From Treponemataceae bacterium (lineage in GTDB: Bacteria > Spirochaetota > Spirochaetia > Treponematales > Rectinemataceae), in NCBI GenBank assembly GCA_963678065.2, contig CAXXVZ010000005.1, forward strand, positions 1,152,001 through 1,216,000: 64,000 bases of DNA, read 5' to 3'. Both the position numbers and the translations under genes were made by a program. The notes under the pieces are model-generated. The model saw nothing but the letters and a program-made list of their open reading frames with translations. It made no database searches and had not been told where the DNA came from. Positions within the stretch are counted from its first letter, which is position 1. Each line of letters starts with the position of its first letter. Positions 1 through 64,000 of this stretch are shown here, in pieces.

Positions 1-198
1 GGCTCCACACGCCGCGAGTCCTTCAGTAAACACATTCCCGGTATGAAGCACTCCATCGAGCGCCATGAGGGTAAACAGTCCTCCCAGCGAAAGAATGTCG
101 GGAATTTTGAAGCTTTTGATGTCGGTGACCGTACACGGAAGGGCAAATGCGAGAAACACTGTCCCCCGTATGAGGTGGCTATACTCATTCACTGGCAT
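1..198 (-). CDS. A24-family (prepilin) peptidase, 5' part; runs off the window start
   Basis: Manual translation MPVNEYSHLIRGTVFLAFALPCTVTDIKSFKIPDILSLGGLFTLMAL...: hydrophobic helix followed by D-x4-KIPD, typical of A24 aspartic peptidases. Alternative in-frame ATG at 207. Confidence 0.6.
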   Translation of the reverse strand, partial: MPVNEYSHLIRGTVFLAFALPCTVTDIKSFKIPDILSLGGLFTLMALDGVLHTGNVFTEGLAACGA

Positions 199-382
199 GT
201 GAAGCATATTCTATAGCGTCTCCGTACAAAGTCAAGGATTTATATCGAGCAAAATGCCGTTTCGACGAATGTGAAAAAATAATTTTTCTTTCCTTGACGA
301 CTGTCTGGTATGTGAGTTTATACTCAATAATAATTATTCTAATCAAGCACCCCCATCGAGAGAGTCTCTAAGGAGAGAAGGT

Positions 383-3300
383 ATGAACAAGCCCGCGAGG
401 AAGAAGCTGAGAGCCTGCATCGTGCTCGCCTGCGCTGCCATGGGCGCATGGGCGCAGACACGGGCGCCGGAAGCGGCGACTGCCGGAGGCGCGTACCGGA
501 TCGAGCGGGGAACGGACGGGACGGACTCGTACACGCCGCTCGTGAAGGGACGACACACGTTCAGCTTCGGCTCGGGGGCGGGACACATCGAGTTCGATTC
601 GGACGCGGTGGACCTGTCGGTGGCGACGGTCAGGCAGGCAGGGAAGTCGGGGAAGTCCGTGGCGGCGAGCAGTTTTGCGAAGACGGGGCAGGGACTGGGG
701 AACCGAGGACTGGCGATGACGGTGAGGCAGGTAGGAGGACCGGCGGCAGGGCGGAACGGACAGATCGACGGGATGGGGATCACGGGTCCGGTGTGGGAGT
801 TTGGGCCTGAGAAGCTGCGGTTCACGAAGCCTGCGAGGCTGACGCTGCCGTACAGCTGTCCAGAGGGGATGCCGGAGAGCCAGATCCAGGTGTTCTGGTA
901 CAATGAAAGCGTGAAGCGGTGGGAAGTTGTGCCGAAGCTGAGCCAGGACATGGTTACGCACACCATTACGGCGACTATAGACCACTTCAGCAGCTATACG
1001 ACGGGTATATCGTCGAACCGAAAGGATGAAGCGGGAACGCTTGCGGGACTCGGAGGATCGAGGAGTGAGCGGGTGGACCCGTACTTCGGGACGCTCCTCA
1101 TGGACAGCACAGAGGTGGACATCGCCGCCCGAGGGATCGGCTTCGGCCTTCAATCGAGTTTCAACTCGGATTATTTGTACTCGCAGTATGTGTCGACGCT
1201 CAGCGGAAGTTTCACGAGTTCGGGCAACCTCTGTGTGAGCCCGAATAACAGCTCATACATATATGCATCTGGGTGGAGTTACCTTCTCCCGTTCTGCAAC
1301 TATGGAACCTATGGTGTGCTGACCCTGACCGTTCCCGGCGGGTCGGTGTTCGACCTCACATCTGTATTGAACCAGTTCGGGACGATGACCGCGAACGCGG
1401 AAACGACGATCGACCGTTATGTGGTCACCAAATCGGGAACGACGCTGACGGTGCGCATCCCCGAGACAGGGTTCTCGGGCCGGTTCACGATCTTCGAACA
1501 TGCGTGGTCGGATAGATCGTATCCGCCGGGAGACGATCCAGTTATCACCTATTATTACGAGGTCAAGGCGACCTCTGCGCGGCTCTTCTATCCGGACGGA
1601 CGAGAGGCAGAGTTCACGGGATCGGGGTATGTGTCGAAGATCTGGGATCCGTCCCTGGTGAACGGCGTCACGTTCAGCTACTCGGGGACGACGCTGACGC
1701 AGCTTGACCACACGGATGGTCGGTCGGTGAAGATCTATTCGTATGCGGGATCAAGCGGGCAGACACGAATAGTGTATATCCTGTCGTCGAGCACGGGAAG
1801 GACGACGCTGAATCCGGGGGATCTGTTCCTGCAGCGGAAGACACTCGACTCGTCAGGTAGAGTGATTTCAATCGACGAACTGGGAACGGTGCCGATCACA
1901 CAGACCATCACATCGTTCACGCCGAGCCTGTCGAACGAGTCGACGTACAGCACGGTGCTGCGCTCGACAACATATGGATACTCTGTAGGATTAGGCGGGG
2001 TTGACTATATTGAGATGCAATCGCCGGGGAAAGGGTACTCGAAATATACGTTCGGTGTGTCGTTCCATCCGTATGGGTATTGCACCTATTCCAATCTGTA
2101 CACCTACAACGATAATGATCCTCCTGGGGAGCCACATTGGATCACGGTCGGGGCAAACTACCGCTATTATCAAAATAAACCCAAGGTGTGCACTGTTATA
2201 CGGAAAGAACAGTCCGGTTCGACAGAGTATGCAAAGGATTATTATACCTACGAATCCGGAGGCGGAAAGACGGCATTCACGTCATCAGACTGGGAGAGTT
2301 CAACCACGACATGGCCTGATCCATGGGATATCTACCCATCGAAGACGACGATCGCGACAGTCCGTGTGGCCGGGAGTGAGACGGCACTCGTCAAAAAAGA
2401 ACTATTTTTTTCCCATACAGGGGATCTCCCAAATAAGACATATTTGGGCGTGGGAACGGATATCACGTACAAGAACTCAAGTGACTTCTATACGAAAACA
2501 GGGCGCTCATTCACCCCGACTTCCTCGTTACTTGGGAGCTATCGCACGCAGTACGAATATGTCTACATCGGGGATTCCGGTACATCGCGGTACACGCTGA
2601 CGCATTCGTACGACAGCGATGGGCGGCGGACGCGGACGCAGAACAGCCTTGCGGGAAGTACATACACGGCCTACCTCAATACGCTTACGTCTGACACCAC
2701 CTTCTGGGACAATCCGTACACATCGACGAACAACTTCACGGACAACCTGGTGAAAGGCTTCGGGATCATAGCGGGAGAGGCGGTCGAGCAGGCTTCAGGA
2801 TCGTGCTTCAAGACATACCGGAAATACCAATCAGACCTGAAGCTGCTCGAGACGAAAGATCTTGAATACTATGCGAACGGGACGGCCAACACCAAGACGG
2901 TGACGAGTGCGTGGAACAGCTCGACGAATACGCTTGCGAGCGTGACGGAGCCCTGGGGGGACTCAAGTACGACGACGACCTCGTTCAGCTACGGGAGCGG
3001 GTGGAAGAGCTCGTTCGTGACGACACAGACGAAGGAGCTGGGGGCGAACATCGGAACGAATGATCGTGTCGTCACCACGTATGATTATGACCTTGCGGGA
3101 CGACGGCTGCAGGAAGGGACGGTCGTCACGGATTCACAGGGGACCGCAATCGACGGGACGAAGTATCCCGCAGCGACGAGTAAGCTCGAGTGTGATGGAC
3201 TGGGACGAGTGACGAAGAAGTCACGGGTGGTGAGCGGGACAGAGACGACACTCGGGCGGTACGAGTATGGGCAGGACACGAATGGACTGTGGTCGACGGC

Positions 3301-6001
3301 GACGGACGGGAAAGGATTCCGCACCGAATCGCGGTACGATTTCTACGGACGGCTTCTGCAGGAGATACCGTACAAGCCGGATACGGCGAGCAGGGACGCG
3401 ACATACACGGGGTCAGGAGAGGTGGCGATCGGGAAGGTGGTGAAGACGTGGGATATGGCGATGCCATCGCTCGTGAAGAGCGAGACGGTGTATCTGGACG
3501 CAGGTCTTTCGACGCAACTTGTGACGAGCTACAGCTACGATGTGCTGGGGCGGCCTGTGCAGGTGCAGTCGGGGCCGAGCTCCGGCTCACAGGTGACGAT
3601 GGTGGCGACGGCCTACGACGACAGCCAGAACACGGTGACGGTGGACAGGTACCGGGATGGGTCGACGTACACGAGGACGAGGACGCAGAAAGACTGGCTG
3701 GGACGGACAAGCTCGGAGATCCAGTGGGACGGGACGAACGGGGGAGGGAACAGCCGGACGACGTCGTACGCTTATAATTTTACGGGACAGGTGACGTCGA
3801 AGACGATGCCGAACGGGGAAGCGTACACGTACGTGTACACGCGTGCGGGACGGCTGCAGACGGAAAGCTACCCTATGGGGCGGGGGAGTAAGTCGAACAC
3901 GTACTACCCGGACGGACGGGTGCGTGTCGCGACGGAGCTGAACGGCGACACAGTGAGTTACACGTACAATAAGGCGGGGATGGAGCGGACGAGGACGACA
4001 GCGTCGACGAGGAGCCCGCAGCCCGCGACGCTCGTAGTGACAAGCGCGTACTGCCAGTATGGTCCGGCCACGGTGGCTGAGCAGCGAGGGGGTGAATCGA
4101 CGCCGAGCCAGACGGTGGCGTGGGAATACGGGGTGAACGGGATACCGGCCAAAGAGAGTCGGACCGTCCCGACTCAGGCGGGGTCGAAGACGGCGACGGT
4201 AGTGAGGACCTACGACCTGGCGAACAATCCGGCGAGTGTGACGGTGACGGGGTTTGGTGGGTACGCGAAGGCCGTGAACTATGCGACACCGTACTTCGGC
4301 GGAACAGGATATGGCGGGAACACGAACACGCTGTCGGTGTCGGACAGTTCGTCGAACCTGCTAGGGCGGACAGGACTGTCGTTCTGGGGAGGACGGACGG
4401 CGGTATCGTACGGGACGTCGGGGGGAACGGCGGTGTACGGGTACGACACGTGGCTGCGAATGAGTTCGGTGGACAATCCGGGGAGCCTGTGCGACGGGAG
4501 CTACACGTACGATCGGACGGGGAACGTGACGGGGCGGGACGGGGTGAGCTACGGGTACGACGGGATGAACCGCCTGTCGACGGGAGGGGGAACAAGCTAC
4601 GGCTACGACGCGATCGGGAACCTGACACAGTCGACGGGGACAGATCCGGCGAGCTATGGCTATGCGCCGGTGTCGGGAGTGAACAGCATGCTCCTACGGA
4701 ACATCACGCATCCGAGTTCGCAAGCCGTGACGGACGACGCGAGTCGGGGGTGGGTGACGGGTGTGCAGAACCGATACGCGAGCCTTACGTGGGACGTGTA
4801 CGGGCGGCTGGAGGGTATGGGAGACCTGGCGAGGAACGCAGGTGGAACGCAGACGGACAGCTATCGGTACTACCCGGACGGGCTGCGGTATCGGAAAGAT
4901 GAGACGTCGACGACGGGAGCGGTGACGACGACGCTGTACGTGTACGAGGGGAACGAGATACTGCTGAAGGAGAGGATGGAGGGGAGCACGTGGAAGACGG
5001 CGCAGGTGAACGTGCGGCTTGGGGGTATGGAAGTCGGACGGTACGTGAAGGACTACGTGGGGAACACGGAGCGGCTAGAGTACGTATGGCAGGACAACCT
5101 GGGATCGCGGAGGGCAGTCACGGACACGGCGGGGACGGTGAAGGCGAAGATCGACTATGCGGTGTGGGGTGGCTCGACGGTGACGAACTACAACGGGTAC
5201 GACGGGAGTCAGGATGTGTCGTACACGGGGAAGGAGCGAGACGCGACGGGACTGTACTACTTCAATGCGCGGTACTATGATTGTGTGGCGGGGAGGTTCT
5301 ACTCTGAGGACCCGGTCAGGGATGGGGGCAACTGGTTCGTCTACTGTGGCAACAATCCGCTCTCGGCCACGGATCCCACCGGATTACGAGAAGTTGAAGA
5401 GACAGTCGATAGTGGGGTCTATGAACAGAAGGATCGAAGAGAAGCACCGGAAAGAAATTCAGGGTCATCTTTATTTGGCAAGATAAAAAGCTATTTACCT
5501 GGAGACTATTGGGCATCGAAGGGGTATGACACATGGTCTTCGGGTGGAGGCTTTTGGAAAGGTCTAGGCTATTTTGGACTAGCCGCCTGTAATGATGCAA
5601 CATTTTTGATGTTAGGTCAGATAGGGGGTGTAGCACTAAACAAGCTAGGCGGACTATTTATAAAAAGTGCCGCTGGGGAGGGGGCAATAGAGCTGCCTAC
5701 TGCTCTTCAGGGAGGTGCGGCAACAACTGACGTTTATTTTGGGACAAGACATGGCCAACGTGTATACGCTGGAATCACCAATGATCTTGCACGTCGGCAA
5801 GGTGAACATGAAAGCCGATTTATCCTTGAGCGCATAACTCAATCACCGGTGACTAGAGGTGAAGCGAGGGCTATTGAGCAGTCTTTGATCAGCCAGAATC
5901 CGGGCTTCGAGAATGTAATAAATAGTATTAGCCCGAAGCATTCCTGGTATCAGCAAGCTGTTGATTGGGGTAGTGCTTGGCTGAAAGCCAATGGGTATTA
6001 A
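383..6001 (+). CDS. Rhs/YD-repeat polymorphic toxin: signal peptide, ZU5-like domain, YD repeats, RHS core, C-terminal GIY-YIG(URI)-like nuclease
   Basis: 1872 aa; AAGGAG RBS; N-terminus ...CIVLACAAMGAWA-Q; FGPEKLRFTKPARLTLPY...DHFSSY; many YD-x-x-GR repeats; core GLYYFNARYYD...GRFYSEDP...YCGNNPLSATDPTG; tail VYFG...VYAGIT..L.RR..EH...ARAIEQ.LI...N.INSI. Confidence 0.93.
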   Translation: MNKPARKKLRACIVLACAAMGAWAQTRAPEAATAGGAYRIERGTDGTDSYTPLVKGRHTFSFGSGAGHIEFDSDAVDLSVATVRQAGKSGKSVAASSFAKTGQGLGNRGLAMTVRQVGGPAAGRNGQIDGMGITGPVWEFGPEKLRFTKPARLTLPYSCPEGMPESQIQVFWYNESVKRWEVVPKLSQDMVTHTITATIDHFSSYTTGISSNRKDEAGTLAGLGGSRSERVDPYFGTLLMDSTEVDIAARGIGFGLQSSFNSDYLYSQYVSTLSGSFTSSGNLCVSPNNSSYIYASGWSYLLPFCNYGTYGVLTLTVPGGSVFDLTSVLNQFGTMTANAETTIDRYVVTKSGTTLTVRIPETGFSGRFTIFEHAWSDRSYPPGDDPVITYYYEVKATSARLFYPDGREAEFTGSGYVSKIWDPSLVNGVTFSYSGTTLTQLDHTDGRSVKIYSYAGSSGQTRIVYILSSSTGRTTLNPGDLFLQRKTLDSSGRVISIDELGTVPITQTITSFTPSLSNESTYSTVLRSTTYGYSVGLGGVDYIEMQSPGKGYSKYTFGVSFHPYGYCTYSNLYTYNDNDPPGEPHWITVGANYRYYQNKPKVCTVIRKEQSGSTEYAKDYYTYESGGGKTAFTSSDWESSTTTWPDPWDIYPSKTTIATVRVAGSETALVKKELFFSHTGDLPNKTYLGVGTDITYKNSSDFYTKTGRSFTPTSSLLGSYRTQYEYVYIGDSGTSRYTLTHSYDSDGRRTRTQNSLAGSTYTAYLNTLTSDTTFWDNPYTSTNNFTDNLVKGFGIIAGEAVEQASGSCFKTYRKYQSDLKLLETKDLEYYANGTANTKTVTSAWNSSTNTLASVTEPWGDSSTTTTSFSYGSGWKSSFVTTQTKELGANIGTNDRVVTTYDYDLAGRRLQEGTVVTDSQGTAIDGTKYPAATSKLECDGLGRVTKKSRVVSGTETTLGRYEYGQDTNGLWSTATDGKGFRTESRYDFYGRLLQEIPYKPDTASRDATYTGSGEVAIGKVVKTWDMAMPSLVKSETVYLDAGLSTQLVTSYSYDVLGRPVQVQSGPSSGSQVTMVATAYDDSQNTVTVDRYRDGSTYTRTRTQKDWLGRTSSEIQWDGTNGGGNSRTTSYAYNFTGQVTSKTMPNGEAYTYVYTRAGRLQTESYPMGRGSKSNTYYPDGRVRVATELNGDTVSYTYNKAGMERTRTTASTRSPQPATLVVTSAYCQYGPATVAEQRGGESTPSQTVAWEYGVNGIPAKESRTVPTQAGSKTATVVRTYDLANNPASVTVTGFGGYAKAVNYATPYFGGTGYGGNTNTLSVSDSSSNLLGRTGLSFWGGRTAVSYGTSGGTAVYGYDTWLRMSSVDNPGSLCDGSYTYDRTGNVTGRDGVSYGYDGMNRLSTGGGTSYGYDAIGNLTQSTGTDPASYGYAPVSGVNSMLLRNITHPSSQAVTDDASRGWVTGVQNRYASLTWDVYGRLEGMGDLARNAGGTQTDSYRYYPDGLRYRKDETSTTGAVTTTLYVYEGNEILLKERMEGSTWKTAQVNVRLGGMEVGRYVKDYVGNTERLEYVWQDNLGSRRAVTDTAGTVKAKIDYAVWGGSTVTNYNGYDGSQDVSYTGKERDATGLYYFNARYYDCVAGRFYSEDPVRDGGNWFVYCGNNPLSATDPTGLREVEETVDSGVYEQKDRREAPERNSGSSLFGKIKSYLPGDYWASKGYDTWSSGGGFWKGLGYFGLAACNDATFLMLGQIGGVALNKLGGLFIKSAAGEGAIELPTALQGGAATTDVYFGTRHGQRVYAGITNDLARRQGEHESRFILERITQSPVTRGEARAIEQSLISQNPGFENVINSISPKHSWYQQAVDWGSAWLKANGY

Positions 6002-6002
6002 T

Positions 6003-6470
6003 ATGAACTTGAGAATTTTGAAAGGTACTAATCGGTCACCTGCTATTGGCGACTGCTTCACTATGATGCCGCCTGATGGTCAGTTTTTATTTGGCCGGGT
6101 TATTGAAATAGATGCCAACCCACTCGGATTAGGTGGTGGTATTCTAATCTACATTTACAATGGGCGATCCGAATCAAAACAAGTGCTACCAGATATGACG
6201 GTAAGCAATCTTTTGTTGCCTCCGATTATCACCAATAAGCAGCCTTGGATAAAAGGCTATTTTGAATTCTTGGGAAACGTTTCTTTAGGCCCTAAAGACA
6301 GGCTCGCTGTTCATTGTTTCAAAGATTCCCGCGGGTGGTATTTTAATGAGAGAGGAACCCGTTTGCAGGTTAAAACTGAACCAGTTGGAGAATGGGGGCT
6401 ACATAGTTATCGCACGATTGATGACGCTATATCAAATGCCCTTGGTATTCCACAGTCGCAAGAAAAATGA
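6003..6470 (+). CDS. Cognate immunity protein, Imm26-like
   Basis: ATG 1 nt after the Rhs stop; AT-rich like the toxin tip; motifs GDCF...DGQFLFGRVI...IYIY...LLLPPIITN..W.KGYF resemble Imm26. Confidence 0.75.
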   Translation: MNLRILKGTNRSPAIGDCFTMMPPDGQFLFGRVIEIDANPLGLGGGILIYIYNGRSESKQVLPDMTVSNLLLPPIITNKQPWIKGYFEFLGNVSLGPKDRLAVHCFKDSRGWYFNERGTRLQVKTEPVGEWGLHSYRTIDDAISNALGIPQSQEK

Positions 6471-6530
6471 GCCTAATGTATAGTTCAAGCTGACAACCCT
6501 ACGGGTTGCAGCTTAACTAGGTTATTAGGC
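6471..6530 (+). repeat. attC-type integron recombination site (60 bp) with non-canonical AAT/ATT core
   Basis: GCCTAAT-GTATA-GTTCAAGC-TGAC-AACCCTACGGGTTG-CA-GCTTAAC-TAGGTT-ATTAGGC: R''/5 nt/L''...L'/6 nt/R' layout with unpaired C and A on the top strand (G and T on the bottom strand); starts right after the immunity stop codon. Confidence 0.8.
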
Positions 6531-6763
6531 TAATCGAAGAACGTTAGCCGCCTTAGCCTTGTGCTGGGACGGCTTTTGTGCATCCGAGGCAAGAAAAAAT
6601 CCGAGTTATGCTGCGAGCCTGTTTCAGGGCGCGAATGGCAAAAAGAGCTGCCGCGGAGCATCGCGTCTTCGACGCGCAGCCCCGTGGCTAGGGGAAGACA
6701 CCCATCTGAATGCTTGACTCCATGCTTATGAATTTCGAGTATCGAGCCGAAGGGGAAGGCAGA

Positions 6764-6881
6764 CCCGATTGCGCCTAATGCGTAGGGTGGCGAAGTCCGC
6801 GGAAGCGGATTTGGGGGAGCGCCACTCCACGCGCAGCGTGAGGTGGCACGACCCGCCAACCGAGAATTAGGCGCAGTCGGG
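6764..6881 (-). repeat. Second, longer attC-like branched hairpin with the same GCCTAAT...ATTAGGC ends
   Basis: Outer inverted repeat CCCGATTGCGCCTAAT (6764-6779) / ATTAGGCGCAGTCGGG (6866-6881), 15/16 match; inner stem GGTGGCG/CGCCAACC with one bulge; two internal hairpins. Confidence 0.55.
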
Positions 6882-6993
6882 CGACTGTGTTTGATGGTGT
6901 TAAGGGGTTTTGATAGTTTCCGCTGTGACGTAGACCCCGCAGCGTGAGTCACGAGCGGAGAGACCCTCTGCATGGGGGAATATGTACAGCACG

Positions 6994-7251
6994 CTATTTA
7001 TACGCGTCTTTGCGATCACGAACTCGAATTATTTCAATAACCAAACGCCGATCGACGATGTTGTAGACGACACAATACTCGCCGACAATGCGGTAGGTGT
7101 TTTCGGTATCAGTGAGCTTTCGGACGCCATTGGGACGCGGCTCCGAGGCCAAGCTTTCCACGGCGAGGATGATCTTCGAGATGATCGGCTTGGGAAGCTT
7201 TTTGAGCTTCCTGGCGGCCGACGACTTCCACTCGATGTTATACGAGGCCAC
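6994..7251 (-). CDS. RelE/ParE-family type II toxin, possibly attenuated
   Basis: GTG start overlapping the antitoxin stop; YNIEWKSSA...LASEPRPNGVRKL...YRIVGEYCVVY...IEIIRVRDRKDAY. Confidence 0.8.
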   Translation of the reverse strand: MASYNIEWKSSAARKLKKLPKPIISKIILAVESLASEPRPNGVRKLTDTENTYRIVGEYCVVYNIVDRRLVIEIIRVRDRKDAYK

Positions 7252-7435
7252 CGGCTTTGAGCCCCGCCAGCAAATCCGTGTGAGACACGGTCTCTTCGGC
7301 GCGGCGCTCGGCAACGGCCGCGAGGTCGGAGAGGTCCTCGAGGAGTTCGGTATAGGCATCGAGGGGAAGTATGACGGCGGTTTTCTGGCCCTTGGCGTCG
7401 GTGATGTATTGGGGATTGCTGATGGCAGCATCCAT
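7238..7435 (-). CDS. Type II antitoxin upstream of the RelE-like toxin
   Basis: 65 aa, QYITDAKGQKTAVILPLDAYTELLEDLSDLAAVAERRAEE; AGGAGG RBS; overlaps toxin start. Confidence 0.8.
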   Translation of the reverse strand: MDAAISNPQYITDAKGQKTAVILPLDAYTELLEDLSDLAAVAERRAEETVSHTDLLAGLKAGGLV

Positions 7436-7454
7436 ATTGCCCTCCTATAAAACA

Positions 7455-7470
7455 TCAATCCTACGATTGA
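7455..7470. promoter_or_regulatory. Palindrome upstream of the TA operon, candidate autorepression operator
   Basis: TCAATC-CTAC-GATTGA, 20 bp upstream of the antitoxin ATG. Confidence 0.4.
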
Positions 7471-7507
7471 CTCCAGATCAATAGTTTTTGGCTCGGCAAT
7501 GCCGAGA

Positions 7508-8359
7508 TTACGTACTCAGTTCGGTGGCCGTAGTTCGCATGGATTTCGATACGCTCTCCAGCTTCCTGTCGGTCATTAATCCAACATTGAACTCTTCTCC
7601 CCTCGTCAACATGGACCACACAATCTTCGACAGCTTCCGTGCCGTCGCAATAATCGTTTTCCCTGTGCCCTTCATCCTCTTCATCGACTCATACCCTTCC
7701 ATCAGTCGCCACGATGGAGTTCTTCGACTTCGCCTCATCCCTATGACCACCTGCACAAGCGCAGTCCTCAATTCTTCCGATCCACGCTTCGTTATCCTTC
7801 CGTAGTGTTCCGTCTGATTCGAACACTGCACCCACGGCGCTAATCCAGCATACGATGCGTACTTCTTATAACTCGAAAATCGCCCTATCTCGTCCATATA
7901 CGCCCGGATCGCCCATGCCGTTATCGACCCACATCCAGGTATCGTCTCTAGAAGTTCAACCATCTTGTCATTCACCATGAGCTTCTCGATCTCAACCTCG
8001 ATCGTCTTGACGTTCTCCGTAAGCCGATCTATCGTCTCAAACAGCGGTTGGACTACGAGTCCGCTTCCCGCTCCTGCGAGGTGTCCAGTATCGTCTGGCG
8101 CCCTCACGAGGGTGCTCCGGACTTTCAATAGCCGCCTGAGCTGCTCGCTCGTTTCTGAACACAGGTTCGCTTCGGGCAGGATATCCTTCGACAAAAACTC
8201 TGCGATCGTCGCGGCGTCATGGGTATCCGTCTTCTTCACGGATTCAGTGATCACCTTGAACTTCATCGTGTTGATCACCACCACCGGATACCCCTTCATC
8301 TCCACTCGATGCTTGAAGTACCTCGTGTTCCCCGTCGATTCCCCTTGCGTTTGTCTCAT
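7508..8359 (-). pseudogene. IS110-family transposase remnant, N-terminally truncated with probable internal deletion
   Basis: ESTGNTRYF, KKTDTHDAATIA, LLETIPGCGSITA, SYAGLAP...S...GRITKRGSEELRTAL, IATARKL motifs; first RuvC aspartate (GxD) missing; coiled-coil region short. Confidence 0.8.
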
Positions 8360-8431
8360 ACAAACGTCTCATAGTGAAAATCGGGACACGTGCGCCGGTT
8401 GTCCGGTAGCAGTGTATTTTACTGTCTCATA
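8353..8431. repeat. Three GTCTCATA direct repeats next to the tRNA 3' end
   Basis: GTCTCATA at 8353-8360, 8366-8373 and 8424-8431. Confidence 0.7.
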
Positions 8432-8443
8432 AAGAATTAATTC

Positions 8444-8517
8444 TGGGCCCTGCTGGACTTGAACCAGCGACCGACGGATTATGAGTCCGCAGCTCTAACC
8501 AACTGAGCTAAGGGCCC
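8444..8517 (-). tRNA. tRNA-Ile2 (anticodon CAT, lysidine type); CCA not encoded
   Basis: GGGCCCTTAGCTCAGTTGGTTAGAGCTGCGGACT-CAT-AATCCGTCGGTCGCTGGTTCAAGTCCAGCAGGGCCCA folds as a cloverleaf; resembles Ile2 rather than Met tRNAs. Confidence 0.88.
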
Positions 8518-8641
8518 GAAAGGCGTTTCCATAAATACACAAGAGGTGGAAAAAGTCAACGGAGGCAGTGAATCCGGACGAGCCAAGTCCGGATCAGGGC
8601 CTGACCGCGGGCTCCCGCAGGCCCGCGGCCAATCAGCCGCA

Positions 8642-9130
8642 CTATTTCGCGGCGGCGAAAGCTTCTTTGTTCCTGATGATGTACTTTTCGTGAAAATCCG
8701 CATGCCCGCGATACAGCTCGACGACATCGGAAAGTTTCATGGGGCCCCTCTGCGGGTGGACGATTCCCGAGGCTTCCCACTCGGCATCGGAAAGATTCCG
8801 CAGGCTGCCCGCGATGAAGGCGCGGAGACCTTTGGCGATCTGGAGACATTTTTTGCCGTCATCGAGGCTGTATTTCAGTTTGCTGCGCCATGCTTCCTGG
8901 TCCCACACAGGGACAGTGATGCCGGATTCCGCCACGGCTCCACGGACCCGGAATACGAGATTGGAATCCGCGTCAAGAAGGTGGACAAGATGCTCATTGA
9001 TCGACCAGGCGCTATCCACGGCAGGAACAAAGGAAAGCTCGGCGTCAGAAATGTTAGAAACCAGGGCTTCGATTCGGAAATACGCATTCTCGAAAGCATC
9101 CACAAGGGACATTTTTTCGGCATAGGTCAT
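8642..9130 (-). CDS. DinB/YfiT-like protein
   Basis: WSINEHLVHLLD...GIVHPQRGPM...GHADFH His triad pattern; GGAGG RBS. Confidence 0.8.
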   Translation of the reverse strand: MTYAEKMSLVDAFENAYFRIEALVSNISDAELSFVPAVDSAWSINEHLVHLLDADSNLVFRVRGAVAESGITVPVWDQEAWRSKLKYSLDDGKKCLQIAKGLRAFIAGSLRNLSDAEWEASGIVHPQRGPMKLSDVVELYRGHADFHEKYIIRNKEAFAAAK

Positions 9131-9307
9131 GTGTTTCCTCCCGGAAGATATGTTGATCGTATAATAAAGCGCCCCGTCGGATTTGGATACCCTGGCGGGG
9201 CGCTCTCGTTGCCTATCGGAAAAGATCCTTTGAGCCGAAAGTCCGGTTTCGTTCCCTGCTGACTATCGGTCGGGAGCCTGGTTTCAGACTCCGCTTCGGG
9301 TTTCTCT

Positions 9308-10147
9308 TCAGGCTCCGACGGCCACCTTCTTCACGGCGCCTGTGATGTCGCTCTGGATCAGCTTGTAGCACTTTGCGGGACACTTCTCGATGCAGAGACC
9401 GCAGCTCGTGCACTTCGAATAGTCGGTGACGGGGATGCCGTTCACCATGCTTATGCACTTTTCCGGGCACTGCTTGACGCAGATCTCGCACTTGATGCAG
9501 CCGACGGAGCAGCTCTTCTTGACGTTGGGTTTGATCACGTTGCGGTTGGAGCAGAGGACGACAGAGCCCTTCCGATCGCGCGGAATCATGGTGAAGAGTT
9601 TCTGCGGGCACTCTTCGGCGCACATGCCGCACCCGGTGCAGTTGTCGTAGTTTACGTGAGGCAGGCCGTTCTCGCCCATGGAGAGAGCGTCGAACTTGCA
9701 CACGGCCACACAGTCGCCGAAGCCCTGGCAGCCCCAGGCGCAGTGCTTGACGCCGCCCGCAGAGAGCTTGGCGCCACGGCAAGTCTTGACGCCGACGTAT
9801 TCGCCCTTGTCGGGAGCCCTGTCTTTGCTGCCCTGACAGGTGAGAACCGAGACAACCGGAATCGATACGGCGCTGACGCCGACGATCTTCGCGATGGCTT
9901 CCGCAGCGCCGGAACCGCCGGGGGCGCACTTGTTGGGCGGAGCCTTGCCGGCGGCCACAGCCTCGGCGTAGCCGTCGCAGCCGGGATAGCCGCAGCCACC
10001 GCAGTTGACGCCGGGCAGGGCGGCGCGCACCTCGTCGATCTTGGGATCGCGAAGCACCTTGAACTTTTCCCCGAAGAAACCGAGCGACGTGCCGAGCACG
10101 AAGGCAAGGACGGCCGAGAAGACGAGGGTGATCAGAATGATGGTCAT
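9308..10147 (-). CDS. rnfB: Rnf complex subunit B (polyferredoxin)
   Basis: LPGVNCGGCGYPGC plus several CxxCxxC...CP clusters; operon context. Confidence 0.93.
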   Translation of the reverse strand: MTIILITLVFSAVLAFVLGTSLGFFGEKFKVLRDPKIDEVRAALPGVNCGGCGYPGCDGYAEAVAAGKAPPNKCAPGGSGAAEAIAKIVGVSAVSIPVVSVLTCQGSKDRAPDKGEYVGVKTCRGAKLSAGGVKHCAWGCQGFGDCVAVCKFDALSMGENGLPHVNYDNCTGCGMCAEECPQKLFTMIPRDRKGSVVLCSNRNVIKPNVKKSCSVGCIKCEICVKQCPEKCISMVNGIPVTDYSKCTSCGLCIEKCPAKCYKLIQSDITGAVKKVAVGA

Positions 10148-10162
10148 GGTCTTTTCCTTACC

Positions 10163-10738
10163 TTATTTCATCAGGCCCGAGAAGCCCATGAAGGCCATGG
10201 CGATGAGGCTCGTCGTGGCGAACAGGATCGGCGTTCCCTGAAGGAACTTCGGAATGGGGCTCGTCTTGATGCGCTCGCGGATGCCGGCTAGGAGGACCAT
10301 CGCGAGGAGGTACCCGATGGAGACGGCGATCGCGTACACGATCGACTCGATGAAGGTGAACTTGTTGGAGATGTTCTCGAAGGTGACCGCGAGGATGGCA
10401 CAGTTGGTCGTGATGAGGGGGAGATAGATGCCCATCGCCGCGTAGAGACCCGGAACGTTCTTCTTAAGGTAGAACTCGACGAGTTGGACCAGGGAGGCGA
10501 TGACGAGGATGAAGACAAGGATCTGCAGGAACCCAAGGTTGAGGGGCACGAGGATGAAGTGGTAGATGGGCCAGGTCGCCGCGGTCGCGAGGACGGTCAC
10601 GAAGGTGACCGCAAAGCCCATACCTACGGACTGGCCGACATCGCTCGTCATTCCGATGTAAGAACACAGGGCGATGAAGCGCATGAGGACGATATTGTTT
10701 ATCAGAAGGGCGATTATGAAAATTCTGATGAGGTTCAT
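10163..10738 (-). CDS. rnfA: Rnf complex subunit A
   Basis: FILVIASLVQLVE...GIYLPLITTNCAIL; start set at MNLIR. Confidence 0.93.
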   Translation of the reverse strand: MNLIRIFIIALLINNIVLMRFIALCSYIGMTSDVGQSVGMGFAVTFVTVLATAATWPIYHFILVPLNLGFLQILVFILVIASLVQLVEFYLKKNVPGLYAAMGIYLPLITTNCAILAVTFENISNKFTFIESIVYAIAVSIGYLLAMVLLAGIRERIKTSPIPKFLQGTPILFATTSLIAMAFMGFSGLMK

Positions 10739-11370
10739 GCCGCTTTCTCCTTGGATACGGCCGTGGCGGCCGGTTTGGCCGTGACGCCCTTCAGCCAAAG
10801 GTTAAACGAAATGAAAAGGGCGAAGACGAGGAATCCGCCGGGCGGAAGGATGAAAAAAAGGATGGGCTGGAAAGATTCAGGCATGATCTGTATGCCTGCG
10901 ACCGTTCCGTTGCCGAGAAGTTCCCGGATGGCGGCTATGCCCATGAGGACCCACGTATAACCGAGACCCATTCCGAAAGAATCAAATATCGCCGGCAGGA
11001 CTTTCTCCTTGGAAGCGAAGGCCTCGACGCGGCCCATGATGATGCAGTTGACGACGATGAGAGGGATGAAGACGCCCATGCTCTTGGAGAGTTCCGGGAA
11101 ATAGGCCTTCATGACGAAATCCACCATCGTGGTGAATGCGGCGATGATGATGATGAAGATGGGCATCCGGGCCTGGTTCGGAATCACCTTCCGGAAAAGG
11201 GAGATGAAAATCTCCGAAAAAAGGAGCACGAAGGTCATCGCGAGGCCCATTCCGATACCGTTCGAGACGTTCGTCGTGACGGCGAGGGCGGAACAGAGGC
11301 CGATCATCAGCATGAGCAGGGGATTTTCCGAAACCAGCCCCGCCATGAATATTTTCAAGAGTCGCTTCAT
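10735..11370 (-). CDS. rnfE: Rnf complex subunit E
   Basis: ENP...GLCSALAVT; GVFIPLIVVNCIIMGR; LPPGGF. Confidence 0.93.
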   Translation of the reverse strand: MKRLLKIFMAGLVSENPLLMLMIGLCSALAVTTNVSNGIGMGLAMTFVLLFSEIFISLFRKVIPNQARMPIFIIIIAAFTTMVDFVMKAYFPELSKSMGVFIPLIVVNCIIMGRVEAFASKEKVLPAIFDSFGMGLGYTWVLMGIAAIRELLGNGTVAGIQIMPESFQPILFFILPPGGFLVFALFISFNLWLKGVTAKPAATAVSKEKAA

Positions 11371-11371
11371 T

Positions 11372-12049
11372 TCATTTTCCTCCCGCGGGTTTGGCTATCG
11401 TCGGAGTACCGGATGCCGTGCCGGCAGCCTGCGCGCCTGCAGCCAGACCGCCGGAAGCCGCCAAGGCCGTGTCGAGCCAAGCGGCGGCAGCGTCGCCGGC
11501 TGTCTTGACGAGCTTGGTGAGCGCCTTGCTGGTTATCGTCGACGCGGTGATCGCAACGACGTCCTTCTTGACCTCGAAGGGGTCGGAGAGCGCCTTTCCG
11601 GTGAACTGTCCGGGGAAGGTTTTCTTGGCCGATTTGTCGACGAAGTAGCTTGGGTTGACGGCGTTGGCGCCGAGCCCTGGCGTGTCCTTGGTATCGAGGA
11701 TGCGGGCCCCGGAGAGCGTCTTGTCCGCCTTGATGCCGACGAGGACGGAGGCGTCGCCGCCATAGCTGGGCCCGCGGGCTTTCACCGCCGCGCCGATCAC
11801 GGTGCCCGCCTTCTTGACGGAGTAGGCCGCGTCGAACTTGATGTTCGGGTCAGGCGAGGTCATGGAAGCGGTGATGTCCTCGAAGGTTTCGGCGTCGGGG
11901 AAGAGCCCTTTGAGGGAGTCCTGGAGCTGAAGGGCGGCCTGAGCGTCGATCTTCTCCGATGTCACCGAATAGACGACGGCGAGCGCAACGCAGGCCGCCG
12001 CCGCGAAAATGGCCAGGATGAGGCCGAGTCGTACAATACCTTTCATCAT
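11372..12049 (-). CDS. rnfG: Rnf complex subunit G (FMN-binding)
   Basis: N-terminal TM; DTPGLG; AITASTITS at the flavinylation-motif position. Confidence 0.9.
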   Translation of the reverse strand: MMKGIVRLGLILAIFAAAACVALAVVYSVTSEKIDAQAALQLQDSLKGLFPDAETFEDITASMTSPDPNIKFDAAYSVKKAGTVIGAAVKARGPSYGGDASVLVGIKADKTLSGARILDTKDTPGLGANAVNPSYFVDKSAKKTFPGQFTGKALSDPFEVKKDVVAITASTITSKALTKLVKTAGDAAAAWLDTALAASGGLAAGAQAAGTASGTPTIAKPAGGK

Positions 12050-13065
12050 TTGACGGCCTCCGCGGCGGCCTTCGCTGCCGGTTTTTGGGGAGCCGGCGGA
12101 ACGAACCCGTATTTCCTGACGCGCATCTTGTTGAGGAAGGGGACTACCATGTTCATGATGAGGATGGCGTAGGTCACTCCCTCGGGGAAGGCGCCGAACT
12201 TGCGGATCACGGCGATAAGCAGCCCGATCGCGATACCGAAGATAAGTTTTCCCTGCGGTGTCATCGGGCTCGAGGAATAGTCGGTGGCCATGAAGAAAGC
12301 GCCGAAGACCACACCGCCTGTCAGAACGGAGAAGAGCGGGTCCATGCCGAGGAGGAAAGAAAAAAGCGCGGTCGACAGGATGACGCTGACAGGGATGATG
12401 AACTGGATGACGCCGATCGCGATCAGGAAGAGCCCACCGATCAGGATGAGGAGGATGGAACTCTCACCCAGGGATCCCGAGCGGTTGCCGAGGAAGAGCT
12501 GCCAGTACATGGCGCCCACGTCCTTGGCTCCGAGTCCTGCGGCGACATCGGCGATGCTCGCTCCCTGTTTTACCAGGTTGAGGGGGGTCGCCATGGTCAC
12601 CGCGTCGGTGACGACGGCGAGGGACTGTGGCCGCATCCAGGTGGTGACCGCCGCCGGGAAGCTCATGAGCATGAAGGCGCGTCCGGAGAGGGCGGGGTTG
12701 AAGGGATTGGCCCCGATTCCGCCGAAGAACTCCTTCGCGACGACGATTGCGAAGATTGCGCCCAAAGCTCCCATCCAGAGCGGAGTCGTCGGAGGAAGCA
12801 CGAGGGCGAGAAGAAGTCCGGTCACCACCGCGGAGAGGTCGGAAACCGTCGTAGTGGCCTTGACGGCCTTGCGGAACACGAACTCAGCGGCAACGGCGGA
12901 AGCCACGCAGACGAGCACGAGGCCGAGGGCTGAAAGGCCATAGAGGTATATTCCATATCCCGTGGCAGGTACGAGGGCGATGACGACCGAGAGCATGATA
13001 CGGTTGGTCGCGATCGGCGAGAACGCGTGAGGGCTGGAGGAGAGGAGCATGCCTTTACCGGGCAT
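12046..13065 (-). CDS. rnfD: Rnf complex subunit D
   Basis: SSSPH; KEFFGGIGANPFNPAL; TMATPL; FFMATDYSSSP; start set at MPGKG after AGGAGG. Confidence 0.93.
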   Translation of the reverse strand: MPGKGMLLSSSPHAFSPIATNRIMLSVVIALVPATGYGIYLYGLSALGLVLVCVASAVAAEFVFRKAVKATTTVSDLSAVVTGLLLALVLPPTTPLWMGALGAIFAIVVAKEFFGGIGANPFNPALSGRAFMLMSFPAAVTTWMRPQSLAVVTDAVTMATPLNLVKQGASIADVAAGLGAKDVGAMYWQLFLGNRSGSLGESSILLILIGGLFLIAIGVIQFIIPVSVILSTALFSFLLGMDPLFSVLTGGVVFGAFFMATDYSSSPMTPQGKLIFGIAIGLLIAVIRKFGAFPEGVTYAILIMNMVVPFLNKMRVRKYGFVPPAPQKPAAKAAAEAVK

Positions 13066-14410
13066 TCTGGGCCTCCTTTTGTTTGATTGTCCTGAGGATC
13101 TGCTTGCCGACGCGGAAGCGCTGGACGAGTTGGCGGTGTGCGGGACAGACGAAGGAGCAGGTGCCACACTCGATGCAGTCGAGCAGTCCGATCTTCTCGG
13201 CTTCGGCATAGTTGCCGGACTCGATCGCTACGGCGAGGAGGGCGGGCGAGAGGCGGCAGGCGCAGGCGCGCATACAGCGACCGCAGCGGATGCAGGGCTG
13301 TTCCTCGTAGTAGGCGCCCTCGGCGGCGTTCATGAACAAGACGCCGGAGGTGTTCTTCTGCACGGGAATCGCGTGGGTGGAGACGGCGACGCCCATCATG
13401 GGACCGCCGAAGATGATGCGGCGCACGGCATCCTCGCCGATCTTGACGACGCCGGAGGCCACGATGTCGGAGACGAGAGTTCCGATGGGTGCGACGACGT
13501 TTTTAGGCTCGGTGCAGGCGCCGCCGGAGATGGTGAGTCCGCGCTCGATGAGGGGCTTTCCGTCCCTGAACGCGTCGACGAGGGCGCAGAGGGTCCCGAT
13601 GTTCTGGACGACGCAGCCGACGTCCATGGGGAGGCCGCCGGAGGGGACTTCGCGGCCGGTCAGGGCCGTGATAAGCATCTTTTCTCCGCCCTGGGGGTAT
13701 TTGGTCTTGAGAAGCCGGACTTTGATGTCCAAGCCGCGCCTACTCTCAGAGACCGCCTTCTCGAGGAGGGGGATGGCGTGGAGCTTGTTCTCCTCGATGG
13801 CGATGATGCCTTTGGGCGCGCCAACGATTTTCATCGTGATCGCGACGCCTTCGACGACATCGGCGGGCCGCTCCATGAGAGTCCGTTCATCGATGGTGAG
13901 GTAGGGCTCGCACTCGGCGCCGTTGGCGATGACGGTGCTGATGGGCTTGGGAGGTGCCAGCTTGACGGCCGCGGGGAATCCCGCGCCGCCCATGCCGACA
14001 ATGCCGGCGGCCCTGACGCGGGCGAGAGCCACTTCCTTCGTGCAGGAAAAGGCGTCAAGGGCAGGCATGAAGTCGATGGCATCGGCGCCTTCGGCATCGG
14101 CGGGAAGCCGCTCGATGACGATGCAGGTGCCGTCGATATTGTTGCTCTGGATTCTCGGCTCGATCTTTTTGACCACGCCCGCGATGGAGGCATGGACGGG
14201 AACCGTCATTCGCCCCTCGGCGTCGGCGATTTTCTGGCCGCGCTTGACAATGTCGCCAACCTTGACGAGTGGCTGGAGAGGGGCGCCGAAATGCTGGTTG
14301 ACGGGGATTACGACCTGCTGGATGTCCTGAATGTACTCTACCGGCAGACTACTTGTACGGTCCTTGTGCTCGGGCGGATGTGCGCCGCCCCTGAACGTCT
14401 TTGCTGGCAT
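13055..14410 (-). CDS. rnfC: Rnf complex subunit C
   Basis: TFRGGAHPPEHK; GIVGMGGAGFP; NGAECEPYLTID; KYPQGGEK; CIRCGRC and CIECGTCSFVCP. Confidence 0.95.
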   Translation of the reverse strand: MPAKTFRGGAHPPEHKDRTSSLPVEYIQDIQQVVIPVNQHFGAPLQPLVKVGDIVKRGQKIADAEGRMTVPVHASIAGVVKKIEPRIQSNNIDGTCIVIERLPADAEGADAIDFMPALDAFSCTKEVALARVRAAGIVGMGGAGFPAAVKLAPPKPISTVIANGAECEPYLTIDERTLMERPADVVEGVAITMKIVGAPKGIIAIEENKLHAIPLLEKAVSESRRGLDIKVRLLKTKYPQGGEKMLITALTGREVPSGGLPMDVGCVVQNIGTLCALVDAFRDGKPLIERGLTISGGACTEPKNVVAPIGTLVSDIVASGVVKIGEDAVRRIIFGGPMMGVAVSTHAIPVQKNTSGVLFMNAAEGAYYEEQPCIRCGRCMRACACRLSPALLAVAIESGNYAEAEKIGLLDCIECGTCSFVCPAHRQLVQRFRVGKQILRTIKQKEAQNAR

Positions 14411-14508
14411 GGCGAAAAGGGTCTCCTTTGCCTCAGGTGAACAGTATTCCGGGATCATAGCATGATCCGGAGTCCTGGCGCATACGTGAAGTGATGTGGA
14501 ATCGACAC

Positions 14509-14537
14509 ATCCTAGCCGCTTTTCAAACACCGGTCAA
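14509..14537 (-). promoter_or_regulatory. sigma70-type promoter for the rnf operon
   Basis: Minus strand TTGACC-17 bp-TAGGAT. Confidence 0.55.
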
Positions 14538-14582
14538 GGAAAAAGAAAAATAAATCTATATCCTGTAATTAAATCGATATTT

Positions 14583-15692
14583 CTATATCCATTTCTTTTT
14601 CCTGAAATAGAACAATTCCCCGACCGCGACGAGGGCCATGGCTCCGAGAATGACCGGATATCCCCATGTTTTTTCCAGCTCAGGCATGAATTTGAAGTTC
14701 ATTCCATAAACGCCGGCAATAAACGTGAGGGGGATGAATATCGTCGAGATGATCGTCAGGACCTTCATGACCTCGCCCATGCGGTTGTTCACGGAAGAAA
14801 GATAGATATCGACGAGGCCAGCCGTGTATTCGCGGTAGGTTTCGAGAGCTTCTATGCTCTGCACCGTGTTTTCGTGGAGATCGCGCAGATACGGGGAGAG
14901 CTCGGCTCCGATCTGTTCCGTGTCGAGCCGCATCAGAGTGCTCACCATGTCCCGGACAGGCCAGACGGTCCTGCGCATACGGAGAAATTCGGCCTTTATT
15001 TCCTGGAGCCCGACCATGAACTGTCGGGATTCGGCGGCCTCCGTAGCCATGGTCTCGTATGTTTCGAGCCGGTCTCCGAGGTTCTCGAGCACGACAAAGT
15101 AATTGTCGACGATGAGGTCGAGAAGCGCGTACATGAGATAATCGGCGCCTTTCTGTCGGAGGCGTCCGAGACCCGAAACGATGCGGTCGCGCACCTGTTT
15201 GAAGCAGTCACCCGGTCTTTCCTGAATGGTGACGACCGTGTTCCCTTTCAGGATAAAGCTGACCTGCTCGTAGTCGATCTCCCCGGCATCCTGGAGGGTC
15301 AGCATCTTGATGATTATGAAAACATGATCGGAAAATGTCTCGATCTTGGGGCGGTGTTTTGTGTTGAGAATGTCTTCGATGACAAGGGGATGGATGCCGA
15401 GGTACCCGCAGATGGACTCGACCGCTCCGCCGGAAAGTCCGTTGATGTTGATCCAGTTGATCCTGTCCGCGCTGAGCAAGTCTATGAGAATGGGGGCAGC
15501 CACGGGGCACTCCATGCGCCAGGACTGCTGATCGTACGAATAGAGAGAAAGAGTCGCTCTCGTGGGTTCGGTATCCCCGATATAGACGGCGGAGCCCGGA
15601 GGCAGTCCGGCCGTTTCGTCGGAAACGCCAACGAAGGGGACGACGCGATTCCGTTTGGGCAGGGCTGCGTGCTGTCTTTTCTTGCGCCTCAT
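14583..15692 (-). CDS. corA: Magnesium/cobalt transporter CorA
   Basis: GLPPGS..YIG; HPLVIEDILN...RPK; AGVYGMNF..MPEL signature. Confidence 0.93.
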   Translation of the reverse strand: MRRKKRQHAALPKRNRVVPFVGVSDETAGLPPGSAVYIGDTEPTRATLSLYSYDQQSWRMECPVAAPILIDLLSADRINWININGLSGGAVESICGYLGIHPLVIEDILNTKHRPKIETFSDHVFIIIKMLTLQDAGEIDYEQVSFILKGNTVVTIQERPGDCFKQVRDRIVSGLGRLRQKGADYLMYALLDLIVDNYFVVLENLGDRLETYETMATEAAESRQFMVGLQEIKAEFLRMRRTVWPVRDMVSTLMRLDTEQIGAELSPYLRDLHENTVQSIEALETYREYTAGLVDIYLSSVNNRMGEVMKVLTIISTIFIPLTFIAGVYGMNFKFMPELEKTWGYPVILGAMALVAVGELFYFRKKKWI

Positions 15693-15853
15693 GGACACCT
15701 CCCGCGTCGCTGCCCGACACTGAGCATCGATGGAGGGATTGTACAGGCTGCACTACAAAAAAGAAACCTTCCCGCCGGATTGCGCCGGGGAAAGGTTTCT
15801 TTCAGGAATCGGTGTCCAGAAGCCGACATTCGCGGCGTGCCTGGACACGTGCT

Positions 15854-16573
15854 CTAGACGCGGCCCCGGAACATGACGCGGACCTGCTTGTAGAGTCCCT
15901 CGCCCTCGCTCTTTGTCTCGATATCGACGATATCGTTGAGCGTCGTGTGGATGATGCGCCTCTCGAAGGGGTTCATGGGTTCGAGGAGCACCGAACGGCT
16001 CGTGCGGCGGACCTGTTCGGCCGACTCGTAGGCGATGCGGACAAGGGCCTCCTCGCGGCGGATGCGGTAGTTTTCGGAATCCAGGATGATCCGCATGTCC
16101 TCGCGGCCGAGGCGGCCCACGTAGACATTGGCCAGAAGCTGGAGAGCGTCGAGGTTCTTGCCCTTCTTGCCGATGATGATCGACGCGTGCTCGCTCTCGA
16201 TCCGGATCCCGAGTTTCTTCTCTTCCCGGAAAAGTACGGCGACCTGGCAATCATAGCCCATTCCCAGAATGATCTTGCGGGTGAACTCGAGAATCTTTTC
16301 CTCGAACTCGTCGGCCGGCATAGGATCGGCGACGGGCGCCCTCGGCCTTTCCGGAACTTCACGCGAGCCCTGCCAGTCATCCGCGGATTTCACGGCGGCG
16401 GGAGCGGGGACGTCCTGGGTATGGACGCGGATTTTTACCCGTCCTTTCTTGAAAATGCCGCCTGCCTGGGATTCGAGGATTTCGACATCGAAGCCATCCC
16501 GCTCAAGGCCGAGCTGTTCAGCCGCCGCATCGATGGCTTCCTTCTCGGTCCTCCCTTCAAACTCGTACATCAT
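15854..16573 (-). CDS. jag: Jag/EloR (KH + R3H) RNA-binding protein
   Basis: IIGKKGKNLDALQ; LEPMNPFERRIIH; SEGEG; follows yidC. Confidence 0.92.
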   Translation of the reverse strand: MMYEFEGRTEKEAIDAAAEQLGLERDGFDVEILESQAGGIFKKGRVKIRVHTQDVPAPAAVKSADDWQGSREVPERPRAPVADPMPADEFEEKILEFTRKIILGMGYDCQVAVLFREEKKLGIRIESEHASIIIGKKGKNLDALQLLANVYVGRLGREDMRIILDSENYRIRREEALVRIAYESAEQVRRTSRSVLLEPMNPFERRIIHTTLNDIVDIETKSEGEGLYKQVRVMFRGRV

Positions 16574-16602
16574 ATGATTTTTCTCCTAACTAGAGAGGGT
16601 TT

Positions 16603-18465
16603 TCATTTTGCGCGCACCGTGGCCTTGACCTTGGCTTTTCGTTTCTTGAGCATGTCGTTGATGACGATCTGCTGGCCTATGGTGATGACGTTGCTGATGA
16701 TCCAGTAGATGAGCAGGCCGGAAGGCACGTCGTAGAGTATGAAGAAGAACATGATCGGCATACCGTACATCATGAACTTCATCTGGCTCGCGTTCTGGCC
16801 CGTCGTCGGGGTCTGGGTAAACTTGCCGTAGAGGAGCTGACTCGCGACGTAAATGATGGGGAGGGCGCGGAGGTCGTTCCATCCGAGTATGGGCAGTCTG
16901 AAGGCGCCGAAGTTGACCACGCTTTCGGGCATGGAAAGATCATTGATCCACCCCGCGATGAAGCTCGCGCCGCGGAGATCGAAGTGGTTGTTGAAGAGGT
17001 TGTACATCGCGATGAAGAGGGGGAACTGGATGAGCATCGGCAGGCAGCCGGACATCGGGTTGTACTTCTCGCGCTTGTAGAACTCCGCCATCTCCTGGTT
17101 GAGTTTCTGGGGGTTGTTCTTGTACTTGGCCTGGAGTTCGGCCATCTGGGGCTGAAGCTCCTGCATTCGCGCGGAGCCGATCGAGCCCTGTCTGGTGAGC
17201 GGGAACATGAGGGCTTTCACGAGAATGGTCGTCAGTATGATGGCGATTCCGTAGTTCGGGATCAGCTTGTAGAAGACATTCAGGAAGAACTTGAGGATGG
17301 TTTCAAGCCAGCCAAGGATATTCGAGGTCTCCATGGCATCCTCGAGTCTGAGTCCGACGCGACCGAAGGCGTTGCGGTCCGCATAGTCGTATTTGGCGAG
17401 AGTGGACGACGATTTAGGTCCAAAATAGAAGTAATAGGCATCGGTCTGCGCGCTCGCCTTGATGGCAGGGCGGGAGATGGACAGCATATTGGTCTGCTTG
17501 ATTTCCGGATCGGTTCCCTGGAAAAAAGTCGTCCCGAAGGAAGGAAGCTCGGGAATTGTAATGAACGTAAAGTACTTTCCGGAAATCGCCGCCCACGAGG
17601 CCTGTTCCTTGGGGCTCGTGGCTACGCCGGGCTTGGCGGCCTCGAGTTTCTTCTTGCCGCCCGTCTCTATTATAAATTTACGGAAATCGGCGTTCTTGGA
17701 GAGATGATCGAAGCGCGGACCGATCTGGGGGCCTATGCTGACCGTGTAGGCGAACCCGTTCTGGTCCAGGGGGATGTACTCATTCCGGGAGTTCTCGAGC
17801 GTGACAGCCATGCCGAACATGTACTCGTTGTCGCGGAAGGAAAAGGCCTTCCGGTAGGTGAACGGCACTTTTTCAGCTGAGCCGGGTACCGAGGCGTAGA
17901 GGGTTCTGGAGAACTCGATCATCTTTTTTTCGGAGTCGAGCCAGGTGGCCTTCATGAGGTCGCGGGAAGGCGCTGTCCCATAGGGCCCGAACGCGACGGA
18001 TATTCCGTTTGAGCCCGTAGATCCCTTTACGATGAGGTCGACGAAATCGTTGTGGTCCTTGTGCTTTTTCAGCTTGAGAGAAACCAGTTCGCCTCCCGCA
18101 TTGCTCAGCACAGCCTCATAGAGATCCGTCGATACGGTAAATGTGGACTCGGCGAGCGGAACCGGTATCTCCGCGACGGCGGACACCCCGGATGAGGCGT
18201 TCTTTTTGCCATCCTTCGCGGGGGCGACCGGAGCGGCAGCGGCGGGCCCGGCGGAGACCGGGGAGATAGTCTGGGCCGCAACGCCGGGCTGTGTGGCAGT
18301 CGGGCTCGTGGGCGCTGTGGCGGAGGGAGAAACCGCAGAGGCCGGAGCGGGAGGAAAAAACGTGTTCTGGAGCATGAAACCGACCGTCACGATGACGACG
18401 GAAAGGACGACAGCGACGATTGTGCGCTTGTTGTCTTCTTTGGATCCTGAATCAAATATACTCAT
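16603..18465 (-). CDS. yidC: Membrane protein insertase YidC
   Basis: [37 protein letters not shown]. Confidence 0.95.
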
Positions 18466-18683
18466 GGTACTGGGTCAAAGCCTCCCGGACTGTATGGATG
18501 ACATCGTAGTATGCGCCTTACGGAAAGCCAGCCCCCCTTCAAGGGACCATATTTGGAGATGGCCTCGTAAGCATATGCGGAACATGTGGGATGGAAACGG
18601 CAGGATGGCGGAAAGAAGGGAGATATACAGAGTCTGTATATCTTTATGAGGAAGAGAAATGGCAGAGAAAGCAGCCGCTTCAT
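18462..18683 (-). CDS. yidD: Membrane protein insertion efficiency factor YidD
   Basis: [12 protein letters not shown]...[15 protein letters not shown]. Confidence 0.95.
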
Positions 18684-19039
18684 GCTGGTTTTTCGAGAAG
18701 CCCGGCCTGACGGAGAAGACGACGAAGCTGAGCGTTCCGTTCCTCGAAGGTGTCGGTGCCCGGATACAGGACAACTGCGACATCGAAGCCGGATTTCAGA
18801 TTTGTCTTGCCAAGACGCCAGGCTTCCCGCACAAGGCGGCGGGCCAGGTTCCGCGAGACGGCTGAGGGGAAGGACCGTACGGGAACGAATACAGCCCGGC
18901 TTACCTCCAGGGCATTCGGCATCACATGCAGCCGCATGCCCTTGCAGGAATACCGGGCTCCCGCTCCGAAAACACGATCTATCTCCGTCCGCTTGCGGAC
19001 TCGCTCGGCTTTGGAAAATCCCGCATTTGGGATATTCAT
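18680..19039 (-). CDS. rnpA: Ribonuclease P protein component
   Basis: [21 protein letters not shown] (RNR-like motif); between rpmH and yidD. Confidence 0.88.
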
Positions 19040-19062
19040 CTCTCCCCGGACGGGGGCTTTCC

Positions 19063-19218
19063 TCAGTACGGCTTCTTCTCGTCGGAGGTGGTCAGCTTGA
19101 GCCGACCCTTGGCGCGGCGCCTCTTGAGGACAAGCCGGCCGCCCTTGGTCTTCATTCGGGCGCGGAAACCGAACTTGCGCGTCCTTTTTGTCTTGCTGGG
19201 CTGGTAGGTGCGCTTCAT
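19063..19218 (-). CDS. rpmH: 50S ribosomal protein L34
   Basis: MKRTYQPS...[34 protein letters not shown]. Confidence 0.97.
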
Positions 19219-19286
19219 GGCAATGGACTCCTTGATATGGCTAACGGCGCACACAAGCGCCGAAGGTTTCGATACGTAGGCGGGGG

Positions 19287-19315
19287 ATTATAAATTTTCG
19301 GAGCCTCTTCGTCAA
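19287..19315 (-). promoter_or_regulatory. sigma70 promoter of the rpmH operon
   Basis: Minus strand TTGACG-17 bp-TATAAT. Confidence 0.75.
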
Positions 19316-19338
19316 TGCGTTGGAAAGTCGGGCCAGAT

Positions 19339-19878
19339 TCAGCCGCCTGATCCGGAATCGACAAGCTTTTTCAGTCCGGAAAACATGGATTTGACTTCTG
19401 GATCGACAGAGGGTTCGGCAAAAAGATTCTGTCCGTCTCCTCCGGAATCATCTTTGCTCCCATCGTCCGCCGCTTGGACGTTTATTCTTTGAACACTCTC
19501 CCCGCCTCCGGTCTTCGAAGGTGAACCCGTGACATCTTCGTGGACACTGTCCGCGGTCTTGAAGGCAGCCTGTTTTCCGTCCCTGGCGAGGCGGAAGACG
19601 ATAGACCTGAGCTTCAACTCGGGGTAAGAGCGCTTGACAGCCTCAAGGATGCCGGCCTGCCTGAACTGCAGCAGCTGAATCCAGCCCGGGTGTTCGACTT
19701 CGACGTAGAGAATACCCTTTACGACGTCGTCGGGTCGGGAGTGAGCTGCATAGCGCTCGCCGGCTATGTTCCGCCACGATGCGTAGAGTTCGGCGAACCG
19801 TCCCCCTTCGGCAAACCTCTCCTTGTCAAAAAAGGCGGAGAGAAGAGTCGATGCGTCCTTATACGGAGAGCTGGCCAT
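19339..19878 (-). CDS. DUF721/DciA-family protein
   Basis: WRNIAG..YAAHS...GILYVEVEHPGWIQLL; overlaps the recF end. Confidence 0.8.
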   Translation of the reverse strand: MASSPYKDASTLLSAFFDKERFAEGGRFAELYASWRNIAGERYAAHSRPDDVVKGILYVEVEHPGWIQLLQFRQAGILEAVKRSYPELKLRSIVFRLARDGKQAAFKTADSVHEDVTGSPSKTGGGESVQRINVQAADDGSKDDSGGDGQNLFAEPSVDPEVKSMFSGLKKLVDSGSGG

Positions 19879-20938
19879 GTTCCACCTTGTACACGAGAGT
19901 ATCGGATCCGCCGTAGTCGCGCCAGGGCTCGCCCGGCAGGAAGGTGAAGAAGGCCTGGGCAGAGGGTGGCAGAAGGGCGAAAAAGCGCCGTCGCTTGGCC
20001 GGATCGAGCTCGAGCATGACGTCGTCCAGAAGAAGGATGGGAAGTCTGCCGGTCATGCGGGTGTAATACTCGGCCTGGACTATGCGCAGGGTCAGGGACA
20101 GAAGACGCAGCTGTCCCGTCGAGGCTGTCGAGGCGTAGTCACTCTCCCGATCGCGGAAGGACCATCTGTCCCGGTGAGGGCCTGATAGACTCGTCTTCAT
20201 GGCAAGCTCCTCGCGCCGCTTTCCCGCAAGCCTCTCAACGATCGCCTCGACGTCCATATCCTCAGACCAACTGGGACGGTATTGCAGCCCCACGGGCGAA
20301 CCGCGCAGGGAAACCGACTCGTATCGCGAGGAAAAACCCTCTGACAGGTCGAGCGCAAGGCGCTGCCGGGATTCCCGGAGAAGTATCCCTCGGGCCGCAA
20401 GCTGAAAATCCAGAGCATCCAGGATGTCTGCCCTGCCCTCCTTGAGCGCCGAATTTCTCTGTTTCAGTATGCGTTTGTAGTCGCGAAGAGTGTCAATGTA
20501 GTCGGCAGAAACCAGTCCGGCTGTCTGATCGAAGAAAAATCTTCGTCTTTCCGGTTCTCCCGCGGCAAAGGAAAAATCCTCGTGGCAGAACACGACGGAG
20601 GGGCTGCGCTCGACGAGAGCCTTCCTGTCCCTTACCGGTTTTCCGTTTACCCTTATTTCCTTCGTTTTTCCGTTCCAGACTACACGGGTTTCATCAGAAA
20701 ACGCGTCTCCGCCGCCGGACATCGAAGACAGGGCAAAGCCTTCTTCCCCTGAGCGCGCTGCCTCCGAATCCGATGTTCCGCGGAACGAAGAGCCATAGGA
20801 GAGGTAATAAAGGGCTTCGAGAAAATTGGTTTTCCCCTGGCCGTTCTCTCCTATCAAAAAAACACGCCCGCACTCCGTTCTGATCTCGCCGTCGGCGAGA
20901 TTCCTGAAGGAATGCAGGCGCACTGATGCAAAGGACAT
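19859..20938 (-). CDS. recF: DNA replication and repair protein RecF
   Basis: FRNL; GENGQGKTNFLEA; GPHRD; ASTGQ; LLLDDVMLELD. Confidence 0.95.
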   Translation of the reverse strand: MSFASVRLHSFRNLADGEIRTECGRVFLIGENGQGKTNFLEALYYLSYGSSFRGTSDSEAARSGEEGFALSSMSGGGDAFSDETRVVWNGKTKEIRVNGKPVRDRKALVERSPSVVFCHEDFSFAAGEPERRRFFFDQTAGLVSADYIDTLRDYKRILKQRNSALKEGRADILDALDFQLAARGILLRESRQRLALDLSEGFSSRYESVSLRGSPVGLQYRPSWSEDMDVEAIVERLAGKRREELAMKTSLSGPHRDRWSFRDRESDYASTASTGQLRLLSLTLRIVQAEYYTRMTGRLPILLLDDVMLELDPAKRRRFFALLPPSAQAFFTFLPGEPWRDYGGSDTLVYKVEHGQLSV

Positions 20939-20947
20939 TTCCAGGTT

Positions 20948-22051
20948 CTAGTCCAGCTGCATCGGCATGACGATGTGGAAGTAATCGGCAGGCGGTTCGG
21001 GACTCAGCGTGATGGCGCGGGTCGGCTCGGTGAACTCGATGGCAATGTCCTCCGAACGCATGACTTTCAGCGGATCTTCGAGATATTTGTAGTTCAGGGC
21101 GATGGTTACGTCTTCCCCATCGTAACGGCATGGAACTTCCTCGCGGGCGGTACCTATCTCGCTCTCCTCAGTGGAAAGGACGAGGGTTCCGCCAGACAGA
21201 CTGAAGAAGGTCCTGCGGGACTTCTGCTCGACAAGGATAGACACGCGTTTCAGAGCTTCGACGAGCTCGTTCCGCCTGATGACGACCTTGATCTTCTGCT
21301 GCGCGGGAATGACCTTCTGGTAGTTGGGAAACTGTCCCTCGATGAGAACCGAGGATATCTTGTACGTTCCGAACTTGAAGAAGATGCTCTTGTCCGTGAC
21401 GGCTATCTCGATAATGCCTTCGTCGGAAGCTCTTTTGTTGACGAGAGAAAGAACCTTGGGAGGTATGATTATCCCCTTGAAATCAGGGATGAGGGCGTCG
21501 ATCATCTTTTTTGCGAAACCGAGGCGCCGTCCATCCGTAGCCACCATGACAAGGCCGCCCGCCACCTTTTCCATGAACACACCGTTCATGAAATAGCGCG
21601 TCTCATCGTCGGACACGGCAAACCAGGTCTGGGAAATCATTTCCTTGAAATCTTTTACTGGGATGCTGAAAAAGGCGTTTTCGGGAGCTTCGGGCAGTTC
21701 CGGGAACTTCTCGCTCGATATCGTCTTGAGCTGGAAGCGTATCTTCCTGGATGAGGGTCTCACGGTGACTTTGGATTCGTCGTGTTCGATGGAGATGTCG
21801 CCTTCGGGGATCGAGGAAAGAATTCCGGAGAGCTTGTCGCAGAATACCGTGGCGGAACCTGGCTCGACGGTATCCACGGGAATATGAGTTTCAAAGCTGA
21901 CCTTTATATCTGTCGCCTTTATGCACAGCGATGAGCCGGTAGCCTCTAGATAGACATTGGACATTATGGAAAGGGCATTCCTCGAGGCTATGATTTCCTG
22001 CGCGAAGGAAATCTCACGTGCAAAGGAATTTTTGTCACAGGTGAATTTCAT
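20948..22051 (-). CDS. dnaN: DNA polymerase III beta clamp
   Basis: DETRYFMNGV; VATDGRRL; LIEGQFPNYQKVIP; C-terminal VMPM. Confidence 0.96.
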   Translation of the reverse strand: MKFTCDKNSFAREISFAQEIIASRNALSIMSNVYLEATGSSLCIKATDIKVSFETHIPVDTVEPGSATVFCDKLSGILSSIPEGDISIEHDESKVTVRPSSRKIRFQLKTISSEKFPELPEAPENAFFSIPVKDFKEMISQTWFAVSDDETRYFMNGVFMEKVAGGLVMVATDGRRLGFAKKMIDALIPDFKGIIIPPKVLSLVNKRASDEGIIEIAVTDKSIFFKFGTYKISSVLIEGQFPNYQKVIPAQQKIKVVIRRNELVEALKRVSILVEQKSRRTFFSLSGGTLVLSTEESEIGTAREEVPCRYDGEDVTIALNYKYLEDPLKVMRSEDIAIEFTEPTRAITLSPEPPADYFHIVMPMQLD

Positions 22052-22099
22052 CACGACCTCCCGACAGGTGATATTCTAGCAGAAAACAGACTCTCTTGA

Positions 22100-22297
22100 T
22101 ACTCATTTATTTGTAATATAAGACAGTAATAATAGGAATAAGGGCTGTTCATATGTTGATAACCCACATAAATAGCTGCTTTAGAATGAATTACCCCTTG
22201 TGGAAAACTTGTGTCAGCCTGTGCGAGCTTATGCACATGCGACACTGTTCTGGATCGATGAAGATGATATGCACAGAATGAATCCTCTATGTCCACA
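22100..22297 (-). promoter_or_regulatory. oriC, unwinding part: DnaA boxes, GC cluster, DnaA-trios, AT-rich tract
   Basis: Minus strand TTATCAACA-TATGAACA-GCCC-T-TAT TCC TAT TAT TAC (22162-22126); further box-like TGTGGAAAA 22199-22207, TTATGCACA 22229-22237, ATGTCCACA 22289-22297. Confidence 0.8.
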
Positions 22298-22299
22298 GG

Positions 22300-23850
22300 C
22301 TATTTGTAACTCAGATCCTTGATGGAGCGAATAAGGGATTGGATCGATGAATCCATGTTCGGGTCGAGCTTGAGGCGCTCCTCTATTTTCTGGCAGCCAT
22401 GCATGACGGTCGTGTGGTCGCGCCCGCCGAATTCGAGCCCTATCTCGGTGGTGGAGTACTCGGTCATCTCCCGCGTGATGTACATGGCGAGCTGTCGGGG
22501 GAGGACAATATTTTTCGTGCGTTTTTTTCCTTTGATGTCGGCGTAGGAGAGTTTGAAGTAATCGGCGACCACACGGATGATGGAGTCGATCGTGACATTT
22601 CCCTGCTTTGACTGGGAGAATACATCCTTGAGCTGGTTCTGAGCTATTTCGAGGGTGATGTTTTTGTGGACGAGGTCGGCGTAGGCGACGAGTTTGGTCA
22701 ATGCCGCTTCAAGGTCGCGGACATTGGTGGATATGTTTTTAGCTATGACCTCGATGACCTCATCGGGGACAGTGGTCGAGAAAGAGGCGACTTTTTTCTT
22801 GAGGATGGCGCAGCGGGTTTCGAAGTCCGGCGGCTGGAGGTCGACGTTGAGTCCTCGCTCGAAGCGGGAGCGCAAGCGATCCGAGAGGTTTTTTAACTCC
22901 GATACCGGACGGTCGCAGGTGAAGACCATCTGCTTGTTGCCATCGTACAAGGCGTTGAATGTGTGGAAGAGCTCTTCCTGGACTCCTGGCTTGTTCTGGA
23001 GAAAGTGAATGTCATCGACGAGGAGGACGTCGACATAACGGTACTTGTTCTTGAAGGAGTGCGTCGACTTGTCGTGGATGGTCTGGATGAATTCGTTGGT
23101 GAACTCTTCGGCCGTGATACAGATGATCCTGGCCTTGGAATTGCTCGACCAGACACGGTTGCCGATCGACTGCATGAGATGCGTTTTTCCGAGCCCTACC
23201 CCTCCGTAGATGAGAAATGGATTGTAGGAAGTTCCGGGGTTGGCTGCGATGGCCAGGGCTGCGTTGGCAGCGAAGCTGTTGTTGTCGCCGACGACGAAGT
23301 TTTCGAAAACGTAATCCTGCCTGAGCTGGTGGTGGCGGTCGCGCTGTGGGGCCGCCGGGACCGAATTCCGGGAAGGAGCGTATTTTCCACTCGGTTCCTG
23401 CGGATTCGACTCCCTCTCCTCTCTTGCCTGACTGCTCTCGGAAAGGCGGCGAAGGATCTGGATGGGATCGGGCTCGCGTCCTGCTGCCGGAGCGGGTCCG
23501 GGAGCAGGGTTTTCCGCTCCGGGCTGGGCTTCCCCGGCAGATAACCGTTCTGCGGGGGCCGCAGCCGTGCTCGCTGTCCGGGTCTGGGAAGAAGAGGGGT
23601 TTTCAGGTTTGACAATTTCGTACTCGAGTTTTATTTCCTGTCCCGACAACTCGAAGAGCTTGTCCTCCATGAATAGCTGGTATTTTTTGGAGAACTGGTC
23701 GCGGTAAAACTTGGACGGAACCTTTATCGTAATGGAGGAATCCGTGGAACATGAGTACTTTATATTGAACCAGAGTCCGAATTCGTGTTCACCGAGTTCG
23801 GCCTGAGCCTGATTCATCGCTTCGTCCCAAAAAAGGCTGTAGTCCCACAT
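22300..23850 (-). CDS. dnaA: Chromosomal replication initiator DnaA
   Basis: YNPFLIYGGVGLGKTHL; LLVDDIHFL; QEELFHTFN; FGGRDHTTVMH; start set at MWDYS; long Pro/Ala-rich linker. Confidence 0.97.
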   Translation of the reverse strand: MWDYSLFWDEAMNQAQAELGEHEFGLWFNIKYSCSTDSSITIKVPSKFYRDQFSKKYQLFMEDKLFELSGQEIKLEYEIVKPENPSSSQTRTASTAAAPAERLSAGEAQPGAENPAPGPAPAAGREPDPIQILRRLSESSQAREERESNPQEPSGKYAPSRNSVPAAPQRDRHHQLRQDYVFENFVVGDNNSFAANAALAIAANPGTSYNPFLIYGGVGLGKTHLMQSIGNRVWSSNSKARIICITAEEFTNEFIQTIHDKSTHSFKNKYRYVDVLLVDDIHFLQNKPGVQEELFHTFNALYDGNKQMVFTCDRPVSELKNLSDRLRSRFERGLNVDLQPPDFETRCAILKKKVASFSTTVPDEVIEVIAKNISTNVRDLEAALTKLVAYADLVHKNITLEIAQNQLKDVFSQSKQGNVTIDSIIRVVADYFKLSYADIKGKKRTKNIVLPRQLAMYITREMTEYSTTEIGLEFGGRDHTTVMHGCQKIEERLKLDPNMDSSIQSLIRSIKDLSYK

Positions 23851-23882
23851 ATTCAGGTAAATCTCCTTGCGATACAGGCAAT

Positions 23883-26160
<2,278 letters not shown>

Positions 26161-26173
26161 GGATTAAGCGACC

Positions 26174-28795
<2,622 letters not shown>

Positions 28796-28851
28796 GTCTA
28801 TTGACGATTTGCAGGCGAGTTCATGCCTTGAGCTCGCCGTGGGTCATTCGT

Positions 28852-28867
28852 TGTTTCACGTGAAACA
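28852..28867. promoter_or_regulatory. parS site
   Basis: Perfect palindrome TGTTTCACGTGAAACA. Confidence 0.9.
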
Positions 28868-28986
28868 AAAAGGGGCTGCCGGAGTTGGCAGTCCGTTTTA
28901 TTTAAATGCGAGCGACCTTGTTCGTTGCTTGGGACCCTTAGGGACCGATGGGTTGGCTTTAGCAGAAACGGATGTTTCAGAGTGGA

Positions 28987-29002
28987 TGTTTCACGTGAAA
29001 CA
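28987..29002. promoter_or_regulatory. parS site
   Basis: Perfect palindrome TGTTTCACGTGAAACA. Confidence 0.9.
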
Positions 29003-29133
29003 AATCTTTGTCACAGCCGGATGAACTGTGCCCTTCCCTCTCTGGGTATGTGTGTTCGAACCATCGTGTCCTGAGATCCGCATGAGACCTCACCCTCACC
29101 CTGCGGGCCGACGCAAAGTGTTGTTTATTGGAT

Positions 29134-30219
29134 TCAGTAGCTTCGATGGGTTGCGTACCCAGCCAATTCCGTGAGCAGAGAGTAAGACTCGGGGTTGAGG
29201 CTTGAATTGCCTGCGAGCGACTCGATGAGATGATCGGCCTCGCCGCAGAGAAGTTCTGTCCTCTTGTTCATTTCTTCTTTTATTCCCAAATCGATTATTC
29301 TCGAGCGCACGTACTCGATGTCCGTGGACGTGCAGAGCTGGTTGCCGAAGATCGCGGAGAGTGTCTGCCGCTCTGCAGGGTCCGATTTTTGCATGAGCTC
29401 AATGTAGTAGAGGGTTTTTTTCCCCTCGCGGATATCGGAGCCCACGGGCTTTCCTAACTCGCACTCGGTGGCAAACAGTCCGAGCTCGTCGTCCCGGATC
29501 TGGAATACTATGCCGATTCGCTCGCCTATTGCCTCGAGGATGCCGATTGACTCTGGGCGTGAGGCCAATATGGCTCCGGCGGCAAGGGGCATGGAAAAAG
29601 TGTAGCGCGCAGTCTTGTGACGATACATCCGTATAATATCTTCCGTGCTTGGAAACTGTGGTGTGAGCCCCCACTCGACGTCCTTCATCTGAGCGAGTCC
29701 GACCATGGCGAGCTCTCTGGAGCAGTAGGCTCCGAGAGAGGATGGGGCGCCGAATCGAGCGGATGAGGCTGTTGTCGCCCTGGAGAGGGCTTCGTGACCG
29801 AGGAAGAAGCAGATGTCGCCGGCGCAGACGCCGAGAGCTTCCCCTGCCCGCCCTGATTCCCGGGAACCGAGCGCCGCGCATTCTTCCATATACTGCATGT
29901 GGATAGTGGGCATGCCTCGTCGCGTCGTGTCTCGATCCATGATGTCGTCGTGGATGAGGAGGCCCGATTGAAACAGCTCCATCGCGCAGGCCGCATCAAC
30001 GATTTCCGGTGCCGCGCAGGAGGAAAAGAGGCTGTGTCCCAGGAAGACGAGTGCGCCGCGTATCATTTTGCCCGAGACGGAGAATTCCAGAATGCGCTCC
30101 ATGACGGAATGGGCAGAAGACGCGGCCGGTTCCAGGCTGGCTGTGTATTCGGCGGCGAGTCCGGCAAGGTGTTCGCCGATGTCTGAACGTTTTTGGGTCA
30201 GATAGGTCTTTATGTCCAT
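29134..30219 (-). CDS. Polyprenyl (GGPP-type) diphosphate synthase
   Basis: GKMIRG; LIHDDIMD..TRRG; KTARY; FQIRDDELG; GKPVGSDIREGKKT. Confidence 0.88.
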   Translation of the reverse strand: MDIKTYLTQKRSDIGEHLAGLAAEYTASLEPAASSAHSVMERILEFSVSGKMIRGALVFLGHSLFSSCAAPEIVDAACAMELFQSGLLIHDDIMDRDTTRRGMPTIHMQYMEECAALGSRESGRAGEALGVCAGDICFFLGHEALSRATTASSARFGAPSSLGAYCSRELAMVGLAQMKDVEWGLTPQFPSTEDIIRMYRHKTARYTFSMPLAAGAILASRPESIGILEAIGERIGIVFQIRDDELGLFATECELGKPVGSDIREGKKTLYYIELMQKSDPAERQTLSAIFGNQLCTSTDIEYVRSRIIDLGIKEEMNKRTELLCGEADHLIESLAGNSSLNPESYSLLTELAGYATHRSY

Positions 30220-30366
30220 GCGGGCAGGATATACCGTAATGAGGTGGCCGGCAAAGCCATTCTCCATCAAGCCGCCGTTTGCATCGTGAATTGGTGGAAT
30301 GTTCAAAATCTTCCAGTATATTAGCTTATCGGAGAGAATTTTTTGAGGTTACAAGGAGAAGGACAG

Positions 30367-30840
30367 ATGCAAAAAATCACACCATTCCTGTGGTTCGATG
30401 GCAATGCGGAGGAGGCGATGAATTTTTATACCTCCATTTTTAGGAACTCAAAGATCGGAAGCATCTCGCGCTACGGAGAAGGTGGCCCTGGACCGAAGGG
30501 AACGGTAATGTCCGCGACATTCCAGCTCGATGGTCAGGAATTCATGGCGCTGAATGGTGGTCCGGTATTCACCTTCTCGCCAGCCATATCGTTCTTTGTG
30601 AACTGTGAGACGCAGGAAGAAGTAGATGTGCTGTGGGAGAAACTCTCCGAGGGCGGAGAAAAACAAAGATGTGGCTGGCTCAAAGACAAATATGGTGTGT
30701 CCTGGCAGATCATACCCTCCGCTTTAGGCGAGCTGCTGAACGACAAGGATGCCGGGAAGTCGGAAAAAGTGATGACAGCCATGCTTCAGATGGACAAAAT
30801 CGACATTGAAAAATTGAAGCAGGCGGCATATGGGCATTAA
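30367..30840 (+). CDS. VOC/PhnB-like protein (3-demethylubiquinone-9 3-methyltransferase family)
   Basis: MQKITPFLWF..NAEEAMNFY; ALNGGP.F; CGWLKDKYGVSWQI; AAGGAG RBS. Confidence 0.9.
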   Translation: MQKITPFLWFDGNAEEAMNFYTSIFRNSKIGSISRYGEGGPGPKGTVMSATFQLDGQEFMALNGGPVFTFSPAISFFVNCETQEEVDVLWEKLSEGGEKQRCGWLKDKYGVSWQIIPSALGELLNDKDAGKSEKVMTAMLQMDKIDIEKLKQAAYGH

Positions 30841-30926
30841 TATAAAGTTATAGTTTTGATGTGGAAGCAGGCTTCCTGCCTCGCAGCACGCTGTGGGTTG
30901 TTGATCGGACCTCGAGGCGCAGAGAG

Positions 30927-32123
30927 TCAATGCTGGAGTTTCAGGCTGCGGTAGTCGAATCGTTTTCCTTCCCGGACTATGGCGGAAACGAAGGAAGCGA
31001 GCTTGGCGTTTCCGATGATGTCGCCGAAGTTGCCCGAGTCGATTGCCGCCACCAGTGTTTCGTCCACCCACTCGACAGGCAGGTTTTTGTGGCGCCGGTA
31101 TCGCGTCTTGATATCCGCGAGCCAGGCCTCGTAGAGCCGCATGGCTTTAGAAAGAGGCCTCGTATCGACAGGTGAAGGACGAGCGGAATAGAGCATGAGC
31201 ATGTCGGCGAAGAGAATGTGGATGCCGTCGCAGAGACTGGTCATGGGCGCCCAGGCAGAGTGGGGAAGAAGCCAGGGAAGAGCCTGATTCTCCAGCATGG
31301 CTGCCGCTTTCTCCTCGAGGGCGCGGGAAAACTCCCGGCGGGGAGCCCCTGATGGGCGGTTTTCCCGATACATCTCCTCATAGAGCGGGCAGAGATCGGG
31401 GTAGTGTTCCGCTATGGCGGAGAGATAGAGATCCTTCTGGCGACCCGGTCGCAGCGTGAGGCCACCCGGCATGAGGGCGTCGGCGCCCGCCTCGCGAGCG
31501 GCGGAGAAGAGACGGGCCATTGATTCCTCGAGGTCCGAGATGCCCGGCAGAAGGGGCATGGCGAGGATGACAACCTTGCAGCCGGCCTGGCTGAAGGCCT
31601 TGGCCATGGCCATGCGCTCGGAGGGCGGCGGTGCTCCCGGCTCGAAGCGGGCCGCGATTGCAGCGTCCATCGTCGTGATAGTCGTCATGAGGATGAAGCC
31701 AGAATTCTTGTTAATTTGTTTCCAGATATCGAGATCACGCAATGCAAGGGTGGATTTGGTGAGGACGGCCGCCGCGAGGATGGGGTTCTGGGCCACGAGT
31801 TCGGCCGAACGGCGCGTGATCCCGAGGGATTCTTCGCAGGGCTGGTAAGGGTCGGTGGTCCCCGAGCCGAAGGAGACGATGCCTTTCTCCCGCGCGCGGG
31901 GGACCTCGGTCTCGAGAAGGGACAGAAGGTTGGAACGGTAGAGGATATCGCGCGCGAAGTCGCCCTCTACAAAGTACTTTTCGGCGCGGCCGTCGCAGTA
32001 GAGACAGCCGTGGGAGCAGCCGCGGTATGGCGAGATCTTGTAGAGGGCCTTGGTGAAGGAATCCGGGGGCCCGCCCCGCTGGAGGGCGGTGCGGGCCCCT
32101 ATTGGCCTGGCCGCTGCGGGCAA
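30927..32123 (-). CDS. Radical SAM protein, SplB/Rv2578c-like
   Basis: PYRGCSHGCLYC; TDPYQPCE; LTKS; FEPGAPPP..R; directly downstream of metK. Confidence 0.8.
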   Translation of the reverse strand: MPAAARPIGARTALQRGGPPDSFTKALYKISPYRGCSHGCLYCDGRAEKYFVEGDFARDILYRSNLLSLLETEVPRAREKGIVSFGSGTTDPYQPCEESLGITRRSAELVAQNPILAAAVLTKSTLALRDLDIWKQINKNSGFILMTTITTMDAAIAARFEPGAPPPSERMAMAKAFSQAGCKVVILAMPLLPGISDLEESMARLFSAAREAGADALMPGGLTLRPGRQKDLYLSAIAEHYPDLCPLYEEMYRENRPSGAPRREFSRALEEKAAAMLENQALPWLLPHSAWAPMTSLCDGIHILFADMLMLYSARPSPVDTRPLSKAMRLYEAWLADIKTRYRRHKNLPVEWVDETLVAAIDSGNFGDIIGNAKLASFVSAIVREGKRFDYRSLKLQH

Positions 32124-32129
32124 CGTAGT

Positions 32130-33299
<1,170 letters not shown>

Positions 33300-33585
33300 G
33301 CGCGTCACTCCTTGTATGTGATGGACGGCGAAAATGACGAATTCTGGGGGAATTTCTTGGTTTGAGGGGCGATGGAAAACCGGAGGGGTGGCGGAGGGCC
33401 GCGATCCGGGCCCGATGAAAGGAAAGGCATATCAGCCTCCTTTTTAGCGTGTATTTTTTAACCGCCCGCAATAGGGAATAAATCGGCGGTGCCGGAAACG
33501 CGCGACGGCGTCACGACCGGCTCGGGTGATTGTGCAGACTGCGATTGATTTTATCAAGGGGGGCCCGGAGGCCGACAATCGGAGT

Positions 33586-34533
33586 ATGAAGTTCCTGCGG
33601 TCGGCCCTTCCTGTCTGTCTGTTTTTGATGCTGGCCTCAAGGCTCGCGGCCCAGGTGCCCGTCGCCGTGCTCAGGCCAGTCCAGGCGAGGGAGAAGATCG
33701 TCGACCTTGCGGTTGCATATATCGGGAAGCCATATCGCTACGGGGGCAGCGAGCCATCGGGATTCGACTGCTCGGGTTTCGTGTTTTACGTGTACCGGCA
33801 GGCAGTGGGGGCAAAGCCGCCACGAACCGTCCGGGAACAATGGGACTTCGTCGAAGTGATACCGAAGGATTCCCTCCAGGAAGGCGATCTTGTTTTTTTC
33901 CGCAACGAGGGAGTTATCGACCATGTCGGGATTTATATCGGCGGCAATCTGTTCGTGCATGCCGCTTCCGACAGATTGATACCTGCTGTTATTAAATCAT
34001 CACTAAAAGAGATGTACTGGGCCTCGCGCTTCGCGGGGGCGGGACGGGTTGTGACCGCTTCGGGCGATCTGGGTATCACGGTGCCGGTATCCGCGGCGAT
34101 CGTCCTGTCCAACGGTTCCGGCATTCGCGGGGTCGAGGTGGGTGCGGGGCTGGTCATTCCCCTCTTCGGCGGCGAGCTCGGCGTGGAGCTGAGAGCCGAA
34201 TACGACGCCATGCTGGGAGTGGCGCGCGTCCCCGCTCTCGTCACGCTGAGCCCGGACAAGAGGCTGAAGGTCTTCGCGGGGCCGGCCCTCTGCTTTGGGA
34301 CTCCGATCCTGCGGGAAGGCGGGTCGGAGCGGGAGTACGAGGCGGCCGGCGGCTTTCTTGGGGTGGTGGGGATCTCGTGGAAGCCCGTCTCGTTCAAGGT
34401 CGGAAAGCTGAGGCTGGGGTTCGTGGGAGAAATCGTCTACGAGGGTTACCTGGATGTGAGCGGGCTGGCGCCGGATGGGCTCGCGGACGCGGCGGCGCGG
34501 CTCAGGATAGGCTTCGGCGTCGAGATCCGGTGA
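33586..34533 (+). CDS. NlpC/P60 (C40) peptidase with signal peptide and beta-rich C-terminal domain
   Basis: GKPYRYGG..GFDCSGFV; GDLVFF; HVGIYIG; VHAAS. Confidence 0.85.
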   Translation: MKFLRSALPVCLFLMLASRLAAQVPVAVLRPVQAREKIVDLAVAYIGKPYRYGGSEPSGFDCSGFVFYVYRQAVGAKPPRTVREQWDFVEVIPKDSLQEGDLVFFRNEGVIDHVGIYIGGNLFVHAASDRLIPAVIKSSLKEMYWASRFAGAGRVVTASGDLGITVPVSAAIVLSNGSGIRGVEVGAGLVIPLFGGELGVELRAEYDAMLGVARVPALVTLSPDKRLKVFAGPALCFGTPILREGGSEREYEAAGGFLGVVGISWKPVSFKVGKLRLGFVGEIVYEGYLDVSGLAPDGLADAAARLRIGFGVEIR

Positions 34534-34606
34534 GGCAGAGAGCCGATCCGCCGTGACACGAAGCGTCGATCCGGTCTAGACTGCCCTCCCGACAGGGGGT
34601 GGACAG

Positions 34607-36196
34607 ATGGGCGGAAACGCGGCGACGACCGGGCCGAAGGCATTCGACAACGAAAAATACCTGGCGGAACAGGCTTCCTACATCCGTGAACGGATGAAGC
34701 GCTTTGAAGGGCGACTGTACCTCGAATTCGGCGGAAAGCTGTTGGGCGATTTCCACGCGGCGCGCGTGCTTCCGGGTTACGACCCGAACGTGAAGATTCG
34801 CCTCCTCAAAGAGCTCGAGCGCGACGCCGAAATCGTCCTGTGCATCCACGCGGGCGCGATCGAGCACAGGAAGATCCGCGCCGACTACGGGATCACCTAC
34901 GACGCCGACGCGATGCGCCTCATAGACGACCTCGGCGAGTGGGGACTCTCCGTCTCCGCCGTCGTCATTACGCGCTGGGAAGGACAGCCCCAGGCTACGG
35001 CATTCAGAACCAAGCTCGAGAACCGGGGCATGCGGGTGTACACGCACGCCCCGACGCGAGGCTACCCGACCGACACGGACAGGATCGTCTCGGACGAAGG
35101 CTACGGGGCCAACCCGCGCATCGAGACGACGAAGCCCCTCGTCGTCGTGACCGGACCCGGACCCGGCTCGGGCAAGATGGCGACCTGCCTCTCGCAGGTC
35201 TACCACGATCACAAACTCGGCATGAAGTCGATGTACGCCAAGTTCGAGACCTTCCCTATCTGGAACCTTCCGCTCAAGCATCCGGTGAACACAGCCTACG
35301 AAGCGGCCACTCTCGACCTCAAGGACTTCAATCTCATCGACCCATTCCACCTCGAAGCCACAGGGCAGACTTCGATCAATTACAACCGGGATGTCGAGTC
35401 CTTCCCTATCCTGCGCGAGATCCTGGAGAGGATCACGGGCGAGAAGGGAGCCTACAAGTCACCGACCGATATGGGCGTGAATCGGGCCGGTTTCGCGATC
35501 GTCGACGACGAGGCGGCGCGCGAGGCGGCGAAGCAGGAAGTCGTGAGACGGTATTTCCGCTGCGCCACCGAGTATGCCATGGGCATGGCCGACCGCGATT
35601 CGCTGTCGCGCGCGGAGAGACTCCTCGTGGAGCTCAGGATCACGCCCGAGTACCGCAAGGTCGTATCGGCCGCGAGGGCGGCGACCACCGAGACGGAGAA
35701 GTCGGGCGAAGGCGATGTTGGTGTCGTGGGCGGGATCGGCGGCGGGAGCGGGAAAACCGAACTCGGGGATTCGCGGGTTTCCGTCGGGGCTGCCCTCGAA
35801 CTGCCGACAGGAGAGATCGTGACAGGGAAGAATTCCCAGTACCTCCACGCGGCGACGGCGGCCATCCTGAACGGAATCAAGCAGCTCGCTGGCTTGCCTG
35901 ACTACATCCACCTGCTCTCACCCCTCGTAATCGAGTCCATCGGGAAATTCAAGAAAGAGATCGCGAAGGGCAAGGGCGCGAGCCTCGATGTCGACGAGGC
36001 CCTGATCGCCCTCGCCATCAGTTCGACGCTGACGCCCATGGTGTCGGCCTGCGTGGACAGGCTGGGCTCCCTCAGGGGCTGCCAGATGCACCTCACGCAC
36101 ATGCCGACGCCGGGCGACGAGGCAGGCCTGCGGAGGCTCGGCATAAACCTGACCTCCGACCCGGAGCACGCGTCGAAGCGGCTGTTCGTGGAGTGA
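34607..36196 (+). CDS. DUF1846-family protein
   Basis: FDNEKYL; LYLEFGGKL..DFHAARVLPG; GPGSGKMATCLSQ; YAKFETFPIWN; SPTDMGVN. Confidence 0.85.
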   Translation: MGGNAATTGPKAFDNEKYLAEQASYIRERMKRFEGRLYLEFGGKLLGDFHAARVLPGYDPNVKIRLLKELERDAEIVLCIHAGAIEHRKIRADYGITYDADAMRLIDDLGEWGLSVSAVVITRWEGQPQATAFRTKLENRGMRVYTHAPTRGYPTDTDRIVSDEGYGANPRIETTKPLVVVTGPGPGSGKMATCLSQVYHDHKLGMKSMYAKFETFPIWNLPLKHPVNTAYEAATLDLKDFNLIDPFHLEATGQTSINYNRDVESFPILREILERITGEKGAYKSPTDMGVNRAGFAIVDDEAAREAAKQEVVRRYFRCATEYAMGMADRDSLSRAERLLVELRITPEYRKVVSAARAATTETEKSGEGDVGVVGGIGGGSGKTELGDSRVSVGAALELPTGEIVTGKNSQYLHAATAAILNGIKQLAGLPDYIHLLSPLVIESIGKFKKEIAKGKGASLDVDEALIALAISSTLTPMVSACVDRLGSLRGCQMHLTHMPTPGDEAGLRRLGINLTSDPEHASKRLFVE

Positions 36197-36199
36197 TGC

Positions 36200-37375
36200 C
36201 TACATGGCGGCGAGGGCCTGACTGAGGTCGGCGATCAGGGCTTCGGGATTCTCGAGGCCGACATGGATGCGCACGAGTCCGGTCCGGTCGGGTGGGATGG
36301 GGCTGGATGGGCCCGCGTCCTCCAGGGGCGCCGGGTAGCGGACGGCGTCGGGGCAGACGAGGCTCTCGTAGCCGCCCCAGCTCACCGCCCGCTTGAAGTA
36401 GCGCAGCGAATCGGTGAAGCGCCTCACGGCCCCGAGGTCCTCTGTTCGCAGATTGAACGAGAACAGTCCTGAGCCGCCGCGCATCTGGGCGCGGGCGAGC
36501 TCGGTGTCCGGATAACCCTCCAGGAAAGGGTAATTCACTTTCGCGACAGCGGGGTGGGTGGAGAGGGCGCGGGCGACAGCCAGGGCGTTGGCGAAGTGGA
36601 CGGGCATGCGGACTTCCAGCGTGCGCATGCCGCGCAGAAGGAGCCAGGCCATCATCGGGTCGGCCACAGTCCCGAGCTGAAGAAATTCCTGCCGCTTTAT
36701 GAGGTCGATGTCCGCCTTCGATCCGATAATCGCGCCCGCGACGAGATCGCTGTGCCCGCCGAGATATTTGCTCGCGGAATGCAGGACGAGGTCGATTCCG
36801 AAATCGATGGGGTTGCAGAATATCGGTGTGCACCAGGTGTTGTCGATGACGGTCCTGATGCCGCGGCTGCGCGCCATGGCCGCGACCGCGGCGAGATCCT
36901 GGAGTTTGAAGGTGAAGGTCGTCGGACTCTCGAGGTAGATGACTTTCGTTTCGGGCCTGATGGCGGCGCGGATTTCTTCAGGATCGCGTCCTTCGACGAA
37001 GGTGGCGGTCACGCCGAAGCGCGGCAGGTAGGACGCGAGGAGCGTGCGGGCCCACGAGTAGCAATCTTCGACGCAGACGACGTGGTCTCCCGATTCCACG
37101 AAGGCCATGACGGAGTGCGAGATGGCCGCCGCCCCGGCGCCGAGGAGCTTCGCGCTCTCGCCGTGCTCGAGAGCGGCGAGTTTTTCCTCGACGAGCATGA
37201 CGGTGGGATTGTTCCCGCGGGTGTAGAGACAGTGTTCGCCTTCGTCGGTGAGCGCGCGATTGAATGAGTCGAAGTCGGGGAAGCAGAAGTTCGAGGTCTG
37301 AAACACGGGCGGGCTGACAGCGTTGAGGGGCAGATCGTCTTCGCCCATGTGGTGGAGAATGTAGCTTGTTTCCAT
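36200..37375 (-). CDS. Cys/Met metabolism PLP-dependent enzyme (cystathionine lyase/synthase-like)
   Basis: YTRGNNPT; YLESPT; IDNTW; HSASKYLGGHSD; VSWGGYESL. Confidence 0.9.
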   Translation of the reverse strand: METSYILHHMGEDDLPLNAVSPPVFQTSNFCFPDFDSFNRALTDEGEHCLYTRGNNPTVMLVEEKLAALEHGESAKLLGAGAAAISHSVMAFVESGDHVVCVEDCYSWARTLLASYLPRFGVTATFVEGRDPEEIRAAIRPETKVIYLESPTTFTFKLQDLAAVAAMARSRGIRTVIDNTWCTPIFCNPIDFGIDLVLHSASKYLGGHSDLVAGAIIGSKADIDLIKRQEFLQLGTVADPMMAWLLLRGMRTLEVRMPVHFANALAVARALSTHPAVAKVNYPFLEGYPDTELARAQMRGGSGLFSFNLRTEDLGAVRRFTDSLRYFKRAVSWGGYESLVCPDAVRYPAPLEDAGPSSPIPPDRTGLVRIHVGLENPEALIADLSQALAAM

Positions 37376-37569
37376 GATTGTCCTTCCTTGTTTTGCGCGT
37401 TGAAGCGGCGCTCGGGCCAGAATCGTGGCTTCAGGCTCAGACCCGAATACGCGAGAGTCGTTTTTCGTGCATGATCGTCGATTTTCTCATACAAAGTGTT
37501 TTTTACAAAGCGGAAAAACAGGCTATACTGTGGCGTTTCCGAAAACCATCTCGAAGCATGGAGCGCGGC

Positions 37570-39063
37570 ATGGCAGTCAAGGAACAGACCTATATTCTCG
37601 CCCTGGACCAGGGCACCACATCGTCCCGGGCGATTCTTTTCAACAAAGCCGGCGTGGTCATCGGCCAGAAGCAGATTCCCTTCACGCAGATATTCCCGAA
37701 GCCGGGCTGGGTCGAGCACGATCCCGAGGAGATATGGAGGACGCAGTTCGAGGCCGCCAAAGGCGTGATCGAGGCCGCTCAGATCGAGGGAGACCAGATC
37801 GCGGCCATCGGGATCACGAATCAGCGCGAGACAGCCGTGCTCTGGGACCGCAAGACGGGCGCGCCGGTCTACAACGCCATTGTCTGGCAGTGCAGGCGCT
37901 CGGCCGAGATCTGCCAGGAGCTGCGCGCCCTCGGACTTTCGCAGATGGTGAAGGACAAGACAGGTCTCATCCTCGACCCCTACTTCTCCGGCACCAAGCT
38001 CATGTGGCTCTTCGACGAAGTTCCGGGCCTGCGCGAGCGGGCCGAGCACGGCGAAATCATGTTCGGGACGGTGGACTCCTGGCTCATCTACAAACTTACC
38101 GGCAAACATCTCACCGACCCGACAAACGCGAGCCGGACCCTCCTCTTCAACATCCACGAGAGGCGCTGGGACCCTGAACTTCTCGCGCAGTTCAGGATTC
38201 CCGAATCCATTCTGCCCGAAGTGAGGCCGAGTTCCGGACTCCTCGGCATGGCTCGCGCGGAACTTTTCGGGGCCGAGATTCCGGTCGCAGGATGCGCGGG
38301 AGACCAGCAGGCGGCGCTCTTCGGGCACGCCTGCTTCGAGCCGGGCATGGCCAAGAACACATACGGTACAGGCTGTTTCACCCTTATGAACACAGGGGCC
38401 TTCCCCGTCGCGTCGAGCCACAATCTTCTCACGACGGTGGCCTGGGACTTGGGCAAAGGATACACTTACGCCCTCGAGGGCTCGGTCTTCATCGCCGGCG
38501 CCGTCATTCAGTGGCTGCGCGACCAGATGGGCCTCGTGACTGATTCCGCGGAGAGCGAGAAGCTCGCCCGCTCGGTGGATGACACGGGCGAGGTCTACAT
38601 AGTGCCGGCCTTCGTGGGGCTTGGCGCACCCTACTGGGATTCCGAGGCGCGCGGCACCATCGTCGGCCTCACACGCGGAACGACGAAGGCTCATTTCGTG
38701 CGGGCCGCCCTCGAATCCATCGCCTACCAGTCGCTCGACCTTCTCGACGCGATGGAGAAAGATTTTGGCAGGCAGATTCCTCTCATCAAGGCGGACGGCG
38801 GCGCCTCGGCGAACAGCTTTCTCATGCAATTCCAGGCGGACATCCTGGACCGCTCCGTCGTACTGCCAGAGGTGGGCGAGACGACGGCCCTCGGCGCCGC
38901 CTACCTTGCGGGACTCGCGACGGGATACTGGGAGAGCACGGCGGATGTCGAACGGAACTGGCGGATGCGGCGCGAATTCCGCTCCGAGATGTCCGCCGAA
39001 AAGCGCGCGAAACTCGTCGACCAGTGGCACAAGGCTGTCGGGACGGCGCGGACCTACCGCTAG
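37570..39063 (+). CDS. glpK: Glycerol kinase
   Basis: [41 protein letters not shown]. Confidence 0.96.
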
Positions 39064-39266
39064 CAGGGAGCGGCGCTTGGCGCGATGAGGCGGAGGCCGT
39101 TGGGGCGCAGCCTGCGCCACGCTGAACGAAGAACCGGTGACCGCGGGCGAAACGGGCTGAGGCCCAGCCTCCGCGCGAAGGGCCCCGCTTCGGATAGCCC
39201 GAGCTGCGTCTTGGCTTCCGGCGCCCCGCTCTGAGGTGGTATAGTCATCCGGACAAGGAGACGAGC

Positions 39267-39755
39267 ATGAATATCGAATCGGTGCGGCTCGTGTGGAGCG
39301 AAGGCTGCAACATCGTTGTCGGGCAGTCGCATTTCATAAAGACGGTCGAGGATATAGGCGAAATAATGGCAAGCTCCCTGCCTGGCGCGAAATGGGGGCT
39401 GGCATTCAATGAGGCTTCGGGACCCTGCCTCGTCCGGACTGAGGGCAGCGATGCGGCGCTCGTCGCCGACGCGGTGGCCTGCGCGAAAGCCACCGGGGCG
39501 GGGCATACTTTCTACCTGGTTCTGGGACCGGGAGCCTTCCCGATCAACGTACTCGACCGGATCAGGAATTGCCCCGAAGTCTGCCACATCTTCTGCGCCA
39601 CCGGAAATCCGCTCGAGGCCATAGTGGCGAGGACAGAGCAGGGCGCGGGCATTCTCGGCGTAGTGGACGGCTTCTCGCCCGCGGGCGTGGAAGGGCTGCA
39701 GGAGACCGCGGACAGGAAGGCCATGCTGAGAAAATTCGGATACAAGTATTGTTGA
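39267..39755 (+). CDS. Adenosine-specific kinase family (DUF355) protein
   Basis: GQSHFIKTVED; AFNEASG; FPINVL; IFCATGNP; GVVDG. Confidence 0.85.
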   Translation: MNIESVRLVWSEGCNIVVGQSHFIKTVEDIGEIMASSLPGAKWGLAFNEASGPCLVRTEGSDAALVADAVACAKATGAGHTFYLVLGPGAFPINVLDRIRNCPEVCHIFCATGNPLEAIVARTEQGAGILGVVDGFSPAGVEGLQETADRKAMLRKFGYKYC

Positions 39756-39860
39756 ATAGCCCAGGCGGGCCCGGCGTGGCGGAGACTCAGAGGCAGGCAG
39801 CCTCAGGTTTGGCCGCGGCTCTGGTCGCCACGCATGAAATATAGACTGTCCATTGGAGGA

Positions 39861-40748
39861 ATGATGAGTCCCGAAAATGATATCCTCGGTTTTGTCGGTC
39901 TCGGCGTCATGGGCACGAGTATGGCGGGCCATCTCATGAAGGCCGGCTACACCGTGCACATCTATACGAGGTCCAAGTCCAAGGCCTCCGCGCTTCTGGA
40001 CGCCGGGGCTGTCTGGCATGACGATCCCGCCGGCGTGGCGCGCGCCTGCTCCGTCGCCTTCACCATGGTGGGTTATCCCTCCGACGTGGAGTCGGTCTAT
40101 TTCGGCCCGGCGGGGCTCATCGCCAACGCGCGTCCCGGCACGATTCTCGTCGACACGACCACGTCGAGGCCTGATCTCGCGGCGAGAATTTACGCGGCCG
40201 CCAAGGCTGCGGGGCTCGGCGCTCTGGACGCTCCCGTCTCGGGAGGGGACATCGGTGCGAAGAACGCAACCCTCACGATCATGGTCGGCGGGGATGAGGC
40301 GGACTTCGAAACGGTCAGGCCGCTTCTGGAAATCATGGGCAAAACCGTGATACGGCAAGGAAAGGCCGGGGCGGGCCAGCACACGAAAATGGCCAACCAG
40401 ATCGCGATCGCGGGCAACCTCGCGGGAGCCGTCGAGGCCGTGACATACGCCCGATCCGCCGGGCTCGATCCCCGGACGGTGCTCCTCAGCATCGCCAACG
40501 GTTCGGCGGGAAGCTGGCAGCTCTCCAATATGGTTCCACGCATGCTCGACGGCAATTTCGCCCCCGGCTTCTACGTGAAACACTTCCTGAAAGACCTGCG
40601 CATCGCCGTGGATTCCGCCCGCGCGATGGGCATCAGGCTGCCCCTGCTCGACCTCGCCGAGTCGATGTTCGCGAAGCTGGAAGAGGGCGGGTTTGGCGAG
40701 AACGGCACCCACGCACTGTATCTCCTGTACGAGCGGGGCTTGATCTAG
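39861..40748 (+). CDS. 3-hydroxyisobutyrate/tartronate semialdehyde reductase family oxidoreductase
   Basis: GFVGLGVMG; DAPVSGGDIGA; GAGQHTKMANQ; KHFLKDL. Confidence 0.9.
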   Translation: MMSPENDILGFVGLGVMGTSMAGHLMKAGYTVHIYTRSKSKASALLDAGAVWHDDPAGVARACSVAFTMVGYPSDVESVYFGPAGLIANARPGTILVDTTTSRPDLAARIYAAAKAAGLGALDAPVSGGDIGAKNATLTIMVGGDEADFETVRPLLEIMGKTVIRQGKAGAGQHTKMANQIAIAGNLAGAVEAVTYARSAGLDPRTVLLSIANGSAGSWQLSNMVPRMLDGNFAPGFYVKHFLKDLRIAVDSARAMGIRLPLLDLAESMFAKLEEGGFGENGTHALYLLYERGLI

Positions 40749-41828
40749 GTGCCGGAATCCCGGAAGGCCGCCTTCGGTCCCGCCCCGACATCGGTTGTCT
40801 CCCACGGCAGGTTCGCGACCGGCAGATTCGGAACTCTTTTCCGCGATACGGGGATGCTCAGGGTCGGCAGGCCCTACCACTACCCCATCCCGGAGTTCGT
40901 CAAGGATCTCAGGCTGAAGGAATGGCAGGCGTTTCAATTCGGAGACAACCGCTGGTACTTCTTCTGCTCGATCTACAACGCAAAGCTTCTGACCCTTGTA
41001 GAGTTCCAGGCCTACGACAGGTCGACAAAAAAGCGGTATTCCGCGCGGCGGGTCCTCCCCGGAGCAAAGATCCCGGTTCCTGACACACTCTTCGGATCGT
41101 CCCTGCGATATTCGGGGAAACATCTGTATCTCGCTTTTTCCGCCTCGCTGAAATCCGGCCCGGGCACGAGGCAATACGGCAGCATCGGCATCGATATATG
41201 GAAATCCGACAGACGGGGGAGCCCCGGCTTCGAAGGGAAGTTCAACCTCGCCTTCGACACCGATATGTGTACCCCGAACGTCGTCTGCCTGCCTTTCGGA
41301 CTCAACAGATCCATGTACTCCGCCAAATTGCTCCTTCCGATGGAAGGCTGGTTCCGTTCGGCGGGGGTGGAGACGGCCTTCTCCGGGCCGGCATCGCTCG
41401 GCATCATGGATGACCACAAGGGATATTATCCCTGGCGCCTGCGCTACGATTGGGTGACTGGCTTCGGCGTCGATGGGCAGGGACACAAGATAGGATTCAA
41501 CCTCACGGACAACCAGGTGCGCGACCAGACTAAGTACAACGAGAACTGCATCTGGATCGACGGCCAACTGTGGCCTCTGCCGCCTGTGAAGGTTACGCGG
41601 CCCAACGGACCGGCCGGAGAATGGATCATCCAGGACATGGAGGGGCTCGTTGACCTCGTATTTGTTCCTGAGGTTCCGAACGATATCAGGATCCGGGCCA
41701 TCGTGATCGAATCCGAGTACCACGGCCCCTTCGGTTCATTCAAAGGGGAAATAAAAAATGGCGAGGGAAGCCGGACGGACGCCTCGATCTTCTACGGCAT
41801 GGGCGAACAGCAATACCTGAGGATCTGA
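40749..41828 (+). CDS. DUF2804-like protein
   Basis: RLKEWQAF; MDDHKGYYP...YDW; GFNLTDN; NENCIW. Confidence 0.65.
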   Translation: MPESRKAAFGPAPTSVVSHGRFATGRFGTLFRDTGMLRVGRPYHYPIPEFVKDLRLKEWQAFQFGDNRWYFFCSIYNAKLLTLVEFQAYDRSTKKRYSARRVLPGAKIPVPDTLFGSSLRYSGKHLYLAFSASLKSGPGTRQYGSIGIDIWKSDRRGSPGFEGKFNLAFDTDMCTPNVVCLPFGLNRSMYSAKLLLPMEGWFRSAGVETAFSGPASLGIMDDHKGYYPWRLRYDWVTGFGVDGQGHKIGFNLTDNQVRDQTKYNENCIWIDGQLWPLPPVKVTRPNGPAGEWIIQDMEGLVDLVFVPEVPNDIRIRAIVIESEYHGPFGSFKGEIKNGEGSRTDASIFYGMGEQQYLRI

Positions 41829-41869
41829 GAGCCGGGGCTGGAGACCTAGGCCGAGTCCCCCAAACGGTT

Positions 41870-42739
41870 TCAGAGCGTCTTGCCTGATCTGAGTTTTTCC
41901 TCGAAACGTTCCAGTTCCTTGCCTTTCAGCGCTGTGACTCCTGTTCCGGATCCCCTGTCGGCGTCCGGATCGGCAGGAGCGAGCCTGCGTCTGAGCTCTG
42001 CGAACTCGGCCTCCGAGAAGCGCACGCCGTTCAGCAGGTGCCGCTCGAAGCTGGCCGTGGCGGCAGGCGCCACAGCCCGGGTCATATCGAGGAGGACAGC
42101 CGCGTACTCGCGGATTTCCCGCTGGGCATGGGCGTCGAGCCTGAGCCCGATGAAGTGGAAGAGGTTGTGCAGATCGATCTGCCAGTACCATTCGGTGTAG
42201 AGGGAGAGGGGAAGGTTGACGCGGGCGAGTTCGCGGGCGAGACCTTCGTCGACGAGTTCGCGGTATTCCGTGTAGGCTGATTTCTGTCCCTCGCCGAGCC
42301 GGCCGATGACGCTGCGCGCGCGTTCCGGATCGACGGCCTCGTCGAGGCGGCCCTGCTTGTTGTCCTCGCTCTGGAGGGCGACGGCATCTTCGGAGGGAAG
42401 ATAGAACTCGTCCTTCATGATCGAGTACCGGCCGGAGACCTCGTTGACTCTGGCCGTGCGGTGCCTGATCCACTGGCGGGCGACGAAGATCGGCAGTTTT
42501 ATGTGGAAGGTGAGGATAACCTGCTCGAATGGCGAGGTGTGTTCGTGGCGCAAGAGATAGTCGATGAGACCAGCGTCCTCACGGTACGATTTGGTGCCCG
42601 CTCCGTAGGAAACCCGGGCAGACTGGACGATCCGGTCGTCTCCGCCAAGATAATCGACGAGGCGCACGAAGCCTTTGTCGAGAACCTTGAATTCCTTATC
42701 CAGAATTTCTTCGGCCGCGGGGACTGTGCAGTGTGCCAT
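41870..42739 (-). CDS. thyX: FAD-dependent thymidylate synthase
   Basis: SARVSY; HTSPFE; RQWIRHRTARVNEVSGRY; ELARVNLP; HAQREIR. Confidence 0.95.
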   Translation of the reverse strand: MAHCTVPAAEEILDKEFKVLDKGFVRLVDYLGGDDRIVQSARVSYGAGTKSYREDAGLIDYLLRHEHTSPFEQVILTFHIKLPIFVARQWIRHRTARVNEVSGRYSIMKDEFYLPSEDAVALQSEDNKQGRLDEAVDPERARSVIGRLGEGQKSAYTEYRELVDEGLARELARVNLPLSLYTEWYWQIDLHNLFHFIGLRLDAHAQREIREYAAVLLDMTRAVAPAATASFERHLLNGVRFSEAEFAELRRRLAPADPDADRGSGTGVTALKGKELERFEEKLRSGKTL

Positions 42740-42979
42740 GGTATCATCCCGAAATAAATGATTGTGCGCGGAGCGGAGCTCCGGCCGGAAGGTCCGTGAC
42801 GGACCGGCCATTTGTCCTGTATAGCACAGGAGCGCGATATCGTCGACCCGAAAGGTCCCGGCAGCGGATGCGATGCCTGACCGGTTTTCGGGAAACTAAG
42901 GATGCGCGAGAATTCTCGGTGCGAAGCTTGACCAGGCCGCGGTTCTCCCCGAGAATTATATGCCGGAACGGAGGCAGAG

Positions 42980-43867
42980 GTGTTCGATCTGAACGATATC
43001 ACGACGGAGAATATCATTTTCGCCATGGAAGACCAGGCCCATTCCGTCGTGATCGACCCGGAAACAGGCCAGGCCGTGAAGATCGATGAAGCGCTCGACG
43101 GTGGCGGAAGGATGGTTTCGCCGCCCATGTGGACTTCGAGCGACGGTTTCAACCTCATGGAGGACTTTCTCCTTCAAGTACGGAATCCGAACGCCCGACG
43201 CGAGCTTTCCGCTGCGCTCGGTCGGGGCAAGGGAGTTTTCAAGGCTTTCAAGGAGGCGCTCTCGGCTTTTCCGGAAGTGGACAAGTCTTTTCGCGTGTAC
43301 AAACTGCGCGCCATGAAGCGCAAAATCCGCGAATGGTACGATGACCTGCGCGAGGCGAAAGGGCTTGAGCGGCTTGGAGTCGAGCCCGAGGAGACGGGCG
43401 AGCTGCTGTGGTCGGATCTGGCTTTCCGGACCGGCAGCTCCGAGGACATGCTGGAGAACCTTCTGGCCTTGCTCGCCGAGGCGGAAGAGGATCACTGCGA
43501 GGAAATTCCCGCGATCATCGTCGAGCTGGCGATCGCGCGGCTGCGCGAAGAACTCAAATCCGGCCGCCAGGGACTCTGCGCGGTCAGCGACGACGACTCC
43601 GGCGGAATCCTCGCCTGCGCCCTCGGTTTTGTCAGGCGTTCCGGCACGCGAACATTCGGATCAATCGAGTTCATCCATGTCCGACAGGGCTTCAGGCGAA
43701 TGGGACTCGGGAGCGCCGTCCTCGACATGCTTGCGGAGGCCTTCACCGAGGCCGGCGTCAGCCTTGTCATCGTCGATTCACCCCTTGTTCCCCCCGAATA
43801 CACTGCTGCCCTGTCCGCGAGGGGATTCAGGAATTTCGGAATCCGGGCGATAGCTCCCCGGAGCTGA
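42980..43867 (+). CDS. UPF0158-like N-terminal domain fused to a GNAT acetyltransferase
   Basis: DGFNLMEDF...LGRGKGVFKAFKEAL; C-terminal IHVRQGFRRMGLGS and RGF motifs. Confidence 0.7.
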   Translation: MFDLNDITTENIIFAMEDQAHSVVIDPETGQAVKIDEALDGGGRMVSPPMWTSSDGFNLMEDFLLQVRNPNARRELSAALGRGKGVFKAFKEALSAFPEVDKSFRVYKLRAMKRKIREWYDDLREAKGLERLGVEPEETGELLWSDLAFRTGSSEDMLENLLALLAEAEEDHCEEIPAIIVELAIARLREELKSGRQGLCAVSDDDSGGILACALGFVRRSGTRTFGSIEFIHVRQGFRRMGLGSAVLDMLAEAFTEAGVSLVIVDSPLVPPEYTAALSARGFRNFGIRAIAPRS

Positions 43868-43953
43868 ATGCCGCGACCCGCGTCGCGGGTATTGCTGGAG
43901 GATGGAGGCCGACTGAGTATGGCGGGCGACGCAGCGATGATCTGCGCAGAAGC

Positions 43954-44268
43954 TCACTCTGTCATCCAGCCGTAGTGGGCGAGATTTACCCTGCCATCGG
44001 GGCTCACCTCGACGTTTTCAGCCTCCAGAAGGCTTTTCTGCAGCTCGAATCCTCCTCCGGGCGGAAGAGCGATGCAGCCGTCGCGCCTGATGACCCTGTG
44101 CCAGGGGAGATTGTCTGTCCGGGAACGGGTGTTGAGAATGCGGACGACCTGACGGGCGCCGCGCGGGTTGCCAGCAAGGGCCGCAATGCTGCCGTAGGTG
44201 GTCACCTTCCCTTCGGGTATAGATGCCATCGCGCGGACAATGTTTTCCGTGAACTCTGATGCCATCAT
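43954..44268 (-). CDS. MGMT-family alkyltransferase-like (Atl) protein
   Basis: IPEGKVTTYG.IA; ARQV; LPWHRVI (Trp in place of catalytic Cys). Confidence 0.9.
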   Translation of the reverse strand: MMASEFTENIVRAMASIPEGKVTTYGSIAALAGNPRGARQVVRILNTRSRTDNLPWHRVIRRDGCIALPPGGGFELQKSLLEAENVEVSPDGRVNLAHYGWMTE

Positions 44269-44428
44269 GGTCTCCTTACGTTCCTGAGTATAACCTGGAA
44301 AAGCCCGGCGCGAACCAGGGATAGGCTCCGGTTCGCGTCGGAGTCGCTACTTTACATTTTTTCGAATTTTGTAAATTATGAATTTCGTCCGTCCTTCGGG
44401 ATGCCGACGATATACGAGGAGGGCAAAG

Positions 44429-45349
44429 GTGAAGACCTGTTTCCTGTTCCCCGGCCAAGGCGCGCAGTACCCCGGCATGGGCAGCGACTTTTACGAGACG
44501 AGCGCGGCGGTCCGCGACTTGTTCGAACTTGCATCCGATTCCGCATCCATGAACCTCAAGAAACTCATCTTCGAAGGCAGTGAAGAGGAACTCAAACAGA
44601 CCCGCAACACGCAGATAGCGGTGGCTCTGATCGGCTCCTCGGCCGCCATCTGCGCGCGCGAACACGGAATTCTGCTCTCCGGGGCCGCGGGATTCTCCGT
44701 CGGGGAATGGCCGGCCCTCGCCGAAGCGGGCGTCGTGAGCCACGCCGATATGTTCAGACTGGTCAGCCATCGCGGGAGGCTCATGGATGAAGCGGGCGCG
44801 GCATCCGGAGGCTCCACAATGAGCGCCGTGCTCTTCCTCGCGCCTGAAAAAATCGAGAGTGTCATCGCGGAAGCCGGCCTGCGCAGCGTATGGGTGGCCA
44901 ATTTCAACAGCCCCAACCAGTGTGTCATCTCCGGGACCGAGGTTGACATCGCGGCGGCGGAAGAGAAGCTCAAGGCGGCCGGCGCCAAGCGGGTCGTGCG
45001 GCTTAAAGTTTCGGGCGCCTTCCACTCCCCCATCATGGCTCCGGCCCGCGACGCGTTCGTCGAATTCGTCTCCGCGACGGTTTTCTCCGATCCGGTCATT
45101 CCCGTCTACTCCAATGTCACGGGCGGGCTCATCCCGAGCGGCGCCGAGGCAAAAAGACTCGCCGTACTCCAGATCGTGAGCCCGGTCCGCTGGATTGCCG
45201 AAGAGATGAGCATCATGCAGTCGGGTTTCGAGCGGGTGATCGAGACCGGCCCCGGCACCGTTCTCTCCGGACTCTGGAAGGCAGTGTCGCCGGACAAAGC
45301 CTGCCTGCCCTGCGGGACGCTCGACCAGATCGCTGCCATATCGCTCTGA
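44429..45349 (+). CDS. fabD: Malonyl-CoA:ACP transacylase
   Basis: FPGQGAQ; AGFSVGE; RGRLM; ANFNSP; VSGAFHS; GTG start after GAGGAGG. Confidence 0.92.
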   Translation: MKTCFLFPGQGAQYPGMGSDFYETSAAVRDLFELASDSASMNLKKLIFEGSEEELKQTRNTQIAVALIGSSAAICAREHGILLSGAAGFSVGEWPALAEAGVVSHADMFRLVSHRGRLMDEAGAASGGSTMSAVLFLAPEKIESVIAEAGLRSVWVANFNSPNQCVISGTEVDIAAAEEKLKAAGAKRVVRLKVSGAFHSPIMAPARDAFVEFVSATVFSDPVIPVYSNVTGGLIPSGAEAKRLAVLQIVSPVRWIAEEMSIMQSGFERVIETGPGTVLSGLWKAVSPDKACLPCGTLDQIAAISL

Positions 45350-45372
45350 TATCCGCTACCGGAGGAAACAGC

Positions 45373-46110
45373 ATGGAAGCACTGCTTAAAGACAAGATTT
45401 GCGTCGTGACCGGCGGCTCGAAAGGCATCGGCCTCGCCATCGTCAGGCTTTTCGCCGCCGAAGGCGCGCGCGTCTTTTATTTTTCCCGCACGCAGGCGGA
45501 AGGCGCAGGTTCCACGCCTGAGGGGCAGCACGCGCCAGTCTGGATCGGCTGCGATGTCGCCGACGAAGCCCAGGTCGAGGCGGCCATGGACAAAGTCGTC
45601 AAGACGGCCGGCGCCCCCGACTGCCTCGTGAACAACGCCGGCGTGACTCGGGACGGCCTCGTCTTCCGCATGAGCCTCGCGGACTGGGACACAGTCATCC
45701 GCACGAACCTCACGAGCGCCTTCCTGACATCCCGGGTCGCGGCGCGCCACATGATCAAGCGCCGTTCGGGTTGTATCGTCAATCTTTCCAGCGTCGTCGG
45801 CATCATGGGCAATGGCGGCCAGACCAACTACGCCGCGTCCAAGGCGGGAATCATCGGCTTCACGAAGAGCCTCGCGAAGGAAGTCGCCTCGCGCGGGGTG
45901 CGCGTGAACGCCGTCGCCCCCGGCTACATCGACACCTCCATGACGGACAAGATCCCCGAAGAGATGAAGGACAGGCTCCGTCAGGCCATCCCTCTCGGCA
46001 GGACGGGCGCCGCCGACGAGGTCGCGAAGGCAGTTCTCTTTCTGTGCTCGGATATGGCATCATACGTGACGGGCGAAGTGCTCAAAGTCGACGGCGGAAT
46101 GGGGATGTAA
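45373..46110 (+). CDS. fabG: 3-oxoacyl-ACP reductase
   Basis: TGGSKGIG; NNAGVTRD; YAASKAG; VAPGYI. Confidence 0.93.
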   Translation: MEALLKDKICVVTGGSKGIGLAIVRLFAAEGARVFYFSRTQAEGAGSTPEGQHAPVWIGCDVADEAQVEAAMDKVVKTAGAPDCLVNNAGVTRDGLVFRMSLADWDTVIRTNLTSAFLTSRVAARHMIKRRSGCIVNLSSVVGIMGNGGQTNYAASKAGIIGFTKSLAKEVASRGVRVNAVAPGYIDTSMTDKIPEEMKDRLRQAIPLGRTGAADEVAKAVLFLCSDMASYVTGEVLKVDGGMGM

Positions 46111-46111
46111 C

Positions 46112-47359
46112 ATGAGTGCACGGCGAGTAGTGGTAACCGGTCTCGGCGTTGTCAGCCCGATCGGGAATGATGTTCCGACTTTCTGGGAATCTGTCAAAGC
46201 GGGAAAGAGCGGCATCGGACCGATCACGATGGTCGACGCGAGCGACCTCGCGACGAAAATTGCCGGCGAAGTCAAAAATTTTGATCCTTCTCTCCGGCTG
46301 GACTCGAAAGAAGCGCGGAAAATGGACCGCTTCTCCCAGTTCGCGGTCTACGCGGCTATGGAAGCGGTCGCGGACGCGGGCCTCAAGCCGGGCGACTACG
46401 ATCCCGAAAGGACTGGGGTCTGCCTCGGCACAGGGCAAGGAGGATCGCGCAGCATCGAGGAAGGCATCGAGCGCCTCGTCGAGCGCGGCCCCTCGCGCGT
46501 GCCACCGATGACCATCGTGAAAGTCCTCGCCAACTTCGGCGCGGCCAACATCGCCATCTACACCGGCGCGACCGGCCCCTGCCAGTGCATCGTCACGGCC
46601 TGCGCCGCCGGCACCGACGCCCTCGGCACAGGCATGCGCTGGATCCGCGAAGGCTACACCGACCTCGTCTTCGCCGGCGGCTCGGAGGCAAGCATCATCC
46701 GCATCTGCATCTCCAGCTTCGGCATGATTCAGGCCCTCTCCACCCGGAACGACGAGCCCGAACGCGCATCGCGCCCCTTCGACAAAGACAGGGACGGCTT
46801 CGTCATGGCCGAGGGCGCGGGCGTCCTTGTCCTCGAGGACTACGAGCACGCAAAGGCGCGCGGCGCGAAGATCTACTGCGAGCTGGCGGGATTCGGGACC
46901 ACCTGCGACGCTCACCACCTCACCGCGCCCGATCCCGAAGGCCGCGGCGTGGCCCGCGCCATGCAACAGGCTATCGCGGATGCGGGACTCGTGCCGGAGG
47001 ACATCGATTACGTCAGCGCGCACGGAACCTCGACCCCGATGAACGATCCCATCGAGACCAAGGCCATCAAGCACGCCTTCGGCGAGCACGCGTACAGGCT
47101 CAAGATCTCTTCCCTCAAGTCGATGACGGGACACTGTATCGGCGCGGCGGGCGCCATCGAGGCCGTCGCTACGGTCAAGGCCATCCAGGAGGGCTTCGTG
47201 CCCGCCACCATCAACCTGGAGAATCCCGATCCCCAGTGCGACCTGGATTACGTTCCGAATACCGGCATCAGCATGCCGATCCGCGCCGCGGTCAAGAATT
47301 CCATCGGATTCGGCGGACAGAACGCCGTCGTCGTTTTCAGGAAATTTCCGCGGGACTGA
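46112..47359 (+). CDS. fabF: 3-oxoacyl-ACP synthase II
   Basis: RRVVVTGLG; TACAAG; SRPFD..RDGFV; HGTST; KSMTGH; GFGG.N. Confidence 0.93.
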   Translation: MSARRVVVTGLGVVSPIGNDVPTFWESVKAGKSGIGPITMVDASDLATKIAGEVKNFDPSLRLDSKEARKMDRFSQFAVYAAMEAVADAGLKPGDYDPERTGVCLGTGQGGSRSIEEGIERLVERGPSRVPPMTIVKVLANFGAANIAIYTGATGPCQCIVTACAAGTDALGTGMRWIREGYTDLVFAGGSEASIIRICISSFGMIQALSTRNDEPERASRPFDKDRDGFVMAEGAGVLVLEDYEHAKARGAKIYCELAGFGTTCDAHHLTAPDPEGRGVARAMQQAIADAGLVPEDIDYVSAHGTSTPMNDPIETKAIKHAFGEHAYRLKISSLKSMTGHCIGAAGAIEAVATVKAIQEGFVPATINLENPDPQCDLDYVPNTGISMPIRAAVKNSIGFGGQNAVVVFRKFPRD

Positions 47360-47407
47360 ACGCGCCGGGATATGGCGGGAAATGTCATTTGAAGGCATAG
47401 TGCTTCC

Positions 47408-49543
47408 ATGTACGAAGTTAAACCGGGTAACCCATTCCCCCTCGGTGCCTACACCGGCCCCGAGGGAGTGAATTTTTCGATTTTTTCGCGCCACGCGACG
47501 GCGATAACTCTTTGCCTCTACGACGAATCCCATGATTCCGAACCGACCTTCAGCTACACCCTCGATCCGAGGCTCAACAAGACGGGCGACATCTGGCATT
47601 GCCGGGTCCGCGGCGCCGGTGCCGGCACACTCTATCTCTGGCGGGCGGACGGCCCCTACGATCCTCTGGCGGGGCACCGATTCAATCACAACAAGGCCCT
47701 CGTCGACCCCTACGCGCGGGCTCTGACCGACGATTTTCCCATGAACCACATAGCTGCCTACGCGTACGATCCCGATTCCGAGATGCTCGATCTCTCTTTC
47801 TCGGCAACGAGGAACGACGGCACCATGCCCAAGGCCATCGTCGTGGCGGACGAGTTCGACTGGCAGGGCGACCGGCCTCTGAATTACCCTCTGCGCAACT
47901 GTATACTGTATGAAACTCACGTGAAGGGCCTCAGCATGCACCCGAACGCCGGCGTGGCCAATCCGGGCACCTACCGCGGCGTCGTCGAGATGATCCCCTA
48001 TTTCAGGAAGCTCGGCATCACGAGCCTCGAGTTTCTTCCGGTGCAGGAATTCGACGAGTTCGAAAATTTCAGGCACAACCCGACATCGGGCGAACGGCTG
48101 CGGAACTACTGGGGATACTCGACGATCTCTTTTTTCGCTCCCAAGTGCTCCTACTCCTCCGACCGCAGTCAGGGCGGCCAGGTGGGTGAGTTCAAGTACA
48201 TGGTGCGCGAACTGCACAAGGCTGGCCTCGAAGTCATCCTCGACATCGTCTTCAACCACACCGCCGAGGGCAACGAGCTCGGACCCACCATCAATTTCCG
48301 CGGCCTCGACAATGTCATGTACTACATGCTGGACGAGGAGAAGCGCTACTACAAGAATTATTCGGGCTGCGGCAACACCCTCAACTGCAACCATCCCGTC
48401 CTGCGCTCCCTCATCATGGACTGCCTCCACTACTGGGTCTGCGACATGCACGTGGACGGTTTCCGCTTCGATCTCGGTTCGATCCTGGGCCGCGATTCCA
48501 CCGGAAAGCTGCTCGAAAATCCGCCCGTCGTCGAGCGTATCGCGGAAGATCCCCTCCTTCGGGACACCAAGATCATCGCCGAAGCCTGGGACGCGGGCGG
48601 GGCCTACCAGGTCGGGTGGTTCCCCGGGAACCGCTGGGCGGAGTGGAACGACCGCTTCCGGGACGATGTCAGAAAATTCTGGCGCGGCGATCCGAAGAGC
48701 GTCACGCAGCTTGCCACGCGCCTCACCGGGTCGAGCGACCTCTATCTGCGCAACGATCGCAAGCCATTCCACTCCATCAACTTTGTCACCGCCCACGACG
48801 GATTCACGCTCAATGACCTGGTTTCCTATTCGCGCAAGCACAACGAGGCCAATGGCGAGAACAACCACGACGGCAGCGATTCCAACCTCAGCGCCAACTA
48901 CGGCATCGAAGGGCCGGCGGCCAGTCCGGAAATCGAGAGACTGCGCAACCGGCAGGTCAAAAATTTCCTGGCGACCATCCTCCTCTCCGCGGGGACGCCC
49001 ATGATCCTCGGCGGCGACGAACTCAGGCGGACTCAGAAGGGAAACAACAACGCGTATTGCCAGAACAACGAGATCAGCTGGTACGACTGGAGCTTTCTGC
49101 AGAAGCACGCGGACGTCCACCGCTTCTGCTCGGCCCTCATCGCTTTCCGGAAGAGTCACCACGCATTGCGCAGGCCGGATTTCTTCAAAGGCACGGACGG
49201 CGACGACAACGCCATCCCCGACATAACCTGGTACGATGAAAGAGGGCTTCCGCCCGACTGGTCTTCCGTCGACCTGCGGATAGCGGCGCTCATCGACGGT
49301 TCCCGGAATGACTGCTGCGGCGAGGTCGACGACAACCATTTCTATCTCGCCTTCAACGCCTCGGCCGAAGGCTGTACTTTTGCCATCCCCAGGCTCCCCG
49401 ATGGGAAAACCTGGCGCAGGGCCATCGATACCTCGCTCGAGGCGCCGGAGGACTGCGTCGAGCCGGGACGCGAAGCAACTCTCGAACCCTTCGACGCCTA
49501 CCGGGTGGAAGGGAAATCGCTGGTTGTGCTCCTCTCCGGCTGA
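47408..49543 (+). CDS. glgX: Glycogen debranching enzyme (isoamylase)
   Basis: YETHVKG; NYWGY; DIVFNHTAEG; DGFRFDL; IAEAWD; TAHDGFTL; GNNNAYCQ. Confidence 0.95.
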   Translation: MYEVKPGNPFPLGAYTGPEGVNFSIFSRHATAITLCLYDESHDSEPTFSYTLDPRLNKTGDIWHCRVRGAGAGTLYLWRADGPYDPLAGHRFNHNKALVDPYARALTDDFPMNHIAAYAYDPDSEMLDLSFSATRNDGTMPKAIVVADEFDWQGDRPLNYPLRNCILYETHVKGLSMHPNAGVANPGTYRGVVEMIPYFRKLGITSLEFLPVQEFDEFENFRHNPTSGERLRNYWGYSTISFFAPKCSYSSDRSQGGQVGEFKYMVRELHKAGLEVILDIVFNHTAEGNELGPTINFRGLDNVMYYMLDEEKRYYKNYSGCGNTLNCNHPVLRSLIMDCLHYWVCDMHVDGFRFDLGSILGRDSTGKLLENPPVVERIAEDPLLRDTKIIAEAWDAGGAYQVGWFPGNRWAEWNDRFRDDVRKFWRGDPKSVTQLATRLTGSSDLYLRNDRKPFHSINFVTAHDGFTLNDLVSYSRKHNEANGENNHDGSDSNLSANYGIEGPAASPEIERLRNRQVKNFLATILLSAGTPMILGGDELRRTQKGNNNAYCQNNEISWYDWSFLQKHADVHRFCSALIAFRKSHHALRRPDFFKGTDGDDNAIPDITWYDERGLPPDWSSVDLRIAALIDGSRNDCCGEVDDNHFYLAFNASAEGCTFAIPRLPDGKTWRRAIDTSLEAPEDCVEPGREATLEPFDAYRVEGKSLVVLLSG

Positions 49544-49597
49544 GGCGGACATGAGGATTTGCCAGGCCCTTATCCTGCATAGTACATTATTACTGCA

Positions 49598-50281
49598 ATG
49601 AGGAAAGAAACACGCGCGACAAACGACAGCGAATTCCGCAGGGGAAAGCGAGATCTGGCCCGGCACCGTCCTGACCTGGCCATGATGCATTTTCGCGCTG
49701 TCGTCGAATCCACACCCGTGGAAGACACCAGGGCCTTCGTCGAAGCGATGTACTGGCTTGCCGTTTCCTTTTTCAGGCTCGACAAGCCCGAGCTCGCGAT
49801 AAAGACCCTCGCCTCGGCCCAACGGATACGCCGGAGAGGAGTCGTGCGGGATGCCTACCTCGCCTGGGTGAACGGGTACGGCATGATCCGGCGCGGAAAG
49901 TCTGAGCTGGACGATTTCTATGCCTATTCCTCGCTGCAGATCGGCTCATACCTCGGCAAAAAACGGATGAAGCGCTTCGATTCCATGGAAGAGAAGGACA
50001 TCGTCATGAGGATCGTGACGGACGCATGGAAGAGGCTCTGCGCTTCCGGAATGCTCGAGGGGAAGTCCTGCAGCGAAAAACTGGGGCTTTTCAAGTCCCG
50101 CAAACCGATCTTCCCATCCTTCCGGCAGGGAGCCAGGGGTTCCGGTGCGCGGATGCTGGCCGGGGAATTCGGCACCGCAGCCTGCCTGGAGAACGAAGCC
50201 CGCTGCGTCTGCGGTTCGGGTCTGCCATACTGCATGTGTTGCGGGCGCATTCCCGGCCTGAGGGAGTTGTCCGGTGGGTGA
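49598..50281 (+). CDS. Hypothetical protein, TPR-like N-terminus and SEC-C-like Cys motif
   Basis: 227 aa; C-terminal CVCGSGLPYCMCCG. Confidence 0.65.
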   Translation: MRKETRATNDSEFRRGKRDLARHRPDLAMMHFRAVVESTPVEDTRAFVEAMYWLAVSFFRLDKPELAIKTLASAQRIRRRGVVRDAYLAWVNGYGMIRRGKSELDDFYAYSSLQIGSYLGKKRMKRFDSMEEKDIVMRIVTDAWKRLCASGMLEGKSCSEKLGLFKSRKPIFPSFRQGARGSGARMLAGEFGTAACLENEARCVCGSGLPYCMCCGRIPGLRELSGG

Positions 50282-50513
50282 AAAAGACACACAAATTCGC
50301 TCCCAGTTTTGTACTGTGTCGTTTTTATACAGGATTATTCCCGATTCCCCGCGATGTGGGGCTGGTTGTGGCTTTTCGACGCATTTTTATTATATTTAAG
50401 AATGTATATAGAATAGAAAGCTTGAAAGCCCGCACATGATCGTTATAGATAAATATTTCTATGTCAATACTTTATAAAATTATCTCCAGCGGTGTTCTGT
50501 TTTTTACTGTTCT

Positions 50514-50529
50514 TGGCACGCAACGTGCA
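50514..50529 (+). promoter_or_regulatory. sigma54 (-24/-12) promoter
   Basis: TGGCAC-GCAAC-GTGCA, exact GG-N10-GC spacing, 27 bp upstream of the sigma-factor ATG. Confidence 0.7.
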
Positions 50530-50556
50530 GGATGAATTGCATCCCAGGAGGATGCA

Positions 50557-51429
50557 ATGACGAAGAAAAAAACGTTGAACACCAAGAGCGCCCTTAACGC
50601 AGACGATAATATTCTCTCGATGTACCTCAAGGAAATAAACCGCATTCCCCTCCTCTCCCGCAAAGAGGAAGACACATACGCCCGCGCCGCCGCGGCCGGC
50701 GACAAGCGCGCCAAAGACATGCTCGTGAAATCGAATCTCCGTTTCGTGGTCAATGTCGCCAAGAAATACCAGAATCAGGGCATGCCCCTCGCGGATCTGA
50801 TCTCCGAAGGAAATATCGGCCTCATCAACGCCATCGAGAAATACGATGTCGACAAGGGCTACCATTTCATCTCCTACGCCGTCTGGTGGATACGCCAGGC
50901 CATTCTCAAGGCAATATGCGAGAAGTCGAGAGTCATCCGCCTGCCGCTCAACAGGGCCAATGAGCTTGTCCAGATAGAGAAGGCGCGCAAGATGCTCGAG
51001 GGAGCCTACACCGAAGACGCCGAGATCCGCGAGATCGCCCGTTTCCTCGGCATGGAACCCGAGCACGTCGCCGACCTCGTGGCCGTGAGCCGCGACCTCG
51101 TCTCGCTGGAGACGCCCGTCTTTGACGAGCGCGATTCCTCTGTCGTCGGCGACTTCGTCGAGAACGACAGCTACGAGAGTCCCGAGTCCTTCGTCATCGA
51201 GTCAGGGCTCAAGGAAGATATCAACACCGTCCTCGAGACGCTGACCGCCAAGGAGAGGGAGGTCATCGAATACCGCTTCGGACTCAACGGCCGCAGAGCC
51301 ATGAGCCTGAAGGAAATCGGAGACCGCTTCGACCTCACCAAGGAGCGCATCCGCCAGATCGAGAAGAACGCCCTGCGCAAGCTGAGCGTGCCCGAGACGA
51401 TGGATATCCTCGAGACCTACGTGGCCTGA
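50557..51429 (+). CDS. Alternative sigma70 factor (RpoS/group-2-like, lacks region 1.1)
   Basis: YLKEI..IPLL; NLRFVVNVAKKY; DLISEGNIGL; FISYAVWWIRQ; LTKERIRQIE; AGGAGG RBS. Confidence 0.9.
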   Translation: MTKKKTLNTKSALNADDNILSMYLKEINRIPLLSRKEEDTYARAAAAGDKRAKDMLVKSNLRFVVNVAKKYQNQGMPLADLISEGNIGLINAIEKYDVDKGYHFISYAVWWIRQAILKAICEKSRVIRLPLNRANELVQIEKARKMLEGAYTEDAEIREIARFLGMEPEHVADLVAVSRDLVSLETPVFDERDSSVVGDFVENDSYESPESFVIESGLKEDINTVLETLTAKEREVIEYRFGLNGRRAMSLKEIGDRFDLTKERIRQIEKNALRKLSVPETMDILETYVA

Positions 51430-51479
51430 TCCGCAACGTTCTTTTTGAGTGCAAGCCCGACATCGCGCGGGCCAATAGG

Positions 51480-51516
51480 AAAAGGCTCCGGAACCGGATG
51501 GTTCCGGAGCCTTTTT
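51480..51516. terminator. Bidirectional intrinsic terminator
   Basis: AAAAGGCTCCGGAACC-GGAT-GGTTCCGGAGCCTTTTT between convergent genes. Confidence 0.85.
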
Positions 51517-51614
51517 GCGTTCGGGGCGAATGGCCGGTATCGCGGGATCGCCTTTCAGGCATCGCCTACCGGGCGCCGCCCGATAGGCGATACGCTTCGG
51601 GCGGGAGCCGGGCG

Positions 51615-53045
51615 CTACTCGGCGCCGGTCACCGAGGTGGAGAAGAGCATGACGGCGGCGGGGCAGAGCGAGCGCGTCGAGAGCGCCCGTTCGGAGGAAC
51701 GCAGCATGGCCGCCCGGTTGGCCATGAGGCTGCCGGTGATCGAGCCTCCGGTGACAGGGATTCTCTGTGTTCCGTCAAAGTACCAAGCGAGCCGGACTTC
51801 CGCGCCGAAGGAGCCGCTCTGCGGGTCGAGCTGGAAATCGGAGAAGAGGAGGGGCTCGAGGTAGGGCTTGCGGTGCATGATCTCAAGGCTCTGCGCGCCG
51901 GGGCTCGCGCTGAAGAGTGGCGCGGCGCCGATAGCTTCGAGGCCGAGCCTCGCGGCGTAGCGTGCGGGGCCGTGGAGGGCCACGATGACTCCTTCCCGGA
52001 TGATCGGACTGGACGCGATCGGAAAACCCTCCATGTCGAATCCGGCGGACTGCGGAAGACCCGGTATGTACGCCTCGGCGACTGTGTCGAGAGGTTCCGT
52101 CACCGCGGTCTCCCCCTGGACGGCAGAGCCGATTTTGAAGGGCGAGGCCGCGGTGTAAACCGCGTCGGCTCGGGCGTTGTCGTGGAACCATCCGAGAATG
52201 GCTTCCGCGTTTTCACCGCGCAGGATGACCGGGATGTCTTTGAGCCCCGGCATGGGGAGGGCGCGGGCCCGCTCTGCGACGAGGCCAAGGTAGGTTTCAG
52301 TTTCGGCCGAGAGTCTGGCGAGATCCGGCTCGCCGAAGGCGATGTTGTCGTAGAGCTCGACCTTGCCGGCCGGCCCCTCGGCCTGGACTATGAACTCGCA
52401 CTCCCCCCACCACTGAACGAAGGCGGCGTCACAGCCGCGCGAGTTCACGATTCGCGTCTCCGTCCGGGTCAGGAAGAGTTCGAGGGAGTTGATCTGCGCC
52501 GCGGACCCGGAGCTCGCCTGGGCAGCCTGTCGCGCCGGGAACGCAGGTGCGGCGTGGTCCGGGTGCCGTGCGGAGTCCGGGGCTCCGGCGCAGTCCGGGG
52601 AAAAGAGCGCGCGGGCGAGGTTGTCCATGTGCCCTTCGATGTCGCCCTGTTCGAAGCCCGAGGCCGGGATGGCGCAGCGCGCCTTGGCCGGGCCGGGAAT
52701 GTCGAAGTGCGGCGTGCGCGACTTGGATGCGGCGAAGGCGGTCCTGGCGAGGAGCTGCCGGATTTCTTCCGGGGCTTGCGTCGGATGCACCGTGACAGTG
52801 GCCTCGCCGCGGTACAGGGTGCCCTCGCATGCGGAATCCATGTAGACCGTCACCTTGTACTCCGCAAGGTCGAGGGCGCGTTTCTGGTCCAGAGCCTTCC
52901 TGATGTAAAAACGCTGCCTGCCGGTTTTCTTCGTCGCGACAATCCGCCAGTCGGATATGGCGCCCGTGAGCGTCCCGCCGGAGCCGGAATTGCCGGAGTC
53001 GGCATGGAGGTCCTTCAGTTCCGCGATTATAGTATCGATCATCAT
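51615..53045 (-). CDS. PmbA/TldE-like protein
   Basis: Overlaps the tldD stop; FDMEG; FSDFQLD..SGSFG; PVTGGSITG. Confidence 0.75.
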   Translation of the reverse strand: MMIDTIIAELKDLHADSGNSGSGGTLTGAISDWRIVATKKTGRQRFYIRKALDQKRALDLAEYKVTVYMDSACEGTLYRGEATVTVHPTQAPEEIRQLLARTAFAASKSRTPHFDIPGPAKARCAIPASGFEQGDIEGHMDNLARALFSPDCAGAPDSARHPDHAAPAFPARQAAQASSGSAAQINSLELFLTRTETRIVNSRGCDAAFVQWWGECEFIVQAEGPAGKVELYDNIAFGEPDLARLSAETETYLGLVAERARALPMPGLKDIPVILRGENAEAILGWFHDNARADAVYTAASPFKIGSAVQGETAVTEPLDTVAEAYIPGLPQSAGFDMEGFPIASSPIIREGVIVALHGPARYAARLGLEAIGAAPLFSASPGAQSLEIMHRKPYLEPLLFSDFQLDPQSGSFGAEVRLAWYFDGTQRIPVTGGSITGSLMANRAAMLRSSERALSTRSLCPAAVMLFSTSVTGAE

Positions 53046-54490
53046 CCCAACCTCATTTTCGTTCTGACATAGGGCCCGCCCGAAGAAACCTTGACATATT
53101 CCTTGTACCCTTTCCCGCAGGCTCCCGATCCGGAAAGCGCGAAATCGGGGGAGACCATGTCGATGGCACAGAGCACGTCAGGAACATAACCAGAGCAGAC
53201 GACCGGGCTCGCGACGCGGCCCGTAAAGGTCCCGTCCCTTATTTCCCTTCCGACAAGGCAGACGAGCTGGACGCCCCAGTTTTTCGGATCTTCCATGCCT
53301 GCGGTGAGGTGGTCGAGGAGCCAACCATTTTTTGTCGAAGCGATCATCGCGTCGAGAGGAGTCGTGCCGGGCGTGAAATACGTGTTGGTCATGCGCGCGT
53401 AGGCCTTGTGGTCGAAGGCCTGGCGGCGGCCGTTGCCGGTCAGAGGTATGCCGAGGGCGGAGGCCGAGAGCGCGTCGGAGAGGCCGCTCACGAGGATGCC
53501 GTCGTCGATGACGAGAGTCCTGCCGCCGAAAGTGCCCTCGTCGTCGAAGAGGAAGGAGCCAGTCTGGTCGACTTCTTCGGCGCCGTCGTACATCCGGACC
53601 AGGTCCGAACCCACGCGCGCGCCGATGTATTCGGCGGCCTTGGCCCTCCCTTTGTGAAACATGTCCGTCTCGACGCCGTGCCCGAAGGCCTCGTGCGCGA
53701 GGGTTCCCGACATGTCGGGGCTCAGAATCACCTCGTACTCGCCGGGTTCGATGGGGACTGCGTCGAGGAGGGCCGCGAGGTCCGAGGCGAGACTCTCTGT
53801 CTCGCCTTCGAGGTCGGCGAGTATTTCGAGCCCTTTCCGGCCGGAGACAGCCTTGTAAAGGCGTTTGGAGTTGACGCCGCGGCGCGCCAGACCGAAGAGG
53901 TAGGCCTGGGACCATATGAAGCTCTGCATGAGGTGCCTGTTCGGCGAGACGAAGAGGCGGTTGACGTCGACGAACTCGAGGCGGGAATGGGCCATCGCTA
54001 TTTCCGGCCGTGAGGCCAGGTTTTTCCTCAGGACTTCGAGGCGGCCGAGAATGGTTTCGGGGTCGGCCTCGAAAGGATCCTCAACGGCTTCTCCCGCGTA
54101 TTCCGCCCGCGCAGGGAGGTCCGGCAGGACGGGGTAGGTCGAAAAGGGCCAAGGCTCTTCCCCCGGACGCGCGGCGACGGGTTCGGCCAGAAGGGATTCG
54201 AGCCGGGACAGGACAAGGGCGGCGACTTCGTCGTTGCGGGCGGAAAGCTCGTTGCAGGCGTATTCGGCGACGCGGCCACCTTTCTGGGCGCGGAAGACGA
54301 AGCCCCGCTGGACCCACATGGGCTCGCTGACCTTGGTTTCGCCCGGAGTGGCGGCGAAATTGATGCCGCGGTCGTCGGTTCCGAGCACGGAAAGGTAGTC
54401 GAAAGAACCATCCGCGGCCACGCGGTTTACGATCTCCGGGAGACGCTCTCCCGAAGCGAGCAGGAACGAGCTTGGAATGCGTTTTTTCAT
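53042..54490 (-). CDS. TldD-family metalloprotease
   Basis: LAHEAFGHGVE; FDDEG; TGNGRR; RMTNTY; GACGK. Confidence 0.88.
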   Translation of the reverse strand: MKKRIPSSFLLASGERLPEIVNRVAADGSFDYLSVLGTDDRGINFAATPGETKVSEPMWVQRGFVFRAQKGGRVAEYACNELSARNDEVAALVLSRLESLLAEPVAARPGEEPWPFSTYPVLPDLPARAEYAGEAVEDPFEADPETILGRLEVLRKNLASRPEIAMAHSRLEFVDVNRLFVSPNRHLMQSFIWSQAYLFGLARRGVNSKRLYKAVSGRKGLEILADLEGETESLASDLAALLDAVPIEPGEYEVILSPDMSGTLAHEAFGHGVETDMFHKGRAKAAEYIGARVGSDLVRMYDGAEEVDQTGSFLFDDEGTFGGRTLVIDDGILVSGLSDALSASALGIPLTGNGRRQAFDHKAYARMTNTYFTPGTTPLDAMIASTKNGWLLDHLTAGMEDPKNWGVQLVCLVGREIRDGTFTGRVASPVVCSGYVPDVLCAIDMVSPDFALSGSGACGKGYKEYVKVSSGGPYVRTKMRLG

Positions 54491-54738
54491 GAATCTTCCT
54501 CGTGAGCGATGCTGAAGTGTAGGTCGGTTTGCGGGCTTTCGCAAGCGGAGCCGCGATCACGGGAGGCGATGTCGTGGCCAGATCGGGGGCATCGGCTCTA
54601 TACGGTCCACTCTGCGCGATGACCCATTCCGCGAGAGGTCGACAGTCTTCTATTTGAAAAGCTTTATATTGCGTCTTGTCTGTATGAAGAAAGTGGTTTA
54701 TAACACAATATTGATACTAATCCCACAAGGAGGACTCT

Positions 54739-55446
54739 ATGAAAAAGAGTCTTTTTCTCGTCGCGATAATCGCGCTCGCAGGAATGAGTTTTGTCCAGGC
54801 TGCAGATCTGCAGATTGAAACGCAGGTCAACGTCGCCGCCCCGGACGACGCCAACAACTATGCAACCTTCATCGGGCCCGTCGGCGCGGTAACCAAGGAC
54901 CAGTTTGTCGCGGTAGACGCCGTTTCCGGCGCTTCCAAGCTGAAAGGGACCGAACTCTTCAACAAGTACCGCCTCGATGTCCAGAACAAGGCGACCATCC
55001 CCGGCGGGCTCCGTGGAATCTTCCTGTACGGCATCGCCGGCAACGCCACTCGCCTGAGCGATGGGCTCACCGTCCTGAAAGCCGCCGACGGGACCATCGT
55101 GATCCGCACCGTACATCGCGGGACGGCCTACGAGGTTTCCACGGATACATCCGGAATCCTCGCCCTCCCCACGAACTCCATCATGTCGAGGAAAATAGGC
55201 CACACCGACAACCAGATTTCCACCGATTTCTCCACCACCGGCAAGGTCGCCGATGTCGCCTGGGTGAAGGTCTGGGACGCATCGATCGCGGACGGGAAAG
55301 TCGTCGGAACCACGAGCTCCAAGACCGGAAAGATCGCCCCCGATCTCGCCAATTCCAATTTGTTCTATTATCAGGGAAACCTCCAGGTTACCTTCGAGAA
55401 CAACATTCTGAAGATCAAGGGTTCTCTCGACGCGAAGAAGAAGTAA
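54739..55446 (+). CDS. Secreted/periplasmic hypothetical protein with a flavinylation-like motif
   Basis: Signal peptide MKKSLFLVAIIALAGMSFVQA; DAVSGAS; AGGAGG RBS; followed by a terminator. Confidence 0.75.
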   Translation: MKKSLFLVAIIALAGMSFVQAADLQIETQVNVAAPDDANNYATFIGPVGAVTKDQFVAVDAVSGASKLKGTELFNKYRLDVQNKATIPGGLRGIFLYGIAGNATRLSDGLTVLKAADGTIVIRTVHRGTAYEVSTDTSGILALPTNSIMSRKIGHTDNQISTDFSTTGKVADVAWVKVWDASIADGKVVGTTSSKTGKIAPDLANSNLFYYQGNLQVTFENNILKIKGSLDAKKK

Positions 55447-55480
55447 TTCCGTTTACGCCTCCACGAGGCGCACAGGGAGG

Positions 55481-55518
55481 AAGGCCGCCGGAGCAGAACG
55501 CTCCGGCGGCCTTTTTTT
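55481..55518 (+). terminator. Intrinsic terminator
   Basis: AAGGCCGCCGGAGC-AGAAC-GCTCCGGCGGCC followed by T7. Confidence 0.85.
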
Positions 55519-55631
55519 CGACCTGCAATGCAAAGCTGCCCCGCGCTGCGATTCGCTTCGCCGCCACGAACTTCGGGCGGGGGCGAGAAATTGAATTTGA
55601 CTATTTGAACATTCGATACAATAATTTAAAT

Positions 55632-56213
55632 ATGCCGAGAAACGACACCCGAAAATCCATCCTTGATACCGCGCGCCTCCTGTTCGCGGAGAAAGGTCCG
55701 CGGAACACCACACTGGATGACATAGCCCGGAAAATGCACCGGACAAAGACCTTCCTGTACCACTATTTCGAATCCAAGGATGAACTCCTGCACAGCCTGA
55801 TCGATGTCGAGGGAGAAGAGTATGAACGAGAGGTGCGGATGGCGGTCGACGGGGAACACACGGGAGAAACGAAGCTCCGCTCGTATGTGACGACGCGGTT
55901 CGGAATTTTCAACCGCATCGGCGCATTCTACTGGACATCGCGGGAACGCTATCTGGAACAGTACGCGCTTATCGAGAGCGCGAGGGAAAAATTCGATCTG
56001 TTCGAAATCCAGCTCGTGGCGTCGATCCTGTCCGAAGGCGTGATTCGGGGAGAATTCGATATCCCCGATGTGGCGCTTGTCGCACGGGCCTTCATCATCG
56101 CGCTGAAGGGATTCGAGGTGGAATCGACGACTCAGGGCGACGCGAGTCATGAAAAGACATTCGACGCGCTTCTGACGATCTTTTTCCATGGAATCGAGGT
56201 GCGCGCGAAGTAG
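55632..56213 (+). CDS. TetR/AcrR-family transcriptional regulator
   Basis: ILDTARLLFAEKG...TTLDDIA...LYHYFESKDELL. Confidence 0.9.
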   Translation: MPRNDTRKSILDTARLLFAEKGPRNTTLDDIARKMHRTKTFLYHYFESKDELLHSLIDVEGEEYEREVRMAVDGEHTGETKLRSYVTTRFGIFNRIGAFYWTSRERYLEQYALIESAREKFDLFEIQLVASILSEGVIRGEFDIPDVALVARAFIIALKGFEVESTTQGDASHEKTFDALLTIFFHGIEVRAK

Positions 56214-56341
56214 ATCGGCGGCTGGAAACCCACAGAGCGCAGGTTCCGGATGGATGAACGTACCGCCTCGTGATCCAAGGATCGAGGCCGCGAGAATTTC
56301 CGGGGCGCTTGGGTCGTCGGATTCGGAAGGAGGCATGATGG

Positions 56342-57154
56342 ATGAAGCGAAACGGAAAAGCGATCATCGCAAGCCTTTTCGGGGTGCTTTTGTTTGGAGT
56401 GGGAGCGGTCGAGCAGAAAGGCGTCGATGAGGAAACGATCAATCGCGTCGACAGTGAATATGAGCGCGCTCTGCGGGAGAACTATCGTCCGGAGGGGCTC
56501 TTTCTCATGAAGGAATCGCTTGATGCGTGCACGAAGAACCTCGACGCAAATCCGGCATGCTATGACCTTCTGTGGAGGAGCGCGAGGTCGGCCGTCGAGC
56601 TGGGGGAGGCTGCGAAGATCCTGCAGACCCGAGACTGGAAAAAGCTCTGCGGTTCTATGGCCCGGAAGGGGATCGAGTGGACGGATGCGGCAAAACGCGG
56701 CTCTCCCGACAGAGTGGAAGGGTATTTCTGGCAGCTCAAGGCCATGGATCTCATATACGACGCGGAAGGCATGCTTTCGTTCATCGCGATGGGACTCGTC
56801 CCGAAGAGTAGGCAGAATCTGAGTGCCTGCTATGCGATCGACCGGTCCTATATGGACTATACTCCTGTTCTTGCCACGGCGCTTTATTACTATAAAATAC
56901 CACCTGTTTTCGGGCAGGATATCGCCAAGGCGCTTGTGTACTACGAAGAGTATGCGTCCCTTTCGCGGTGGAGCTTCGAGTCATACCGGCAGTATCCCGA
57001 CGCCGCGGAGATGCTCTTGAGCACCAAGTCGGAAAAAAACACCGAGCGTGCACGGACCCTGCTCCTCGCGGCCTTGGCCGATCCGACGCCGCGACCCTTC
57101 TACCTCGAACGGACCAAAACTCTCCTTGCCAGGCTGGAGCGATCTTCGCATTGA
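56342..57154 (+). CDS. Exported TPR-like helical protein
   Basis: N-terminal signal-like segment; LLWRSARS and PDRVEGYFW helical-repeat pattern. Confidence 0.55.
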   Translation: MKRNGKAIIASLFGVLLFGVGAVEQKGVDEETINRVDSEYERALRENYRPEGLFLMKESLDACTKNLDANPACYDLLWRSARSAVELGEAAKILQTRDWKKLCGSMARKGIEWTDAAKRGSPDRVEGYFWQLKAMDLIYDAEGMLSFIAMGLVPKSRQNLSACYAIDRSYMDYTPVLATALYYYKIPPVFGQDIAKALVYYEEYASLSRWSFESYRQYPDAAEMLLSTKSEKNTERARTLLLAALADPTPRPFYLERTKTLLARLERSSH

Positions 57155-57255
57155 GCCAAGGGTAAGATCATATGGGGATCGACGATGGGTGAAGCGGTTT
57201 GAATGTGCCGCTTGCGCGATTCTGGCTCGAACCCTGCGGTTCGCCTTCCGGGGGC

Positions 57256-57292
57256 AAAAAACAAAACAGCCCCAGTCATGGACTGGAGCTGT
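57256..57292 (-). terminator. Terminator downstream of tRNA-Gly
   Basis: Minus strand ACAGCTCCAGTC-CAT-GACTGGGGCTGT then TTTGTTTTTT. Confidence 0.75.
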
Positions 57293-57297
57293 CGGTG

Positions 57298-57368
57298 AGC
57301 GGCCGACGGGAGTCGAACCCGCTTCTCGAGCTTGGGAAGCTCGGGTAATACCGGTATACGACGGCCGC
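57298..57368 (-). tRNA. tRNA-Gly (CCC); CCA not encoded
   Basis: GCGGCCGTCGTATACCGGTATTACCCGAGCTT-CCC-AAGCTCGAGAAGCGGGTTCGACTCCCGTCGGCCGCT cloverleaf, U discriminator. Confidence 0.92.
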
Positions 57369-57420
57369 ATTTCTGTGATTCGGCGCATGTACGGTGGAAG
57401 CCGGACATGCGAACGAAAAT

Positions 57421-57449
57421 ACTATAGCCGGCGGCCGGCGAGTCGTCAA
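57421..57449 (-). promoter_or_regulatory. sigma70 promoter of tRNA-Gly
   Basis: Minus strand TTGACG-17 bp-TATAGT. Confidence 0.65.
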
Positions 57450-57578
57450 GATGTGACGCAAAGCCGGGGTGCGGCAGCACGGAGGGGGCTCCGGCATCGG
57501 CTGGACCCCGAAAGGATGATGCCTTTCCGGGTCCAGCCGGGATGGTAAAAATGGGCGAGTATCAGTACCTCCGAAGCA

Positions 57579-58010
57579 TCAGCGGCCGTTGTTGAGGATG
57601 GCGTTGCGCTGTTTGACTTTTTCCATGAGGCCATCGCGTTTGACCATGACGCGCTCGTGGGTTCCGGTTCCAATAGTGCCAAGTTCGTCGAAGGCTTCGA
57701 TCTTGAAGCTGAAATGGTTTCCACGAATTTCGGTCAGGGTCGCCCGGACACTGATCTTCATGCCGAGGGAGCTCGGGGCGAGGTGGCTGAACGACATGGC
57801 GGTTCCCACTGTGATGAAGCCGTCGCCGTAGGGGAAGTTCGGCTTCAGGACTTTGATGGCCGCCCGGATCATGAGATCGACGTAGGTCGGCGTCGCGAGC
57901 AGGGTATCGAGGGAATCCAGGCCCATTTCTCTGGCTGTATCGGATTCTTCGATCTTCTTCTGGACCACCGCGCTCGCCCCGACTTGCAGACCGGGAATTA
58001 GTTCGCTCAT
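57579..58010 (-). CDS. Hotdog-fold thioesterase, FlK-like
   Basis: DTAREMG...LATP; TVGT...HLAPS.LG; IGTGTHER; AAGGAG RBS. Confidence 0.8.
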   Translation of the reverse strand: MSELIPGLQVGASAVVQKKIEESDTAREMGLDSLDTLLATPTYVDLMIRAAIKVLKPNFPYGDGFITVGTAMSFSHLAPSSLGMKISVRATLTEIRGNHFSFKIEAFDELGTIGTGTHERVMVKRDGLMEKVKQRNAILNNGR

Positions 58011-58066
58011 GGTTTCTCCCTTGTAGCCTTGTAAGTATGGCATCAATTCTACATCGGTATACCCGA

Positions 58067-59137
58067 TCAGGCAAGCTTCGCGCGCTCGGCCGCTTTTCGC
58101 TCTTCCGGCATGAACGAGACGTCGATGGCGGTCGCGAGGACCCGGACGATGTCCGCGCGGCTGAATCCGAGACGGGTCGAGACACGGGTCAATTCTTCGT
58201 TCAGGCCGACGCCGAAGAGGGCGGGATCGTCGGAGTTGACGGTGACGGAGAGGCCCGCGTCGCGGAAGGCCGGAAGGGGATGATCCTCAAAGCGCCGGAC
58301 GAAGGCTCCCGTGTACACGTTGCTGGTCGGACAGACCTCGAGACTTACGCCCGAGTCCCTGAGGAGAGCCATGACGCCGGGGTCCCGGATGGCCGATGTC
58401 CCGTGGCCGATTCGTTCGGCGCCGAGTATCAGGACGGCATCGCGGACGGATTCCGGGCCGGTTTCCTCGCCGGCGTGTGCGACGGTGTGGAGGCCGGCTT
58501 CGCGGGCCGTCCTGAAAGTGTCGCGGTAGCCGGATAGAGGGTTTCCTGCCTCACGCCCCCCGAGGCCGATTCCGACGATTCCCCTCTGGCCGCGTTTGCC
58601 GAGGTAGCCGAGAGTGGCTTCGAGGTTGGACGCGGCGTTCTCAGGGCCGAAAGTCCTGGATACATCGACGATGAAGGCTATGTCCGGGCTTGAGTTTTCG
58701 ATGAGCGGATCCATGATGTCCGCGAAATCGAGGAGTCCTGAGCGCAGGGCCTGCGAGGGCGAGACGAAGACCTCCATGTAGCTGATGGAGTTCGCGGCCG
58801 CGTATCGCCTGAGGTCGCCGGCGAGGAGGGCGTAGTCCTCCGGGCGACGCAGGAGGGCCTGAAGGAGGAGGAAGCGGCGGATCATGTCGTCGAGGGGACC
58901 GGGGCGGGAGAGTTCGGCGTAGCGCTCGGGCAGGTCGGAAGAGATGATCCGTCGATAGCGGTGGATGAGGGCCTCGTATGTTCCCGGACCGAGCACCGCC
59001 TCGGCGTGGATGTGAAGTTCGGTTTTGGGAAGGGCGCGGATGAAGTCGGCCGCGGCTGAAGACGAAGCATCGGCCGCGGATTCGGGCCGCGGGCTTCGCC
59101 TATCGCAATTGTTCCCGGACGCCTTCTCCTTGATCAT
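58067..59137 (-). CDS. Adenosine/adenine deaminase family protein
   Basis: LPKTELHIH; VAHAGE; ERIGHG; EVCPTSN; NSDDP. Confidence 0.88.
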   Translation of the reverse strand: MIKEKASGNNCDRRSPRPESAADASSSAAADFIRALPKTELHIHAEAVLGPGTYEALIHRYRRIISSDLPERYAELSRPGPLDDMIRRFLLLQALLRRPEDYALLAGDLRRYAAANSISYMEVFVSPSQALRSGLLDFADIMDPLIENSSPDIAFIVDVSRTFGPENAASNLEATLGYLGKRGQRGIVGIGLGGREAGNPLSGYRDTFRTAREAGLHTVAHAGEETGPESVRDAVLILGAERIGHGTSAIRDPGVMALLRDSGVSLEVCPTSNVYTGAFVRRFEDHPLPAFRDAGLSVTVNSDDPALFGVGLNEELTRVSTRLGFSRADIVRVLATAIDVSFMPEERKAAERAKLA

Positions 59138-59197
59138 GATAATTGAATGTATCGCATGGCCGCGCCGATTTCCACCGGAGCCGAGGCAGGCAGCAGC

Positions 59198-59479
59198 TCA
59201 GGTTTCGATGACGAATGATGAGTAGTATCCGCAGGGGCTGCGGGAATGGGCCTGGACGGAGTCGACGCGGGCGCCGCAGGGGCCCTGTTCCAGCCATTCG
59301 CGGAAGCTCGCCAGGGCTTCGCGCTCGCCTTCAGCGTAGACCGCGACACTCCCGTCGGGCTCGTTTTTCACGTATCCGCAGAGGCCGAGCCCCCGAGCCT
59401 CGTAGAGGGCCGAATAGCGGAATCCGACGCCCTGGACATAACCGCGGACGAGGGCAAAAAACGCCGCGTTATCGGCCAT
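59198..59479 (-). CDS. acyP: Acylphosphatase
   Basis: VRGYVQGVGFR; GYVKN..DGSV; WLEQGP..ARV. Confidence 0.92.
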   Translation of the reverse strand: MADNAAFFALVRGYVQGVGFRYSALYEARGLGLCGYVKNEPDGSVAVYAEGEREALASFREWLEQGPCGARVDSVQAHSRSPCGYYSSFVIET

Positions 59480-59557
59480 TCGGCTGCCTCCGGTTCCGGC
59501 GCGCGGCCGGAATGGATTCCCATGAGGTCCGTGAGGATGGAGCGGCGCGCTCCGGCC

Positions 59558-60190
59558 TCATCCCGGGCTTTGCTCCCCCCGGCCTCGGGCGATGCTACAG
59601 AAATCCATGACGGTCTGCATGTACTCTTCCATTTCGAAGGGCTTGGCAAAAAAAGCGTCGGCCCCTTCCGAGAGCATGGTCGCTTTGATGTCGGGCGAAT
59701 CCATCCCGGTCATGACGACGACGAAGGGTTTGCCGAAGGCCGGGTCCTGCTTGATGCGTCGACAGATGACGCGGCCGTCGATCCCGGGGAGGTCGACATC
59801 GAGCATGACGAAGCCCGGGCGCTTTTCGACGATGAGTCTGCCCGCTTCGAATCCGTCGAAGGCCTGGATGACTGTGTAGCCGAAGAATCGCCGCTCGAAC
59901 ATGCGCTTCAGGATGTTGTTGAGGGACTCGTCGTCGTCGACGATGAGGATGGTGGACCAGTCGAGGCCTTCGCCTTTGTCCTCGGCGAGTTCGTCCGGGA
60001 TGCGCATCGATCTCTCTTTCAGAAAGGCGACAAGGTCTTCGGAATAGATGCGGTATTGTCCCCCGGGGGTCAGGAAGGCCTTGAGATGGCCCGACTTGAT
60101 CCAGTTGATGGCCGTCTGGTTGACGACGCCACAGAGGTTCGCGGTCTCGAGGGCGGAAAAAATCCGGATGCGCTTGGTTGTCTTCGGCAT
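59558..60190 (-). CDS. Excisionase-type HTH + receiver-domain response regulator
   Basis: FSALETANLCGV..QTAINWI..G.LKAFLTPGGQYRI; ILIVDDD; LDVDLPGIDG; AKPF. Confidence 0.85.
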   Translation of the reverse strand: MPKTTKRIRIFSALETANLCGVVNQTAINWIKSGHLKAFLTPGGQYRIYSEDLVAFLKERSMRIPDELAEDKGEGLDWSTILIVDDDESLNNILKRMFERRFFGYTVIQAFDGFEAGRLIVEKRPGFVMLDVDLPGIDGRVICRRIKQDPAFGKPFVVVMTGMDSPDIKATMLSEGADAFFAKPFEMEEYMQTVMDFCSIARGRGEQSPG

Positions 60191-60267
60191 GGTTGTTACC
60201 ACGACAAAGAATACTGTATCGCCGGGCGGCTTGCAATTCCGGCCGTCTTCATCCTACCCTAGCCAGC

Positions 60268-62844
60268 ATGGAATTGACTGAAAGCTTCATTTCCGACCTC
60301 AAGGTCGACGAAATCGTGATCATGAAGAGGATCGCCACTGAGATCGGCATCCGCGCCGACCAGGTCTCCGCTGTCATCTCGCTCATCGGCGAGGGATGCA
60401 CGGTGCCCTTCATCAGCCGCTACCGCAAGGAAAAGACCGGCAGCCTCGACGAGGTCCAGGTCCGCGATTCCGCCCATTCCTTCGAAACATACAAGAACCT
60501 CGAGGAGCGGCGCATCGAGGTCATGCGTGGCATATTCGCCCTCGGCAAGCTCGACGAGGCCCTGTACGGCAACATCGCCAAGGCGGCGACTCTGGCCGAG
60601 ATCGAAGATCTCTGGGCGCCCTTCAAGAAGAAAAAGAAGACGCGCGGCATGCTCGCCCAGGAAAAGGGGCTCTCTCCCCTCGCCGAAATAATGCTGAAAG
60701 AGGACGGGGCAGCCGTCGAGGCGGCCGCGCCTGGCTTCGTACACGAGGACGCCGAGCACCCCGAGCTCTCCGTCGCGACTGCCGCCGACGCGATCCAGGG
60801 CGCGATGGATATCGTCGCGGAGCGCATGTCGCAGAATCCCGAAAACCGCGCAGCCGTCAAGAGCTTCTACCTCAGGACGGGCAGCCTCAGGACAGCCGGC
60901 GTCGGAGACGAGGCCAAGCGCGAGACCTCGACTTACCAGATGTACTGGGACTACTCCGAGCCGCTGGGCCAGCTGAAGCCCCACCGCGTCCTCGCCGTGA
61001 ACCGGGCCGAACGCGACGGCGAACTCACCGTCACCATCGAGGTCGACGAAGACGGCGCAATCGCGCTTCTGAAGGACCGCGCCTGGATCAACAACAAGTA
61101 CCACGCCGATGCCATCGCCGACGGCCTCGTGCGCCTTCTGTCCCCTGCCGTCGTGCGCGAAATCCGCTCCGACGCGGGCGATACCGCCGACACCCACGGG
61201 ATCACGGTTTTCTCCCAGAATCTCAAGAACCTCCTCATGTCGCCGCCAATCAAGGGGACGAGGGTGCTCGGCGTCGACCCCGGCATCAGGACGGGAACCA
61301 AGTGCGCCGCCCTCGACGAGACGGGCAAGTATCTCGATTACTTCGTCATCTTTCAGGAACTCAAGGCCGATGACGCCCGCAAGGCCATCGCGACAGCCGT
61401 CAAGCGGCACAATCTCAAGCTGATCGCCGTCGGAAACGGAACCGGCAGCCACGAAGTCCAGCTTCTCGTCGCGAAGACTATAGAGGATGAGGGGCTCGAC
61501 TGCGCCTTCACGGTGGTCGACGAGGACGGCGCCTCGGTCTATTCGGCCTCCGACATAGCCCGCGAAGAGTTTCCCGACCTCGACCTGACCATCAGGGGAG
61601 CCATCTCCATCGGCCGCCGTCTCCAGGACCCGCTGGCCGAACTCGTCAAGATCGACCCGAAATCCATCGGCGTGGGGCTCTACCAGCACGATGTCAACCA
61701 GAAGAAGCTCTCCGACAGCCTCGACGAGGTGGTGGGCTCCGTCGTCAACAACGTCGGCGTCAATCTGAACACCGCGAGCCACAGCCTTCTGCGCTACGTG
61801 TCGGGCATCAACGTGGGGCTCGCCAAGAAGATCGTCAAATTCCGCGAGACGACGGGCGCGATCGCGGGCCGCCACCAGCTACGCGATATCCCCGGTCTCG
61901 GCGAGAAGACTTTCGAGCAGTGCGCGGGCTTCCTCAAGATTCCCGAGAGCGCCAATCCGCTGGACAACACCTGGGTCCACCCCGAGAACTATTCGCTCGC
62001 CGAGGAGCTTCTGCCCATCGTGCAGAACCACGGAGACGTGACCCGCGATATCCGGGCAGCGCTGAAAGAGAAGTACAAGGTTGGCGACACGACTCTGGAC
62101 GACATCCTCGTCGAGCTCAAGAAGCCGAACCGCGATCCGCGCGAAGGCTTCCCGGCACCCATCCTCCAGAAGGGCGTCGTGCTCTTCGACGACCTCGCCG
62201 AGGGCATGACAGTGCGCGGCAAGGTCAAGAATGTCGTCGACTTCGGCGCCTTCGTCGATATCGGGATCAAGGAGAGCGCCCTCATCCACGTCTCGGAGAT
62301 GTCCGACCGCTTCGTCAAGGACCCGATGGACGTGCTCAAGGTGGGCGACGTGAAGGATTTCACGATCATCTCGCTCGACCGCGCGCGCAAGCGCATCGGG
62401 CTCTCCCTCAAGACCGAGCGGGGCGCCCCGCCGCGCGAGGGCTTCGCGAAGCGGGAGGGTTTCGCACGGCGGGACGATGCCGCGAAACCCGAGGCCGGCA
62501 CGGCTGACGCGGCCGGCGGAGGTCGGCGCGTGGTGGCGGTCAAGAAAGCCGGAGCGCCCGGCGCCGTCGGGGCATCCGGCGCTGCGGGCGGGGCGGGCAC
62601 CGGGGCCCGGCCGCCAACTGGAACGAACGGCTCCCGTAACCCGAGACCGGCGGCGGGGCGCCCCGGCCAGGATTCCGGCCGCGGGCAAGGACAGGGCGGC
62701 GGAGGGCAGGCACCGGGCACCGCGGGCGGCCAGGGACGCGGCTCACCGTATCCTCCACGGAGGGATGACCCCCGTCGCGAGAAGGATGACGACGGAACCA
62801 CCTACAACCCCTTCGCCGAGCTCCTGAAAAACAGGAAGCGCTGA
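60268..62844 (+). CDS. tex: Tex-family protein (YqgF-like, HHH, S1) with Gly-rich tail
   Basis: TVPFISRYRKEKTG; GVDPGIRTG.K; IAVGNGT; GASVYSAS; RRLQDPLAELVKIDP; NVVDFGAFVDIG. Confidence 0.92.
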   Translation: MELTESFISDLKVDEIVIMKRIATEIGIRADQVSAVISLIGEGCTVPFISRYRKEKTGSLDEVQVRDSAHSFETYKNLEERRIEVMRGIFALGKLDEALYGNIAKAATLAEIEDLWAPFKKKKKTRGMLAQEKGLSPLAEIMLKEDGAAVEAAAPGFVHEDAEHPELSVATAADAIQGAMDIVAERMSQNPENRAAVKSFYLRTGSLRTAGVGDEAKRETSTYQMYWDYSEPLGQLKPHRVLAVNRAERDGELTVTIEVDEDGAIALLKDRAWINNKYHADAIADGLVRLLSPAVVREIRSDAGDTADTHGITVFSQNLKNLLMSPPIKGTRVLGVDPGIRTGTKCAALDETGKYLDYFVIFQELKADDARKAIATAVKRHNLKLIAVGNGTGSHEVQLLVAKTIEDEGLDCAFTVVDEDGASVYSASDIAREEFPDLDLTIRGAISIGRRLQDPLAELVKIDPKSIGVGLYQHDVNQKKLSDSLDEVVGSVVNNVGVNLNTASHSLLRYVSGINVGLAKKIVKFRETTGAIAGRHQLRDIPGLGEKTFEQCAGFLKIPESANPLDNTWVHPENYSLAEELLPIVQNHGDVTRDIRAALKEKYKVGDTTLDDILVELKKPNRDPREGFPAPILQKGVVLFDDLAEGMTVRGKVKNVVDFGAFVDIGIKESALIHVSEMSDRFVKDPMDVLKVGDVKDFTIISLDRARKRIGLSLKTERGAPPREGFAKREGFARRDDAAKPEAGTADAAGGGRRVVAVKKAGAPGAVGASGAAGGAGTGARPPTGTNGSRNPRPAAGRPGQDSGRGQGQGGGGQAPGTAGGQGRGSPYPPRRDDPRREKDDDGTTYNPFAELLKNRKR

Positions 62845-62940
62845 TCGCTCCGGGGCGCGGGGCGCAGGGCATCTGTGATTTTTTTCCGGCACAATAGCAG
62901 AAACGGATGTAGAATAATCTATTGATGGAGGTTGCCGGAC

Positions 62941-64000
62941 GTGAAGGAATACGTGGATCCTTATCCGGCGGCATGTGAAGACCACGACAGTAAAATGTCG
63001 TTCGATGAATTTGTCGCATATTACCGCAAGCGTTTCAAATACTCGGGATCACTGCCGACCGCGATACTGTTCGTACTGACCGATGCTCTCGCGCTCTTGT
63101 GCAGCTTCGGGATCGGTTTTTTCATCGTGAATGCGTACAATCCCGACAGCATCAATTTCAGGTCCTTCGTGACATACTGGCCCTATCTGCCGGCCTTCGT
63201 GTTCGGGTTCTACCTCGCCCACCTCTACCCGGGGCTCAACCTGGCGCCGGCCGAGGAATTCCGCAGGTTCTGCATGGCCTCCTTCATGGGGCACCTGGGC
63301 ATCATGATTGCCCTGTTTATCGTGCACCGGCAAATAACTCCCTACACCGTCGCGTTCTGCTTCAGCTTCATCGTGAGTGTCCCGGCCATAACGCTGTTTC
63401 GGAACAAGGCCCGGAACGTTTTCAAGGCGGCCGACTGGTGGGGTATCCCCACAGTCATTTTCGGGGCCGGAAAGACGGGCCGCATGCTCGTCGACAGGCT
63501 TCTCAAGCACCAGTGGATAGGCTATAAGCCCGCCGTCATCCTCGACGACGACCCCGCGCAGGAGGGATTCTACCGGGATATCCCCGTCATGAAGGGCACC
63601 GACCTCGGGCCGAAAATCGCCGAGATCTGCGGCGCGTGGAACGCCGTCGTCGCCATGCCGGGGGTGGATTCGTTCCGCCTCTCCAAGATCATCGTCGACA
63701 ATGTCCGCTGTTTCCGCTACTACGCCATCATCCCCGACATGTTCGGGCTGACGAGCATGTGGATGAGCGTCCGGGATTTCGACGGTATCCTCAGCCTGCA
63801 GACGACGCAGCGCCTGCTTCTGCCCTTCAACCGGTTCCTCAAGAGGATTTTCGACATCGTGCTGAGCGCTCTCGGCCTCGTCGTTCTCTCTCCGCTGTTC
63901 GGAGTCGTCGCCCTCGCCGTAAAGCTGGACTCGCCGGGACCGGTCTTCTACGGCCACACGAGACTCGGAAGGAACGGCGTTCCGTTCAAGGCGTGGAAGT
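62941..64000 (+). CDS. Undecaprenyl-phosphate sugar phosphotransferase (WbaP/WcaJ type), partial
   Basis: Manual translation from GTG after GGAGG; TM segments; VIFGAGKTG; KRIFDIVLS..GLVVLSPLF...VKLDSPGPVFY...GRNGVPFKAWK; open to the window end. Confidence 0.88.
   Translation, partial: MKEYVDPYPAACEDHDSKMSFDEFVAYYRKRFKYSGSLPTAILFVLTDALALLCSFGIGFFIVNAYNPDSINFRSFVTYWPYLPAFVFGFYLAHLYPGLNLAPAEEFRRFCMASFMGHLGIMIALFIVHRQITPYTVAFCFSFIVSVPAITLFRNKARNVFKAADWWGIPTVIFGAGKTGRMLVDRLLKHQWIGYKPAVILDDDPAQEGFYRDIPVMKGTDLGPKIAEICGAWNAVVAMPGVDSFRLSKIIVDNVRCFRYYAIIPDMFGLTSMWMSVRDFDGILSLQTTQRLLLPFNRFLKRIFDIVLSALGLVVLSPLFGVVALAVKLDSPGPVFYGHTRLGRNGVPFKAWK

Follow-up and report, generated by a model that had tools for sequence, protein, structure and literature searches.

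An attC-derived hairpin with an AAT/ATT core behind a spirochaete Rhs toxin-immunity pair

Introduction

What is an attC-like hairpin with an altered recombination core doing directly behind the immunity gene of an Rhs toxin? The AAC/GTT triplet is described as the sole stretch common to every attC site, kept for cassette exchange between integrons (PMC5027507, PMC2811028). In a 64,000-nucleotide stretch of the Treponemataceae contig CAXXVZ010000005.1, here called the window, a hairpin of this type reads AAT/ATT instead. An earlier note on this DNA had proposed that the immunity gene, or toxin tip plus immunity gene, is a mobile cassette of a variant integron-like system. Here, we followed up this proposal by analysing the hairpin, its relatives in other genomes, its gene context and the integrons of the genomes concerned.

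Results

Anatomy and fold of the hairpin

The 60-nt hairpin occupies positions 6471 to 6530 on the plus strand, and its attC character is seen in its sequence, fold, covariation and family. The stop codon of the immunity gene (TGA, 6468-6470) is followed at the very next base by the R'' box (GCCTAAT, 6471-6477), which pairs over 7 bp with the R' box (ATTAGGC, 6524-6530), as in classical attC sites. The L'' box (GTTCAAGC, 6483-6490, with an unpaired C at 6486) pairs in classical fashion with the L' box (GCTTAAC, 6511-6517). Spacers of 5 nt after R'' and 6 nt before R' fit the classical lengths (5 and 5-6 nt). Furthermore, the L'' arm carries the two expected extrahelical bases, C 6486 and A 6493, and the tip consists of a 6-bp stem with a 3-nt loop. 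The single departure among these features is the core, which is AAT/ATT in place of AAC/GTT. Crossover is predicted between 6524 and 6525.

Folded as bottom-strand DNA with its flanks, the hairpin reaches -19.1 kcal/mol (z -4.94), a value equalled by none of 200 shuffles. The strict attC anatomy was counted three times in the genome itself, against 0, 0, 0, 1 and 0 times in five locally shuffled versions. The hairpin is real and attC-derived, and its core change is compensated on both arms. On these points the earlier description is borne out by the sequence, the z-score, the spacers and the bulges.

A natural family of AAT/ATT sites

The hairpin is not a one-off, as a search for AAT/ATT sites yielded 38 distinct examples in spirochaete genomes and metagenome contigs. 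Along the stem, 94% of cells are paired, compared with 22-46% in slid controls, and two-sided changes occur in 14 of 22 pairs, with none of 500 shuffles as high; these figures are inflated by related sequences. The second extrahelical base is A in 38/38 sites, and the search pattern, which fixed the first spacer, had left this base free. The right spacer measures 6 nt in 34/38 sites versus 7/32 canonical ones. A model built from the AAT sites alone detects canonical attC arrays adjoining intI in complete genomes of the same order. The AAT/ATT sites are shown to be a natural family with attC anatomy.

That the hairpin is a chance structure, or a lone drifted attC, has a practically negligible probability. 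Loose versions of the pattern do return many chance matches; in 401 genomes of the phylum most were of this kind, with three genuine new sites, and 6 of 35 metagenome matches fold poorly. This reading is refuted by the family itself, whose 38 distinct members covary and share a gene context, in addition to the z-score of -4.9. In viral contigs, we found no AAT matches versus at least 80 AAC loci, and plasmids gave a single match at chance level.

Three sites (L027, L040 and L044) sit nearer to canonical sites, and the branches of the 60-nt tree, which is poorly resolved, force at least two core changes, suggesting that the core change arose more than once. One AAG/CTT site and decayed copies were also found. 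The R boxes are self-complementary in 32/38 sites, and therefore the chain rule is unreadable from them. Natural AAT/ATT attC sites were not described in any paper found in a literature made up mostly of open-access main texts, and collections such as that of PMC8352920 may hold unremarked examples; the same kind of texts yielded no paper on attC sites behind Rhs genes.

Could an attC-derived stem have been retained as an RNA 3'-end hairpin that protects or ends the immunity transcript? The sites start at or near the stop codon, often face a second hairpin from a convergent gene, and in several loci are followed by terminator-like stems. The window copy is about equally stable as bottom strand (-16.7) and as top strand (-17.1). 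The bottom strand is the better fold in 27/38 sites (mean -1.1 kcal/mol), and G.T wobbles divide 6 versus 6 without bottom-strand bias; mobile-integron attC sites, by contrast, show such a bias (PMC5027507). However, the hairpin lacks a U-tract, and a scan for intrinsic terminators (GC-rich stem plus T run) called none between 6400 and 7100, in agreement with the earlier view that this is not a consensus terminator. The Rfam search of the hairpin gave nothing above chance level and no family near threshold. Fixed unpaired spacers of 5 and 6 nt, with two bulges at attC positions, would serve no RNA need. We consider an RNA role quite unlikely.

The Rhs module and its island

The hairpin closes a typical Rhs polymorphic toxin locus, with a core ending in a DPxG junction, a variable tip and an adjoining immunity gene. 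More specifically, the full-length Rhs gene (383 to 6001, plus strand; TIGR03696) encodes 1872 aa with a signal-peptide-like N-terminus. Its DPTG junction and variable toxin tip (5372 to 6001, plus strand) give a weak GIY-YIG match (E 0.004), and the tip is likely a URI-type nuclease. The next gene (6003 to 6470, plus strand) encodes an Imm26 immunity protein (PF15428, E 2e-12; 123 homologues), and Tox-URI1 is a known partner of Imm26 (PMC3482391). About 10 kb upstream of the window, the opposite strand carries a second Rhs copy that is 91% identical and has a different tip. Variability of this segment had been raised as a point to examine, and the tip indeed differs among Rhs copies and relatives.

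Downstream, a non-coding spacer (6531 to 6772) has four more copies, complete or partial, behind toxin/immunity modules of the same island. It leads to a second AAT/ATT element of 100 nt (6773 to 6872, minus strand), which the earlier note had missed. This element has 5/6-nt spacers on the minus strand, an L box without an extrahelical base and an orientation opposite to that of the hairpin at 6471-6530; two further copies exist in the island. A ParE toxin gene with a small antitoxin gene (6994 to 7435, minus strand) is directed at it, and one relative's contig has other DNA in place of this segment. Beyond lie an apparently shortened IS110-family transposase gene (7508 to 8359, minus strand) and a tRNA with a CAT anticodon (8444 to 8517, minus strand), whose 42-bp end recurs 42.5 kb away. 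This repeat bounds the island, in which the two Rhs loci lie together with a type II secretion cluster.

Two sibling hairpins of the island keep the canonical core (AAC/GTT), which means that an Rhs pair does not need an altered site behind it, and the first Rhs-B pair lacks a short hairpin altogether. Among 60 relatives we found no orthologous locus and one hairpin homologue.

The island also offers a different candidate enzyme. In a rAID-like arrangement, the hairpin would be recombined not by IntI but by the XerC/D-like pair that the island encodes. A unit of an HTH gene, an ATPase and two tyrosine recombinases lies upstream of two orphan tips; its copies are 97-99% identical, with the tip, immunity gene and hairpin alone differing, and integrase genes lie upstream of the module at L023, L038 and L046. 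Against this, the unit is absent from the window's module, and its proteins fall well short of the IntI cut-off. Among 10 other site-bearing genomes, searched with one query, a single one had a close homologue (46%) and two had weak ones. The extrahelical bases are, furthermore, IntI contacts (PMC5027507). Together, these points make the Xer-like assignment very unlikely.

Association with Rhs junctions and reassortment at the core

Of the 19 testable AAT/ATT sites, that is, those with enough sequence, 12 have an Rhs core/tip junction in the 3 kb upstream, compared with 1/24 and 0/104 in two canonical control sets drawn from other sources than the test set. The count rises to 14/19 when longer copies of two loci are used. 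In 18 of 19 pairs of hairpins with bodies at least 90% identical, the surrounding genes and flanks are unrelated; six pairs, whose bodies are just 56-67% identical, have a common downstream flank. Within the island, two different left halves are joined to the spacer, in each case precisely at A|TT. These comparisons show that the sites are linked to Rhs modules and that hairpin and flank have reassorted at the core.

One relative's contig (run X7) departs from the window at 5376 and returns at 6525, immediately past the predicted cut; this is weak evidence, being a single contig with a short side of 28 letters and a class of joint prone to error. A further joint (X2, 5377-6643), which is consistent with the genome's own second Rhs locus, was left out of the evidence. 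Contigs from eight runs contained no excision or inversion joints at the hairpin, and rare variants drop out of contigs.

IntI, attI and the cassette question

The earlier observation that the window holds no integrase is upheld by the lack of any tyrosine recombinase match in it, and the IntI homologue that had been sought is encoded elsewhere, on contig C3. Its attI core is GTT and not the ATT that a variant system called for; the AAC/GTT core is found in 9/9 attC sites of this integron and in 6/6 that adjoin IntI in four further genomes with AAT/ATT sites. The integrons examined contained neither an attI with an ATT core nor an ATT array linked to an integrase. An ATT-type platform was looked for beside intI in G000, G380, G053, G354 and G684 and rejected; in G503 and G451, where contigs end, no attC was detected beside intI. 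IntI above the family cut-off occurs in 7/11 site-bearing genomes versus 45/151 of the class sample (Fisher p 0.04, with kin not independent) and was not found in 3/11, which are drafts. The window module is not a complete integron, which would have intI and a compatible attI adjoining the array.

Neither the immunity gene nor tip plus immunity gene has the 5' end of a classical cassette. The 5' scar TTAGGC (a TTRRRY remnant that complements the cassette's own R'') is absent at the tip start and at the immunity start, and the genome's real cassette array obeys this rule in 6/6 cases. On the strand of the hairpin, no ATT partner marks the upstream limit of the module; upstream, TTAGGC occurs at 1991 and 6285 only, both within genes. 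As a candidate left crossover, we considered an ATT core within the DPxG|L codons. This was rejected: tips mostly, but not always, start GGA/GGG/GGT|TTR, G often stands instead of A, TTAGGC never occurs, and paralogue divergence starts up to about 20 nt earlier. A GGR|TTR start was seen in 7/7 tips with a site and 4/12 without; these counts are not used as evidence because they are too few and confounded. What stands of the earlier interpretation is an attC-derived site tied to Rhs tip/immunity pairs; the variant integron platform is not supported.

In IntI1 assays, the first-base ATT change lowers recombination with GTT sites about 300-fold, and ATT x ATT recombination is like wild type (PMC2811028 Table 4). 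One alternative is that the sites are locked cassette ends: modules or immunity genes gained their attC in an integron, and selection favoured the G-to-A change in the core because it kept the host IntI from moving them, leaving sites that no longer recombine. The sites are solitary and distant from intI, the host attI is GTT and mismatched at the very base at which such a loss was recorded, and the core change has multiple origins, with an AAG/CTT site and decayed copies occurring. Yet a dead site need not retain paired arms, an extrahelical A in 38/38 and covarying L boxes. Near-identical bodies beside unrelated genes suggest recent movement, and any damaging change would serve, yet 38 sites have one core versus a single CTT site. 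We regard locking as unlikely.

Discussion

The reading we prefer, to which we give about an even chance, is that the hairpin belongs to a natural attC-derived family, serves as an integrase site blind to GTT cassettes and determines where exchangeable Rhs toxin-immunity modules end on the downstream side. The bottom strand would be folded, and cut at A|TT, by an IntI whose gene lies elsewhere in the genome. Joining of the cut site to another ATT site would dock incoming tip and immunity DNA behind the resident pair, and the new tip could then be fused to the delivery protein by homologous recombination within the conserved NP..DPxG stretch that ends the Rhs core. On this proposal, the right end is sharp and the left end blurred because the ATT site fixes the former and homologous recombination the latter. 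Toxin modules would be kept apart from the host's cassette arrays. More tentatively, and at somewhat less than an even chance, this may amount to a second, insulated integron channel, in which an ordinary integrase works ATT-core attC sites and shuffles Rhs warhead-immunity modules outside the GTT pool.

A natural family with an altered core behind toxin-immunity pairs makes the idea of a universal core testable and illustrates a lineage departing from the common cassette pool. It also provides a concrete downstream boundary for Rhs tip acquisition, which is usually ascribed to homologous recombination alone. Cassette surveys based on the GTT core are likely blind to these sites. If the insulated channel were true, it would be a natural counterpart of engineered orthogonal sites and a site-specific path for tip exchange.

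Among known systems, the short attC sites found in chromosomal integrons of spirochaetes (modelled in PMC8352920) are sequence kin of the AAT/ATT sites. With integron attC sites (anatomy in PMC5027507), the AAT/ATT sites share R and L boxes, spacers, two extrahelical bases and the position at the stop codon; they differ in being mostly solitary and Rhs-tied, with self-complementary R boxes and a 6-nt right spacer. The engineered pair attCaadA7-ATT and attI1-ATT of Frumerie et al. (PMC2811028) has the same first-base change on both arms. That pair was laboratory-built, whereas the present family is natural and we found no natural ATT attI.

CALINs (PMC4889954) resemble the family in having attC-type sites away from intI, often with IntI elsewhere in the genome. 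They are defined by two or more attC sites in the same orientation and no intI; the window combines a single forward site with an inverted element, and L091, with two co-oriented ATT sites, is the sole such case. Rhs C-terminal displacement and orphan modules likewise show a variable tip and immunity gene behind a conserved core, a blurred DPxG junction and orphan tips downstream. Unlike the AAT/ATT modules, displacement is attributed in the available part of that source to homologous recombination alone, without a downstream site-specific element (PMC3967940). Finally, the rAID arrays of Bacteroidales (bioRxiv 10.1101/2025.05.03.651265) combine interbacterial defence genes, conserved intergenic motifs and a tyrosine recombinase. 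These are co-oriented arrays of orphan immunity genes headed by one recombinase, whereas the window's module has no recombinase beside it, and the AAT/ATT modules, from another phylum, pair tip with immunity gene and end in sites of true attC kinship.

Anatomy of the hairpin and its family

The hairpin at 6471-6530 begins at the first base past the stop codon of Imm26, the gene between it and an 1872-aa Rhs protein, the tip of which matches GIY-YIG weakly. Its elements follow in the order R'' (7 nt), a 5-nt spacer, L'' (C 6486 left unpaired), a second unpaired base (A 6493), a short stem, L', a 6-nt spacer and R', and the attC-like anatomy described in the earlier note is exact in the sequence. 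The bottom-strand fold has a z of -4.94, with none of 200 shuffles as good, and the strict attC anatomy occurs three times in the genome versus zero to one time in five shuffled genomes. A hairpin directly behind a stop codon could also mark an RNA end; this explanation is quite unlikely, and terminator prediction made no call at the hairpin. Another AAT/ATT element, 100 nt long and best read on the minus strand, is located at 6773-6872.

A tight search pattern returned two matches among species-representative genomes, both behind Rhs tip/immunity genes, and a DNA search added a site from a relative. With a wider pattern, 35 metagenome loci were obtained, of which 25 were kept after removal of six poor folds and four duplicates, and genome searches by pattern and by model added further sites. 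The family totals 38 distinct AAT/ATT sites, two of which share one hairpin body. Its genome-derived members are from spirochaetes, as judged by the record titles of loci L022 and L023 and a kinship table. The L022 record is labelled Borreliella, yet it carries an Rhs module that environmental spirochaetes have as well, and the label may be wrong.

Over 29 aligned sites, pairing is retained in 94% of cells and two-sided changes occur in 14 of 22 pairs, across R box, L box and stem; the shuffle test is inflated by relatedness among the sites, and the core together with some of the L box was preset by the search pattern. The second extrahelical base, a position left free by the pattern, is A in all 38 sites. 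The R boxes are self-complementary in 32 of 38, and a search for strand bias among wobble pairs revealed none. A covariance model built from AAT/ATT sites alone (R1) matches dozens of canonical AAC/GTT attC sites arrayed in complete genomes that belong to the same order; kinship with attC has thus been tested. With R boxes removed, the nearest body is another ATT site for 34 of 37, while L027, L040 and L044 are nearer to canonical sites. In L027 (1272-2254), an integron of ordinary type carries the AAT/ATT attC on its first cassette; its next cassette is canonical, and its attI region appears deleted. One family-like site (L150:883-948, minus strand) has a paired AAG/CTT core.

Several related hairpins were also observed. 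L110:1501-1574 (plus strand) is family-like, with an A/T-rich paired R box carrying AAA/TTT, and L034, L037 and L040 make up a subfamily of 55-nt AAT/ATT sites that have CGCTAAT boxes and follow toxin-antitoxin or IS genes instead of Rhs. At ten loci (L026, L031, L032, L043, L047, L058, L128, L147, L148 and L091), the AAT site is faced head to head, within some 10-180 nt, by another attC-like hairpin, which is often decayed and in some cases lies behind a convergent toxin-antitoxin gene.

Association with Rhs modules and traces of recombination

Upstream sequence of at least 1450 nt is available for 19 of the AAT/ATT sites; in 12 of these an Rhs core/tip junction lies no more than 3 kb upstream, or in 14 when longer copies of two loci are used. 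Among the five sites without a nearby upstream junction, RHS repeats closely follow L046, and L089 is preceded by an Rhs core at a distance of about 5.5 kb; no Rhs link was seen in the sequence surrounding L034 and L044. Canonical short sites, in control sets that differ in source from the ATT set, have an Rhs junction in 1 of 24 cases in genome loci (the sibling in the window's island) and in 0 of 104 in viral contigs, among the matches listed. Toxin tips and immunity genes vary by locus, including TNT/Imm63, SHH, GHH/SUKH, RNase/barstar, GH-E/ankyrin, Imm26 and Imm40.

In 18 of 19 pairs whose bodies are at least 90% identical, the upstream genes are unrelated and so are the downstream flanks; six pairs have the first 30 nt of flank in common, with bodies 56-67% identical. 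The island spacer meets, precisely at A|TT, either the 100-nt hairpin (in three copies) or a conserved 24-nt motif that is not a hairpin (in two). This motif, found twice only, in the window's island (L009:1383-1407 and 3117-3141), stops precisely at the A|TT from which the shared spacer runs on, and may be an attI-like site or a secondary ATT site. A single contig from sequencing run X7 matches the window to 5376 (the DPTG codons) and again from 6525, the first base past the predicted cut; the short side of this joint has 28 letters, and the joint class carries a reliability warning. Run X6 has a different tip past the junction (9 letters). The left module boundary is not sharp, as paralogues part at varying points around NP..DPxG, which is expected from the homologous recombination proposed for Rhs orphans in the part of PMC3967940 consulted.

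The island around the module

The module forms the right end of a 42.5-kb island (G000:C5:1117930-1160485 of the source genome; window 1-8485), limited by a 42-bp repeat of the tRNA(CAT) end. Inside it, a type II secretion cluster (secretin, GspF, GspG, prepilin peptidase) is flanked by two divergent Rhs genes, 91% identical as far as the tip. Both have signal-peptide-like N-termini, and this arrangement suggests that the Rhs proteins may be exported via the T2SS. The second Rhs has an AHH tip and Imm11, followed by three orphan tip/immunity pairs, two of which terminate in canonical attC sites. One of these is a clear homologue of the window hairpin (58 bits with R1) and is followed by the same non-coding spacer.

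Both orphans with canonical attC are preceded by a repeated unit of an HTH gene, a small gene, an ATPase-like gene and two XerC/D-like recombinases (L009:4550-18600; copies 97-99% identical). The hairpin might serve as a recombination site of this Xer-like pair, a quite unlikely reading; a close homologue of the pair occurs in 1 of 10 other site-bearing genomes. Similar recombinase genes also precede modules in L023, L038 and L046.

Tests against a classical cassette or integron

The genome carries a complete integron on contig C3, with an IntI at 450 bits, nine attC sites, all AAC/GTT, and the cassette chain rule kept in 6 of 6 steps over the first seven. An IntI-like recombinase, which the earlier note proposed to look for, is present in the genome, and the attI core is GTT and not ATT. 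This attI (G000:C3:98303-98319) has GCCTAAT as inverse core, four bases ahead of the GTT core. Of 11 site-bearing genomes, 7 have an IntI above the cut-off, compared with 45 of 151 in the class sample; one of the other four has an IntI fragment, and in three drafts IntI was not found. Neither an ATT attI nor an ATT array linked to an integrase turned up, and in four other genomes that bear the sites all 6 attC detected beside intI are canonical.

Outside the window, a 177-kb array (G000:C5:754730-932710) contains at least 157 co-oriented AAC/GTT hairpin repeats of about 140 nt each, keeps the chain rule in 134 of 156 steps and terminates in a tyrosine recombinase that carries HARP and SAM_4 domains and scores below the IntI cut-off. 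It would represent an integron-like super-array with a non-IntI enzyme.

The proposal that the immunity gene, or tip plus immunity gene, forms a mobile cassette is not supported, as the 5' cassette scar is absent before both tip and Imm26. The attC-like build noted earlier stands; the conserved AAC/GTT core is replaced by AAT/ATT and the cassette test is negative, and the hairpin is accordingly classed as an attC variant, not a classical attC or cassette. It could be a locked relic of a former cassette site, although we consider this unlikely. The most likely reading, to which we give an even chance, is a candidate orthogonal IntI site that sets the downstream end of Rhs tip-immunity modules. 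On its sequence features, the hairpin would work like an attC site.

Comparison with known attC sites

A literature search, covering the main texts of mostly open papers, returned no report of natural AAT/ATT attC sites or of attC behind Rhs genes, and a term search found no mention of them in the portions consulted of PMC8352920, PMC4889954, PMC5737381, PMC8632094, PMC3482391 and bioRxiv 10.1101/2025.05.03.651265. The AAT/ATT hairpin is an attC variant new to the literature searched. In the sections consulted, AAC is described as the sole stretch conserved among all attC sites (PMC5027507), and GTT as kept in all integrons characterised so far, with cassette exchange suggested as the reason (PMC2811028). 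According to the same part of the latter study, recombination of attC-ATT runs at 3.1e-3 of the normal rate when the partner is wild-type attI1 and is normal when the partner is attI1-ATT. If these class 1 core-matching rules hold here, the window site would be cut off from the GTT attI and arrays of its own genome, yet compatible with other ATT sites.
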